Shown: in pieces, positions 1 through 64,000 of the stretch | Position numbering within the stretch: position 1 is the stretch's first letter | How the letters are laid out: every line of letters begins with the position of its first letter | Origin: an uncultured Candidatus Binatia bacterium | GTDB taxonomy: Bacteria > Desulfobacterota > Binatia > Bin18 | Assembly: GCA_965214605.1 (NCBI GenBank) | Contig: OZ243961.1 | Location: 1,536,001 to 1,600,000 of the forward strand | DNA: 64,000 nucleotides | Reading direction: 5' to 3' | Position numbers and translations under genes: made by a program | Notes under the pieces: model-generated | Told to the model about the DNA's origin: nothing | Database searches by the model: none | Seen by the model: only the letters and a program-made list of their open reading frames with translations

Positions 1-65
1 GCCCCAGCAGTCGTATCAAGCTATCCTGAGCTTTTTACACGGACACACAGCGTAAAGGACGCAGT

Positions 66-1103
66 ATGCCACAACGACAGGTGACCAAAGACAGCCAAGC
101 CCGAACCCTGCGCGGCTGGATGCTGGGTTTGCACGCGACCCATATTGTCGATGTTGGCGGTCGGTTGGGCTATTTTTCAGCCCTCCGCCAGCAGGGTGGG
201 AGGGCAACCGCGGCAGAACTGGCCGCCACCCAAAACCTCGACCCATGGCGCACCGCGGTGTGGTGCAAAGCCGCTTGCACGGTCGGTATTCTGCAGGCGG
301 CTGACGGGGGGAATGACATCCTCTATGGCTTTGCTCCGTTCATGGATGAGTTGTTGGCCGATAACGCGTCCGACCTGCTGACCGCACACGTGTTGGCCAA
401 TCTGGCCCGCGACTATCCAATCTATCCCGATGCATTTCGGACCGGGGCGACCAAGACCTTTCACGACCACGACGAGGATTTTTTCGCCCGGCAGGGACGT
501 ATTTCGGCGCTCCGCGCTCCAGTCGTGTTGGCAGCCGCCCGGCAGCTGCCCGGCGTTGAAGCGCGCCTGAGTGCGGGCGGCACCGTCGTGGATATCGGCT
601 CTGGTAGCGGCACGGTCTTGGCCAGCTTTGCCGAAGCCTTTCCAAACTGCCGGGTGATCGGTATCGAGCCCCTGCCCTACTTTGTGGAAAGCTCACGCCA
701 ACGCATCCAAGAGCGAGGCTTGGAGCAGCGGGTTCGGGTTGAATCGGGCGGTGGCGAGCGTATGGACTTTGACCAAGTCGCTGATCTGATCACTATGGTT
801 CAGGTCTTTCACGAGTTGCCGGACACGGAAAAAATCACGATTCTGCGCCGCTGCCATCAAGCCCTCAAACCCGGGGGTACCCTTCTGATTGTTGATCGCT
901 GTGCACCGGAGACCGCCCAAGATATTCAAGACCGACGTTTTAGCATGAGCATCCTAGAGCAGTGGTTTGAGGTCACCTGGGGTAATATTGTCAACACGCG
1001 GAGTGAAATCCTTGCCATGCTCCAACAGACAGACTTCACGGTCAGCCAGGAGACTCCAGATATGGTGCCGACCTATTGGTCGTTTGTGGCGGAAAAAGGC
1101 TGA
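66..1103 (+). CDS. Class I SAM-dependent methyltransferase with N-terminal wHTH-like region
   Basis: 345 aa; SAM-binding motif VVDIGSGSG and the LKPGGTLLIVD motif. Confidence 0.85.
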   Translation: MPQRQVTKDSQARTLRGWMLGLHATHIVDVGGRLGYFSALRQQGGRATAAELAATQNLDPWRTAVWCKAACTVGILQAADGGNDILYGFAPFMDELLADNASDLLTAHVLANLARDYPIYPDAFRTGATKTFHDHDEDFFARQGRISALRAPVVLAAARQLPGVEARLSAGGTVVDIGSGSGTVLASFAEAFPNCRVIGIEPLPYFVESSRQRIQERGLEQRVRVESGGGERMDFDQVADLITMVQVFHELPDTEKITILRRCHQALKPGGTLLIVDRCAPETAQDIQDRRFSMSILEQWFEVTWGNIVNTRSEILAMLQQTDFTVSQETPDMVPTYWSFVAEKG

Positions 1104-1156
1104 GGACGAGTCTGAGCTTTAGGTCATCTCTCTTAAAATCCTCAAACGGAGCGTCT

Positions 1157-2140
1157 ATGTCTCGCCTTGGCATGGTTGTGTATCACGGTATTGAAAGCGG
1201 GACCGAGCTGGCCGAGTACGGCCGGATTGCCGAAGGAACAGGCTTTGATTCACTGTGGGTCACCGAGCGCTATTTTCACGAGGAAACATTTTCACTGCTA
1301 GGCTATCTGGCAGCCGTTACCCAGACCCTCAAGCTTGGTGTTGGAGTGGTGAACCCGTATACCCGCAACCCGGCTCTGTTAGCCATGGCCGCCGCTACCC
1401 TGGACCGGCTCAGCGGAGGACGCCTAATACTGGGATTAGGCCGCAGTGAGCCGGCGGTTATTCAAGACAAAATGGGCATTCACTACGGCAAGGCCAGTGC
1501 GGCGATGGAAGGCGCGGTCGGCCTGCTCAACCGCCTCCTGTCGGGCCAACGAGTCACCGAAACGGCTGGTCCGTTCAGCCTGGCCAACACCAAACTCTCG
1601 CCCGTCCCAATTCGGAAAACGCCGATTTATCTTGCTGCGATTGGTCGCAAGGGCTTGCGCCTGGCCGGTGCCATCGCCGATGGGGTTGTTCTTAACGCCT
1701 ATGTGCCGACCAGCTATATCAGCTACGCGGTTGAAGAAATTCGCAACGCTGCGCGCAACGCGGGCCGTGACCCGGCTGCGATCGACATCAGCTGTATGCT
1801 CGTCGTCCGCCTGACCAACGATCCGCTGCCCCTCTACCCAGGGCTGAAAAAGCGGCTAGCGCGATTGCTGGACGAAGATTTCGTTGGAGAAATTCTGCTC
1901 GAAAAAGGCGGCTTTGATCCGGGCATTCTAGTGCCCCTGCGGGCAGCCTACCGCAGCCGTGACGAAGAGGCCGCAGCCGGGTTGGTTACGGATGAAATGG
2001 TCAGCGCGTTTTATGTCGTCGGACCGGCCGACAGCTGCAAAGAACGGATTGCTGCCTACCGGGCGGCTGGGGTTGACGCGCCTCTGCTGTTGCCGCGTCT
2101 GGAGGATTACCGCAAGGTGGCCGAGACCCTGCGGGACTAA
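1157..2140 (+). CDS. LLM-class flavin-dependent oxidoreductase (Mer-like)
   Basis: GFDSLWVTE, LGVGVVNPYTRNP, LSGGRLILGLG motifs; ATG at 1157 follows GGAG. Confidence 0.88.
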   Translation: MSRLGMVVYHGIESGTELAEYGRIAEGTGFDSLWVTERYFHEETFSLLGYLAAVTQTLKLGVGVVNPYTRNPALLAMAAATLDRLSGGRLILGLGRSEPAVIQDKMGIHYGKASAAMEGAVGLLNRLLSGQRVTETAGPFSLANTKLSPVPIRKTPIYLAAIGRKGLRLAGAIADGVVLNAYVPTSYISYAVEEIRNAARNAGRDPAAIDISCMLVVRLTNDPLPLYPGLKKRLARLLDEDFVGEILLEKGGFDPGILVPLRAAYRSRDEEAAAGLVTDEMVSAFYVVGPADSCKERIAAYRAAGVDAPLLLPRLEDYRKVAETLRD

Positions 2141-2227
2141 CCCCTGTCAGCCCAGGCTCCGCTCCACCGACTCCCGGCCAGAGCGATTGGCAAAGCCGCC
2201 TTCCCAGCATTTGAGGCTTTCCCCTGC

Positions 2228-3097
2228 CTATGTCTGAGCCCGGTTCGCTTTCACCCCAGCCAAGAAGTCAAGCACAGCGACGCCAAAGGCATCGTTCTGA
2301 TCCCCCGCCACCATATGGCCTGCGCCTGAGACATCCACATACCGGGCGTGCGGAACGGCGTGACGAAACTCATCGGCCGTCTCTTCACTGACCACATCGC
2401 TGATTTTTCCGCGCACCAACAGGGTCGGAACGGTCAGGGCGCGAGCGGCCGCCAGCATACGCTCAGGGTCACGCCGCAGCCGAGCTGGGCTTAACATCTG
2501 GGGGTCCCAGTGCCAACGATAGCGGCCGTCCTCGCCTTTGCGAAGATTTTTTTCAAGTCCACTCAAATTTTTAGGGCGCGGTCGCTGAGGTAGATAGGCG
2601 GCAACATAGTCAGCCGCTTCCTCGAGGTTGGCAAAGCCATTTGGTCGGCCGGTCATAAACGCGCGAATGCGATCAACCCCCTCCTGCTCTACCCGGGGCG
2701 TAATATCCACCAACACAATAGCCGAGCTGACCGGCCCGGACGCCTCACCCTCGGTCAGCAGCGAGGTCATGCCACCCAACGATGCACCGATCAGTACAGG
2801 ACATTGGCTAAAATGGACAAGGATTTTGTGCAGATCCGTTACGTAGGCGTCAATATTATAGTTCCCGTCCGGTGCCCAGTCGCTATCGCCGTGGCCGCGT
2901 AAGTCGATTGAGACCGCGTACCAGCCCCGTTCGGCTAAAGTCCGTGCCGTTCCGCCCCAGGCGTGACGTGTTTGTCCTCCCCCGTGCAAGAGCAGAACAG
3001 GCGGAGCGTCGCTCTTCCCCCAGGCGTCAGCAGTCAGTCTCAGCTGACTCTCGACCTGATAGTGAATCCGTTGTGGAGTGATATCTTGTCCTGACAT
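2228..3097 (-). CDS. Alpha/beta fold hydrolase
   Basis: LLHGGGQ, DLRGHGDS, GASLGG nucleophile elbow, GAGHMV catalytic His. Confidence 0.9.
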   Translation of the reverse strand: MSGQDITPQRIHYQVESQLRLTADAWGKSDAPPVLLLHGGGQTRHAWGGTARTLAERGWYAVSIDLRGHGDSDWAPDGNYNIDAYVTDLHKILVHFSQCPVLIGASLGGMTSLLTEGEASGPVSSAIVLVDITPRVEQEGVDRIRAFMTGRPNGFANLEEAADYVAAYLPQRPRPKNLSGLEKNLRKGEDGRYRWHWDPQMLSPARLRRDPERMLAAARALTVPTLLVRGKISDVVSEETADEFRHAVPHARYVDVSGAGHMVAGDQNDAFGVAVLDFLAGVKANRAQT

Positions 3098-3109
3098 GGT
3101 TTTTCCTTA

Positions 3110-3960
3110 AAGACAGCGAAGTGAGGCGGCAGCCTAACAGGATGGCGCTTCCAAAACAAGCCGTGTAAAACTGAACGCTCAGTCAGCATGGAGTCTAAGC
3201 GGCGCGAGTCTTCAAGCCTGGCTGGAGCGAGTAGACTCAGGGGAGCATGCCGGAAATGGACGGACACGCGAAGCAAGCCCCCTGCCGGCGTCAGGGCAAT
3301 CAGAGTAGTGATCGGAGGGGATACCTACAGCCTCTTCCGGCGGAGATAATAGGACAATTCGTTGGCATTTCTCGCCACTGTGACCCATCCTGTTCGGAAG
3401 ACCGGGCTACACGACAGAGGGCTTATATGTTACTGAATAAGGTCGGTATCTCTGCAGGTTGGCAAGATTACTCTGCGTCGGACGCTGGTGAAAGCCACAG
3501 AGAACGGCCGAATTCCGCAGATTTCAGACTATCCACTACATTCATTTTTTTCATAGCATCGCGACCATTCAATAAGTATTGTTGATCCGGCCGCGGAATA
3601 TGACGGAGGTTTGGTCCCTGACGTATTCAAATTACGGGGTACTCGTCGGTCTCTCTGTAAGCTCAGTGATAGCGGGCTGTATAAAGGAGATAATCAGGAA
3701 GCGTGGTTTGCGTCTTTTCTCTCTGGATCAGTTCCCGGCAGCAGCATAGCAGTGAAGCGATCTTTCCGCAGCCAGCGGAAGCTGGTAGACACATGTTCTG
3801 CGGGGCGGATTGGACGAAATACAACGGAGAGCGGTTGAGGTTGGCCACGATATGCCTCCGTTTCTAATACGAAAGTTGCTTCGTCCCATCACAGAACAAG
3901 GAGGGTATAAGGCCGTCCTTCAAGCACCCACCCACCGGCACAGAGGGACCTCTTGCCAAG
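3110..3960 (+). ncRNA. Candidate large structured ncRNA, family unassigned (region A)
   Basis: No credible CDS in ~900 bp; many complementary segments (3136-3145/3385-3394, 3191-3197/3232-3238, 3301-3307/3469-3475, 3497-3503/3652-3658, 3512-3518/3593-3599, 3823-3829/3856-3862); GAAA-capped stem 3486-3497; G.U pairs favour the + strand; ends approximate. Confidence 0.4.
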
Positions 3961-4027
3961 TGGCTCCGAGCCGTTCAGTTCTGCACACTTTATTAGTGGA
4001 AACTCGGTCAACCCTCAGCCCGGCTGC

Positions 4028-5791
<1,764 letters not shown>

Positions 5792-5897
5792 GTATAACCC
5801 TCCATGCGTATGATCCGTATAAGCCTGTATGGGCAGCGGCTAATGGGGTAGCCGGGATTCAGGTGGGCGAAGGCGCCGAGAAGAGGGAACAAGGGCA

Positions 5898-5922
5898 CGT
5901 AGGACGCTAGTCCCGTCCTACG
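5898..5922. repeat. Perfect 9-bp inverted repeat, GTAG-REP-like hairpin or terminator
   Basis: CGTAGGACG-CTAGTCC-CGTCCTACG just downstream of the ABM gene stop. Confidence 0.55.
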
Positions 5923-5937
5923 CCTAAGGGAGAGGTT

Positions 5938-6234
5938 TTAAGCATCAACCCGATCAAAATACTTGATGTTGGGCGGTCCTTGCAGGGCTTTGCCAAGCTG
6001 TTCCATAGCGCCGGTTTCAGTCCGCCAGTTCAGATATCTCTGATAGTGTTCTTTTGAATCCCAGCGTTCGTAGAATACGAGATGACCAGTTTCATCTAGG
6101 TCCTCATAGATGTCGAGGCCCTGGCAACCGTCATAGGCACGGGTATCGGGCAGCATCTCTTTGAGGGAAGCTTTAACCGTATCCACAGCCTCAGGTTTGA
6201 CGTGCATATCGAGTATAACAACTGTTGTCGCCAT
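5938..6234 (-). CDS. Antibiotic biosynthesis monooxygenase (ABM) family protein
   Basis: 98 aa; DTRAYDGC...FYERWDSKEHYQRYLNWR; GGAGGA RBS before ATG 6234. Confidence 0.85.
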   Translation of the reverse strand: MATTVVILDMHVKPEAVDTVKASLKEMLPDTRAYDGCQGLDIYEDLDETGHLVFYERWDSKEHYQRYLNWRTETGAMEQLGKALQGPPNIKYFDRVDA

Positions 6235-6327
6235 TATTTGTCCTCCTGTCGGTTGAATATGCCCCACCGGGCGGTGTCTAGATCTAAGCAAGTTGTCGGG
6301 CGTGTGTCAAACGTGCCGAGCCGCAGC

Positions 6328-6924
6328 TCACGACACAAGCGTCCGTCCCTTCCCAGGCAGGACAACCGACAGTCGATCGAACCGGTGGTCAACCAGTTCA
6401 TCAGCGCGGGCCAGCAGAGCGTCATTGGTGGTGAATTTCTCGACCATGTAACTCAGATCGCTCAAATCGTGGATGAGCAGCTTCACGGCTTGGTCGTGGA
6501 TCCTGTCTTCCTTGACCACCTGAAGCAGATCCACCACCACATCCTCAAGCTCTGAGCTTTCAATATCAATCGCCATCTCAAACGCTCGCTCAACACTGAG
6601 TCCACCACCAACCTCGCGGCCGTAGGCTCTGAGTAGAGAACGGAGGCGGACCACCGAAGACGGATCAAACCACACCTTGCTGCTCTCGGCCACTGCCGGC
6701 TCGCTCTCCAAGACGGCTTCGACCAGAGCTAGGGCACCTAGATGTCCGGCTTCATGACGCGCCATGGCGAACCAGAATCTACGCAGATCGTCCCGATCCT
6801 GAAAAACCTGGGCAAAGCGCGTGTACAGCGTCATCGTCTTCTTTTCCAGACTGACCGCAGTGCGGAGAATGTCTTTCAGCGTAACGCGCTGTGGACGACG
6901 ATGCAGATCAGCTCTCTCGGCCAT
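6328..6924 (-). CDS. Ferritin-like/rubrerythrin-type protein
   Basis: AVSLEK...LY...MARHEAGH (ExxH) and MAIDIES motifs; start uncertain. Confidence 0.7.
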   Translation of the reverse strand: MAERADLHRRPQRVTLKDILRTAVSLEKKTMTLYTRFAQVFQDRDDLRRFWFAMARHEAGHLGALALVEAVLESEPAVAESSKVWFDPSSVVRLRSLLRAYGREVGGGLSVERAFEMAIDIESSELEDVVVDLLQVVKEDRIHDQAVKLLIHDLSDLSYMVEKFTTNDALLARADELVDHRFDRLSVVLPGKGRTLVS

Positions 6925-7033
6925 GATCAAGACATAGCAGAAGCGGGCGGGAGAGTACAAGGAGACGGAGGAAATAAAAGGGAATGTAGGCCGACTTTAC
7001 AGAGCCCAGAGGTTCGCCGCCCTACCACAAGCG

Positions 7034-7345
7034 ATGGTGGCCACTAGCTCACCGCTGGCCCCGGCGACATTTGCCCTCTATCTCCACAACAACACGCTCT
7101 ACTACATTAAAGAGCCGTGCCAGCCGGAGGACACCACCGCCCGCTTCTTTCCGCACGTCTTCCCTCGTGATCAGGCTGACCTGCCCCCGTACCGACGTCC
7201 GTATCAATTTGACAATTGACACTTCTCTTTTGCTTGGCGCAGGGACTTCTTTGACGGGAAGTGCATGACGCAAGCTCCGCTGCCGACGTATCCGATCGTC
7301 CACATCAAGACCGGCCAGTTTGTGCCGAGCTGTTTCGGGCAGTAG
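7034..7345 (+). pseudogene. Remnant of a soluble C-terminal domain, with an in-frame TGA at 7217-7219
   Basis: Frame reads ...YYIKEPC...RFFPHVFP...DLP...FDN*HFSFAWRRDFFDGKCMTQAPLPTYPIVHIKTGQF; coding-like on both sides of the stop; family resemblance recalled, not searched. Confidence 0.5.
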
Positions 7346-7449
7346 AGGCCCCCATCAGTCCGAGGCCGCCCGTACGGTAATTTCGCAATGCCGCGACTCA
7401 GTTCACGGTGGTGCTGGAGATGAAAGGTTTTATCACCTTAATGCCCGCT

Positions 7450-7740
7450 CGCACTTTCTGCACGGTTACGGCATGTTAACTGACGAAGTTCGAGCAGTGC
7501 CAGCTCTCCATCACCAACCTTCCCCCTATCCTCGGTACTCCTGACCTATTGCTCAATAAGCACCGTAACCACTTTTACGGCATCACCTTTGAGCTGCTAC
7601 TGCTGCTGATCAAGTGGGGCTTGCGGGACAACCGCAACATTCTTCTCCTTTTGCACTTCCTGACCCCACCTCGTCTTTCTCGCCGACGGCGTCTGCTGTG
7701 GCTGACGTCTACCGGCTGTTCGGCAATGGGGTCGCATAAG
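7450..7740 (+). pseudogene. Frameshifted N-terminal fragment of a GT-C (ArnT/PMT-like) membrane glycosyltransferase
   Basis: Pieces in shifting frames: YGMLTDE / QLSITNL..ILG...HFYGITFELLLLLIKWGL..NILLLLHFLT / HLVFLADGVCCG* / YRLFG. Confidence 0.45.
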
Positions 7741-7752
7741 CCTTTGGGCTGG

Positions 7753-8514
7753 TTATGGCTCGGATCCAACGCGAAGCGTTTGCTGACTCAAGGTGACACC
7801 GTTCTCGGGGTCAAGATTGACAACAACCAAGCTGCCCGTCTCGTGCGCTCCCATGTGTAACGGAGCGGGCGTACCTGGATAACACGCCCGCGTCTGGCCG
7901 TGAGAGATGTCGGTAAAGACGTGTACATGGCCCAAGGCTAAATAATCAAGCTTGGAGGCCGCCACCTCTTCGGGCGTGATCAGCGAAGAACGCATGACTT
8001 CTACGTCATCAACATAAAAGCCGTGGGCCATCCCGATATGCCAGTAATCGCCCTGACGCTCGGGCACACCAGCCAACGGTTTGTAGGAATGGTCGTGCTC
8101 GACCAACCCCTTGCCCCAGACGGTGGCGTGGAGTTCCGGAAACTCCAGGGTTTCCCCCATCTCTGAGGTCAGCGTAAATACATGGGAACCCGCGTCACAG
8201 AAATCGACTTTTTTATAGATCGAACGGTTATCGTAACAGTCATGATTGCCCGGAATCAGGACGACCGGACAGGGCACCCGTTCCAACTCCTTGTAGACAA
8301 ACTCAACGCCCGATTCCTGCACTCGGTTCGAATCGAACAAATCGCCGGCAATCAGAAAGAGATCGGCCTTTTCCTCGGCAACCATATCAACAACTTTTTG
8401 GAACGCGTGCTCGATCCGCCTACGGAAGGCCCGGCCTTCTTGACTTTTACCAAAGGTATCACTCTCAAGATGAACGTCGGACGTGTGAACGAGCTTCAGT
8501 GGGCGACGTGCCAT
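7753..8514 (-). CDS. Metallophosphoesterase, SbcD/Mre11-like nuclease domain
   Basis: HTSDVHL, AGDLFD, PGNHD, AHG, YLALGHVH motifs. Confidence 0.88.
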   Translation of the reverse strand: MARRPLKLVHTSDVHLESDTFGKSQEGRAFRRRIEHAFQKVVDMVAEEKADLFLIAGDLFDSNRVQESGVEFVYKELERVPCPVVLIPGNHDCYDNRSIYKKVDFCDAGSHVFTLTSEMGETLEFPELHATVWGKGLVEHDHSYKPLAGVPERQGDYWHIGMAHGFYVDDVEVMRSSLITPEEVAASKLDYLALGHVHVFTDISHGQTRACYPGTPAPLHMGAHETGSLVVVNLDPENGVTLSQQTLRVGSEP

Positions 8515-8549
8515 ATATAATCCCTCATCGTTCTGACACCTGTGTCGGA

Positions 8550-9002
8550 CTACGTGGCAGGATTCCGCAGCGGCAGGGTGACGGTTGCCTTACCCGGGGT
8601 CAGGACCTTGCCCTGCCCATTCTCGACCCAGATGTCACACTCCACATGTCCAAGCCCATTTTCTATCCATTTCTTGGTAACCGTGCCCTTGCAGGCTAGC
8701 GGCTCGTTGACATACGCAATGTCACGGTTGGCATACGACATTTTTTTGAGCGTGCCTCCCTCGCCGATCCAGTTGGTCATGAGCTGGGACAAGAATGCGC
8801 CCCGCAGCGGACCGTGGACGATCACCTCCCGATAGCCCTCCTTGAGGGTAAAGTCTCGATCGAAGTGGATGCGCTGCGGGTTCCAGGTCACCGCACTGTA
8901 CAAAAACAGCAGAGTGTTGGATGGGATCTTTTCCAGCCCGGGGAGATGGGCGCCCTCTTGAACCTCTTCAAAATAGACCTGTCCGCTTGGTGTTTCGGCC
9001 AT
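8550..9002 (-). CDS. MaoC/hot-dog fold acyl dehydratase
   Basis: WNPQRIHFD...VIVHGPL motif. Confidence 0.85.
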   Translation of the reverse strand: MAETPSGQVYFEEVQEGAHLPGLEKIPSNTLLFLYSAVTWNPQRIHFDRDFTLKEGYREVIVHGPLRGAFLSQLMTNWIGEGGTLKKMSYANRDIAYVNEPLACKGTVTKKWIENGLGHVECDIWVENGQGKVLTPGKATVTLPLRNPAT

Positions 9003-9011
9003 GCCCGACTC

Positions 9012-9527
9012 CTAGCGTAAGATGCTTGCCCCTTTTTCAATCAGGACTATTTCACCCCTCTGATTGGTAAAAGTGGTTTCACGTTGGACAAAGATGAGTG
9101 GTCCAGACCGTCCGTTTTTTTGGTAAATATCCGTAATTTTTGAGCGACCGGTGAGGACATCGCCAACCCGGATGGGCTGCAAAAACTCGACCTCTGTTCC
9201 ACCGTCCATCAGGCGCGGCAGGGGAGTCGGCGGAACCGGAAATTTGCCCTCAAAAGGGAGCCCATCCGGGCGCAGTTCGGTCTCGGGTACTGGCTCGGTC
9301 AGGGGCGCCATATAAAACAGCGGCGGTGCAATCAGACCACCATAGCGACTATTTCTAGCCCTTTCTTCGTCCAAATAGAGCGGGTTCAGATCGTCCGTGG
9401 CCACCGCAAAACGAGTCACGTCGCGACGAGTGACCTCTACCGTCCAGGGTGGGGCTTCACGGCCGATCCATGACCGGATTTCGTCGGTGATCAAAGATTC
9501 AGACTGGGATTCGGGCTCACTCAACAT
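9012..9527 (-). CDS. MaoC N-terminal-type (FAS1-like) dehydratase subunit
   Basis: FAVATDDLNPLY...APPLF...EFLQPIRVGDVL...FTNQRGE; adjacent to its MaoC partner. Confidence 0.85.
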   Translation of the reverse strand: MLSEPESQSESLITDEIRSWIGREAPPWTVEVTRRDVTRFAVATDDLNPLYLDEERARNSRYGGLIAPPLFYMAPLTEPVPETELRPDGLPFEGKFPVPPTPLPRLMDGGTEVEFLQPIRVGDVLTGRSKITDIYQKNGRSGPLIFVQRETTFTNQRGEIVLIEKGASILR

Positions 9528-9645
9528 CTGGGACTCCCATACCAAACAGTATTACGTCCATATTCCTTAGCAGTCTTCAGGCGTTCAGTCTATGACTCTC
9601 CCGACCGCTCTTGAGACCGGAGGAGAGTGTGGATAGAGTCCCAGC

Positions 9646-10476
9646 ATGATCGAATTTGCCCACAGCTTTTTGCTTATTTTTGCTCAACTGTCGCTTGGCG
9701 GACTGTTCGGCCTGAGCATTCCCGGTTTTCATGAAATTGAACGCGGATTTTTTAAATCAACCGGCTGTGTATATTTGGGCTGTGGCTGGACCTTTTTTCT
9801 GGGGAAAACCTACCTAGTCTTGTCCTTCCAACCCGAGACGTTGTGGGGGGTACGTGGCTGGGAAATCGGGCTGTGGTCAGTCTTTTGCTGCGGGTTTAGC
9901 GTCTATGTCTTCAGCCTATGGGGCGAGGCTCTTGTGTTGCGCGCGCGGGCCTATCTCTCCACGCTTGTGCTCGGGCTTGTCGCCCTGGTGGTAAGCGCTA
10001 GCGCCTATTGTAGCGCACCCTTTGTGTCGATTGAAACGCTTGTTTATCCGCTCAGCTTGCTGCTGTCGGCCCTGATGCTCGGAGCGGTATCGACCGGCAT
10101 GTCGCTCGGCCACTGGTATTTGATTGAGCTTGACCTGTCGCTCGACCCGTTCAAGCGCACCTTCCATTTTTATGCTGGGACTCTCGTTATCTACCTCGGC
10201 GTGCTGCTCGTCGCGATTGGACTGTTGTTGCTGCTCGGCCAGCAGACCAGTGTAGACCGGCTCGCCAACCTGTGGACCAACCATCAAACCCTGCTGTGGA
10301 TGCGGATGGGCTTGGGACCGCTCGCCTCCCTGCCGATTGCCTACATGATTTGGCGGACCTTACAGATTCCGCAGACCATGGCAGCCACAGGGCTATTTTA
10401 CGTGGCAATTTTAGCCGCGATTGTCGGCGAGTTTTTGGGGCGCTTTATCCTGTTTCGGACGACCTTGCCGCTGTGA
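9646..10476 (+). CDS. Polytopic membrane protein of unknown function
   Basis: 276 aa with about 8 hydrophobic segments; LGHWYL and GEFLGR motifs. Confidence 0.75.
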   Translation: MIEFAHSFLLIFAQLSLGGLFGLSIPGFHEIERGFFKSTGCVYLGCGWTFFLGKTYLVLSFQPETLWGVRGWEIGLWSVFCCGFSVYVFSLWGEALVLRARAYLSTLVLGLVALVVSASAYCSAPFVSIETLVYPLSLLLSALMLGAVSTGMSLGHWYLIELDLSLDPFKRTFHFYAGTLVIYLGVLLVAIGLLLLLGQQTSVDRLANLWTNHQTLLWMRMGLGPLASLPIAYMIWRTLQIPQTMAATGLFYVAILAAIVGEFLGRFILFRTTLPL

Positions 10477-10486
10477 ATCAGAACGC

Positions 10487-10765
10487 TTACAGATCGTACA
10501 CCTTTATCACCGTTACACGCAGTCCATGCGAGGTCCAGCCGACGTCAAAGCCGACCCGCATCCCCTCAAACAGGAAGCGTAGGTCGCGGCGCGGGGCACC
10601 GAGCAGGGTCACATAGGCAAACACGAACGGGAAAGTTCTGCCGGACTGACTCCGAATCAGCCCGGTCTCATTGTTCCAGGAGATATTGTGGATAACGCCC
10701 TGATAGAATCGATCCGCCTCTCCCCGTTGGTCATGATCGGGCAGGTGGTCCTCATCGTGTGCCAT
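10487..10765 (-). CDS. Small protein, possibly cold-shock-like OB fold
   Basis: 92 aa, 3 nt after the ilvB stop; YQGVI...ETGLIRS...FPFVF...EGMRVGFDV resembles the CSD beta pattern. Confidence 0.6.
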   Translation of the reverse strand: MAHDEDHLPDHDQRGEADRFYQGVIHNISWNNETGLIRSQSGRTFPFVFAYVTLLGAPRRDLRFLFEGMRVGFDVGWTSHGLRVTVIKVYDL

Positions 10766-10768
10766 GGT

Positions 10769-12475
10769 TCAGGCAAACATCATTTCGTGCATGGCACTGC
10801 CGGCCGGCACCATAGGGAAGACTCCCTCGGCTGTTGGGATTACCGTATCGACCAAAACCGGCCCGGGCTCGGCAAAGGCCGTCCGCAGGGTCGCAGACAG
10901 ATCGGCCGAGCGTTCGACCCGGAATCCTTTGGCCCCATAGGCATCGGCAAGTTTCACAAAATCGGGCATGGCGTCCATGTACGAGTGGGAGTAGCGCTCT
11001 TCGTAAAACTTCTCCTGCCACTGGCGGACCATGCCCAGATGGTGGTTGTTCATAATCACAACTTTGACCGGCACGTGGTACTGCACGGCGGTTGACAGTT
11101 CTTGGATGTTCATCTGAATACTGCCGTCGCCACTAATAACGACGATCTCGCGCTCGGGCGCGGCAAAATGCGCCCCAATGCCGGCTGGTAGACCGTAACC
11201 CATGGTCCCCAAGCCACCAGAGGTGAGCCACGAGCGGGGATATTTAAACGGCATCATTTGGGCCGTCCACATCTGGTGTTGGCCAACATCGGTGACAATC
11301 ACCGCCTCACCACGGGTCAGTTCGGCAATACCGTCAATGACCTGACGCGGTTTGATATCGCCGTTAGGGTCGTGTGTCTGGTACGGCAGCGGTTTTTCCG
11401 CTTTCCAGTCCATGATCTGTTGGTACCATGCGGCCCAGGCCTGTTGGCGGGAAGCCAAGTTCTCCTGGCTTTTGACCTTTTTGAGCATGGACTTGAGAAC
11501 CGTCTTGATATCGCCCACGATCGGCACGTCAACCTTAATGTTTTTGCTGATCGACGACGGATCAATATCAATATGGATGATCGTCTTAGCGTTTGGCGCA
11601 AAGTCCGCGACCCGACCCGTCACCCGGTCGTCAAAGCGGGCACCGACGGCAATCAGCACATCACAGTGATATACGGCCATATTGGTCCAATAGCCGCCGT
11701 GCATGCCGAGCATACCAAGGTGGAGCGGATCGTCGGTCGGGATTGTGCCTAGAGCCATGACCGTTGGGGTGAGCGGGATTTTGAGGCCATGAACAAGCTC
11801 GGTGAGTTCCGGCGCGGCCCCGGACCACTGTACCCCGCCACCCACATAAAAGAGCGGGCGCTCAGCCCCCTCAATCGCCTCCAGAGCCTTTTCAATTTGA
11901 CGCTCGTTGCCCTTGAGCGTTGGCTTATAGCCCCGGATATCCACCCGGTTGGGATACACAAATGGCGCCTCACCGGTCTGGATGTCCTTGGGTAAATCGA
12001 CTAGCACGGGTCCGGGACGGCCTGTGCCGGCAATATAAAAGGCTTCTTTCATCACCCGAGCGATATCTTTGACATCGCGGACGAGGTAGTTGTGTTTGGT
12101 GCACGGCCGGGTAATACCGGTCACATCGGCCTCCTGAAATGCGTCGTTGCCCAGCATGTTGCTCGCCACCTGACCAGAGAGAACAACCATGGGTGTTGAG
12201 TCCATGTAGGCATCGGCAATGCCGGTGACTGTGTTAGTCGCGCCTGGACCAGACGTGACTAGGACAACGCCGGGCCGCCCGGATACTCGCGCATAACCCT
12301 CGGCCATATGCGACGCGCCCTGTTCATGACGGACTAGGACATGGCGCAACTGAGGGTTTTGGACCAAGGCGTCATAGGTCGGGAGAATCGCGCCACCAGG
12401 ATAACCAAAGATGGTATCGACGCCCTCGGCCAACAGACTTTCAATAACGATTTGTGCACCACTCAGCTTCTTCAT
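10769..12475 (-). CDS. ilvB: Acetolactate synthase large subunit
   Basis: FGYPGGAIL, RHEQGA, TSGPGATN, TPP motif GDGSIQMN...NN. Confidence 0.96.
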   Translation of the reverse strand: MKKLSGAQIVIESLLAEGVDTIFGYPGGAILPTYDALVQNPQLRHVLVRHEQGASHMAEGYARVSGRPGVVLVTSGPGATNTVTGIADAYMDSTPMVVLSGQVASNMLGNDAFQEADVTGITRPCTKHNYLVRDVKDIARVMKEAFYIAGTGRPGPVLVDLPKDIQTGEAPFVYPNRVDIRGYKPTLKGNERQIEKALEAIEGAERPLFYVGGGVQWSGAAPELTELVHGLKIPLTPTVMALGTIPTDDPLHLGMLGMHGGYWTNMAVYHCDVLIAVGARFDDRVTGRVADFAPNAKTIIHIDIDPSSISKNIKVDVPIVGDIKTVLKSMLKKVKSQENLASRQQAWAAWYQQIMDWKAEKPLPYQTHDPNGDIKPRQVIDGIAELTRGEAVIVTDVGQHQMWTAQMMPFKYPRSWLTSGGLGTMGYGLPAGIGAHFAAPEREIVVISGDGSIQMNIQELSTAVQYHVPVKVVIMNNHHLGMVRQWQEKFYEERYSHSYMDAMPDFVKLADAYGAKGFRVERSADLSATLRTAFAEPGPVLVDTVIPTAEGVFPMVPAGSAMHEMMFA

Positions 12476-12568
12476 ACCCGAATACTCCACCTAACACATT
12501 CAGTGTCCTCAGAATCATATAAGCTATGAATAAAAAAGGCAAGAAAGCCAAATTTTCTGAATTTTCTC

Positions 12569-12610
12569 TTGACATAAAGCGCTTTTATTCATTATTTATT
12601 AGGAATCCTA
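12569..12610 (+). promoter_or_regulatory. Divergent ilvB/lrp control region with -35 TTGACA and palindromes
   Basis: TTGACA 12569-12574; palindrome AAAGCGCTTT 12576-12585; TAGGA-A-TCCTA 12600-12610; AT-rich; -10 box weak. Confidence 0.5.
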
Positions 12611-12649
12611 TTGAAAATCCCTTATATATAGAGGGAGAAGGTCCGTCAC

Positions 12650-13180
12650 ATGAGCCTCGATAGTCTTGACCGGCATATTCTCTCCCTGCTCCAGGAAAAC
12701 TGTAAACTCTCTCTGAACAAGATTGGAGAGCGAATCGGGCTATCCGCCCCCTCGGTAGTTGAACGGATCAAAAAACTCGAAGAGAGCGGCGTTATTCGGG
12801 GCTATACCGCAGTGCTCGACGCCCGCAAGCTGGGCAAAGATATTACCGCCTTTATCGGTGTCTCAATTCATCATCCGAAACTGATCCAGACCTTTGAGAG
12901 AGACATTGATCGCTTTGAGGAGGTCCAGGAGTGTCACCACGTCACCGGTGAGTACACCCTGCTACTCAAGGTCAAAACCGATAACACGTCAGGCCTCGAA
13001 GAGCTGCTCCGCCAGATTCGTTCCATTGACGGAGTCGCCCGGACCGAGACCTCGGTCGTGCTGTCAACCCATACCGAAGGGCTGTGGTTGAATCTCAAAC
13101 AGGAAGCCCTGGTGTCTAGGTCACGCCTCAAAGGCCCGCCTGAATCGCTTGTGTCCTTACGCACCAGAAGAGGAGGCTAA
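12650..13180 (+). CDS. Lrp/AsnC family transcriptional regulator
   Basis: [15 protein letters not shown]...[23 protein letters not shown]...ECHHVTGEY. Confidence 0.95.
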
Positions 13181-13182
13181 AC

Positions 13183-16100
13183 ATGCCACGTCACAACCAT
13201 CCTGGTATTCCTGCCAAGCAAGGGCTGTATGACCCAACGTTTGAACATGATGCGTGCGGCATTGGTTTTGTGGTCAATATTAAGGGTAAGAAATCCCACC
13301 AACTCGTCGAGCAGGCTCTGACTGTCCTGCAGAACCTCGACCATCGTGGGGCATGTGGATGTGAGGAAAACACCGGCGATGGGGCCGGGGTGTTGATGCA
13401 GGTGCCGCATGGATTTTTGCAGGCGGTGTGCGCCGAGACGGGCGTTCAGCTGCCTGCACCGGGCCAGTACGGGGTGGGGATGATTTTTTTGCCGCCGGAC
13501 GCCGAGCAACGCCGAACGTGTGAGCAACACTTTGAGGCGATTGTACGGTCCGAGGGGCAGACTGTCCTGGGCTGGCGGGATGTGCCAACCGATGATAGGA
13601 GCCTAGGCAAGACGGCCAGGGCGTGTGAGCCGTTTATTCGCCAGATTTTTATCGGCCGCAGTCCCAAGCTCGCGGATGACATGGATTTTGAGCGCAAGCT
13701 CTACGTCATCCGTCGTCAGATCACCAATGCGATTCGGTATAGCGATGTCCCAGGTGGAGAATTTTTCTACGTTCCCAGCCTGTCGTGCAAAACCTTGATC
13801 TACAAAGGAATGCTCACCCCGCACCAGGTCTCCGTCTTTTATCCCGACCTGACTGACCCGCGTGTGGAAACGGCGATTTGTCTGGTCCACTCGCGTTTTA
13901 GCACCAACACGTTTCCCAGCTGGGAGCGTTCGCACCCATATCGCTATATCATTCATAATGGAGAAATTAATACCCTGCGCGGCAATGAAAACTGGATGCA
14001 CGCCCGGCAGTCGATGCTGGCAACCGAGTTGTTTGGTGCTGATCTCCCTAAAATTTTTCCGATCATCTTGGAGGACGGTAGCGATTCGGCCAAGTTCGAC
14101 AACTGTCTAGAGTTCTTGGCCCTGAGCGGCCGTTCGCTAGCCCATGCGATGATGATGATGATCCCCGAACCGTGGGAAAATCATGACAGCATGGACCCCG
14201 CCAAGCGGGCCTTTTACGAATACCACAGCAGCCTCATGGAACCCTGGGACGGTCCGGCATCAATTGCGTTTACCGATGGCCTGCGCGTCGGAGCTGTTCT
14301 CGACCGTAACGGACTGCGGCCGTCGCGCTACTATGTCACCAAGGATGATCTGGTGATTATGGCCTCGGAAGTCGGCGTGCTGGAAGTCGAACCCGATCGG
14401 GTGCTGGAAAAGCGCCGTTTACAGCCAGGCCGAATGTTCCTAGTTGATACTGAGCAGGGCCGCATCATCAGCGATGAAGAGCTCAAGCAGCAAATTGCTA
14501 CCGAGTACCCCTACCAGGACTGGCTGGACGCCAACCTAGTCCATTTTGATGATCTGCCAGCGCTGGAAGACCCCCAACCCGCCTCCGATCATGAGGCTAG
14601 CTTGCAACGTCTCCAGGCGTTTGGCTACAGCTTTGAAGATCTACGCATTAACATTGGCCCCATGGCTGTTAACGGCATTCAGCCCGTCGGCTCAATGGGA
14701 ACGGACACGCCGCTAGCCGTCTTATCCGACAAACCGCAGCTGCTATACAACTATTTTAAGCAGCTCTTCGCCCAGGTGACCAACCCGCCGATTGATCCGA
14801 TTCGGGAAGAGCTCATCACCTCAACAACTCTCACTCTGGGTTCGGAGGGCAATTTGGTCGACCCACAGCCAGGCAGCTGCCGACAGCTGCGCCTGTCAAC
14901 TCCGATCCTGAGTAATGCTGAGCTGGAAAAACTGCGTCGCCTTGCCCTAGCCGGCCTGAGCGTCACAACGCTGCCCATCCTATTTACGCCCGGTAGTGGG
15001 AAAGCCGGTCTCGAACAGGCGATGGAAGCGCTATATCGAGCAGCCGATCAGGCCATTGCCAACGGAGCAACGATTCTCATCCTGTCCGATAAAGGCGTTG
15101 ATCGTCACCACACCCCCATCCCGGCGCTCTTGGCCTCGTCCGGTCTCCACCATCACCTGATCCGGACCGGAACACGGACCCGGATCAGCCTAGTTTTGGA
15201 GTCTGGCGAGCCGCGTGAGGTCCACCACTTCTGCCTCCTGCTCGGCTACGGCATTCAGGCCTTTAATCCGTATATGGTTTACGAATGCCTGAGCGATATG
15301 ATTGGCCAGGGCATGCTGCAGAACATCAGCTATGACAAGGCAGTGGCCGGATATAAAAAAGCCGTGGTCAAAGGGGTGGTCAAAGTCATGTCAAAGATGG
15401 GGATTTCGACCATCAAGTCCTACTGCGGAGCCCAGATCTTTGAGGCTGTGGGTCTAGGCCAAGAGCTGATCGACCGGTATTTTACCTGGACACCGTCCCG
15501 GGTAGGCGGGACTGGCCTAGAGGCTGTGGCCGAGGAGACTGAACGCCAACACGCTAAAGCGTTTCCCGAGATTCCAGTCAACGGTCGAACCCTTGAGGTC
15601 TACGGTCAGTATCAGTACCGCAAGGACGGCGAACTCCATCTGTTCAATCCGCGCACAATCCATCTGCTGCAGAAAGCCTGCCGCAATAATGATTATGCCA
15701 CGTTCAAGGAGTACTCCGGCCTGATTGACGGCCAGTCCCAACGGTTGGCCACGCTGCGCGGTTTGTTGGACTTCAAGTATGCCGCTGAACCAATCCCGAT
15801 CGATGAAGTCGAACCGGTCGAAGTCATTACCAAGCGGTTTAAAACCGGCGCCATGTCGTACGGTTCGATCAGTAAAGAAGCTCACGAAGCCCTGGCCATC
15901 GCTATGAACCGGATCGGCGGCAAGAGCAACACGGGGGAAGGCGGGGAGGATCCAGCGCGCTACATACCCGACCCCAACGGCGACTCGCGCAATAGCGCAA
16001 TTAAGCAGGTCGCATCGGGGCGTTTTGGCGTGACCAGCTATTATCTGACCCAGGCGAAAGAACTCCAGATCAAGATGGCACAGGGAGCAAAACCGGGCGA

Positions 16101-17790
16101 AGGCGGAGAGCTGCCGGGGCGTAAGGTCTACCCCTGGATTGCCAAAGTCCGGCTATCCACGCCTGGCGTAGGACTCATCTCACCACCGCCCCACCATGAT
16201 ATTTATTCGATTGAAGATTTGGCTCAGCTGATTCATGACCTGAAGAACTCCAACCACCACGCCCGGATCTGCGTCAAGCTCGTCTCGGAAGTCGGAGTTG
16301 GCACGATCGCGGCCGGCGTGGCCAAGGGCCATGCCGATGTGGTGTTGATTAGCGGCCATGACGGTGGCACCGGCGCCTCGCCCCAGACCAGTATTAAACA
16401 CGCCGGTCTCCCCTGGGAACTAGGAGTGGCCGAGACCCATCAGACGCTGGTACTGAATGACCTGCGTAGCCGCATTGTGGTTGAAACCGACGGCCAGCTC
16501 AAAACCGGCCGGGACGTGATAATCGCCGCTCTGCTCGGTGCAGAAGAGTACGGCTTTGCCACCACCGCCCTCGTCACCCTGGGCTGTATCATGATGCGGG
16601 TGTGTCACCTCGACACCTGCCCCGTTGGTGTGGCCACCCAAAACCCGGCCCTGCGTAAAAAGTTTATGGGCGACCCGGCCTATGCGGTGAACTTCATGCG
16701 CTTCATCGCTCAGGAAATGCGCGAGCTGATGGCCCAGCTCGGCTTCCGCACCGTGAATGAAATGATCGGCCGAACTGATCGGCTTGAGGTCAGACGCGCG
16801 GTTGAGCACTGGAAGGCTAAGGGGCTGGACTATTCGGCCATTCTCTATCAACCGGAAGTTGACCCGGAGGTCGGCCGTTATTGTCAGATTGACCAGAACC
16901 ACGGTCTTGACAAAGCGCTCGACAACACCACTCTGCTCAAACTCGCGGCTCCGACTCTGGAACGTCGCGAAAAAGTCAAACATACGCTGCAGATCAACAA
17001 CACCGACCGGGTGGCAGGGACGATTCTGGGCAGTGAGCTGACACGACAGTTTGGCCCTCAGGGCCTACCCGAAGATCACATCCACTTCCACCTGCAAGGT
17101 TCGGCCGGCCAGAGCTTTGGGGCGTTTGTTCCGCCCGGCATGACCCTAGAGCTCGAGGGGGACGCCAATGATTATTTTGGCAAGGGTTTGTCAGGTGGAA
17201 AAATCATCACCTACCCGCCCCGCGGCTCGACATTTCGACCCGAAGAGAACATTATCATCGGCAACGTCGCCTTCTATGGTGCTACTAGAGGCGAAGCCTA
17301 TATCCAGGGTATGGCAGGCGAGCGCTTCTGCGTCCGTAATAGCGGCGTACACGCCGTTGTCGAGGGCGTCGGCGATCACGGCTGTGAGTATATGACCGGC
17401 GGCCGGGTTGTTGTGCTGGGCAAGACCGGACGGAACTTCGGGGCTGGCATGTCGGGAGGCATCGCCTACATCTATGACGAGGCGGGTGATTTTCCTACCC
17501 ACTGCAACCTGGAGACCGTTTCCCTCCAGCTCCCCAGCGCCGATGATCTGCAGGAGATCGAAGCGATGCTTCAACGCCACGCCAGCTACACCCACAGTGA
17601 ACAAGCCCTGCAGGTGTTGGCAACATGGACCACCACGTCCGCAAAGTTTGTGAAAGTCATGCCTAAAGACTACCAGCGTATGCTCGCAGCCGTCCAGCGG
17701 GCCGAGCAGGAGGGGCTGGCCGGTGAAGATGCAGTGATGGCTGCCTTTGAGGCGAATAAGAATGACGCCGCCCGGGTAAGCGGAAATTAA
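13183..17790 (+). CDS. gltB: Glutamate synthase large subunit
   Basis: 1535 aa; [45 protein letters not shown]. Confidence 0.98.
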
Positions 17791-17827
17791 AGGCGACACA
17801 CTGAGATCAAAGGAGCAGATTACCACC

Positions 17828-19312
17828 ATGGGTAAGCCAACCGGATTTATGGAATTTCAGCGTGAACTGCCACCTGACCGCTCCGCCTTAGAACGGATAA
17901 ATGACTGGCAGGAGTTTCACCAACACCTGCCCGTGGACAAACTCCAGGAACAGGGCGGACGCTGCATGGACTGCGGCATTCCCTTCTGCCACACCGGAAC
18001 CCTGATCAGTGGTATGGCCTCCGGCTGTCCGCTGAATAACCTCATCCCCGAATGGAACGACTTGGTCTACCGTGGCCTGTGGAAAGAGGCCCTAGAGCGT
18101 TTGCATAAGACGAACAATTTTCCGGAGTTCACCGGTCGAGTGTGCCCGGCTCCGTGCGAGGGTTCATGTGTGTTGGGTATTACCAATCCTCCGGTTACGA
18201 TCAAAAATATCGAGTGTTCGATTGTTGACCGGGGCTTTGCCGAGGGCTGGATTATCCCAGAGGCTCCGGCTAAACGCAGCGGCAAAAAAGTGGCCGTAGT
18301 CGGCTCTGGTCCAGCCGGGCTGGCGTGTGCAGCCCAGCTCAACCGGGCCGGTCATCGGGTGACCGTCTATGAGCGGGCAGACCGAATTGGTGGCTTGCTG
18401 ATGTACGGTATCCCCAACATGAAGCTGAATAAGAGCCTGGTCCAGCGCCGGGTTGACCAGCTTGTCGAGGAAGGAGTGCAGTTTGTCACCAGTACCGCTG
18501 TTGGCAAGGACGTGTCGGCTGTCCAGTTGCGTGAGGAGTTCGATGCCATGGTCTTGTGCTGCGGCGCAACCAAACCCCGTGATTTCCCGATCGAGGGTCG
18601 AGCTCTCAAGGGGATTCACTTTGCCATGGAGTTTCTTCACGCCAACACCAAAAGTCTACTCGACTCCAGCCACACCGACGGTGAGTACATCTCGGCCACC
18701 GATAAGCATGTGATTGTCATTGGCGGCGGCGATACCGGTACCGACTGTGTCGGTACCTCCCTGCGTCACCAATGCAAAAGCCTGACTCAGTTTGAAATCT
18801 TGCCCCGTCCCCCGGCAGAACGCCAAGCCGACAACCCGTGGCCGGAATGGCCCAGAATCTTGCGCGTCGATTATGGACAAGAAGAGGCTCAGGCCCGGTT
18901 TGGTGCCGACCCGCGGGTGTTCTTAATCCAAACCGAAAGGTTTGTCGGTGATGAAAACGGACGGGTGAAGGAACTCCATACCATTCAGATCGAGTGGAGC
19001 AAGAACGAAAACGGCGCCTTCATTCCCAAAAATGTTCCCGGTACCGAAAAGGTCTGGCCGGCCGACCTGGTGCTCTTAGCCATGGGCTTTTTGGGACCGG
19101 AAGACCCTATCCTGGAAGAGCTTGGCGTGGATCGTGATGGCCGCTCAAACGTAAACGCCGAGTACGGCAAATATGCAACCAGTGTCGAGGGAGTGTTTGC
19201 AGCCGGTGACGTGCGACGCGGCCAAAGCCTAGTTGTGTGGGCACTCCACGAGGGGCGCAGCGCCGCGCGAGAGTGCGACCGCTATCTGATGGGCAGTACC
19301 AATTTACCCTAG
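17828..19312 (+). CDS. gltD: Glutamate synthase small subunit
   Basis: [32 protein letters not shown]. Confidence 0.97.
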
Positions 19313-19385
19313 CCCTCCTCTACTTGAGTCATCGCAGCGTATCGCGTACAAAAAAGGAACTCTTGAGACAGAAGGACGGTGGCCG

Positions 19386-19640
19386 ATGAAGCCAGTAAAA
19401 ATATACACCACCCTGTTTTGTCCCTACTGTACAGCGGCAAAATCTTTACTGACCAAAAAAGGGGTTCCGTTTGAAGAGATCGACGCGACTGGGAATCCAG
19501 ACTTACGCCAAAAGATCATGGAACGCTCCGGCCAGCACACGGTTCCTCAGATCTTTATTGATGAACGACCGGTCGGCGGCTTCTCTGAACTGAATGAACT
19601 AGAGATGTGCGGAGAGCTTGACGGGTTGTTGGCGGATTAA
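19386..19640 (+). CDS. grxC: Glutaredoxin 3
   Basis: CPYC active site, TVPQIFI, GG. Confidence 0.92.
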   Translation: MKPVKIYTTLFCPYCTAAKSLLTKKGVPFEEIDATGNPDLRQKIMERSGQHTVPQIFIDERPVGGFSELNELEMCGELDGLLAD

Positions 19641-19691
19641 AGCTCCAGCGACGCTCTCTTCGCTTTTTTGAAGGAAGAAGGAGGAAATAGT

Positions 19692-20000
19692 ATGGCACTA
19701 TATCTCGACGAAGTGTGGCTGAAAGACCCGAGTCCGGAACGGATGAAGGAATTTACCAAGCTTATTGGCGCCGCGGCCAAGAGCCCAGCCTCGGTTGGCG
19801 CACCTCAAGAGGTCCGTTTTGCCGGTGGCCCGTGGTTCTCGAATGAAGAGCCCAAGGTCATCTTTCTCGTAGACATTCCCGATCACACTCCGACCTTCCA
19901 GGTATTTGGCAAAATCGTTTCGAGCGGCTTGATTGAAAAGCGACGCCTGACCCCGATTGTGGAATGGAGTGAGGTGGAGAAGATGGTCGAGCAGTTGTAA
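19692..20000 (+). CDS. Hypothetical protein (102 aa)
   Basis: GGAGGA RBS, normal coding composition; function unknown. Confidence 0.75.
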   Translation: MALYLDEVWLKDPSPERMKEFTKLIGAAAKSPASVGAPQEVRFAGGPWFSNEEPKVIFLVDIPDHTPTFQVFGKIVSSGLIEKRRLTPIVEWSEVEKMVEQL

Positions 20001-20031
20001 ATTTTGGAGATAGGGGGAGGCTTTCTCATCT

Positions 20032-20040
20032 TGGTAGAAT
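20032..20040 (+). promoter_or_regulatory. Extended -10 promoter element TGgTAGAAT
   Basis: TGn plus TAGAAT upstream of the decayed ORF and the structured region B. Confidence 0.35.
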
Positions 20041-20069
20041 TCCGAGGATCCTATGGAGCGGAGAGCAGA

Positions 20070-20190
20070 ATGGAGACCCCAAGGGATACAAAGGAAACTG
20101 CGTAGATAGCGAAAAAGTGTCTCACCCATCTTTTCGCTGACGAAGAGAGTATCAATGTCAGCTTTGAAGAGGTTGAGTCAACTCACCCGC
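20070..20190 (+). pseudogene. Decayed small-gene remnant
   Basis: METPRDTKETA*IAKKCLTHLFADEESINVSFEEVE; in-frame TAG within protein-like sequence; RBS-like GGAG upstream. Confidence 0.35.
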
Positions 20191-20344
20191 CACATGAAAG
20201 GAGCCGCACGCCAAACCCCATCCCCGTACCCGGCGCCGACGCGATTACAGAGTCGCTGGGTGCAATTCGCCCACCTCATGCCGCCGGTGCAATATGGCCA
20301 CCGCCGACGCGCGTTTTTGTCGGAGGCCCTTGAGCTATCACGAG

Positions 20345-21012
20345 GTCCGTGCCCCTAGGGCGTAGCAGGGGCCTCAACCGAGGCCCGCGTCCCTTCATCT
20401 GGAGTAAGCTTGACCTACCTGAAGTAGTCCAGATGTGGTCTGTGGGCTGAGCGTTGACCGGAACGCGTGCAGAGAGCTCCCATTGACCGTCTGACGTAGG
20501 AAACGGTTGCGGTAGCTCATGCTGCTTAGTTTGGGTCCAGCCAATGCCGAGCCACGGATAGGGCGGCATTCAGAGAGGCAGAGTAGGCGTTCAGGAAGAC
20601 TTGGTGGCTACGAAAGTTGGATACGCGGGCCCGAAAGGCAGGGTGAGCCATTCACCCGCCTTGGTCTGAGTCGTCTCATTGCCTCAGGCCGCCGGCAGGG
20701 TTGAGGAATCATTGCTCTGCGGTACAAGATCTCAAAGCGCGGCCCAGCATCCAGGTCGTAGCGGACGCTGACCGCCTGGCAAAACCGATGCTGAGATAAA
20801 AATTGGTAGCGGACCCAGGACCATGCAACGGGCGTCTTACGGAACCTGGCTTGGGTCGGCCTACAGCAGGGTATCGCACCAAGGCGGGTGGCTGATGCCC
20901 GACAGCAAGGAATCCGCAGACAGGGCATTGGTCAGGCCCCAGTTCAGCCCCAAGATAGAAACCACGGCAGTCGCCTTCAGCCTGTGCGACAGATGCTTAG
21001 CTTTGCCGTTTC
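20345..21012 (+). ncRNA. Candidate large multi-domain structured ncRNA, family unassigned (region B)
   Basis: Perfect long-range helices 20382-20390/20623-20631 (9 bp) and 20653-20665/20878-20890 (13 bp) enclose nested hairpins; GAAA/GGAA loops; G.U pairs indicate the + strand; no credible CDS. Confidence 0.55.
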
Positions 21013-21043
21013 ACCCATCTCTTGTCTTTTCCCACCCTTCTTA

Positions 21044-21925
21044 TCAGGCTGAGCAGACCTCACAGCTGTTCTGCTCAGCCAGCCAGCGGTCTTCTTCCGA
21101 CTGATACTGTGGCGTGCTGTAGCGCTCAGTGCGCGTGTCGCCGTCGTTTGAAGCGGTCTCTTTCCAGCCGTCACCCTGCGACCAGAGAAAGGGAAGGATC
21201 TTGATGCTGCCTGGCGTGACCAGAGAAGTAAAGCCGTCCAGCGCTTGGAGTAGAATGGCACGCTGGAGTGCCGGCTGATGCGGCTCGCCACTGGTATGTC
21301 CCAAGGGAAAATCCAGAAAGGCGGCCCGCGGTGGGTTTACCGCATGCATGATGTCTAGGGCGCTGCCCATGCTGAGCGTCGAGATACCGGCAGCCTCGGC
21401 GTTCCGGGCGATCAGTCCCACGGACTGATGACACACTGGTCAAACTGGGACTAAAAGCGTGGCATCGACTTTTTCTGCTCGCAGGCACTCAGTCAGCCGC
21501 GGAGCCAGCTCGTCACGCACCCGCCGCGACGAATAAATACCACCCATAAACGTATAGGCATGGGCGGCCAGCTCCCCGATCACACCTTCTTTGACCAGCC
21601 CTCGCAGGGCGTCAATGGGAAAAACCACGTTGGGATCTTTGCGGGCATCGGTTTGGTCATAGGCAAAGTGTGCGGTACGCAGATCATTGGTATCCACGTC
21701 GGTAGGGATTGCCCGGAACGAGAGGTCGTCTTTGAAGTGAAAGGCGACCTGGCCCTTCATGTACAGTCCACCGGAAGCGATCAAACCCAGACGGCATTCG
21801 GACAGTGGCTTCCGCAGTGGTGTCCATGGCGGAGTGTCGGGGTTGTGGACCCATTTATATGGCTTATAGCCGAGCTTGGCATAATTGTTAGTAATACGGG
21901 TGATGTAATCGACCGTTTGCGGCAT
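21044..21925 (-). CDS. Selenoprotein of the PrdB/GrdB (selenoprotein B) family; UGA at 21440-21442 read as Sec
   Basis: The two track ORFs are in frame: ...LLVPV-U-PVCHQSVGLIAR (UxxC); SECIS hairpin follows; GGAGGA RBS before ATG 21925; 293 aa. Confidence 0.88.
21411..21429 (-). promoter_or_regulatory. Bacterial SECIS element
   Basis: mRNA reads UGA-CCAGUGUGUC-AUCAGUCC-GUG-GGACUGAU: perfect 8-bp stem, G-containing apical loop 18 nt after the UGA. Confidence 0.8.
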
Positions 21926-22090
21926 GGCTTCCTCCAGGAAACTTAACTTGACGATTTTTTCGCTAGAATGCAACAGGAGACGCGGTTCAAGAACGCATTG
22001 CGTCTTTGGTCTGCAAGCTTGCACGGCAACTGATAACCGGCTAGGCTCCCCAGCGTCTGGTAGACAACGCTGATCAGGAAGGGAATACAC

Positions 22091-22939
22091 ATGAAATTTG
22101 GACTTTTTGGTATCAATATGGGCATCGCCAGTAACCCGGATGTATCCGTACGGGTTGCCCAGGCGGCCGAAGCGGCCGGTTTTGAATCAACCTGGACCGG
22201 TGAACATGTGGTCTTGCCCGACCCCCAAGCACCGCCTTCCCCACTCCCACCCCACCACCCGCTGCTCGACCCAACCGTTGCTCTGGCCTTTATTGCCGGT
22301 CGGACAAAAACGATCAAGCTTGGTACCGGTATTATTATCCTCCCACAGCGAAATCCTCTTGTTCTGGCCAAAGAACTGGCCAGTCTTGACGTGGTATCCG
22401 GCGGGCGTCTCATCTTTGGCCTGGGCATTGGTTATCTCAAGCCGGAGTTTGACGCGTTAGGTATTCCGTTCAGTCACAAAGGTCCGCGCTCAATTGACTA
22501 TTTACAGGCGATGAAAGCCGTCTGGACCCAGGCCAAGCCCGCCCATCAGGGTGAATTTGTCTCGTTTAGTGATATTCAGGCTCGTCCCCAACCGGTTCAG
22601 AAGCCCCATCCGCCGGTGGTTTTTGGCGGCCATACCCCGCAAGCCTACAAACGTAGTGTGCAGTACGGCAACGGCTGGTTTGGCTTTGCCCTTGATGTCG
22701 AGGCCACAGCAAAATGTCTGGAAGGACTCAACCAGGCCGCTCAACAGGTCGAACGCCCCGCCGAGCTGGGCCGATTAGAAATCAGTGTCACCCCCAAGGG
22801 CGAGCTTGATTCAGACACAGTCAAACGCTTTACCGATCTCGGTGTTGATCGGCTGATTCCGTTTAAGGCATCAAAGACCGAGGCGGACTGGATCGATTAT
22901 ACCAAGAAAACGGGCGATGAACTGATTGGCAAGAGTTAA
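22091..22939 (+). CDS. LLM-class, probably F420-dependent, oxidoreductase (Rv2161c-like)
   Basis: GFESTWTGEHVVLP, LPQRNPLVLAKELASLDVVSGGR, PVQKPHPP. Confidence 0.9.
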   Translation: MKFGLFGINMGIASNPDVSVRVAQAAEAAGFESTWTGEHVVLPDPQAPPSPLPPHHPLLDPTVALAFIAGRTKTIKLGTGIIILPQRNPLVLAKELASLDVVSGGRLIFGLGIGYLKPEFDALGIPFSHKGPRSIDYLQAMKAVWTQAKPAHQGEFVSFSDIQARPQPVQKPHPPVVFGGHTPQAYKRSVQYGNGWFGFALDVEATAKCLEGLNQAAQQVERPAELGRLEISVTPKGELDSDTVKRFTDLGVDRLIPFKASKTEADWIDYTKKTGDELIGKS

Positions 22940-22959
22940 AGACACCGGAGAGGGCTGTC

Positions 22960-23736
22960 TCACCGACCGGCCGAAAATTCGGCGATGACCGGTGCGTGAT
23001 CAGAAGCTCCCTTACCTTTGCGTGCCTGGCGGTCGATCCGCGCCCCAGTACAGCGCTGGGACAGGGCTTGGGTGACAAGAATATGATCGATACGCAACCC
23101 CTGATTGTTCTGAAAGGCGAGCCGCCGATAGTCCCACCAGCTGTACAGTTTTCCCGCCTCATGGTGAAGCCGAAACGCATCGATCAATCCCCAGCCACAC
23201 AGTCTCCGGAAGGCGTTCCGAACGCCGGGCTCACACAGCACCGTTTCGGCCCATTCTGCCGGCTCACATACGTCACGATCCTCTGGTGCGATATTCAGAT
23301 CGCCGCACAGGACGAGGGACTCGCCTGGATCGCAGTGCCGTTCAAGGTAGCGCTGGAGCTGGTCGAGCCAGGCTAGCTTGTAGATGTACTTGTTGCTGCC
23401 GACAACCTGACCGTTTGGCACGTACACGCAGATGATTCGCATGGCGGCGATCTGGGCGGATAGAAAACGGGCTTCAACTTCCTCCTCATCGTCGTCAAAA
23501 CGGCGCCTGATATCGATCGGTTCGGCACGGGATATCAGTGCTACACCATTATACGTCTTTTGCCCACACGCCGTGACCTGATAGCCTAGGGCTTCAAAAT
23601 CGGCTCGAGGAAAGACGTCATCGCTCACTTTTGTCTCTTGTAAACACAGCACCTCAGGTTGGTGCGTTTCCAGCCAGGCTAACGCCCGGTCTTTGCGGGC
23701 GCGGATGGAATTAACGTTCCAGGTTGCAATACGCAC
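22960..23736 (-). CDS. xth: Exodeoxyribonuclease III
   Basis: TWNVNSIRAR, LQETK, YVPNG, GDLN, RIDHIL, SDHAPV. Confidence 0.95.
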   Translation of the reverse strand: MRIATWNVNSIRARKDRALAWLETHQPEVLCLQETKVSDDVFPRADFEALGYQVTACGQKTYNGVALISRAEPIDIRRRFDDDEEEVEARFLSAQIAAMRIICVYVPNGQVVGSNKYIYKLAWLDQLQRYLERHCDPGESLVLCGDLNIAPEDRDVCEPAEWAETVLCEPGVRNAFRRLCGWGLIDAFRLHHEAGKLYSWWDYRRLAFQNNQGLRIDHILVTQALSQRCTGARIDRQARKGKGASDHAPVIAEFSAGR

Positions 23737-23831
23737 TGCTCAGTAGCCTAACATGATCCCACTGCAAGCGGAGAGCCGTTCAAAGGGAAAGAGAAGGGGC
23801 GCGGAAGCGGGAGAGTCCAAAAGCAAAGCTC

Positions 23832-25433
23832 CTAGTCTACGCGGGCGGCGTCGGGTTCGGGCAGGAGGGTTCCCTGGGCACCGATCTTGCCATACGTGAG
23901 CCCGGCCAGAGCGGGCACGGCTGCGGCCAGTTCGGAAAAAACTTCACTAATGGAGGTACTATCCGGGCCGTCAAGCTTGGTGCTGAGTAGCGCTAGCGCC
24001 TCCCAGCCCGTCTTGACCCCTCCCGGCGGAGGGAAGGCTTGGCGTAAACGCTGGAGCCGACCGGCATAGTTGATGCAGGTACCGTCAGTTTCAGGAGCCG
24101 TGGCGATTGGCAACACAAGGTCAGCATACTCGGTCGTGTCGCTGTAGTCGGTGTCCAGCAGGATGACCTCGACCTCGGCCAGGGCAGCATCGACCGCCGC
24201 TTTGCCCATGGCGGCGACGAGGTCGGCGCTGAACACAAACAGGACTTTGACCTTGCCCTGGTGTGCGGCGCTCAGAATCTGCTCGGCCTCTCCTCCTCCG
24301 TTTAGCAAGCCCAAGGTTTTGAGGCCGCGCGTGTTGGGGTTCTTATCCGCCCGGATCAGCAGATCATCGTGAGAGGCCTTGTCAGGCGACCAGGATAAGC
24401 CCGCGGCCTGATAGGTCCCCAACTGTTGTTTGAGAATGCGTGATAACAGATAGGCTTCTTCATTGCTGGCTTTGGCCCCGATAATAGCGGCTACGGCCTC
24501 GCTGCCGTGCTCGGTCTGGGCGCGCTTGACCGTCTTAACAAGCTGCCGCATAGCCTCATCCCAAGAGGTCTGACAAAATGCTGTCTCGGCGCGAACCAGT
24601 GGCTGAAGAATACGGCTCTCTTGTTGAAACGATCGGTAGGAGACCCGGCCCTCGTCACACATCCAAAACTCGTTGACCTCCATATTCTGACGTGGCCGAA
24701 AACGATACATCTGGCCGCGGCGGTGGTAGATATCAATATTGCAGCCGGTCTCACATCGGGTACAGATTGATTCGGTCTTTTCCAGATACCAGACGCGGGC
24801 CTTAAACCGAAAATCTTTTGCCGTCAGAGCACCGACCGGACACACATCAACGACATTCATTGAGTACGGGTTCTCTAGCTTTTTGCCGGGGAACAGATCA
24901 ATATTACAGTGATCCCCCCGGTCAAAAATTCCCAACTCGCCGGTCTTGGTAACTTCGTCCAGAAAACGGGTGCAGCGTGCACACAGAATGCAGCGCTCCT
25001 GATCGAGCATGACCTGCGGGCCGATTTCGAGCGCCTTATCTTTTTCGACCTTGGCCTCAAGCGGCATCCGGCTCTTATACGTCCCATAATCCATGTAATA
25101 GTCTTGCAGCTTACACTCCCCGGCCTGATCGCAGATAGGGCAATCAACTGGGTGATTGATCAAAAGAAACTCCAGCACCGCGGCCTGGGCGGCCTTCACC
25201 CTGGGGCTGGTGGTATGGATGACCATGCCCTCGTTTATCCGCGTATTGCAGGCGATCTGCAGCTTGGGCATTTTCTCAATCTCAACTAAGCACATCCGGC
25301 AGTTGCCCGAGATGCTCAGGCCCGGATGGTAGCAATAGTGCGGGACCTCAATACCGAGGCGCTCGGCCGCCTGGATGATGTTGAGCCCATCCTCGAGCAT
25401 AATCTCCTGCCCATCAATCTCAATCTTTGGCAT
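23832..25433 (-). CDS. nuoG: NADH-quinone oxidoreductase subunit G-like (short, 533 aa)
   Basis: CYHPGLSISGNCRMC, HPVDCPICDQAGECKLQ, RCILCARCTRF, CTRCETGC. Confidence 0.85.
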   Translation of the reverse strand: MPKIEIDGQEIMLEDGLNIIQAAERLGIEVPHYCYHPGLSISGNCRMCLVEIEKMPKLQIACNTRINEGMVIHTTSPRVKAAQAAVLEFLLINHPVDCPICDQAGECKLQDYYMDYGTYKSRMPLEAKVEKDKALEIGPQVMLDQERCILCARCTRFLDEVTKTGELGIFDRGDHCNIDLFPGKKLENPYSMNVVDVCPVGALTAKDFRFKARVWYLEKTESICTRCETGCNIDIYHRRGQMYRFRPRQNMEVNEFWMCDEGRVSYRSFQQESRILQPLVRAETAFCQTSWDEAMRQLVKTVKRAQTEHGSEAVAAIIGAKASNEEAYLLSRILKQQLGTYQAAGLSWSPDKASHDDLLIRADKNPNTRGLKTLGLLNGGGEAEQILSAAHQGKVKVLFVFSADLVAAMGKAAVDAALAEVEVILLDTDYSDTTEYADLVLPIATAPETDGTCINYAGRLQRLRQAFPPPGGVKTGWEALALLSTKLDGPDSTSISEVFSELAAAVPALAGLTYGKIGAQGTLLPEPDAARVD

Positions 25434-25440
25434 ACAAACC

Positions 25441-26736
25441 TCACGCAGCCTGAGGCTGCTTGTCAGCCTTTTTCTTCAGCGGACACCCGCCCTCGGTGAT
25501 ATGGGCCACAAATTCGTCGCGGAATTTACTCAGGTAGCTCTGGGTCGGCATGGCCGCGGCATCGGCCAATACACACACGGTATTGCCGGTCATGTTGGTG
25601 CAAATCTGATCGATCAGGTCGATATCGTCGGTCTGACCATTGCCTTCTTCCAGGCGGATCAGCAGCTTGTGCAGCCAGCCGGTTCCCTCTCGACACGGCG
25701 AACACTGGCCGCACGATTCGTGATGGTAAAAACGGTCGATGATTTCAAGCGCCTGGACCATACAGGCGTCTTCGTCCATGACAATGATCCCGGCCGTACC
25801 TAGGAAGGCACCGATCGCCCGCATAGAATCGAAGTCCATATTGACGTCAATTTCGTCCGGGGTGAGGATGGGAAACGACGAACCGCCTGGCATGACGGCT
25901 TTCAGTTTTTTTCCACCCTGAATGCCTCCGGCGTAATCATAAATCACCTCGCGCAGCGACATGCCCATCGGCAGCTCGTACAGACCCGGCTTTTCAACGT
26001 GCCCGCTCACGCAATAGATCTTGGGACCGGGACCGGTCTCCGGACCGATGGATTTAAACCACTCCGGACCATTGTGGATGATGGACGGCACACAGGCCAA
26101 GGTTTCAACATTCTGAACAATCGTCGGACAGCCGAACAGACCGTACACCGCAGGAAAGGGCGGTTTGATGCGCGGATAGGCACGTTTACCCTCAAGGGAT
26201 TGGATCAAGCCGGTTTCTTCGCCGCAAATATAGGCTCCCGCCCCACGGTGAACGTACACGTCAAGATCAAAGCCGCTGCCAAAAATGTTTTTACCTAAAA
26301 AACCACGGGCATAGGCCGCCTCGATCGCCTCGTGGAGACGTTTGGCGCCAAGGGCAAATTCTCCTCGGATATAGATGTACGCCGTATGGGCATTGATGGC
26401 ATAGGCGGAAATCAAAATACCCTCGAGCAAGATGTGCGTATTCCATTCAATCAGCGCCCGGTCTTTGAAGGTCCCGGGTTCGCTCTCATCCGCATTGGCA
26501 CACAGGTAAACCGGTTTATCCGAGTCTTTCGGCAAAAAGCCCCATTTCATGCCAGCCACAAATCCAGCCCCGCCACGACCCCGCAGATTGGAGTCTTTGA
26601 CCTGAGCGGTGACGTCTTGCGGTGTGAGTGTTGTGAGGGCCTTTTTAGCCGCTTCATAACCGCCATGTTTGACGTAGACCTCAAGCTTGCGGACGTCAGG
26701 AACATCGAGGTGGCGCAAGAGTACTCTGTCAGCCAT
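25441..26736 (-). CDS. nuoF: NADH-quinone oxidoreductase subunit F
   Basis: LRGRGGAGF, NADESEPGTFKDR, GAGAYICGEET, ESCGQCSPCREG. Confidence 0.95.
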   Translation of the reverse strand: MADRVLLRHLDVPDVRKLEVYVKHGGYEAAKKALTTLTPQDVTAQVKDSNLRGRGGAGFVAGMKWGFLPKDSDKPVYLCANADESEPGTFKDRALIEWNTHILLEGILISAYAINAHTAYIYIRGEFALGAKRLHEAIEAAYARGFLGKNIFGSGFDLDVYVHRGAGAYICGEETGLIQSLEGKRAYPRIKPPFPAVYGLFGCPTIVQNVETLACVPSIIHNGPEWFKSIGPETGPGPKIYCVSGHVEKPGLYELPMGMSLREVIYDYAGGIQGGKKLKAVMPGGSSFPILTPDEIDVNMDFDSMRAIGAFLGTAGIIVMDEDACMVQALEIIDRFYHHESCGQCSPCREGTGWLHKLLIRLEEGNGQTDDIDLIDQICTNMTGNTVCVLADAAAMPTQSYLSKFRDEFVAHITEGGCPLKKKADKQPQAA

Positions 26737-26918
26737 ACTTTTCGCCTCACTTTATCAGGTGTGCACAAGTCGGAGAACCGGCAACCGCTCGAACCGACTA
26801 CAGATTCGGCATCTCAAGCGTCGTGAGGAGGATAGCGGCCCCGATTTTCGGTGTCAACGGAGGAAGACAGCCCCCGTCATTTACATTTTCCGCCGCCTCT
26901 GGTTTAACAGCCGGCCAT

Positions 26919-27491
26919 ATGACTGAACAACTCAGCCTGTGGATCCATCTGTTGGCAACCACCGTTTTTGTGGGGAGCGCCGTCAGCGTGCTTGTCGTAC
27001 TGATGCCAATGGCGGCTCGGATTTCCTCGCTGAGGGAAAAGCAGAAATTTCTGGCCCAGGGTCTGAAAGCCTATAACCCGCTCAGCATTGGTGCGCTAGG
27101 CTGTATCATTATGACCGGAGCGTTCAACCTGACCTCGTATAAGCAACAGCTTGGCCCTCAATTTTTTGCCCTGCTAGGCGGCGTTTTTGGTCTGAAGCTA
27201 CTGCTCGTCTTTGGGTTGATTCTTATCAATACGTCGGCCACCATTGGCATGGGTCATCGCTTAGTTCGCACTGAGCTACGGGGTGAGGTATTTGATCCGG
27301 AAAAGCTCCCTGGGCTGATCAAACGCATGCAGCTCTTCACCATCCTGACCATAGCCTTGAGCGCCGGGGTGATGTGGGTCTCAATGGAGATGAGCAAGCG
27401 TGTCGAGACCTCGGCAGCCGTGGTGTCACGCTCGCAGGCACCGCTCCCCCAACCCGCAAGGCCGAACTTGGAGACAGGCCAACAAAACTAG
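26919..27491 (+). CDS. Four-TM membrane protein (CopD/DUF4149-like)
   Basis: WIHLLATTVFVGS N-terminal motif; four hydrophobic segments. Confidence 0.7.
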   Translation: MTEQLSLWIHLLATTVFVGSAVSVLVVLMPMAARISSLREKQKFLAQGLKAYNPLSIGALGCIIMTGAFNLTSYKQQLGPQFFALLGGVFGLKLLLVFGLILINTSATIGMGHRLVRTELRGEVFDPEKLPGLIKRMQLFTILTIALSAGVMWVSMEMSKRVETSAAVVSRSQAPLPQPARPNLETGQQN

Positions 27492-27556
27492 TGCGCAAGG
27501 AGTTCTGCTAACACCGGCGAACGGACGGCCGTCACCCGGGCCACGCTAGGTTCGTC

Positions 27557-28378
27557 TTACGAACCAGACCAACGCGGGAGGCGCTTTTCCACAAAAGCCG
27601 TCACACCTTCGGCATAATCGTCCTGTTTAGCCATTTCTCGAATCAGGCCATTGGCGTTCTCAACAGCCGATCTTGCATCACGATGCAGATCAGTATAAAT
27701 CTGCCGCTTTGTTGCCCGCAGCGAGCCGGGAGAAACTGTGGTGATCAGTTTTTGTGTGTAATCATAGGTATGCGGCAACAGCTCATCGGGGGCCAGGATG
27801 ACGTTTACGAGCCCCATCTCATACGCCTCATCGGTCAAAAACACACGGCTTGACAGCAACAAATCGTTGGCCTTGGTCAGTCCGATCAAACGTGGCAACA
27901 GCCACGACAGGCCAAACTCGGCGGGTAGATTAAGCTTGCCGTGCGCCGTCGTCAACTTTGCCCCGGTCACGGCAAAACGCAGATCGGCATAACAGGCCAC
28001 GGCCAAGCCTACCCCAGCCGCCGCACCGTTTATAGCGGCAATAATCGGTTTCGTCATACCAAACTGGTAGGCAAAATCCGCGTCAAACTCCGGCCGCACG
28101 CCATAGCCGGGGCGAGCCATCTCCTCCGGCGTGCCCGGATCATAGCCGCCCTTCTCCACATGACCCTCCAGGGCCCGAGAGTCCGCACCAACGCAAAACG
28201 TGTCACCGGCCCCAGTGACAACAATCGCCCCCACCGTCGGATCTTGCTCGGCCTGCTCCAGCGCCCAGCGGTATTCGACGTGCATCCGTCCGGTCCAGGA
28301 ATTCCTTCGCTGCGGGCGGTTCAGGGTCAGCGTCGCAACCCCGTCCTTGACTTGATAGAGAAGAACCTTCAGTTCCAT
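27557..28378 (-). CDS. Enoyl-CoA hydratase/isomerase family protein
   Basis: LTLNRP, FCVGAD, KPIIAAINGAAAGVG. Confidence 0.92.
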   Translation of the reverse strand: MELKVLLYQVKDGVATLTLNRPQRRNSWTGRMHVEYRWALEQAEQDPTVGAIVVTGAGDTFCVGADSRALEGHVEKGGYDPGTPEEMARPGYGVRPEFDADFAYQFGMTKPIIAAINGAAAGVGLAVACYADLRFAVTGAKLTTAHGKLNLPAEFGLSWLLPRLIGLTKANDLLLSSRVFLTDEAYEMGLVNVILAPDELLPHTYDYTQKLITTVSPGSLRATKRQIYTDLHRDARSAVENANGLIREMAKQDDYAEGVTAFVEKRLPRWSGS

Positions 28379-28410
28379 CTTTGTTTCCTCCCGTTCTCCA
28401 ACAACTGGGC

Positions 28411-29469
28411 TTACACCTCAAGGGCCAACAGCTCGGCTAAGTGTTGATCAATCTGCTCAAGATACGCAGGCTCCAGCCCAAACAGTCCCAAGTGACCGTA
28501 GATGCTGTGGATCACTCGGAACTCGCTGTTGGGGATCAGTTTATGCTCGGCCTCGCAGTCGCGTGGCGGAAAAAACATGTCTTCGTCTATAGGCAGGACA
28601 AAGACCTTGGCGGTGATCCGGGCCAGAGCCCGGCCAAGATCGCCGCCGGTGTGGCGGCTTACATCACCACGCTGCCATTTCCAGGCCATGCATAGCAGAT
28701 TGTTTGGATCCATGGAGAGAAAATAGTTTTCGATGAAGCCGACGACAAAGTCTTCGAGAGACGAAAACCCCAGCTCTCGCCAGGTTTCCCGCTTAAACAT
28801 CTCGGTGCAGAACCCCATGACTCCCCACAGTCCAGCGTGTCGGCGTAAGCCCATCTGCACCGCGTGCGGGTCGCTATACCAGCCGTTGTTCCAGGCCGGG
28901 TCCGAGGTAATGGCTTCGGTCAGGGCTTGAACAAACAGAAAGTCATGTGGAGTGTTTTTGGCCGTGCCGGCCAGGGGTGCGGCGCGTTTGACCATGTCCG
29001 GGTAGCGTACTGCCCACTCGTAGGTCTGCTGAGCGCCCATTGAGCCACCACACACCAGTTCCAGCCGCTCAACCCCGAACTGCTCGGTTACCAGTCTGTA
29101 TTGGGCACGGACATCGTCACTAATCCGGACCCGCGGGAAACGGGCCATATGAAACGGGGGGGGCGTATTTGTCGGTGAGCTCGACAGGCCGTTGCCAAGC
29201 TGGTTGGCGATGATGACGAAATATCGGTCTGGATCAATCGCCCGATCAGGGCCAACATACACATCGGCCATGATCCTGCTCGTGCCTGAGTACCAGGTTG
29301 GCAGCAAGACGGCATTGCTCTTGTCCGCATTCAGCGTTCCGAGCGTCGTATAGGCAAGCTGGCCGCCGCGGATCGTGCCACCTTCTTCCAGCCTAAAGCC
29401 TCCCAGGTCAAAGAACTGGAAAGGGCCATGGTTCTCCTGCGAGTAGTAGGGATTGAACAGTTCGGACAT
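28411..29469 (-). CDS. Homoserine acetyltransferase-like alpha/beta hydrolase
   Basis: LAYTTLGTLN, GNGLSSSP, GGSMGAQQ, D.FFPP, GH catalytic residues. Confidence 0.88.
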   Translation of the reverse strand: MSELFNPYYSQENHGPFQFFDLGGFRLEEGGTIRGGQLAYTTLGTLNADKSNAVLLPTWYSGTSRIMADVYVGPDRAIDPDRYFVIIANQLGNGLSSSPTNTPPPFHMARFPRVRISDDVRAQYRLVTEQFGVERLELVCGGSMGAQQTYEWAVRYPDMVKRAAPLAGTAKNTPHDFLFVQALTEAITSDPAWNNGWYSDPHAVQMGLRRHAGLWGVMGFCTEMFKRETWRELGFSSLEDFVVGFIENYFLSMDPNNLLCMAWKWQRGDVSRHTGGDLGRALARITAKVFVLPIDEDMFFPPRDCEAEHKLIPNSEFRVIHSIYGHLGLFGLEPAYLEQIDQHLAELLALEV

Positions 29470-29506
29470 GGGGTGTCTCCTTTTTTCCTCTCCTGCGTCA
29501 AGCCGA

Positions 29507-30451
29507 TCAGGTCGGAACCCTGCGCAGCTGATAGCCGAAACGCGGAAAGTGTACGGTCACCAGTCCGGTGCGCGCATTGCTGTGCTGAAGCGCCATGCGG
29601 ACCGCATCAATGGAGACCAAGGTGCCGATGCTGGGGTTGGCCTTTCCGTAATCGGTCGGTGTCACCGCGACTGTCTCGCCAAGGGCGGGATCGCCGTCGA
29701 GCGTTTCACTGGGCGGTGGCGGCGGCGGGTCCACCGCCGCCGCTAGGTCTAGAGCCTCAAGAGCACTCATGGGTTGAAAACTGCCGTGTCCCCGGGCCGC
29801 AATACGATCCATCCACTGGCGTATCCGCTCCGGAATAAGCGTGAGGCGTTGGCCCGCTAGCTGATCCATTACCCATAGCGGGTGATAGATCAGACAGTCG
29901 GCCAGCGACATGGCATCGCCACACACATACGGCCGTCCGTCACTTAGCAGGTCGGTAATCCAGGCCAACTGAGGGCGCAGCTGGCTCAGGTTCTTACTTG
30001 CCGCCGCCCGTCGATGAGCCGGACCGGGTTCGGATTTTCCGAGCAGGGCCGCCCGGTCGGCTAAGAAGTCCGGCGTGAAGCGTTCGGCATCGGCGTAGGT
30101 GCACGAGGTGTAGTTGATGGCATGGCGGGTCAGAACGGAGTCGGTCCAGCGTTCTAGGCCAGCAGCAAAAGCCCGCCGGGCCGCCACATCGGGCCCGGGA
30201 TGGACCGGGGGCTCAGGAAAGCGCCGCTCTAGTTCTTCAATAATCCGGACTGTATCGCAGTAGACCTCAGCCCCGATCTGAAGGGCTGGGGCGCGACGGT
30301 AGCCGCCGGTGAGCGGTAGGTAATCCGGCTTGGGCAGGACTGGTGGAATTTCAACAGAGTGCCAAGAGAGTCCCTTGAGACCCAGCACAAGGCGAACCTT
30401 CTCGGAATAGTTGGAGAAGTCGTAGTGGTGCAGAATGAGTTTGGCAGCCAT
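29507..30451 (-). CDS. Glutathione S-transferase family protein
   Basis: LHHYDFSNYSEKVR, LTGGYRRAPALQIGAEVYCDT, VHFPR. Confidence 0.9.
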   Translation of the reverse strand: MAAKLILHHYDFSNYSEKVRLVLGLKGLSWHSVEIPPVLPKPDYLPLTGGYRRAPALQIGAEVYCDTVRIIEELERRFPEPPVHPGPDVAARRAFAAGLERWTDSVLTRHAINYTSCTYADAERFTPDFLADRAALLGKSEPGPAHRRAAASKNLSQLRPQLAWITDLLSDGRPYVCGDAMSLADCLIYHPLWVMDQLAGQRLTLIPERIRQWMDRIAARGHGSFQPMSALEALDLAAAVDPPPPPPSETLDGDPALGETVAVTPTDYGKANPSIGTLVSIDAVRMALQHSNARTGLVTVHFPRFGYQLRRVPT

Positions 30452-30764
30452 AGCGCCTCCTTAGCCTCTTCTCCTGGATTTTACCCAGCTTCATCTAGGC
30501 TGCCCTGCTCTCCTCAACTCTGCCCGGAGAGCAAAAGCCACTCGCTGAAGTGTTCAATTATAGTATTCACTTGGGAAGAGTCGTTGACGCGCGCCCCTGG
30601 GGTGTCTCCCCCTTTTTTAGCTATCTTACCCTGTACGACGCTGTAATAACGAACGCCACATTCATCCGTCTCTAGGGTTGCGCTGTGAAGAGCCCGGCTC
30701 GCAGCCTCCATCATCGTTTCAGTTTCTCAGGGCATCCTCTCGCAGGTTCCAGTCGTATGGAAGT

Positions 30765-32489
30765 TCATGTTTCCTCACTTGTGTCCGTCCAAAAGTCGTC
30801 AAATCGGCTGTAGGCAAGAGGGGGACCAAGTCGGAGGATATTGTCGGCAAAATCGATGATTGTGCATTCCGGAGTACCGCCGAATTGAGGGCCGCGGAGC
30901 CCACGGCCGATAATCTGTTCATAAAGCACTTCGCTCGCCGTCGGCCGGCAGAGCACGATACAGTCAACCTTTGGTGCATCAAATCCAGTAGTCAAAACTC
31001 CATAGTTACAGAGAAACTCAATTTCTTGTTTTTTAAAATTATTGATCAGCGCACGTCGGAGAGCGATGGAGGTGCTCGAGGAAACGGCCCCTGAGCTTCG
31101 TCCTTGGGCCGACAGAAGGGCCGACAGGAAATAGGCATGCTCCACAGTGCAGGCATATACAAGGGTGGAAGTACCCTGAGGTAAATCAAGAAGCCTGCTT
31201 ACGATCCGGCGGTTTCTCTCATTGTCAGCGGCCAGGCGCTTTAGAAATTCAGCCGGCAAATCTTTCTCTTTCTCGACCTCCTCGGCTTCCTTATCCGTGA
31301 GCCTGTATTCGCACCCGGACCGACGCAAAATATGGTGTGCTTGAGCAAGAAACCCATGCTTACGAAAATAACGCAGTGGGTACTGCTTATATTCCACGCC
31401 GAGGTCCGGCTTAATCAGATGTGCCTCAAATCGGCCGACAAGCTTCTCCGTGTCTGGACTAGCGCGGCCCGGCGTAGCGGTGAGGCCGCAGATTGGAAAC
31501 AGGTCGCTCCCGCCGCGTATCCTTTCGGCAGCATCCAACAATCCATTGTACATCCGTGAAACAGCGCGGTGTGCCTCATCGATAATCATCGCTCCAGTAT
31601 CGGAAAGAATCCTCTCGAACGACTTGTCGGCCGCCTTGATCCTGCTGTGGATTTGTTGAATGCTCGCCACGACAACTCCACCGCACAGCTCGTCCTCTGG
31701 AACTTCACGACTCCCGAAAAACCGATAGATGCGCAGAGGCCTAACGAACTCCCGCGAGCCCCACATTTGCTCAATGCAGGCAATAGCCTGCTCGCAAAGT
31801 TCCTCGCTCTGTGCCACCCAGATGAGATATTGCCCTTCCGTAAATCGAGGCTGCATCCAGTCGATGAACGCCTCGACGGCAACACGCGTTTTTCCCCCGC
31901 CAGTGGGCAAGGTCACGACGCAACGTGTCCGTGCGCCGTTTTGTTCAAGGACGTCCAACATTCTCGCCTTCAAAATTTCTTGAAATTTGACCAGCTTGGG
32001 AGGGTCTTTTCGTGGAGGGACGTCTTGGATGGTTGGAACCTTGCTCTGCTGTGCAATGCCGGCGAAAATAGGCGGAAATTCAAGCGCATCTACAAAATCC
32101 CTGGCCCAACCCTTGCCTGCGTACCATTTCTTCTCTGCCAGCGGCCTACGCATATGTGACGGAGACGAAATATTCCGATCGCTCGAGTCGTGCCGCTCGA
32201 ACAGCTTTTTCACTTTCTCGTCAGGGAGTTGCTTGAGCAGATGGGACCGAAGTCCGCGAGTATCTTCGTGGCTTCCTCTAAACAATTCCGCCCCATTCCG
32301 ACGAATAAGAAGACGGGCAACCTCTAAGGGGGTTAGTCGGTTGTGTCCAAGCGATTGCAAAATGTGATTCGCCCCGTCACGTTGTTCGACACCGAAAAGC
32401 TTCCCAAGGAGTTGTGGGGAAACCTGGTACTTTGTCACCAACAAGTTGGCGGCGCGCTCAATTTCTTGTTCTGTCGGAAAGATCCGCAC
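30765..32489 (-). CDS. SF2 DEAD/DEAH-box helicase (ResIII-like) with an N-terminal domain of unknown function
   Basis: LPTGGGKT, DEAH, GLTATPGR, LTTGFDAP, QIIGRGLRG. Confidence 0.9.
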   Translation of the reverse strand: MRIFPTEQEIERAANLLVTKYQVSPQLLGKLFGVEQRDGANHILQSLGHNRLTPLEVARLLIRRNGAELFRGSHEDTRGLRSHLLKQLPDEKVKKLFERHDSSDRNISSPSHMRRPLAEKKWYAGKGWARDFVDALEFPPIFAGIAQQSKVPTIQDVPPRKDPPKLVKFQEILKARMLDVLEQNGARTRCVVTLPTGGGKTRVAVEAFIDWMQPRFTEGQYLIWVAQSEELCEQAIACIEQMWGSREFVRPLRIYRFFGSREVPEDELCGGVVVASIQQIHSRIKAADKSFERILSDTGAMIIDEAHRAVSRMYNGLLDAAERIRGGSDLFPICGLTATPGRASPDTEKLVGRFEAHLIKPDLGVEYKQYPLRYFRKHGFLAQAHHILRRSGCEYRLTDKEAEEVEKEKDLPAEFLKRLAADNERNRRIVSRLLDLPQGTSTLVYACTVEHAYFLSALLSAQGRSSGAVSSSTSIALRRALINNFKKQEIEFLCNYGVLTTGFDAPKVDCIVLCRPTASEVLYEQIIGRGLRGPQFGGTPECTIIDFADNILRLGPPLAYSRFDDFWTDTSEET

Positions 32490-32528
32490 CGCAACCCCAA
32501 GTATCGACTTTTATACCTGCCCCTCGCG

Positions 32529-33371
32529 CTACTCGGCCACACCTTTGACCAGAGGAGTCGAACCTAGGATGTCCTGCTTGGGCAGGGCGTGCTTGAGGCC
32601 GGCAACAAACTGTCCGACCTGGGGGAGGAGATCAGCCTGTCCCTGATGGGTCTCAATGATCTGCGATATGGCGCTGCCGACAATGACGGCATCGGAAATC
32701 CGGGCCACTTCGGCCGCGTGCCGGGGCGATGAAATACCAAAGCCTACGCCTACTGGAAGCGGCGAAATGGCTCGAATCCGCCGCACCATCTCCGATAAAT
32801 CGGCCGGAAGCGAGGCGCGGGCACCAGTCACGCCGGTCACCGCGACATAATAGACAAAGCCGCGGGCGTGGCTGAGAACGGCGTCGATCCGGTCCAGAGA
32901 ACTGGTCGGCGCCAGCAGGAAGATGAGGTCGAGATCGTGCGTATCGGTCTCACGTTTGAGTTCATTGGCTTCCTCGGGCGGCAGGTCTACGCACAACACG
33001 CCATCCACCCCGGCGGTCCGCGCGTCACGGGCAAAACGTTGGCAGCCGTAGCGGAAGATCGGATTATAATAGCTGAACAGAATGATCGGAACGCTCAGCG
33101 ACTGGCGGAGGCGCTGCACTAGTTCAAGAACGCCCGCCAGTGAGGTGCCGTTCCGCAAGGCGCGTTCAGCCGCCCGTTGATGAATTGGCCCGTCGGCCAT
33201 AGGATCGGAAAAGGGCACGCCAAGTTCAATAATATCGGCCCCCTGACGGGTGAGCTCGTGGACCAGCCCAAAGGTGGTCTCTAAATCAGGATCGCCGGCC
33301 GTAATATAGGGGATGAGCACGACTTCTTGGCGCGCACGCAGCGCGGCGAAGGTGTCGGTAATCCGCGTCAT
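32529..33371 (-). CDS. trpA: Tryptophan synthase alpha subunit
   Basis: [26 protein letters not shown]. Confidence 0.97.
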
Positions 33372-34576
33372 CCTCTCCCCCCTCCCATACGGGGTGTCTG
33401 TTCCACATACCGGGCGACACTCTCAAGATCTTTGTCACCCCGTCCAGACACATTGATCACCACCGTCTCGTCCGGCCGTAAGCGCGGTACCAAAGACACC
33501 GCATAGGCAATAGCGTGGGCACTCTCCAGCGCAGGGATGATGCCCTCTGTCTCGGCTAACAGCTGAATGGCAGCGACGGCTTCGTCATCCTTGACCGTGA
33601 CATACTGGACGCGATGCCGATCGTTGAGATAGCTCAGCTCTGGTCCAACTCCAGGATAGTCCAGACCGGGAGCGAGGGAATAGGTGTCCTGAATCTGGCC
33701 CATCTCGTCTTGTAGCACATAACTCTTGCTGCCGTGCAGGACGCCGACGTGACCGCCGCTGATCGAGGCGGCGTTCTGTCCAGGACCGAGGCCGCCTGCC
33801 TCGACCCCAATCATACGAACCTGACGCATCTGCACAAAGGGAGAGAATAAACCTATGGCGTTGCTACCGCCGCCGACACAGGCAATCAGATAGTCAGGCA
33901 AACGGCCGGTCTGTTTGCGTATCTGTCGTTTGGTCTCACGGCCAATCACCGACTGAAAGTCGCGAACCAGCATGGGATAGGGGTGCGGTCCAGCTACGGT
34001 TCCAATCACATAAAAAGTGGAGGTGACTTGGGTGATCCAATCCCGTAGGGCCTCGTTCATGGCATCTTTGAGCGTGCGTGTCCCGGCGCCAACCTCACGC
34101 AGTTTGGCGCCCAGCAGGCGCATCCGAAAGACGTTTGGCGCCTGGCGAACCATATCATCGCTGCCCATGAAGACCTCGCACTCAAAACCGAACAGGGCGG
34201 CGACCGTAGCGGTCGCCACGCCGTGTTGGCCGGCTCCGGTCTCGGCAATCAGCCGTCGTTTGCTCATCCGTTTGGCTAGCAGAGCTTGCCCGATGGTATT
34301 ATTAATCTTGTGCGCCCCGGTGTGACACAGATCTTCTCGCTTAAGATAGATCTTGGCCCCCTTCAGACGTTGGGTGAGACGCTCAGCAAAGGTCAGAGGG
34401 GTTGGACGGCCAACATATTCTTGACGGAGGGCACGTAGCTCAGCCTGAAATGTTGCATCACGCCGACACTGACGATACAAGTGCTCCAGTTCGATCAGTG
34501 CCGGCATCAAAGTTTCGGCAACATACCGGCCTCCATACGGACCAAAATGGCCATGACTGTTAGGCTGTCTTCGCAT
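33368..34576 (-). CDS. trpB: Tryptophan synthase beta subunit
   Basis: HTGAHKINN (PLP Lys), [18 protein letters not shown]. Confidence 0.97.
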
Positions 34577-35180
34577 ACTGGATAAAGGCGTGGAGTTTGT
34601 CGGCATCCTTTTGCCCTGGGGCGCGCTCTACACCGCTAGCGACATCGACCGCCCAGGGCCGCACGGTGCGGATTGCGGTGACAACATTCTCAGGCTTTAG
34701 GCCACCGGCCAGAATAAGGCGTTGACGCTGGTCTTCGGGCAGCTCGGCCAGTTGCTGCCAGGCAAAGCTGGCCCCGGTCCCTCCGTATCGGCCCGGACGA
34801 TAGGTGTCAAGCAGTAGATAATCGGCCGGATGGGCTTGCCAGCCTGGAGAGAGCGGTTGAGAACCAACACGCACGGCTTTAATCGTTTTCTTCTGCCAGC
34901 CACGGCAATCTGCCGGGGTTTCATCACCGTGGAACTGTACGGCGTGCAGGCGAAGCTGCTCGGCCAGTGTCGCTACATGATCTCGCTGAGCATTGACAAA
35001 AACCCCGACCCGCCAGACTGTAGGCGGGATGATCGCACAGATTGCTCGGGCGGTTTGCTCGGACACGCAGCGTGGGCTGGGCGGGTAGAAGTTGAGCCCA
35101 ATCAGATCGGCACCGGCCTCAACCGCCAGACGTGCGTCCTCAACACTGGTAATGCCACAGATCTTAACCCGGATATCCAT
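34560..35180 (-). CDS. trpF: Phosphoribosylanthranilate isomerase
   Basis: [31 protein letters not shown]. Confidence 0.95.
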
Positions 35181-35202
35181 CTGATACTGAGAGAGATGCG
35201 CC

Positions 35203-35985
35203 TCATGGAGCAGTCTGGAGCATCCTCCGGAGGGGTCCGCCGGGATCTGGGGCAGCCATGAACGTCTCACCGATCAAGAACGCCTTGACACCCTGCGCTT
35301 CGAGCTGAGCCAGTTGCTCGGCACGCGACAGACCACTCTCTGATACAACAGTCACTCCGGCTGGAATATACCGTAGCAGGCGCTCGCTTGTCTTGATGCT
35401 GGTATGGAACGTCCGCAGATCGCGATTATTGATCCCCAGCAGTGAAACCTTACAGACCAAAGCTCGTTCGAGTTCGGCCTCGTCATGCACCTCAACAAGA
35501 CAATCGAGCCCGAGAGAGTCGGCCAACGCCGCTAATTCCTGGAGCTGTGTGTCTGACAAAATAGCGACGATCAGCAGGATGGCACTCGCCCCATACGACC
35601 GGGCTTCGTACACGTGGTAGGGATCAAACACAAAATCCTTACGCAGCAGCGGCAGGCTGACATGGTTCCGAATCAGGCTTAAATAATCCAGATGACCCTG
35701 AAAAAACTTCTGGTCGGTCAGCACCGAGATGGCAGCTGCACCAGCCTCAGCGTAGGTCTGGGCGAGCTGCAGCGGATCAAAATCAGCCCGGATGACGCCT
35801 TTTGACGGCGAGGCTTTTTTCACCTCAGCAATAATCGTCCGGCCGGGATGGTGCTGAAGCGTGCGCAAAAAGGCGGGAGTCACTGCACGGAAGTGAGCCG
35901 AGTCTTGCAGCTGGGAGAGAGAAACCGTCCGTTTTTGCGCGGCTAGCTCGATCCGTTTGTGGGCAATAATATCATCAAGAATCAT
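35203..35985 (-). CDS. trpC: Indole-3-glycerol phosphate synthase
   Basis: IAEVKKASPSKG, LRKDF, GINNRDL, SESG. Confidence 0.97.
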   Translation of the reverse strand: MILDDIIAHKRIELAAQKRTVSLSQLQDSAHFRAVTPAFLRTLQHHPGRTIIAEVKKASPSKGVIRADFDPLQLAQTYAEAGAAAISVLTDQKFFQGHLDYLSLIRNHVSLPLLRKDFVFDPYHVYEARSYGASAILLIVAILSDTQLQELAALADSLGLDCLVEVHDEAELERALVCKVSLLGINNRDLRTFHTSIKTSERLLRYIPAGVTVVSESGLSRAEQLAQLEAQGVKAFLIGETFMAAPDPGGPLRRMLQTAP

Positions 35986-37001
35986 ACCGCTTCTGTCAGG
36001 CTCAGAGAAATATAGGCGTCAAGGGTCCGCGCTGCAGCCCCGCTATCGATAGCGGCTTGGGCACGGGCAACCCCCTGGTGTATGGACGAAACGAGATCAC
36101 CGATGTACAGTGCGGCTCCAGCATTGATACACACAATATCACGGGCTGGACCGGGTCGACCAGCAAATATGTGGCGGATGATAGCCGCTGATTCCTGGGC
36201 GCTCCTCACCTGCAGGTCGGATAGCTGGCACGGGGAAAAGCCAAACTCTGCGGGTTGAAGGGTATAGGTCTTCACCCGACCCTCAACCCACTCGGCAACA
36301 TGGCTGGGACCAGACAGCGAGACTTCATCCAGACCGTCCGCGCCATGCACAACCAGCGCATGGCTGCTCCCCAGGCGGCCTAAAGCTTCGGCCAGCGGCA
36401 CTACCCAGTGTTGGGAAAAAACGCCGATGAGTTGGTGTTCAGCCCCGGCCGGATTGGTCAGCGGACCGAGAATGTTGAAAATCGTCCGAATCCCGATTTC
36501 CCGACGCGGCCCGACGGCATAGCGCATTGCCCGATGAAAAGCCGGCGCCAGGAAGAAGCCAAAGCCGACCGTTCGTAAACAATGGGCAACCTGGTCAGGC
36601 GTCAGGTCGATACGTGCCCCGAGCGTTTCCAAGACGTCCGCACCACCCACCGCGCCGGACATGGCGCGGTTACCGTGCTTGGCCACATAGCCGCCAGCCG
36701 CTGCAACGACAAAGGCCGCCGCAGTAGAGATATTAAAAGTGCGGCACCCGTCCCCACCTGTCCCACACGTATCAATCACCGGCTCTAGCGGCTCGACTCG
36801 TATGGCGCGCTCCCGCATCACCCGGGCAGCACCAACAATCTCGGCCACAACCTCTCCCTTCACGTGGAGGCCGGTCAAGAGGGCACCAATTTGGGCCGGG
36901 GTGGCCTGACCGTCCATGATCTCGGCAGTGACTGCGGCCATCTCCTGTTCGCTCAGGTCGTGGTCGCTGACTACACGGGCGATGGCCTCTCGTACCGTCA
37001 T
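35982..37001 (-). CDS. trpD: Anthranilate phosphoribosyltransferase
   Basis: DTCGTGGDG, FNIST, KHGNR, FNILGPLTNP. Confidence 0.97.
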   Translation of the reverse strand: MTVREAIARVVSDHDLSEQEMAAVTAEIMDGQATPAQIGALLTGLHVKGEVVAEIVGAARVMRERAIRVEPLEPVIDTCGTGGDGCRTFNISTAAAFVVAAAGGYVAKHGNRAMSGAVGGADVLETLGARIDLTPDQVAHCLRTVGFGFFLAPAFHRAMRYAVGPRREIGIRTIFNILGPLTNPAGAEHQLIGVFSQHWVVPLAEALGRLGSSHALVVHGADGLDEVSLSGPSHVAEWVEGRVKTYTLQPAEFGFSPCQLSDLQVRSAQESAAIIRHIFAGRPGPARDIVCINAGAALYIGDLVSSIHQGVARAQAAIDSGAAARTLDAYISLSLTEAV

Positions 37002-37010
37002 AGGCCGCTC

Positions 37011-37694
37011 TTAGTGCGAAACGGGGTAGGCCTGGACGAACGTCTTCTGGCGCCGAAAGCGCGAGACCGCAGCCTTGGCCTCTAGCTCTTTAAAAGGGCC
37101 GACTCGGACCCGGTACCACACCCTGCCCTGCCGGACCACCTTGCTGAGCGAGGGGCTATAGCCCTGCCGGCGCAGGTGCTGCACCGTTCGCCGAGCTGCT
37201 TTTTCCTGAGTGGTGGCCTGGACCTGAACACTCCACAGCCTTGAGTCGGGCAGTCGTTTTTCTTGGGATGCCACCGTTGGTGTGGGTCGTTTTTTTGGCG
37301 TGGTATCCGCTCTCGCCGGGGGCTTGGCCGCCGGCTTGTCGGCCACGGGCTTGGATTTGACTCGCTGGACAGGCAACGGCGCGGGACTCGGCGGCTCAAC
37401 GATCTGTTTCAAGGCCAGCCGTTCTTGGACCGGCTGGTCGTGGGCTGAGACTACCGGCTGAGGACCAGCCGGAGAGGTCGGTAGCAAGGCGGGTGAGCGG
37501 TCGAGAAGGGCGGTTTTTGACTCCCCAACAGGCACCCGAAGCGGTTTGACCTGTTCGACCGTTTTCTGAGCCTGGACCTCTTTCCCAACATAGATACCAA
37601 AGACAAAAATGAGAAAGGAAACAAACAAGCCGCTTACCACGAGCATGCTTCCTTCAACCACATTCACCTGTAAGCTATAGCATCGTTGTGCCAT
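37011..37694 (-). CDS. SPOR domain membrane protein (FtsN/DedD-like)
   Basis: N-terminal TM, Pro-rich linker, WSVQVQA...WYRVRVGPF. Confidence 0.85.
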   Translation of the reverse strand: MAQRCYSLQVNVVEGSMLVVSGLFVSFLIFVFGIYVGKEVQAQKTVEQVKPLRVPVGESKTALLDRSPALLPTSPAGPQPVVSAHDQPVQERLALKQIVEPPSPAPLPVQRVKSKPVADKPAAKPPARADTTPKKRPTPTVASQEKRLPDSRLWSVQVQATTQEKAARRTVQHLRRQGYSPSLSKVVRQGRVWYRVRVGPFKELEAKAAVSRFRRQKTFVQAYPVSH

Positions 37695-37863
37695 ACTGTT
37701 TGTCCGGGCCTGGCCATCAGAACACTAGGGAGGAGACATCTGACACCCCTCCTGTCTGATACTCTCTCGGCTCGTCGCGCCCGCTCCTCCCACTCCTCCG
37801 ATATTGAGCCGGGCCTGCCCTCACAGCTGGCTCGCTTATTGCACGGCCGTCCGGCTCTAGCCT

Positions 37864-38241
37864 TTAGTCGGTTGCCGTCTCTGCTTCACGTTCGGTGAAC
37901 TCAATTAAGGATAGCGGAGCCGCGTCGCCGCGTCGAGGGCCAAGCTTAATAATACGGGTATATCCACCAGCACGATTTTCAAAACGTGGGGCAATGTCGT
38001 CAAACAAACGCGAGACTAGAGCCCGACTACCCAACTGTGCGTATGCCAGACGGCGAGCGTGCAGGGTATTCCTCTTGCCCAAGGTAACAATACGGTCAGC
38101 CCAACGGCGGAGTTCTTTGGCCTTGGCGTCGGTCGTTTGGATTTGCTCACGTTGGATGAGCGCCTTGAGCAGGTTGCGGATCAGCGCTCGGCGGTGGGCC
38201 GCGGTACGGTTCAGTTTTCGTCCGGCTTTAAGGTGTCGCAT
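37864..38241 (-). CDS. rplQ: 50S ribosomal protein L17
   Basis: [13 protein letters not shown]...GGYTRIIK. Confidence 0.97.
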
Positions 38242-38284
38242 GACTGTGTATCGTGTATCTCGTGTTCCACGGCGCACGGAGATC

Positions 38285-39313
38285 TTAGGAGCTGAGATCG
38301 GACTCTTGTTCTGCCCGTATGCGGTCAAGCTCTTCGCGTGAAGGAAAGTCGCCGAGTTGGAGTCCCAACTCAAGCCCCATGCTCTGGAGGGTTTCCTTGA
38401 TTTCGTTTAAGGATTTCCGACCAAAGTTCTTTGTCTTGAGTAGCTCTGGTTCGCTGCGCTGGACGAGTTCACCCACATAGCGCAGATCGGCACTCTGCAG
38501 ACAGTTGGCGGAGCGCACCGACAGGTTTAATTCTTCAATCGGTCGTAACAGATTCTCATTCACGACCACAGCCGGCTCTTCGCTGGTCTCGGCTCCCCAT
38601 TCTTGTTCCTCATCTGGGCCGACAAAAACGCTGAGCTGAGCTTGAATAATCCGGGCCGCAGCCGCAACCGCCTCTCCCGGCTTCAGGCTGCCATCGGTCC
38701 ATACTTCGAGGGCCAGCCGCTCATAATCAGTCCGCTGGCCTCTCCGCGCGTTGGTGACAGCGATATTGACCTTGCGAACCGGAGAAAATGCCGCGTCTAG
38801 CGGAATCGTGCCAATGGGATCTTCTTCAGATTTATGCCGCTCAGCGGTCACATATCCCCGACCGGTTTGGACGACCGCCTCAAATTCAAGGCTGGCGTCT
38901 TTCCCTAAGTTGGCCAAACGTTTGTCAGGGTTCAGAACCTCGATCTGAGCACCAAGCGTCAGGTCGGCCGCGGTCACCTCACGTTGGCCCTCTACGTTGA
39001 GCCGGATCGTCTCCGTCGTCTCTTTGTCGGTGTTGTCAAGCCGAAAGCGGACTTCTTTGAGGTTTAATAAAAGGTCAGTAACGTCTTCGGTCATCCCAGA
39101 CACGGTTGAGAACTCGTGCAAAACCCTGTTGATGCGAACTTTGGTAATCGCTGCGCCGGTCAGCGAAGAGAGCAAGACCCGACGTAAGGCATTCCCTAGG
39201 GTTGTGCCAAAGCCACGCTCAAAAGGTTCTCCGATAAAGCGGCCGTAGGTTGAGGTCAGGGTCTCTTCCTCAACGTCGAGCGTCGTGGGTTTGATAAGAT
39301 CATTTTTCTGCAT
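38285..39313 (-). CDS. rpoA: RNA polymerase alpha subunit
   Basis: [33 protein letters not shown]. Confidence 0.98.
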
Positions 39314-39383
39314 GGTGTATCTTCCAGGCCACCTATTCCCGCTACTCGGGCGACATGCCATACCCACTCACGCCGCTAGGACG

Positions 39384-40016
39384 CTAGACTTTCGAGTAGA
39401 GCTCAACAATCAGTTGTTCATTGACCGGAACGGTGAGGTCGGCCCGTTCGGGAAGGGCCTTCATTTTGCCAACAAACGTATCCTTCTCAACCTCTAACCA
39501 TTCTGGCACGCCACGTCTTTGGGCCAGGTCAGCCGCCTCTTGGATGCGGGTAATTTTGCGGCTGGCCTCCCGGACCTGGACCTCATCACCAATGGCGACC
39601 ATGTATGAGGGAATGGTCACCCGATGATTGTTGACCAGAAAGTGTCCGTGCCGGACGAGCTGTCTGGCTTCTGAGCGGGAGGTCGCAAATCCCATCCGAT
39701 ACACCGTATTGTCAAGACGGCGCTCTAGGAATAAGAGCAGGTTCTCTCCAGTGACACCACGTTGACGTTCGGCTAAGGAGAACATCCGCCGAAAGGGCTT
39801 CTCCAGATATCCGTAGATGCGTTTGAGCTTTTGCTTCTCGCGCAACTGGATACTGTACTCGGTCGCCTTCCGTCCTCGGCCCTGGCCGTGCTGTCCCGGC
39901 GGATAACTCCGCCGTTCTATCGCACATTTATCAGTGTAGCAGCGCTCTCCTTTGAGGAAGAGCTTAATGCCTTCTCGCCTGCACAAGCGGCAGACCGGCC
40001 CGCTGTATCGCGCCAC
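39384..40016 (-). CDS. rpsD: 30S ribosomal protein S4 (Zn-motif type)
   Basis: [21 protein letters not shown]. Confidence 0.98.
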
Positions 40017-40133
40017 AAAATCCTCCAGCTTCCATATACCTTACCTTTGGTGGGGGCTATATCTTGTCAGTAGTAGCTCACTCTCTCCCTTATGAGTTTT
40101 GCTCTTTTGACTGACTTATCTTCCTCGGTCGTC

Positions 40134-40532
40134 TCATACCCGCCGCCGTTTTGGGGGACGGCAGCCGTTATGCGGAATCGGGGTGACATCTCGGATAACG
40201 CTTACGGCAAACCCGGTGGCTTGAAGCGAGCGCAGGGCCGATTCCCGACCCGCCCCTGGTCCCTTCACATGTACCTGAACGGCACGCATCCCGGCGTCAG
40301 CCGCTTTCCGAGCCGCGCTTTCAGCAGCCATTTGTGCGGCATACGGGGTCCCTTTGCGTGAGCCTTTGAAGCCCACACTGCCCGAGCTCGCCCAGGCGAC
40401 GGAATTCCCCTGGGGGTCGGTAATTGTCACAATAGTGTTGTTGAAAGTCGAGTAGATATGAACGACACCTTCTGGAACAGACCGTCTAATGCGTTTCCTG
40501 CGTGTCGAAGCACGCTCACCGGCTCTGGCCAT
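40134..40532 (-). CDS. rpsK: 30S ribosomal protein S11
   Basis: [24 protein letters not shown]. Confidence 0.98.
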
Positions 40533-40556
40533 GGCAGGTTCTCCTTCAGCTGCGGA

Positions 40557-40937
40557 CTAGCGGACCGGTGCCTGTTTTTTCCCGGCTACCGTGCGTTTAG
40601 GACCTTTTCGCGTCCGTGAGTTTGTCTTGGTCCGTTGTCCTCGGACCGGCAGGTTCTTGCGGTGACGGACACCTCGGTGAGAACCGATGTCGATATAGCG
40701 CTTAATATTCCCGGTAACGTCCCGGCGCAGATCACCCTCAACCCGATAGCTTTCCTCAATAACACGGCGGATAGTAGCGACCTCGTCATCGTTTAAATCA
40801 TCGGTGTTCCGCTCCAGCGGCACGCTGGCTGCGGTAAGGATGTCAGTTGCCGTCTTGCGGCCAATTCCATAGATGTAAGTGAGACCGATTTCGATCCGCT
40901 TATTCCGGGGCAGTTCAATCCCGGCGACACGTGCCAT
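40557..40937 (-). CDS. rpsM: 30S ribosomal protein S13
   Basis: [17 protein letters not shown]. Confidence 0.98.
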
Positions 40938-40964
40938 GGTTCTTCTCCCTGTCTTCGCTGGGTA

Positions 40965-41078
40965 CTAGCCTTGGCGCTGTTTGTGGCGTGGATTCTCACA
41001 AATAACGCGCACTTTTCCAAAACGGCGAATCAGCTTGCATTTCCGACAAATCCTTTTGACTGAGGCCCGAACCTTCAT
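40965..41078 (-). CDS. rpmJ: 50S ribosomal protein L36 (not in the ORF track)
   Basis: Manual translation [37 protein letters not shown]; GGAGGAG RBS. Confidence 0.97.
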
Positions 41079-41101
41079 AATACGGCTCCTCCCTAGCGAT
41101 C

Positions 41102-41869
41102 TTAGAGCTGGCTCAGAATCTGTGGTCCGCGCTCAGTAATCGCAATAGAGTGCTCAAAATGCGCCGACAAGCTACCGTCTTTTGTTACCGCAGTCCAGGC
41201 ATCGTCTTTCATCATGACCTCCGCCCGTCCCATATTGACCATAGGCTCAATAGCCAGGACCATCCCTTCACGGAGGCGAACCCCACGATTTTTTGTACCA
41301 TAATTGGGTACGGCAGGATCCTCATGCAGACGTCGCCCTACACCGTGGCCGACAAACTCACGCACAACAGAAAAACCCTCTCGTTCAACGCGTTCTTGGA
41401 TCGCAGCCGACACATTCCCCAGCCGGCTGCCGACTTGGGCCTGAGCGATTCCTTCTTCAAGCGATTCAGCCGTTGTCGTCAGCAGTTTGTGGACCCGCTC
41501 TGGGGCGGATCCGAGAATGAAGGAGATAGCGGCGTCCCCGTAGAATCCCTCATAGATAACGCCAAAATCAAGACTCACAAGGTCTCCGTCTTGGATGATC
41601 CGGGCGGTATTCGGAATTCCATGCACAATTTCATTGTTAATCGACACACAAATTGTGGCCGGAAACGGTACGGCTCCGTTACGGATGGTATAGCCTTTAA
41701 AGGCAGACCGCGCGCCCTTTTTCCGAATCAGCTCGGCGGCCCGGCGATCAAGATCGCCTGTTGAGACTCCAGATCGCACCTGCTCTCGCAGCTCAGACAG
41801 GATCTCAATCACAATCCCGTTTGCTTTTCGCATGATTTCGACTTCGTGTGGTGACTTGAGGAAGATCAT
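41102..41869 (-). CDS. map: Methionine aminopeptidase type I
   Basis: IVHGIP, DFG, GDAA, GHGVG, IEPM, HFEHS. Confidence 0.97.
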
Positions 41870-41896
41870 AAACCTACGGGGGGGAGTAGCGAATGA

Positions 41897-43207
41897 CTAT
41901 CCTCTACGGCCCCGAATACGGCCCCGTTTCATAAACCCGTCATAATTCCGCATCATGATCTGGGTTTCCATTTGGCCAATCGTATCAAGAGCAACACCAA
42001 CCACAATAAGCAGTGCCGTGCCGCCAAAAAAGAAGGGAACGTTAAAGGAACTGACCAGCAGGTTAGGGATCACGCAAATAATGGCCACATAGATGGCGCC
42101 ACTTAAAGTGATGCGGCTCAGCACCCGATCAATGTATTCGGCCGTCCGTTGCCCCGGTCGAATGCCAGGGATAAACCCTCCATATTTCTTCATATTGTCG
42201 GCGACGTCGGTCGGATTAAAGACTACCGCAGTATAAAAATAACAGAAGAAGATGATCATGGCCACATAAGCCAGGTTGTAGAGGGAGCTGCCCGGAGCCA
42301 GGATATTAGCCACGGTTTGTGCCCACAGATGCTCGGAGAATCCGGCTATAGTCACCGGAAAGATTAAAACGGAAGAGGCAAAAATCGGTGGAATGACCCC
42401 AGCAGTATTGATCTTCAACGGCAAATGTGAACTCTGCCCGCCGTAGACCTTTCGACCGACCATACGTTTTGCGTACTGAACCGGGATACGACGCTGGGAG
42501 CGTTCCATGAAGATGACCGCCCCAACAATGGCTACCATGCCAACCAGCAGCAGGACCACGGTCAGAATACCCAGCTCGCCCTCACGTACAAATTCAGTAG
42601 TCGCGGTCACCGCTGAGGGAATACTAGCCACAATACCGGCAAAAATGACCAGGGAGATGCCGTTGCCAATGCCCCGCTCGGTAATCTGTTCGCCCAACCA
42701 CATGATGAAGGCCGTGCCAGCAGTGAGGGTAATCATGGCCATAATGCGAAACCCCCAACCAGGCTCAAACACCACGGAACTGCCGCCCGGAGCCTGGATC
42801 TGCTCCAGGCCGATACTGATGAAGAAGCCTTGCAATAGCGATAGCCCAACCGTGCTGTAGCGGGTGTATTGGGTAATTTTTCGTCGGCCCAACTCTCCCT
42901 CCTTAGACAGGCGTTCGAGGGTTGGGACCACGACGGTCAAGAGTTGCAGGATGATAGAGGCGCTGATGTAGGGCATAATGCCCAGCGCAAAAATTGAAAA
43001 GCGCTCCAGGGCTCCGCCAGAGAATAGGTTGACCAGACCAAAGACGCTGCTCGCCGCTTGTTCAAAAAAGGTAGCCAGCGCCTCTCCGTCGATGCCCGGT
43101 GTAGGGATAGCCACACCAATACGATACACCGCCAACATGCCGAGGGTAAAAAATAGGCGACGGCGCAGTTCCGTAATCTTGGCAGCGTTTTGGAAGCCTT
43201 CGAGCAT
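41897..43207 (-). CDS. secY: Preprotein translocase SecY
   Basis: SIFALGIMPYISASII, GIGNGISL, FIPGIRPG. Confidence 0.98.
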   Translation of the reverse strand: MLEGFQNAAKITELRRRLFFTLGMLAVYRIGVAIPTPGIDGEALATFFEQAASSVFGLVNLFSGGALERFSIFALGIMPYISASIILQLLTVVVPTLERLSKEGELGRRKITQYTRYSTVGLSLLQGFFISIGLEQIQAPGGSSVVFEPGWGFRIMAMITLTAGTAFIMWLGEQITERGIGNGISLVIFAGIVASIPSAVTATTEFVREGELGILTVVLLLVGMVAIVGAVIFMERSQRRIPVQYAKRMVGRKVYGGQSSHLPLKINTAGVIPPIFASSVLIFPVTIAGFSEHLWAQTVANILAPGSSLYNLAYVAMIIFFCYFYTAVVFNPTDVADNMKKYGGFIPGIRPGQRTAEYIDRVLSRITLSGAIYVAIICVIPNLLVSSFNVPFFFGGTALLIVVGVALDTIGQMETQIMMRNYDGFMKRGRIRGRRG

Positions 43208-43209
43208 GA

Positions 43210-43647
43210 TTATCCGACCTCAGCCACTCCTCCCGCAGCGATGATTTTCTCACGTGCCTGTCGACTGAAGGCGTCGGCTCTGACGGTTAGCGCCTTAGTG
43301 AACTCCCCGCTTGCCAAAATTTTGATCTTTTTCCTGCCTCGAACCAAGCCCGATTCACGCAGCACGTTGGCATCAACACGCGTTCCGGCATCAAAACGTT
43401 CGAGGCTCCACAGGTTTACGACCTGATACTCGGTCCGAAACGGGTTGTGAAATCCACGTTTGGGTAGGCGTCGGGCCAGCGGCATTTGGCCGCCCTCATA
43501 GCCGGGCGACAGCGTAGCACCGGAGCGCGAGCCCTCGCCTTTATGCCCTCGCCCGGCGGTCTTACCCTGGCCCGAGCCAAGCCCGCGGCCGAGCCGTTTA
43601 CGATTTTTTGTTGACCCGGCGACTGGTTTGAGATGACTAAGATCCAT
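43210..43647 (-). CDS. rplO: 50S ribosomal protein L15
   Basis: [25 protein letters not shown]. Confidence 0.97.
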
Positions 43648-43840
43648 GCGCCCGTACCTCGATAAGATGGTGGACTTTTCGAATCATGCCCTGAAGCGAG
43701 GGCGAATTGTGACGCACCACGCTCTTTTCTCGACGGGTTAGGCCAAGCCCGCGCAGCGTCTCACGTTGGCGGCGAGTGTGACCAATCCCGCTCCGTTTAA
43801 GCGTAATTTCTAATACAGCCGGACTTGGTATTTCACTCAT
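43637..43840 (-). CDS. rpmD: 50S ribosomal protein L30
   Basis: ITLKRSGIG...TLRGLGL...[10 protein letters not shown]. Confidence 0.92.
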
Positions 43841-43847
43841 AGCGCAC

Positions 43848-44360
43848 TTAGCCCTGTAATTCCTCGACGTTCTTTCCCAGGCGTTTAGCAACTTGCTCGG
43901 GCAGGGCCAGACTGCGCAGTGCTTCTAAAGTTGCCCGGACAGAGTTGTGAGAGTTGGTAGACCCCAGGCATTTTGTGAGTGCGTTGCGCACTCCGGCCAG
44001 TTCCATGACGGCTCGGACTCCACCACCGGCGATCAGACCAGTCCCTGGCGAGGCCGGCTTCACCAGGACCCGTCCGGCTCCGTGTCGGCCAACGACCTCG
44101 TAGGGCAGCGTTCCCTCAATGAGCGGCACATGAATCAGAGATTTTTTGGCCCTTTCCACCCCTTTACGAATGGCTTCCGGAACCTCATGCGCCTTTCCGA
44201 GTCCATAGCCGACATGGCCCTCTCCATCTCCAGCTACGACAACCGCGCTAAAGCTAAAGCGCCGCCCGCCTTTGACCACCTTGCTGACCCGATTGATATG
44301 GACAACACGCTCTTTAATATCAAGTTCGTCGGCATTGATTCGTTCATCAGCGGGAGTCAC
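43848..44360 (-). CDS. rpsE: 30S ribosomal protein S5
   Basis: [16 protein letters not shown]. Confidence 0.97.
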
Positions 44361-44371
44361 ACTTCTACTCC

Positions 44372-44737
44372 TTAAAATTGCAGTCCAGCCTCGCGGGCGG
44401 CTTCGGCAACAGCTTGGATTCGTCCGTGATATAGAAAACCGTTGCGATCGAAAACGACACGCTCAATACCCCGCTCCTGGCATTTCCGGGCGATCAGCGT
44501 TCCAACCGCCTTGGCTGCATCAACGCCGGAGATTTTTTTGGTTTGGTCGAACTCGTTCGACAAGGTTGAGGCCGCTAGCAAAGTTTGCCCGCTCTGGTCG
44601 GAAATCACCTGGACATAAAAATGTTTACTGCTCCGGTAGACGCTCAAACGAGGGCGGTTATCTGTTCCCCGCACGCCTCGGCGAACCCGCTTTTTCCGGA
44701 CCAGCCTGCCGTGTTCCCGCATATGTGTCCGCGCCAT
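44372..44737 (-). CDS. rplR: 50S ribosomal protein L18
   Basis: [21 protein letters not shown]. Confidence 0.97.
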
Positions 44738-44741
44738 CGTC

Positions 44742-45290
44742 CTACCGTGCTCCTCCGGCGGCGGTTTTGCCGGCTTTTCTCCGAATGCGCTCTTCTGCGT
44801 ATTTGATGCCCTTGCCTTTATACGGTTCGGGGGGGCGGAGGCGACGAATGGCGGCCGCGACCTCGCCTAGGAGCTGCTTATCAATCCCTTCGAGCGTGAT
44901 TTCGGTTTGTCGCTCAATCTTGGCCTGAACGCCCGGGGGCAGCTGAAAGATAATGGGGTGAGAATAGCCGAGGGTGAAGGTAATGCTATCGTCCGTACTC
45001 TCGGCCCGATAACCCACGCCGTTGACCTCAAGCCCCCGCGAAAACCCGCTGCTCACGCCCTGGATCATATTGGCAATCAACTTCCGTGTCAGGCCGTGCA
45101 AGGCTTTGGCTTTGCGGGATTCGCCCTGACGTGTGACCGCAACCTGTCCCGGCAGGATCTGGACAGACAGACAGGGATCGACGTTGCAGTCCAGTTTTCC
45201 TTTTGGGCCTTCGGCAGTCACAGTTCCGGCATTTTCAGACACTTTTACTGAGTCCGGAATAGACACAGGCCAACGTCCAATACCCGGCAT
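44742..45290 (-). CDS. rplF: 50S ribosomal protein L6
   Basis: [22 protein letters not shown]. Confidence 0.97.
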
Positions 45291-45311
45291 GGCGCTCCTC
45301 TCTTTTCCGCT

Positions 45312-45707
45312 TTACCACAAGCTGCATAAAATCTCCCCGCCAAGGTACTGTTTGCGCGCCTCACGATCGACAAGCACCCCGCGTGAGGTCGAGAGAATAC
45401 TCACCCCAAGGCCGTTACGCACCAGAGGGATCTCGTTCGCTCCAACATATTTGCGCAGGCTCGGTTTACTCTCGCGCTGCAGTCCGAGCAGGACCGGACG
45501 ACCGCTCGCGTCGTATTTGAGCTGGATCCGTAACATTCGGCGGGGGCCCTCCTGGATGGTGTTCATGTCGGTAATATAGCCTTCCTGCTTCATCACCGCC
45601 GCGATCGCTTCTTTAATACGTGACCAAGGAAAATCTACACGCTCTTTGCGTGCGTGCAGAGCGTTACGCACACAGGTTAACATGTCTGCAATCGGGTCTG
45701 TAATCAT
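45312..45707 (-). CDS. rpsH: 30S ribosomal protein S8
   Basis: TDPIADML, LSTSRG, GGEILC. Confidence 0.97.
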   Translation of the reverse strand: MITDPIADMLTCVRNALHARKERVDFPWSRIKEAIAAVMKQEGYITDMNTIQEGPRRMLRIQLKYDASGRPVLLGLQRESKPSLRKYVGANEIPLVRNGLGVSILSTSRGVLVDREARKQYLGGEILCSLW

Positions 45708-45715
45708 ACGTTCCT

Positions 45716-45901
45716 CTACCAACTAGCCTTGGTCAGTCCAGGGATCTGTCCCATCAGCGCCAGATCCCGCAGGCAGAGGCGACACATCCGGAAGCGCCGA
45801 TAAAAACCACGCGAGCGTCCACATAAGGGACAGCGGTTGTAGTGGCGGACCTTGAACCTTGGTTTACGTTCAGCTTTTACTCGTAGACATGTACGCGCCA
45901 T
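45716..45901 (-). CDS. rpsN: 30S ribosomal protein S14, short Zn-binding type
   Basis: 61 aa; RCPLCGR...CRLCLR...ASW. Confidence 0.95.
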
Positions 45902-45902
45902 A

Positions 45903-46442
45903 TTAACTCCGAAACGGCATTCCCATGGCCCGCAACAGGGCACGCCCCTCTGCGTCGGTCTGGGCCGAAGTGACCATAGTGACGGTCAAGCCTTTTACCT
46001 GCTCGACTTTATCCAAATTAATCTCAGGAAAAATAGTATGCTCCCGGATCCCTAGGGAGTAGTTGCCGCGCCCATCAAAAGCGCGGTCAGAAACGCCGCG
46101 AAAGTCCCGCACCCGGGGCAGGGCGACGTTGACTAGGCGATCGAAAAATTCGTACATAATCGCGCCGCGCAGAGTCACCGCGCAGCCAATTGGCATACCT
46201 GCGCGTAATTTAAAATTAGCGATCGATTTATGGGCTTTTGTCACCACCGGCTTCTGGCCGGCAATCAGGCTCAACTCGGCCACCCCGCTTTCGATCAGCT
46301 TAGCGTTTTGGACAGCATCTCCCAAGCCCATATTGAGCGTGATCTGTTTCAACCGAGGGACTTGCATAATATTGCGATAGCCCAACTCTTGCTTGAGAGC
46401 TGGCAATACTTGGTTACGGTAGAGGTCTTTGAGGCGTGCCAT
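45903..46442 (-). CDS. rplE: 50S ribosomal protein L5
   Basis: [16 protein letters not shown]. Confidence 0.97.
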
Positions 46443-46463
46443 GTACGTCTTCCCGCGTGTGTC

Positions 46464-46832
46464 TTAGAGCACTTCGGGGGCCAGCGAAATGATCTTCATA
46501 AAACGCTTGGCACGCAGTTCCCGAGCGACTGGCCCAAAGATACGCGTCCCAATCGGCTCACGTTGGTTGTCGAGCAACACCGCCGAGTTTGTATCAAAGC
46601 GGATATACGATCCGTCTGGCCGCCCAATTTCCTTGGCTGTCCTGACGATGACGGCACGCATGATATCGCCCTTTTTGACCTTAGTGTTCGGCAGTGCCTC
46701 GCGCACCGAAACGATGATCTCATCACCAACAGAGGCGTAGCGCCGCCGTGTTCCGCCTAGGACGCGAATGCAACGGACTGCACGAGCGCCTGAGTTATCG
46801 GCAACATCGAGCACGGTTTCGACCTGTACCAT
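46464..46832 (-). CDS. rplN: 50S ribosomal protein L14
   Basis: [26 protein letters not shown]. Confidence 0.98.
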
Positions 46833-46852
46833 CCCAGACTCCTTAATACCCC

Positions 46853-47110
46853 TTACTCTACATTTGCCGGTCTGAGAATTGTCTGAACCCGCCAGTTTTT
46901 CTCTTTGCTCAGCGGCCGTGTCTCAACAATGGCCACCTGATCTCCAAGGTGGCAACGGTTCTCAGGGTCATGCACTTTATATTTTTTTCTCTGACGGACG
47001 TATTTGCGGTACATGGGGTGTTGCACCAGGCGCTCTACCCGCACAACGATGGTCTTGTCCATCTTATCGCTAACGACGGTTCCTTGGCGTGTTTTTCTAT
47101 GTCCAGTCAC
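46853..47110 (-). CDS. rpsQ: 30S ribosomal protein S17
   Basis: [16 protein letters not shown]. Confidence 0.97.
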
Positions 47111-47118
47111 GATGTTGC

Positions 47119-47343
47119 CTACTCTTCCACCTGGGTTGCCACCGCTCCGGCCTGAGCGCGGACGCGTTCGTGTTGAATGGTCTTCAGTCGGGCCAGGTCA
47201 CGGCGGACCTTGCGTGCCTGCATGGGGTTCTCAACCTGGCTGGTGCCTTTCCGCATGCGGAGCTGGAAGAGTTCTTCAGACAGCTCGCGCTCTTTTTGAC
47301 GGATCTCGTCTTCCGTTAAGTCACGTAGCTCGCTAGCTCGCAT
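47119..47343 (-). CDS. rpmC: 50S ribosomal protein L29
   Basis: MRASELR...ELFQLR...RRDLARLKT. Confidence 0.93.
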
Positions 47344-47758
47344 AGGGGGTCTCACTCCGATCTCGAATTTGGGTGCCGACTGACAGTTTGTGCGAGGCGA
47401 GGCGCAGGGCTTCGCGGGCAAGCTCTTCGGGCACCCCTTCCATCTCAAATATCATGTGGCCCGGCTTCACCACCGCAACCCAAAACTCCGGACCGCCCTT
47501 GCCTTTTCCCATACGCGTTTCTGCCGGCTTTTTGCTCACCGGTTTATGGGGAAAAACCCTGATCCAGATCTGTCCTCCGCGTCGGGCGTGGCGGGTGAGC
47601 GCAATCCGGGCCGCTTCAATTTCGCGGGCGGTAAGCCAGCCCAGCTCGGTTGATTGTAAGCCGTATTCCCCGAAAGCCAGGGAATTGCCGCGTTGGGCAG
47701 TGCCACGCATCTTTCCTCGATGGTGTTTCCGATAACGGACTTTTTTGGGAGCAAGCAT
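47333..47758 (-). CDS. rplP: 50S ribosomal protein L16
   Basis: [19 protein letters not shown]. Confidence 0.97.
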
Positions 47759-47791
47759 CGCGCAGATTCCTTTTTCGTCGGCCGATTCGCT

Positions 47792-48454
47792 TTAGGCACC
47801 CACAGCGTTCCGCTGCTGTTCCTCTTCACGGGTGAGGACCTCTCCACGAAAAATCCACACCTTGATCCCAATGATCCCGTAGGTCGTCTTGGCTTCTGCC
47901 ATACCATAGCTGATATCGGCCCGTAGGGTATGGAGAGGAACGCGGCCCTCCCGATACCATTCGGTCCGAGCAATTTCCGCCCCGGCCAGTCGTCCCGAAC
48001 ATCGGACCTTAACCCCCTGTGCGCCCATCCGGATCGCTCGCGCAACGCTCTCTTTCATTGCCCGACGGAACGCGACTCGGCGCTCCAGCTGGAGCGCCAC
48101 GTTTTCAGCAACAAGCTGACCGTCGAGGTCAGGCCGACGCACTTCGTGGATATTGAGATAGACCTCGCGCTTGGTTAAACCCGACAACTCTGATTTGAGC
48201 TTATCAATCTCAGCTCCTTTTTTACCAATCACGATACCCGGCCGTGAGGTATAAATATTAATCTTGGCTTTATTGGCCGCCCGTTCGATCTCAATCTTGG
48301 ACAGTCCTGCGTGGTAGAGACGCTTCTTAATGAAGGACCGAAGGCGAAGGTCTTCGTGCAACAGGTCGGTGTATTCTTTCTCGGCAAACCAGCGGGATTC
48401 CCAACTTTCCAGCACGCCAAGACGAAATCCTTTCGGGTGAACTTTCTGTCCCAT
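47792..48454 (-). CDS. rpsC: 30S ribosomal protein S3
   Basis: [24 protein letters not shown]. Confidence 0.98.
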
Positions 48455-48463
48455 GCGCTTCTC

Positions 48464-48799
48464 TTACTTTCCTTCGTCAACAACGACCGTGAAGTGGCTA
48501 GTGCGTTTCCGAATCGGTGTGGCCCGCCCGTGGGCCCGTGGCCTAAAACGTTTTAGCATAGCGCCTCCGTCTATATAGACCCGTTTGACATACAAGTCGT
48601 CAGGATCAACGTTCTGGGTATCAGTGGCGTTGGCGATAGCAGAACGAAGGGTCTTGGCTAGAATACTGGCCGCCTTCTTGGGGGTGAAACGCAAAACGAT
48701 CAGTGCTTCTTCGACTTGTTTGCCGCGGATTAGGTCGGCGACGAGACGGGCCTTACGTGAGGATATCCGCACCTGGCGCGTAACGGCTTTTGTTTCCAT
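48464..48799 (-). CDS. rplV: 50S ribosomal protein L22
   Basis: [23 protein letters not shown]. Confidence 0.97.
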
Positions 48800-48818
48800 A
48801 GCGGATGTTCTCCTTGGC

Positions 48819-49100
48819 TTATCGTCTTCTCTCGCCTCTCCGATCACCGGCATGCCCATAAAATGTGCGGGTTGGAGAAAATTCGCCAAGTTTATGACCA
48901 ACCATATTTTCAGTAACGTAGACTGGGATAAACCTGCGACCGTTATGGACGGCAAAGGTACAGCCGATCATCTCTGGAATGATGGTTGAACGTCGAGACC
49001 AGGTCCGAATAACCTTCCGGTCTCCACTGTCCAATACAGCCTGCACCTTTTTCATCAGGTAGTCGTCAACAAAAGGACCTTTTTTAACCGAGCGTGGCAT
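48819..49100 (-). CDS. rpsS: 30S ribosomal protein S19
   Basis: [19 protein letters not shown]. Confidence 0.97.
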
Positions 49101-49101
49101 A

Positions 49102-49923
49102 CTATTTCTTTCTCTTCTGCGCGATGTATTTATCAGTCCGCGGATTATGACGGGTTTTATGGCCTTTGGCCAACACACCCCACGGGCTCTGGGGATGGTT
49201 GCCTTTGCTCTGCCCTTCACCGCCACCATGAGGATGGTCGATAGGATTCATGGCAATACCGCGCACGTGCGGTCGAATACCAAACCAACGAGAACGACCG
49301 GCTTTTCCATAGCGTATATTTTCGTGGTCAGTATTACCGATCTGACCTATGGTTGCCCGACACTGCTGATGGATCAGCCGCATCTCTCCAGACGGCATTT
49401 TGAGTGTCGCATAGTCGCCTTCTTTGGCCATCAGCTGGGCCGAGGTGCCTGCTCCGCGTACCAGCTGCCCGCCAGCTCCAATCTTCAGCTCAATATTATG
49501 GACGAGGGTTCCGAGCGGAATATTTCGCAGCGTCAGGGTATTGCCGGGCTGAATGTCGCTCCCCTCTCCGGACATTACTTGGCTGCCAACAGTGAGCCCG
49601 CCCGGAGCTAGAATGTAGCGTTTCTCGCCGTCCCGATAGTGGAGCAGAGCAATATGGGCGGAGCGGTTGGGATCATATTCGATAGAGGCGACCGTGGCCG
49701 GAACACCATCTTTTGCACGGTGGAAATCGATAATCCGATAGCGCCGCTTGTGGCCGCCGCCCCGATGCAGATTGGTAATACGGCCACGGTTGTTGCGGCC
49801 GCCACGCTTATGGAGCGGAGCGAGCAGAGAGCGTTCGGGCGAATTTTTGCTCAACTCTTGGGAACTCGATACGCTCTGCGAGCGACGGCCGGGTGAAGTC
49901 GGTTTGTAAACACGGATCGCCAT
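49102..49923 (-). CDS. rplB: 50S ribosomal protein L2
   Basis: [21 protein letters not shown]. Confidence 0.98.
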
Positions 49924-49926
49924 CGG

Positions 49927-50220
49927 CTAGGCTCCTTCGAAGAAATCAATAGTATCCCCGGCGACCAGAGTGACATAGGCCTTTTTCCAAGCCGGTTTGC
50001 GTCCAATCGAACGGCCGATACGTCGTTTTTTGCCCATATACTGGCTGGTGCGTACCTGGACGACTTTGACCTGAAAGAGCTGTTCAACAGCGTTCTTAAT
50101 CGAGATTTTGTTAGCGCGAGGGTCCACCTTAAAGACCACCTGGTTGCCGAGTGCATTCACCAGGGTTGCCTTCTCGGTGATCAACGGGGAGGCAAGAACG
50201 GTATGAAGATTCTGATTCAT
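49927..50220 (-). CDS. rplW: 50S ribosomal protein L23
   Basis: PLITEK, WKKAYVTL. Confidence 0.96.
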   Translation of the reverse strand: MNQNLHTVLASPLITEKATLVNALGNQVVFKVDPRANKISIKNAVEQLFQVKVVQVRTSQYMGKKRRIGRSIGRKPAWKKAYVTLVAGDTIDFFEGA

Positions 50221-50861
50221 GATGTTGTAAGCCTTTGGCTAACCTGCTCAAGTGCCGCTTGGGTGAACAGACAGTGCTGATAGCGCAAGAGGTCGTACAC
50301 ATTGAGACCAACACAGCGCAAGACTTTGACGTGCGGCAGGTTCCGGGCCGCCTGTTCAACCGTCTGATCCGCATCAGCAATCACAACCAGGACACCGTCT
50401 TTGAGTTCCAGACCAGACAAAAATTCGACCATACGTTTGGTTTTTGGTTCGGGTAGGGCGATCCGATTGACAACAGTAAGGTTGCCGTCGCGCTGTTTGT
50501 GGGCCAGGGCGGCACAAAGGGCCGTGCGACGCGCACTGCGGGGAAGGCGGTAGGCATACGAGCGGGGCTGCGGGCCAAAGACGGTTGCCCCTCCGACCCA
50601 CAACGGGGAACGGCGGCTGCCAGCTCTCGCCCGACCAGTCCCTTTCTGGCGCCACGGTTTTTTCCCTCCACCCCGGACCTGTCCACGCGTCTTTGTCGAT
50701 GCTGTTCCAGCCCGTCGATTGGCGCGCTGCATTTTGACCACTTCGTAGAGGAGGTGCTCACGCGGCGGTTGTGACGCAACAATGGAAGGGAGTTCGATTT
50801 CACCGATCGTCTCGCGTTCAGGAGAGAGCACAGGAATCCGTACTGCTTGCGCGTCCACCAC
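50217..50861 (-). CDS. rplD: 50S ribosomal protein L4
   Basis: [15 protein letters not shown]. Confidence 0.97.
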
Positions 50862-50863
50862 TC

Positions 50864-51496
50864 TTATCCCTTCTTGGTTTTACTCAGCGTGATTATACCA
50901 CCGCGCGCGCCTGGGACGGCACCATGGACGAGGACCAGATGCTCTTGGGGGCGAAGGTCAATAATGCGGAGATTCTGGATCGTCGTGCGGCTGTCACCAT
51001 AATGGCCAGCCATAGCCTTGCCCTTAAAAATTTTTCCCGGATATGCACAGTTACCAATCGCTCCACCATGCCGAAAATATTCATGGGTCCCATGGCTGGA
51101 AGGGGCACCGCTCATACCGTGACGTTTCATAACGCCAGTGTAACCCCGTCCCTTTGTCCTGCCAGCAACAACAACCCGTTCTCCAAGGTGAAAAATCTCC
51201 TCGGCGGTTATCTGATGTCCGACTTCGTACTGATCAACGTCAGCAGTCCGAAACTCACGCAGCACTTCAAACGGGCCGGTCCCAGAGGCCTGGCAGTGGC
51301 CCAGAACGGGCTTACTCACCCGCTGAGGTTTGCGGCTGCCAAAGCCGAGTTGAAGCGCGGTGTAACCATCTTTTTGGCCGGTTTTCTTTTGGACGACCGT
51401 ACAGGGTCCCGCCTGGATGACAGTCACTGGGACTAGCGTCCCCTGCTCTGTAAAAATCTGACTCATTCCCAGTTTTCGACCGATTAGGCCATTCAT
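50864..51496 (-). CDS. rplC: 50S ribosomal protein L3
   Basis: GRKLGM, PVTVI, MAGHYG, GAVPG. Confidence 0.97.
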
Positions 51497-51505
51497 AGCA
51501 GTTCC

Positions 51506-51823
51506 TTACTCAAGCTTGATTTCCACATCAACACCGGCGGCTAATTCGAGTTTTCCCAACGCATCAATCGTTTGCTGCGTCGGATCAAGGATATCGAGAA
51601 GGCGTTTATGGGTCCGGATTTCAAATTGTTCACGGGACTTTTTATCCACGTGCGGAGAGCGGTTCACTGTAAAGCGCTCTATGCGTGTCGGTAGAGGAAT
51701 AGGACCGGCCACCCTCCCCCCGGTCCGCTTCACCGTCTCGACAATCTCTTTGACAGACTGGTCTAAGACGCGGTGATCGTACGCTTTTAAGCGGATCCGG
51801 ATCTTTTCGTTCATAATATTCAT
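51506..51823 (-). CDS. rpsJ: 30S ribosomal protein S10
   Basis: [29 protein letters not shown]. Confidence 0.98.
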
Positions 51824-51884
51824 ACAAATGGACCCATTGTTTCAGCAAGAAACGTTTGAGACGGACGCAGGCCCGAAACGGCCT

Positions 51885-53063
<1,179 letters not shown>

Positions 53064-53178
53064 AGACTCTCGCTCCTTGCTGCTCGTCGTTTGTCGTAAT
53101 CTGGGAGGGGTCTCTGTGACAGAGGGAGGTGGGACTCTCTTCGCTCTCTCTTCCCAGCACTCCACTCAAGAGGGGGAA

Positions 53179-53206
53179 ATTGTACGGACTATTGCACAAG
53201 AGTCAA
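53179..53206 (-). promoter_or_regulatory. Sigma70-type promoter for tuf-S10
   Basis: Minus strand TTGACT-16 nt-TACAAT. Confidence 0.7.
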
Positions 53207-53255
53207 CCAGCCTAGGCCCCAGGCCGACAGAAAATAGCCCGCTCCTTTCCCACTT

Positions 53256-53726
53256 TTACCACCGATAGTGGACAAATGCCCTATTTGCCTCTGCCATCCG
53301 ATGCGTATCTTCTCGCTTTTTCACCGCCCCACCTCTGTTCTGTGAGGCCTCATAGAGTTCTGCTGCAAGCTTCTCTTTCATGCCTTTCTCTGGTCTGCCG
53401 CGTGCGGATTGGACCAGCCAGCGCATGGCCAGAGAGTTGCGTCGGACCTGGCGGACCTCGATAGGCACCTGGTAGGTCGCACCGCCTACCCGGCGTGAGC
53501 GAACCTCGACAAGAGGCTTCACGTTTTCTAAAGCCCGTTTGAAAATCTCTAGCGCGTCTTCGCCACTCCGCGTTCCGCTCAATTCCATCGCGTTGTACAG
53601 AATCTTTTCAGCCACCCCTTTTGCACCATTTTGCATCATCATATTCACGAATTTTGACACCGTCGTATCGTGATATTTAGGGTCGGGCAGCACTTCTCGC
53701 CTTGGGGCTGGTCCTTTGCGTGGCAT
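53256..53726 (-). CDS. rpsG: 30S ribosomal protein S7
   Basis: [21 protein letters not shown]. Confidence 0.98.
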
Positions 53727-53752
53727 TGGTCCCTCTTCTTCCGGCCTGTCGC

Positions 53753-54124
53753 TTATTTTGGTCGCTTTGCTCCATATTTCGAACGGCTCTGCTTTCGTTC
53801 CTGGACTCCAATCGAATCGAGAGTACCGCGTACGATATGGTAACGCACTCCAGGTAAGTCTTTCACCCGTCCACCCCGAATGAGGACGACGGAGTGTTCT
53901 TGGAGGTTATGTCCAATCCCTGGGATATAAGCCGTAACTTCAACCCCATTCGTGAGCCGCACGCGAGCGACTTTTCTAAGGGCCGAGTTGGGCTTCTTTG
54001 GCGTGGTGGTATACACACGCGTACACACCCCACGGCGTTGCGGACAGGCTTGTAGGGCCGGCGCAGTCAACTTCTTGCGCTGCTGCTCACGGCCTTTTCG
54101 GACGAGTTGCTGAATTGTCGGCAT
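53753..54124 (-). CDS. rpsL: 30S ribosomal protein S12
   Basis: [17 protein letters not shown]. Confidence 0.99.
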
Positions 54125-54159
54125 GCCTTCTCCATGCTGGTGTCTTGGCCTGCGCCCAC

Positions 54160-57100
54160 TTACGATGCCTCGACCATAGGCGGCAGTTGGACCTGTTGTT
54201 CGTCGACCGGTGCTTCAACGCTTTCGGCCTCGATTGCGGTATAGCTGGGGTTACCTGTCCCGGCTGGGATCAGCCGGCCCATAATGACGTTTTCTTTGAG
54301 CCCCAACAACGTATCGACTTTCCCATTGATAGCAGCTTCGGTCAGCACCTTGGTCGTCTCTTGGAACGACGCCGCAGAAATAAAGCTGTCAGTCGACAAA
54401 CTAGCTTTGGTAATCCCCATGAGGAGTGATTTTGCCTCGGGCGGCTGACCTTGCTCGGCCAGGACCTTTTCGGTCTCCTCCTGGAATCGCCATTTTTCGA
54501 CCTGCTCGCCAGCCAGAAAATCAGAATCACCGACCTGGGTGACGGTCACCCTGCGCATCATCTGGCGAACGATGACCTCAATATGCTTGTCATGGATCCG
54601 CACTCCCTGCAGACGATAAATCTCCTGCACAGCGTCGACCAGCGATTTAGCGAGTTCTTTTTCTCCGAGCACGCCAAGGATATCGTGCGGATTGGAGGAG
54701 CCGTCCATTAACGGTTCGCCGGCTCGGACATAATCGCCCTCGCGGACACTAATATGTTTTCCGCGAGGGATGAGATACTCGCGCGGATCTCCCACGTCCG
54801 GCGTGATGACAACCTTTCGCTTTCCTTTGGTATCCTTCCCAAAAGCCACCATGCCCTCGATTTCGCTAATGACAGCGAATTCCTTGGGTTTTCGGGCTTC
54901 AAACAGCTCTGCCACCCGAGGCAGACCGCCCGTAATATCTTTCGTCTTCGTTGTTTCGCGTGGAATCTTGGCCACCACGTCGCCCGCTTCAACCTGCTGC
55001 CCCTCGGTTACATTAATGTGAGCGCCAACCGGCAGTGTATAGCGTGCATCAAGACCGCTCGGCAGCTTGGCCGTTTTGTTCACCGTCTTGAAGGCACTCT
55101 CATTGAGGCCACGAGTGGTCTCAATGATCTTCTCAACAAATATTTCGAGGATGTGGTCGAAAGACCCTCTTAGACTGTCCAGCACGGCTTTCGCATCTTC
55201 CACGCCCAGTGATTCACGCCTCAACCGCATGTCAGAACGCCTCAACCACACGAAGGTTATCAGCCCGGCTGCAGCGTCTATGGACGTACTGCGAATACTC
55301 CATTCAGCTACACCGGGCGTACCGACGCGAATACTCCATTTGGAGGCGCCACCTCCCCCTAGTGCTAATAACGCTTGTGTTGGTAACGCCTCAAGGTCCT
55401 CCCACATTTCGGTTTCGAGTCGTAGGGACGGATCCTGAAGAGGCTGCCGCATTGTAATTTCGTCACCAGCATCCTCCGCGGCTTTCTTAAGAACTTGGTT
55501 TACTTTTTTCTCCGTCAAGCAGTTATCGAGTTCCTGCTTGAACAGAGGAGCAAGCTCATCCAATTTGTCTTTCAACTTCTCTTCCAATGAGTCGAAGTAG
55601 CCAACGAGCTCTTCATCAGGAAGACGATCTAACGGCTCAATTAGCTTAAACCATGCTTTTTGTTTGGCAGTTTTAACAACTCCTCCCTTGAGAGCTCCAA
55701 TAGACCTGCGCAAAGACTCACGCCACTTACTGAATCTCTCCCGAATGTTTTTTATAACTTCTTCAGCAGCCTGTTTGACATCCTGCTTGATGGAAATACG
55801 GGGACGGACGTTCGGGTCTCGGAAATCGATTATGACTCGAGTCGATAAACCCGTCCGTTCATCAACCTTCTCCTGCATGGTCTTGTCGTCGATATCGCCA
55901 AATTTGATCGTGCCGCTGACCTCGGTCAGGATAGGCACCGTGTAGGGATCCCACTCCGCAATCAGTTCGTTCGGTTTGACTGTGGACCCATCCGTCTTCT
56001 TGAGCTTCGCCCCGTATACGACCGGATAGCGCTCGCGCTCGCGCTCGCGCCCCGGTTCTGGGCTATCCACAATAGCGACCTCGCCATTCCGATTCATGAC
56101 GACCAAATCGCCCTCACGGTTGATGACCGTTTTGAGGCTGATATAGCGCAGCAGACCCTCATTACGTGGAGCTAAGGTCGTTTGTTCTGCCCGACGACTC
56201 GCCGTTCCACCGATGTGGAAGGTCCGCATTGTGAGCTGCGTACCAGGCTCGCCAATCGACTGTGCCGCAATGATACCAACCGCTTCACCGATATTAACCA
56301 TACGCCCACGGGCCAAGTCCCGCCCGTAGCAGCTAATACACACCCCGCGTCGGCTCTGACATGTCAGAGCCGAGCGAATCCAGATCTTTTCAATACCAGC
56401 CTCTTCAATCAGCTTTACCCGGCTCTCGTCAATCTCTTCATTGGCCGGGACGAGAATCTCATTGGAGAACGGATCGTGGATATCATCAAGGGCAACCCGA
56501 CCGAGGACACGCTCTCCCAAACCCTCGATGATTTCCCCGCCTTCGACCAATGGACCCATCTCAATGCCGTCGATCGTACCACAGTCGTATTCGCTGATGA
56601 TGCAGTCTTGGGCCACATCAACCAAACGGCGGGTTAGATAGCCTGAGTTGGCCGTTTTCAGGGCTGTGTCTGCAAGGCCCTTGCGGGCGCCGTGGGTTGA
56701 GATGAAGTACTGTAGGACCGACAGGCCCTCTCGGAAGTTTGCGGTAATCGGTGTTTCGATGATCTCGCCGGACGGCTTTGCCATCAATCCGCGCATTCCG
56801 GCTAACTGACGAATTTGCTGGGCGCTGCCCCGCGAGCCGGAGTCGGCCATCATAAAAATAGGGCTGAATCCCTGACGGCTCTCGCGTAGACCGCTGAACA
56901 TCTCGTTGGCCACTTCGTCAGTGACTGCGGCCCAGGTATCCACGACTTTATTATGGCGTTCACCATCCGTAATCAGTCCCTTGGTATATTGATCTTGGAT
57001 TTCTCGCAGGACGGCCTGCGCACCACTCAGCAGCTTCTCCTTTTCGACAGGGATTATCATGTCTTGAATACCGATTGAGATCCCGGCTCGCGTTGCGTGC

Positions 57101-58953
57101 TCAAAGCCCATATCTTTCAGACGATCGGCAAAAATGACGGTTGCTTTGTTACCGGCTTTCAGAAAGGAACTGTCCAGCAGGCCACCGAGTTCCCTTTTCT
57201 TCATCGTCCGGTTGACCTCAGAAAACGAAATCTCAGACGGTACGATATCGTACAGTATGATACGACCGACCGTTGTGTCGACTAATTGTCCGTTCATACG
57301 GACTTTGATCCGGGCCTGGAGTTCGATCTGCCCCTGATCGTAGGCAATACAGACCTCCTCTGGACCGCTGAAGATTTTCCCCTCCCCTTTTGCCCCAGGT
57401 CGCTCACGGGTGATGGTGTATAGACCCAAAACAATGTCTTGCGTTGGGGCGATAATCGCCTTACCGTGGGCAGGTGAGAGAATGTTATTGGTTGACATCA
57501 TCAAGGCCCGCGCTTCGACCTGGGCTTCCACCGATAGAGGGACGTGAACCGCCATCTGGTCGCCGTCGAAATCGGCGTTATAGGCCATACAGACTAAGGG
57601 ATGGAGCTGGATCGCCTTGCCCTCAATCAGGATAGGCTCAAACGCTTGGATACCCAGCCGGTGCAGGGTTGGGGCACGATTAAGCAGGACCGGATGCTCC
57701 TTGATTACCTCGTCCAGAATATCCCAGACTTCCGGACGTTCCTTTTCTACCATCTTTTTGGCGCTCTTAATCGTTGTGGTATAACCCCGCTCTTCGAGCT
57801 TGTTGTAGATAAAGGGTTTGAACAGCTCCAAAGCCATGTGCTTAGGCAACCCACACTGATGCAGGCGCAGCTCAGGACCAATCACAATGACGGACCGCCC
57901 CGAATAGTCGACCCGTTTGCCGAGCAGATTCTGCCGAAAACGCCCGCCTTTGCCCTTGAGCATATCGGACAGTGACTTGAGTGGACGTTTGTTGGGCCCG
58001 TTCAAAGGCCGGCCCCGTCGGCCGTTGTCAAACAAGGCATCGACCGCTTCTTGGAGCATCCGCTTTTCATTCCGAATAATGATATCGGGCGCGCTCAATT
58101 CAATCAGGCGTTTGAGGCGGTTATTCCGGTTGATCACCCGTCGGTACAAATCGTTCAGATCAGACGTGGCAAAGCGGCCGCCGTCCAGGGGGACTAAGGG
58201 GCGGAGGTCAGGGGGAATGACCGGAATCACTTCCAAGATCATCCATTCAGGCAGATTGCCAGAGTGCCGAAACGCATTGATGACCTTGAGGCGTTTGGCG
58301 ATTTTTTTGCGGCGTGCCTCGCTGGCCGTTTCCATCATCTCCATGCGCAGATCTTCGGCCAGTTTTTCTATGTTCAAATCATGTAACAATGACCGGATCG
58401 CCTCTGCTCCCATTCCAGCCTGAAAACTGCCAAAACCGAACTCCTCAACTAATTTCCGGTGGCGGGTTTCGGACAGGATATCTTTCTTGCGCAGCGGCGT
58501 CTGGCCCGGATCGGTCACAACGTACGACTCAAAATAGAGAACCCGTTCAAGCTCCTTGAGCGTCATATCTAGCAGGGTGCCAATCCGGCTCGGCAGGCTC
58601 TTGAGGAACCAGATATGGGCGACAGGGCTGGCTAGGGAGATATGCCCCATCCGCTCCCGGCGCACTTTGGACTGAATCACCTCAACGCCACATTTCTCAC
58701 ACACGACCCCACGGTGGCGCATCCGCTTGTATTTGCCGCAGTTACACTCATAGTCCTTGGTGGGACCAAAGATTTTGGCGCAGAACAGGCCGTCACGCTC
58801 GGGCTTAAACGTGCGGTAATTGATAGTTTCAGGCTTCTTCACCTCTCCGTGCGACCAGGTACGAACCATATCAGGAGGGGCCAGAGCGATCCGGATGGCG
58901 TTAAAACGAACCGGATTTTGGGGCTTCTCAAAAAGACCAAGAAAATCTTCCAT
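54160..58953 (-). CDS. rpoC: RNA polymerase beta' subunit with an extra ~230-aa insertion
   Basis: [29 protein letters not shown]; 1597 aa. Confidence 0.99.
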
Positions 58954-58971
58954 CTCTCCCCCCAGCGTGCT

Positions 58972-61900
58972 CTATTCGTTTTCTTCGAGCAGTTCGACGT
59001 TGAGCGCTAAGCTTTGCAATTCTCGGATCATGACATTGAACGATTCGGGAAGCCCTGGTTCCAATACATTGTCTCCTTTCACAATCGCCTCATAGATACG
59101 GGTCCGGCCGGCTACGTCATCCGACTTGACCGTCAACATTTCTTGCAGACTATAGGCAGCACCGTAGGCCTCAAGGGCCCACACTTCCATCTCTCCCAAC
59201 CGCTGTCCGCCAAATTGGGCCTTGCCACCCAGTGGCTGCTGAGTCACCAGCGAATATGGACCGGTGGAGCGGGCGTGAATTTTGTCCTCAACCAAATGGT
59301 GTAATTTCAGGATATACATCACGCCAACAGTAACAGCTCCACCGAAAGGCTCCCCAGTCCGCCCGTCATATAGTACGGTTTGTCCTGATTCGGGCAATCC
59401 CGCCTTTTGCAACAGGTCAAAAATTTCCTTTTCTGGAGCACCGTCGAACACGGGCGTTGCCACGTGCACCCCAGTCTGGGCGCGCTCCGCTAAGCGCGCC
59501 AGGTCTGGGCTTGACAACTCTTGAATCTTGTCGACACATTCTTTGTTGGTATAGACCTCCTGGAGTTGGGTCCGGAGGGCCTCTTCCGTCTGGGCTGGGT
59601 CGCTGTTGTGACCGTTATCCATCTGCTCGCCGAGGCTACGCACGGCCCAACCGAGATGGGTCTCAAGAATCTGCCCGACATTCATCCGAGAGGGCACGCC
59701 CAACGGGTTGAGGACCACATCGACCGGAGTCCCGTCTGCCAAATACGGCATATCTTCTTCGGGCAGTATCCGAGACAGCACGCCTTTGTTCCCATGTCTG
59801 CCCGCCATCTTATCGCCGACCTGGAGTTTGCGTTTTATAGCGACAAAGACTTTCACCATCTTAATAATGCCGGGCGGCAGCTCGTCCCCACTGCGAAGCT
59901 TCTCAACCTTCTTCTCAAACTCTTCACGAATCCGGCTGATCTGCGCCAGCATGGCGTCGACGCTCCGACTCAGCTCATCCTCAACCACCTCATCCCCAAG
60001 CTTGAATCTCCCCCAGTATGCGGGAGGAACGGCCCGCAGCAGCTCTTCGCTAATCTCTTGGCCCTTGGGAAACAGGACCTTCCGGGTGTTATCGTCGCTG
60101 ATCCGAACAGCTAGAACTTTACCCAGCGTCAGGTCGCGGACCTTGCCGAAAGTGCTCTCCTGGACAATTCGAATTTCGTCTTCTTGGTCTTTGCGGAGTC
60201 GCTCGACCTCTTCGTCCTCAATACTCTGGCTCCGCTCATCCTTGGACACACCCTTGCGAGAGAAAACACGCACATTGACCACCGTGCCCTCCACACCGGG
60301 AGGAACCCGAAGCGAAGTGTCACGGACTTCCCCGGCCTTTTCGCCAAAAATCGCGCGGAGTAATTTTTCTTCGGGAGACAGCTGGGTCTCGCCCTTGGGC
60401 GTGATTTTGCCGACCAGGATGTCGCTAGGCGTCACCTCAGCGCCGATCCTGACAATGCCGCTATCGTCAAGGTCTTTGAGCGCTTCTTCACCAACATTCG
60501 GGATATCCTGAGTGATTTCTTCTGGACCGAGTTTGGTGTCACGGGCGACGCATTCAAATTCTTCAATATGCACCGAGGTGAACACATCTTCGCGCAATAA
60601 GCGCTCACTGACCAGGATGGAATCCTCGAAATTATAGCCCCCCCAGATCATGAACGCGACCAGGACATTCCTGCCCAAAGCCAGCTCACCCATATCGGTG
60701 GCCGGTCCATCGGCAATCACATCGCCGGCGGTGATATAGTCGCCGACTTTGACGATCGGTCGTTGGTTGACACAGGTATTCTGATTAGAACGCTGATATT
60801 TAATTAACGGATAGATATCAACCGCGGCATCACCGGCGGTTGACGGCGCGTCCGCCTTGATTACAACACGGGTGGAATCGACGCTCTCAACCAAACCACT
60901 TCGGCGGGCGACGATCGTTGCACCGGAATCCCGGGCAACGACCCGCTCCATCCCGGTACCGACCAACGGCGCTTCGGTGCGCAGCAGGGGCACCGCCTGG
61001 CGTTGCATGTTCGACCCCATCAAGGCGCGGTTCGCATCGTCATGTTCGAGAAAGGGAATCAGAGCGGCCGCAACACTTACCAACTGAGTGGGGGACACAT
61101 CCATCAGCTGGACCTGCTGGGGGGGGACCATCACAAATTCGCCACCCAGGCGAGCAGAAACGAGGTCCCGGATAAACTGTCCGTTTTCGTCAACCGGAGC
61201 ATTGGCCTGGGCAATGGTCTGGGTCTCTTCTTCAAGGGCGGACAAATACCGTACCCGCTCGGTCACCCGGCCGTCCTCAACTTCACGGTATGGCGTCTCA
61301 ATAAAGCCGAACTCATTCACGCGGGCATAGGTCGACAAGCTTGAAATAAGCCCAATATTCGGTCCTTCAGGTGTCTCGATGGGACACACCCGTCCATAGT
61401 GGGTTGGGTGGACGTCTCGGACCTCGAACCCGGCCCGCTCCCGGGTTAAGCCGCCCGGTCCGAGTGCGGAAAGACGCCGCTTATGGGTCACTTCAGACAA
61501 GGGGTTGGTTTGGTCCATGAACTGCGACAGCTGGCTTGATCCAAAAAATTCTTTTAACGCGGCCGACACAGGTTTGTAGTTGACCAGTTCCTGAGGCATC
61601 AGGGTCTCGACGTCCTGAAGACTCATACGCTCTTTGACCGCCCGCTCCATGCGGACCAAGCCAATCCGGAACTGATTTTCAACCAGCTCTCCGACCGCCC
61701 GCACCCGCCGGTTGCCAAGATGGTCAATATCATCGACAACCCCATTGCCATTTTTCAACTCAAGCAGATACCGCACAACTTCAAGGATATCCTCTTTGCG
61801 GAGGGTCCCGAGATCAAGCGGAGCATCAAGCTGGAGTTTATGGTTAAGTTTGAGACGTCCAACCTTGGACAGGTTATAGCGCTCAGCATTAAAGAACAGG

Positions 61901-63090
61901 TTTTGAAAGAAAACCGTTGCCGCATCGGCCGTTGGTGGATCTCCGGGACGGAGGCGGCGGTAAATCTCCATTTCGGCGTCTTTGGGGGAGGAAATCTTGT
62001 CCTGGAGCAAGGTATTCCGCAGCGATGGACCAATGTGAGACTCGTCAACAAAGAGTGTCTCTATAGTCGAGACTTTGCGCTCGATTAGATGGTCGAGGTC
62101 TTCCTGACTCACCTCTTGGTTGCACTCAACGAGCACTTCCCGCGTCTCTGGGTCAAGCACATCATGGGCTGCAACGAGGCCCACAACCTCTCCGAGGCTG
62201 ATCGGGATCTGCTCAACTTCAGCAGCCTCCATCTGTTTGAGCGCATTACGACTGAATCGGCGTCCTGCTTTGACCAACACCTCTTGGGTTTTAGGATTTC
62301 GGACATCTTGGGTCGCGCGCAGACCGCGCAAGAGGCGAGGCTGGAACTTCTTTGTGACACGACCGGCGTCAAAGGTGATGGTATCGGTCGGATAAAAATA
62401 GTTGAGAAGATCCTCAACCGTCATCCCCAAGGCCCGCAGTAGCCCCGTCGCATGGAATTTGCGGCGACGGTCAATACGGACATACAGAATGTCTCGTGGA
62501 TCAAATTCAAAATCGATCCACGATCCCCGGTACGGAATTATCCGGGCAGAATAGAGCAATTTTCCACTCACGTGGGTCTTACCCTTATCATGATCAAAGA
62601 AGACGCCTGGCGAGCGGTGTAGCTGGCTCACAATAACTCGCTCGGTCCCATTTACCATGAACGTGCCGTACGAGGTCATCAGTGGGAGCTCGCCAAAATA
62701 AACTTCTTGCTCTTTGACATTTTTGATCGTGCGGGCCTCTGTCCGCGGATCAACATCCCAAAGAACGAGCTGTATAGTGACCTTCAGGGGAGCGGCATAG
62801 GTCATCCCACGCTGATGACATTCTTCCACCGTGTATTTTGGCTCTCCAAGCGTATAACTGACAAACTCAAGAGAGGCGGTTTCATTGAAGTCCTGAATCG
62901 GAAAAACCGATCGAAAGACGCCCTGAAGCCCAGAGTCCATCCGGGCTTCAGGACTTGCTATCCGCTGTAGGAACTCCTCGTACGAGTGCCGTTGGATCTC
63001 CAACAGGTGTGGAATCTCAATAATTTTACCGATTTGGTTAAACGCTCGTCGGAAGCGAAAATTATTTGCCAGCTGCAACGCCATCCCCAC
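58972..63090 (-). CDS. rpoB: RNA polymerase beta subunit
   Basis: [32 protein letters not shown]. Confidence 0.99.
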
Positions 63091-63114
63091 TCTTCTCCTT
63101 TGGCGTATCCGCCT

Positions 63115-63510
63115 TTATTTCAGTTCCACCAATCCCCCGGCTTCCTCAATTTTTTTCTGAAGTTCTTCGGCTTCGGCCTTTGCAATCCCTTCCTTGATCG
63201 GCTTGGGCGCATTATCAACCAATTCTTTGGCCTCTTTCAGACCCAAACCGGTGATCTCTCGAACGGCTTTGATGACCTGGATCTTCTTTTCCCCAGGACC
63301 GGTCAGAACGACATCAAATTCGTCCTTCTCTTCGGCCTCAGCCGGCGCATCACCGCCCGCCAAAGCACCGCCACCCGCCACAACAACAGGAGCAGCCGCG
63401 CTGACCCCCCATTTTTCCTCCAGCTGTTTGACCAAATCCGAGACCTCGAGAATCGTCAGATCAGACAGGGCTGAGACAAGTTCTTCCATCTTTTCGGTGC
63501 TGAGAGCCAT
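63115..63510 (-). CDS. rplL: 50S ribosomal protein L7/L12
   Basis: [21 protein letters not shown]. Confidence 0.98.
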
Positions 63511-63548
63511 GCATTTCTCCTTTCTCCGTTGTCTGTATCACATCCCCC

Positions 63549-64000
63549 TTAGACATCCGCTCCATTCGCTGATGCCGGGGAGGCAGCTTGGGCGTCCCCC
63601 TCTTCTCTTCTTGCATCAAGGACACGGGCAAGTTGGGAGGCGGGAGCGGTGAGCACGCTCGCTAGTTGCGCGGCGGTCTGAGACAGCAGGCCGAGCAGTT
63701 GGGCCCGCAGCGCGTCCCGATTCGGCAGGTTAGCCAACGCCTCGACCTGGGAGGCGTCCAGGAATTGTCCTTCGGTGACCCCGCCTTTAATTGTAAATTT
63801 TTGATGGTCTTTGGCGTAGCGCGTGACAGCTTTGGCCAAGTCAACAGCCTCGCCGTAGCCGAGTACCAGACCATTTTGGCCTGTGAGCAGCTCTTTGAGC
63901 GAGAGATATGGAGTTCCTTCAACCGCTAAGGAGACCAGGGTATTTTTGGCGACCCGATACTCACCTCCAATCTCTCTCAACTCGCGTCGCAGCGTGTGTA
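63549..64000 (-). CDS. rplJ: 50S ribosomal protein L10 (5' end outside the window)
   Basis: YRVAKNTL...LPNRDALRAQLLG; located upstream of rplL. Confidence 0.93.
   Translation of the reverse strand, partial: HTLRRELREIGGEYRVAKNTLVSLAVEGTPYLSLKELLTGQNGLVLGYGEAVDLAKAVTRYAKDHQKFTIKGGVTEGQFLDASQVEALANLPNRDALRAQLLGLLSQTAAQLASVLTAPASQLARVLDARREEGDAQAASPASANGADV

Follow-up and report, generated by a model that had tools for sequence, protein, structure and literature searches.

A predicted helical module within the second SBHM domain of SI3 in a Binatia RNA polymerase beta' subunit, present or absent among close relatives

The rpoC gene and the insert in its SI3 domain

We analysed a window of 64,000 nucleotides from an uncultured Candidatus Binatia bacterium. 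On its minus strand, the open reading frame at 54160..58953 encodes the RNA polymerase beta' subunit (rpoC; 1597 aa), in which Pfam recognised the Rpb1 domains 1–5 with E-values from 7.7e-84 to 7.5e-18. The window's own genome is 99.99% complete and yielded this single rpoC match; the NADFDGD motif as well as both arms of the trigger loop are intact. The N-terminal arm, QLTMRTFH (aa 906–913; 56215..56238, minus strand), and the C-terminal arm, DITGGLPRV (aa 1339–1347; 54913..54939, minus strand), are invariant in 19 of 19 aligned relatives.

In E. coli, SI3 (beta'In6) is a trigger-loop insertion of 188 aa made of two SBHM domains. We found that the Binatia protein resembles it in having the same trigger-loop arms and in the part of SI3 that precedes the insert (aa 914–1056; 55786..56214, minus strand), which comprises the first SBHM together with the beginning of the second. 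Residues 901–1046 (query residues 1–146) align with E. coli beta' 924–1066 and with the SI3 crystal chains 2auk_A and 4iqz_A, and AlphaFold2 predicted beta strands in the pre-insert part with a pLDDT of ∼74–88. The part following the insert (aa 1293–1338; 54940..55077, minus strand) holds the hybrid-motif strands of the second SBHM; Pfam RPOC_hybrid was recognised at aa 1302–1329, and aa 1296–1359 (query residues 396–459) align with residues 1089–1153 of chain 7xya_D, covering the post-insert SI3 and the second arm. The host part of SI3 is therefore an SBHM by alignment, predicted strands and RPOC_hybrid, whereas the 236-residue insert itself is not. The distance between the arms is 433 residues here, compared with 198–204 at the loci of 17 relatives without the insert, and the difference from E. 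coli SI3 lies in these 236 extra, non-SBHM, predicted helical residues within the hairpin turn of the second SBHM.

The insert, predicted to be all-helical, occupies 55078..55785 on the minus strand (708 bases; aa 1057–1292) and is flanked by RPRISIK (aa 1050–1056) and by KTAKLPSG from aa 1293. The sequence-only reading had given these borders with 236 in-frame codons and had placed the stretch in SI3 between the two arms; translation of the open reading frame reproduced the borders exactly, and the arms enclose the whole stretch. The expectation that homologues carry just a handful of residues here was also borne out by an alignment of relatives' RpoC, in which the empty sites consist of three residues and read SIKDD-xG[KR]-TAKLP. 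Filled alleles read SIKxD-[V...V(N/S)]-[KR]T and lack the Gly. According to this alignment, the insert takes the place of two of the three residues that form a beta-hairpin turn in the second SBHM, roughly at E. coli beta' 1081–1086 by our own count.

We also compared base composition. The insert had been described as much lower in GC than its surroundings; the two counts cited for this (22/60 at 55621–55680 and 37/60 at 56041–56100) are correct, but the contrast is milder over the whole insert, with a GC of 0.493 versus 0.547 for the rest of rpoC and a GC3 of 0.51 versus 0.63. In the long open reading frames of this genome, just 35 of 3306 windows of 236 codons have a GC3 of 0.51 or less. Across the four genomes carrying the insert, its GC3 is 0.43–0.51, while that of the host rpoC is 0.52–0.76. 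These data support a composition of the insert that is atypical for its host.

An assembly artefact or a chimeric contig is an explanation to which we give next to no weight. Three other genomes, as well as 17 additional database proteins, have homologous inserts at this very site. In addition, both junctions lie within contig X4 of an independent study, which shows one difference, and contigs X6 and X7 from two further studies bridge the junction at 55785/55786, so that contigs of three other studies cover the junctions. The single RNA contig compared came from a relative ∼90% identical that has an empty site, and it leaves the insert uncovered.

Removal of the stretch on the way to the finished enzyme, as an intein or a group I/II intron would undergo, is also very improbable. 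The sporadic distribution in a conserved essential gene is what one sees for inteins. Inteins are marked by a first residue Cys, Ser or Thr, by a terminal His-Asn followed by Cys, Ser or Thr, and by a Hint fold with or without a homing endonuclease. Here the first residue of the insert is Q, D or H, with D-V next, and the end is V-N or V-S, with no His before the last residue and with K or R following; the earlier remark that intein termini are lacking was hence correct. Searches of three homologous inserts and of an unrelated insert in genome G007 gave no Hint or endonuclease Pfam family at E ≤10, the structure model is all-helical, and an Rfam search of window positions 54800–56100 gave no match at E ≤1. 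Further, in four lineages the frame is open, indels are in-frame and omega is below 1. Because selection acts on the reading frame, we infer that the 236 codons are a genuine, in-frame stretch retained in the protein.

Transposable elements, MITEs and in-frame repeats were considered and rejected, as 54900–56000 contains 0 inverted repeats and the junctions show no duplication. A repeat element was likewise discarded: the insert has one copy in the genome, and the other DNA matches are of 16–24 bases with E >1.

Predicted fold and searches for relatives

AlphaFold2 predicted eight helices and almost no strand in the insert, at low confidence; in both structure models, the pLDDT is mostly ∼50–70 and falls below 50 in the hydrophobic part. 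The insert thus encodes a domain of ∼26 kDa whose helicity is predicted at low confidence. The charged helical segment noticed by the sequence-only reading agrees with this prediction, limited as it is, but the Trp-containing beta-like segment does not: this is the least confident region in both models and proved to be a Gly-rich hydrophobic stretch with a duplication specific to this genome.

We assigned window coordinates to the sub-segments by arithmetic, insert residue i being 55786−3i to 55788−3i. Two N-terminal helices (insert residues 2–34 and 40–54; 55624..55782 for residues 2–54, minus strand) contain the concentration of invariant columns and have the lowest omega in three of five pairs, the values being 0.19–0.41 in four pairs and 0.78 in one. 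They are followed by two long charged helices (residues 57–87 and 92–113; 55447..55617 for residues 57–113, minus strand) with an omega of 0.53–0.90. Next comes a variable linker with a Gly-rich hydrophobic hairpin (residues 114–192; 55210..55446, minus strand), the least confident and most variable part, where the pLDDT is below 50 at residues 114–133 and 142–192 and amino acid identity from carrier to carrier is 19–56%. Inside it lies a local tandem duplication of 36 nt at 55291..55340 (minus strand), with exact 14-nt copies at 55291–55304 and 55327–55340. This duplication is specific to the present genome, and the alignment shows at its site a 12-residue gap in G004 and shorter gaps in G002 and G047. 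Finally, a long C-terminal helix (residues 195–235; 55081..55203, minus strand) returns to the SBHM strand. The terminal stretch (...ESAFKTVN) is conserved, the last eight residues being invariant in the three carriers of the same genus.

Most of the conserved positions lie in the N- and C-terminal helices. As both ends of the insert join one hairpin tip, these helices probably form a paired stalk. Such a stalk would carry the remaining, more variable helices together with the Gly-rich hydrophobic hairpin. We regard this arrangement of stalk and bundle as tentative, since the confidence of both models is low within the insert. All four carrier lineages share the layout of helices around a hydrophobic hairpin.

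The sequence-only reading had proposed a foreign domain captured by the polymerase. This origin found no backing, since neither 1.84 billion representative proteins nor 7999 scored candidates yielded a free-standing or other homologue. In the former set, a profile search with a three-sequence alignment gave 0 matches at E ≤0.001; the set also lacks the carriers themselves, presumably as its 50% clusters are represented by insert-free RpoC. In a word-based search with a four-sequence alignment among proteins of 118–424 aa, none of the 7999 scored candidates passed, and when the G047 insert was searched in the same way against longer proteins, the protein of G047 itself was the only match. No Pfam family reached the cut-off in the three homologous inserts or in the unrelated G007 insert, where coiled-coil-type matches remained sub-threshold, and the window's own genome has no paralogue of the insert at the protein or the DNA level.

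Structure-based comparisons gave a similar outcome. Foldseek against the PDB produced no match at E ≤0.001, and the best Z-score of a wide VIA-align search, 7.6, is below the meaningful level for helical models and corresponds to a generic elongated helical bundle. In the protein atlas, recognition was 1604, below the value of 2300 that is reached by 91 of 100 known-family proteins, and the neighbours were hypothetical proteins only.

A genome search across the class gave five weak matches (E 0.0014–0.0056), confined to profile positions 50–115 and to one other family, with one in G371. We rejected these as chance similarity of charged helices; the one inspected, L043, is an open reading frame of 470 aa beside an ATPase-like one and is not rpoC. 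In the literature we found no description of this insert or of a helical module in SI3, the catalogues of lineage-specific insertions being covered in part.

Distribution, probable exchange and rate of evolution

We found the insert in four of 401 sampled genomes of the class, namely in three of eight from its own genus and in one of 28 from the sister genus. In the latter, G047 is filled; the other 27 genomes comprise 22 empty sites and five without a DNA match. Within the own genus, G004 is filled and G001 and G005 are empty, though the remaining rpoC is 99% identical with a dS of 0.10–0.14. The insert is therefore a presence/absence allele of rpoC. The module would be dispensable for basic transcription, because close relatives live without it.

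The inserts of the carriers are 33–68% identical to one another, with 53 columns invariant across the four lineages, and those of G004, G002 and G047 have open frames in which all indels are in-frame. As the four carrier lineages share one junction structure, the comparison suggests a single origin. A recent capture had been proposed for the insert. The low identity of 33–68% together with the shared junctions argues for an element that is old but mobile, so that the proposal holds in part; the distribution and the flanks point to lateral movement.

We examined the flanks for traces of such movement. Close to the insert (15 codons upstream and 30 downstream), G047 has bases typical of G002 at 11 of 26 informative sites, compared with 8 of 128 elsewhere (Fisher p = 1.3e-5), and seven of the 11 G002-typical bases are synonymous. 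Divergence at four-fold sites in insert and flanks was 0.19/0.40, 0.35/0.65, 0.36/0.65, 0.45/0.67, 0.39/0.64 and 0.53/0.64 for the six pairs of carriers, the synonymous divergence of the insert being about half the flank level. Given the mosaic flanks of G047, the low GC3 in every host and this halved divergence, the insert seems to have been exchanged between rpoC alleles by homologous recombination. After a single origin, the exchange would have taken place among related Binatia lineages via the conserved flanks, also across the genus boundary, the module having no splicing or homing machinery of its own.

These observations have to be weighed against purely vertical inheritance of the same anatomy, where an insert inherited from the common ancestor of both genera would have disappeared repeatedly. 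The tree of the inserts, which groups G000 with G004 and adds first G002 and next G047, matches the host tree, and the synonymous divergence of the insert relative to that of the flanks varies little among the six pairs; both would fit a uniformly slower synonymous clock under vertical descent equally well as repeated transfer. In G004, the codons adjoining the insert are the only ones with donor-like bases, so that the event there may be a gain or a loss. However, G047 is nested among insert-free genomes 87–91% identical in the flanks, and therefore several independent losses would be needed in the sister genus alone. Besides, the ancestral xG[KR] turn is retained at empty sites, among them those of G001 and G005, and a filled allele cannot regain it by simple deletion. 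The mosaic of the G047 flanks, mostly at synonymous sites, and a GC3 of the insert that does not track that of its host also speak against purely vertical inheritance. We therefore regard vertical descent with losses as improbable, and favour exchange by recombination.

The insert differs from its host in rate as well. Omega is 0.41–0.56 in the insert and 0.03–0.09 in the flanks, and in one species-level population 64 of 220 columns are variable in the insert, compared with 39 of 1368 elsewhere. All 19 segment comparisons for which a value was obtained gave an omega below 1. As estimated from these comparisons, weak purifying selection acts on the insert, whose evolution is ∼10 times faster than that of the remaining beta'.

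Such rates could also be those of a functionless passenger that originated a single time in a surface turn able to tolerate it and has since been maintained or has drifted between alleles, with selection only for an open frame and harmlessness. The high omega, a density of amino acid polymorphism 10 times that of the rest of the protein within the population, similar divergence rates of the three codon positions in the middle of the insert and slippage-type duplications in the copy of this genome all suit this explanation, as do the relatives that thrive without the insert. Moreover, the same SBHM of G007 harbours a second, unrelated insert built of repeats (detected by a direct-repeat search; Tandem Repeats Finder gave 0 rows), which indicates that additions are tolerated there. 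On the other hand, the omega values below 1 throughout, the 53 invariant columns despite identities down to 33% and the retained layout of helices around the hairpin in four lineages are less expected of a passenger. Import across genera followed by retention is also hard to square with a neutral or costly load of 700 bases on a part that moves in every catalytic cycle. We consider the passenger explanation unlikely, though the most serious of the alternatives. Taken together, the data favour, with some confidence, the view that the 708 bases encode a genuine, translated, in-frame helical accessory module on the hairpin tip of the second SBHM, which arose once and has been exchanged by homologous recombination.

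Possible functions and meaning

SI3 controls pausing and access to the secondary channel. SBHMb of E. coli touches the beta' jaw and, in a rotated state, TraR (PMC6970531), and a passage of the preprint by Bao and Landick states that SI3 moves in each nucleotide addition cycle and gates the secondary channel. Carried by an SBHM that adjoins the secondary channel and docks against the jaw of beta', the module would swing with each trigger-loop cycle. It may add a surface that shifts the balance between open and closed SI3 or that limits the access of cellular factors or antagonists to this face of the enzyme. The sequence-only reading had suggested a regulatory or anti-phage surface, a role that is pure conjecture.

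A bolder proposal, to which we assign a low probability, is an accessory 'armour' cassette in a core gene that spreads by recombination between species and genera since it pays its way, for example by shielding the face of the jaw and secondary channel from a phage-encoded or natural-product inhibitor. If true, the rapid sequence turnover would reflect an arms race, and a domain of a highly conserved informational gene would behave like the accessory genome, with gain, loss and lateral spread under conflict and without intein-like machinery.

Another proposal is a tether: the helical hairpin, hydrophobic, rich in Gly and flanked by charged helices, would enter the membrane or promote self-association and thereby localise or pair the polymerase. 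A transmembrane segment is expected to have a stretch of ∼19 residues with a mean Kyte–Doolittle value of at least 1.6. The best 19-residue stretches reach 2.00 in G002, 1.99 in G047 and 1.62 in G004, compared with 1.25 in the rest of beta', the hairpin is present in four lineages, and the protein atlas gave weak leads to a mitofusin-like region (0.86) and a Gly-zipper (0.85), both below the level that counts. However, the window's own copy, in which the hairpin is weakest and carries local duplications, attains just 1.07 and so falls short of this value. The hydrophobic helices are short and could form the core of a soluble bundle, and no fold match for a membrane-inserting bundle was obtained; with the low-confidence model, Foldseek ranked the colicin pore-forming fold (1col_A), in which ∼10 helices surround a hydrophobic helical hairpin, 37th, with an E-value of 1.1 and a TM-score of 0.19–0.22. 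A homodimer prediction for the insert, run without controls, scored 0.00 and speaks neither for nor against self-association. A tethering role is rather far-fetched, and an accessory surface on SI3 is the function that we would favour.

We compared the module with known enlargements of the subunit. Cyanobacterial Si3 has eight SBHM domains, partly nested (PMC10895346). It likewise grew by domains set into SBHM loops and places a large mass on the trigger loop; the additions described there are, however, SBHM copies fixed phylum-wide, whereas the Binatia module is helical, present or absent, found in four of 401 genomes and without relatives found. Section 2.4 of PMC11515920 lists the beta' insert types HABAS, BEAN and sLC and seven insertion locations. 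The Binatia insert is, like these, a lineage-specific in-frame insertional domain of beta', but the section mentions no helical module inside the trigger-loop HABAS domains.

The insert resembles inteins in being patchy among close relatives, in occupying the same site in different lineages and in apparently spreading through conserved flanks. It differs from them in having no splicing residues, Hint domain or endonuclease and, judging from the selection on its frame, in staying in the protein.

These comparisons indicate two departures from additions of SBHM copies that are fixed in large lineages, at least as far as the sources consulted describe them: a predicted helical module of 26 kDa, without known relatives, placed in an SBHM hairpin, and its polymorphism among near-identical polymerases with signs of lateral exchange. 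rpoC is usually taken as a stable vertical marker, and the finding is a practical caution for phylogenies and alignments based on this gene. As the polymorphism occurs among near-identical polymerases, nature provides matched enzymes with and without the module. These would allow a test of the load and the surfaces that SI3 can carry, and of whether core parts of the transcription machinery may behave like accessory genes.

Site of the insert in SI3 and readings ruled out

The rpoC gene lies at 54160–58953 on the minus strand of the window and encodes 1597 aa, with rpoB at 58972–63090 on the same strand. The protein retains five of five Rpb1 Pfam domains, the NADFDGD motif and both trigger-loop arms (QLTMRTFH, aa 906–913, and DITGGLPRV, aa 1339–1347). 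As rpoC is single-copy in the window's genome, which is 99.99% complete, the cell must live on the insert-carrying enzyme. The insert is placed between the two arms, at aa 1057–1292 (window 55785–55078, minus strand), and is bounded by RPRISIK and KTAKLPSG. Both the coordinates given in the sequence-only reading and its two GC counts proved exact upon recount; across the whole insert, GC is 0.493 compared with 0.547 in the remainder of rpoC.

When relatives were aligned, insert-free alleles read ...RPR[IV]SIKD[DE]-xG[KRN]-T[AV]..., and carrier alleles ...SIKxD-[V...TV]-N-K-T.... Since filled and empty alleles align in this way, the insert is, as judged from the alignment, located in a three-residue turn, two residues of which are replaced. 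The SI3 part preceding it aligns to E. coli β′ 924–1066 and to the SI3 crystal chains 2auk_A and 4iqz_A, and the part after it to the last SI3 strands and the second trigger-loop arm. By count, the insertion point falls near E. coli β′ 1081–1086, within the second of two tandem SBHM domains (SBHMb).

We also searched 31 related genomes using the region between the trigger-loop arms. The spacing from MRTFH to GGLPRV was 198–204 residues in 17 loci, 433 in the window's genome, 413 in each of two members of its genus (G004 and G002) and 397 in a third (G007); two loci gave no measure. Long rpoC-containing open frames of 1680 aa (L022, genome G014) and 1539 aa (L023, genome G022) had normal inter-arm distances (202 and 203), the excess length in G014 being an extension upstream of the usual MED start.

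Several other origins of the insert were rejected. The earlier statement that intein termini are lacking was borne out: the insert begins with Q, D or H and ends in N or S, which is preceded by no His and followed by K or R, and a Pfam scan detected no Hint or endonuclease family in the insert. An intron is contradicted by the lack of an Rfam match and by a frame that is open in four lineages with in-frame indels between them. A repeat element was dismissed, as we found neither inverted repeats nor a target-site duplication at the insert, nor a second copy in the window's genome, searched as protein and as DNA. Misassembly was discarded because a 2459-base contig of another study spans 54800–56048 with one difference, and contigs from two further studies bridge the 55785/55786 junction. 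One RNA contig omits exactly 55078–55785. About 10% of its flank bases differ from the window, and at the joint 12 different bases code for a normal empty turn, so that the contig stems from a relative's allele without the insert and not from a spliced transcript. This 1995-base metatranscriptome contig (run X13, labelled sponge metagenome; over window 54800–56097, flanks ∼90% identical) shows that a relative expresses an rpoC lacking the insert.

Distribution and search for relatives

A search with the insert profile identified carriers in 4/55 genomes of the family and 4/401 genomes sampled from the class. These are the window's genome (G000), G002 and G004 (3/8 in the genus) together with G047 (1/28 in the sister genus). 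Empty sites were observed in G001, G003, G005 and G006 of the window's genus, and G007 also has an empty turn at this site. In the sister genus, the flanks were adjacent in 22/22 other genomes having a DNA match, and five genomes had neither a DNA nor a profile match; the closest relatives of G047 there have flanks 87–91% identical to its own. Separately, an unrelated insert of about 196–210 residues (L021:4319–4948, plus strand) follows TRVII in the same SBHM of G007, 14 residues before this site. Direct DNA repeats of about 180–190 nt, whose copies are mostly 93–98% alike, make up this second insert, which resembles a coiled-coil-like addition that expanded recently.

No homologue of the insert was found outside rpoC by Pfam, profile, word-based, fold and atlas searches. 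The Pfam scan gave no family at its cut-off, 1.84 billion representative proteins searched exhaustively with a profile contained no match, and a word-based search restricted to proteins of about its length was likewise empty. Foldseek and VIA-align with the insert model returned generic helical bundles only, and the protein atlas low-recognition leads only. Among longer proteins, 19 bore the insert, every one an RpoC of 1176–1597 aa: the window's own protein, that of G004 and 17 alleles which, from reading their sequences, belong to one G002-type population. The G002 reference allele (P0007) has an 8-residue in-frame difference near aa 510, in the region that follows the catalytic domain, which is absent from the other 16 and may be either a genuine micro-insertion or an error of assembly.

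Constraint and evidence for movement between alleles

Nei–Gojobori estimates of omega were 0.41–0.56 in the insert and 0.03–0.09 in the SI3 flanks and remaining rpoC, where dS was unsaturated; all 19 of the 19 computable segment-by-pair values of the insert were below 1. Within the G002-type population, 64/220 columns varied in the insert versus 39/1368 elsewhere, with mean pairwise amino-acid differences of 6.7% and 0.55%, respectively. From these sequence comparisons, the raised omega, always below 1, and the high population variability, we conclude that the insert is weakly constrained. Most of its invariant columns are at its ends. Omega is raised in G006 (L015) and G007 (L021), the two genus members with small genomes (3.6 Mb), both in the SI3 flanks (0.24 and 0.33 versus about 0.05 in the others) and in the remainder of rpoC (0.14 and 0.09).

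The remaining rpoC of the carrier G004 is 99% identical to those of the insert-free G001 and G005 (dS 0.10–0.14), whose empty sites retain the ancestral xG[KR] turn. If the insert were excised, a filled allele would be left one codon short of this turn and with a different residue, and donor-like bases in G004 are confined to codons touching the insert. The sequences thus point to an allelic exchange at G004, by which gain or loss of the insert is alike possible.

Against a baseline of 0.03–0.12, the divergence of G047 from the five genomes closest to it reaches 0.16–0.22 just upstream and 0.19–0.27 just downstream of the insert, and its divergence from G002 drops from the usual 0.2–0.3 to 0.11–0.17 over ∼60 codons downstream. 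Among sites at which the five relatives share one base and G002 has another, G047 matches G002 at 11/26 beside the insert versus 8/128 elsewhere (Fisher p = 1.3e-5). As 7/11 of the former are synonymous, convergent protein adaptation is not the explanation. At the sequence level, the flanks of G047 are direct evidence that the insert moves.

The composition and divergence of the insert also differ from those of its hosts. Its GC3 values are 0.51, 0.50, 0.43 and 0.46 against 0.63, 0.76, 0.52 and 0.61 in the respective host rpoC; among long ORFs of the window's genome (median GC3 0.673), a GC3 as low as the insert's occurs in 35/3306 windows of 236 codons. Four-fold site divergence of the insert is about half of that of the flanks in 5/6 pairs, a value reached in 0 to 86/10000 resampling draws for those five pairs and in 1027/10000 for the sixth. 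The insert/flank ratio is similar in all pairs, which is equally expected if descent was vertical and the synonymous clock of the insert uniformly slower. This ratio counts against repeated transfer, as does the match between insert and host trees. Our reading of the sequences is that the insert arose once, given that the Gly-less junction is common to all carriers, and that at least one transfer across the genus boundary followed, with continuing allelic exchange among close relatives.

Predicted structure and possible action

AlphaFold2 on aa 901–1361, with 19 aligned relatives, predicted confident β structure for the SBHM parts (pLDDT about 74–88) and an insert that is helical throughout (pLDDT mostly about 50–70). 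Folded alone with four aligned homologues, the insert gave eight helices (mean pLDDT 55.8), including N-terminal helices at insert residues 2–34 and 40–54, two long charged helices (57–87 and 92–113), a helix at 167–188, preceded by a poorly predicted centre, and a long C-terminal helix (195–235). The insert has to enter and leave through a single hairpin tip, from which we infer that its terminal helices may form a stalk.

In all four lineages, a pair of Gly-rich hydrophobic segments lies in the centre of the insert. The 19-residue hydropathy maximum is 2.00 in G002, 1.99 in G047 and 1.62 in G004 but only 1.07 in the window's copy, the remainder of β′ reaching 1.25. Local duplications in the centre of the window's copy, with 36-nt (55291–55340) and 21-nt (55216–55250) spacing, are consistent with replication slippage within a weakly constrained stretch; they coincide with 12- and 5-residue gaps in G004. 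The Trp-containing segment read earlier as β-like is accounted for by the 36-nt duplication, and its β character was not borne out.

The passages of PMC6970531 on E. coli Si3 describe two tandem SBHM domains, with SBHMa usually on the β′ shelf and SBHMb on the jaw, and a rotated state in which SBHMb contacts the secondary-channel factor TraR. According to the part of the Bao and Landick preprint on SI3, it moves among open, closed and swivelled positions in each nucleotide addition cycle, and these shifts tune pausing and reset secondary-channel access. A 26-kDa helical module on the SBHMb hairpin would move along with SI3 and present an additional surface close to the jaw and the secondary channel. 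In the simplest case it would shift the positional balance of SI3 or sterically control binding at that face.

Lineage-specific β′ inserts are given in PMC11515920, in the portion concerned, as HABAS (SBHM), BEAN and sLC domains at seven locations, with HABAS insertions the sole kind described for the trigger-loop domain in its section 2.4; the cyanobacterial Si3 appears in the relevant part of PMC10895346 as a nest of eight SBHM domains. In contrast to the types in these accounts, the module nested within SI3 here is predicted to be helical and is non-SBHM. A literature search, with Lane and Darst 2010 and the supplements of PMC11515920 outside its scope, gave no report of a helical SI3 module polymorphic among near-identical enzymes. 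The original observation of the insert as a whole was confirmed and its interpretation supported in part: the insertion within SI3 stands, whereas the β-like segment does not. The insert is a lineage-specific SI3 insertion, a known type of addition, and is unusual in three ways: it is helical by prediction, has no relatives and is exchanged between rpoC alleles. The module is accessory, because close relatives are without it, and its import and subsequent retention suggest that the insert pays in some settings.
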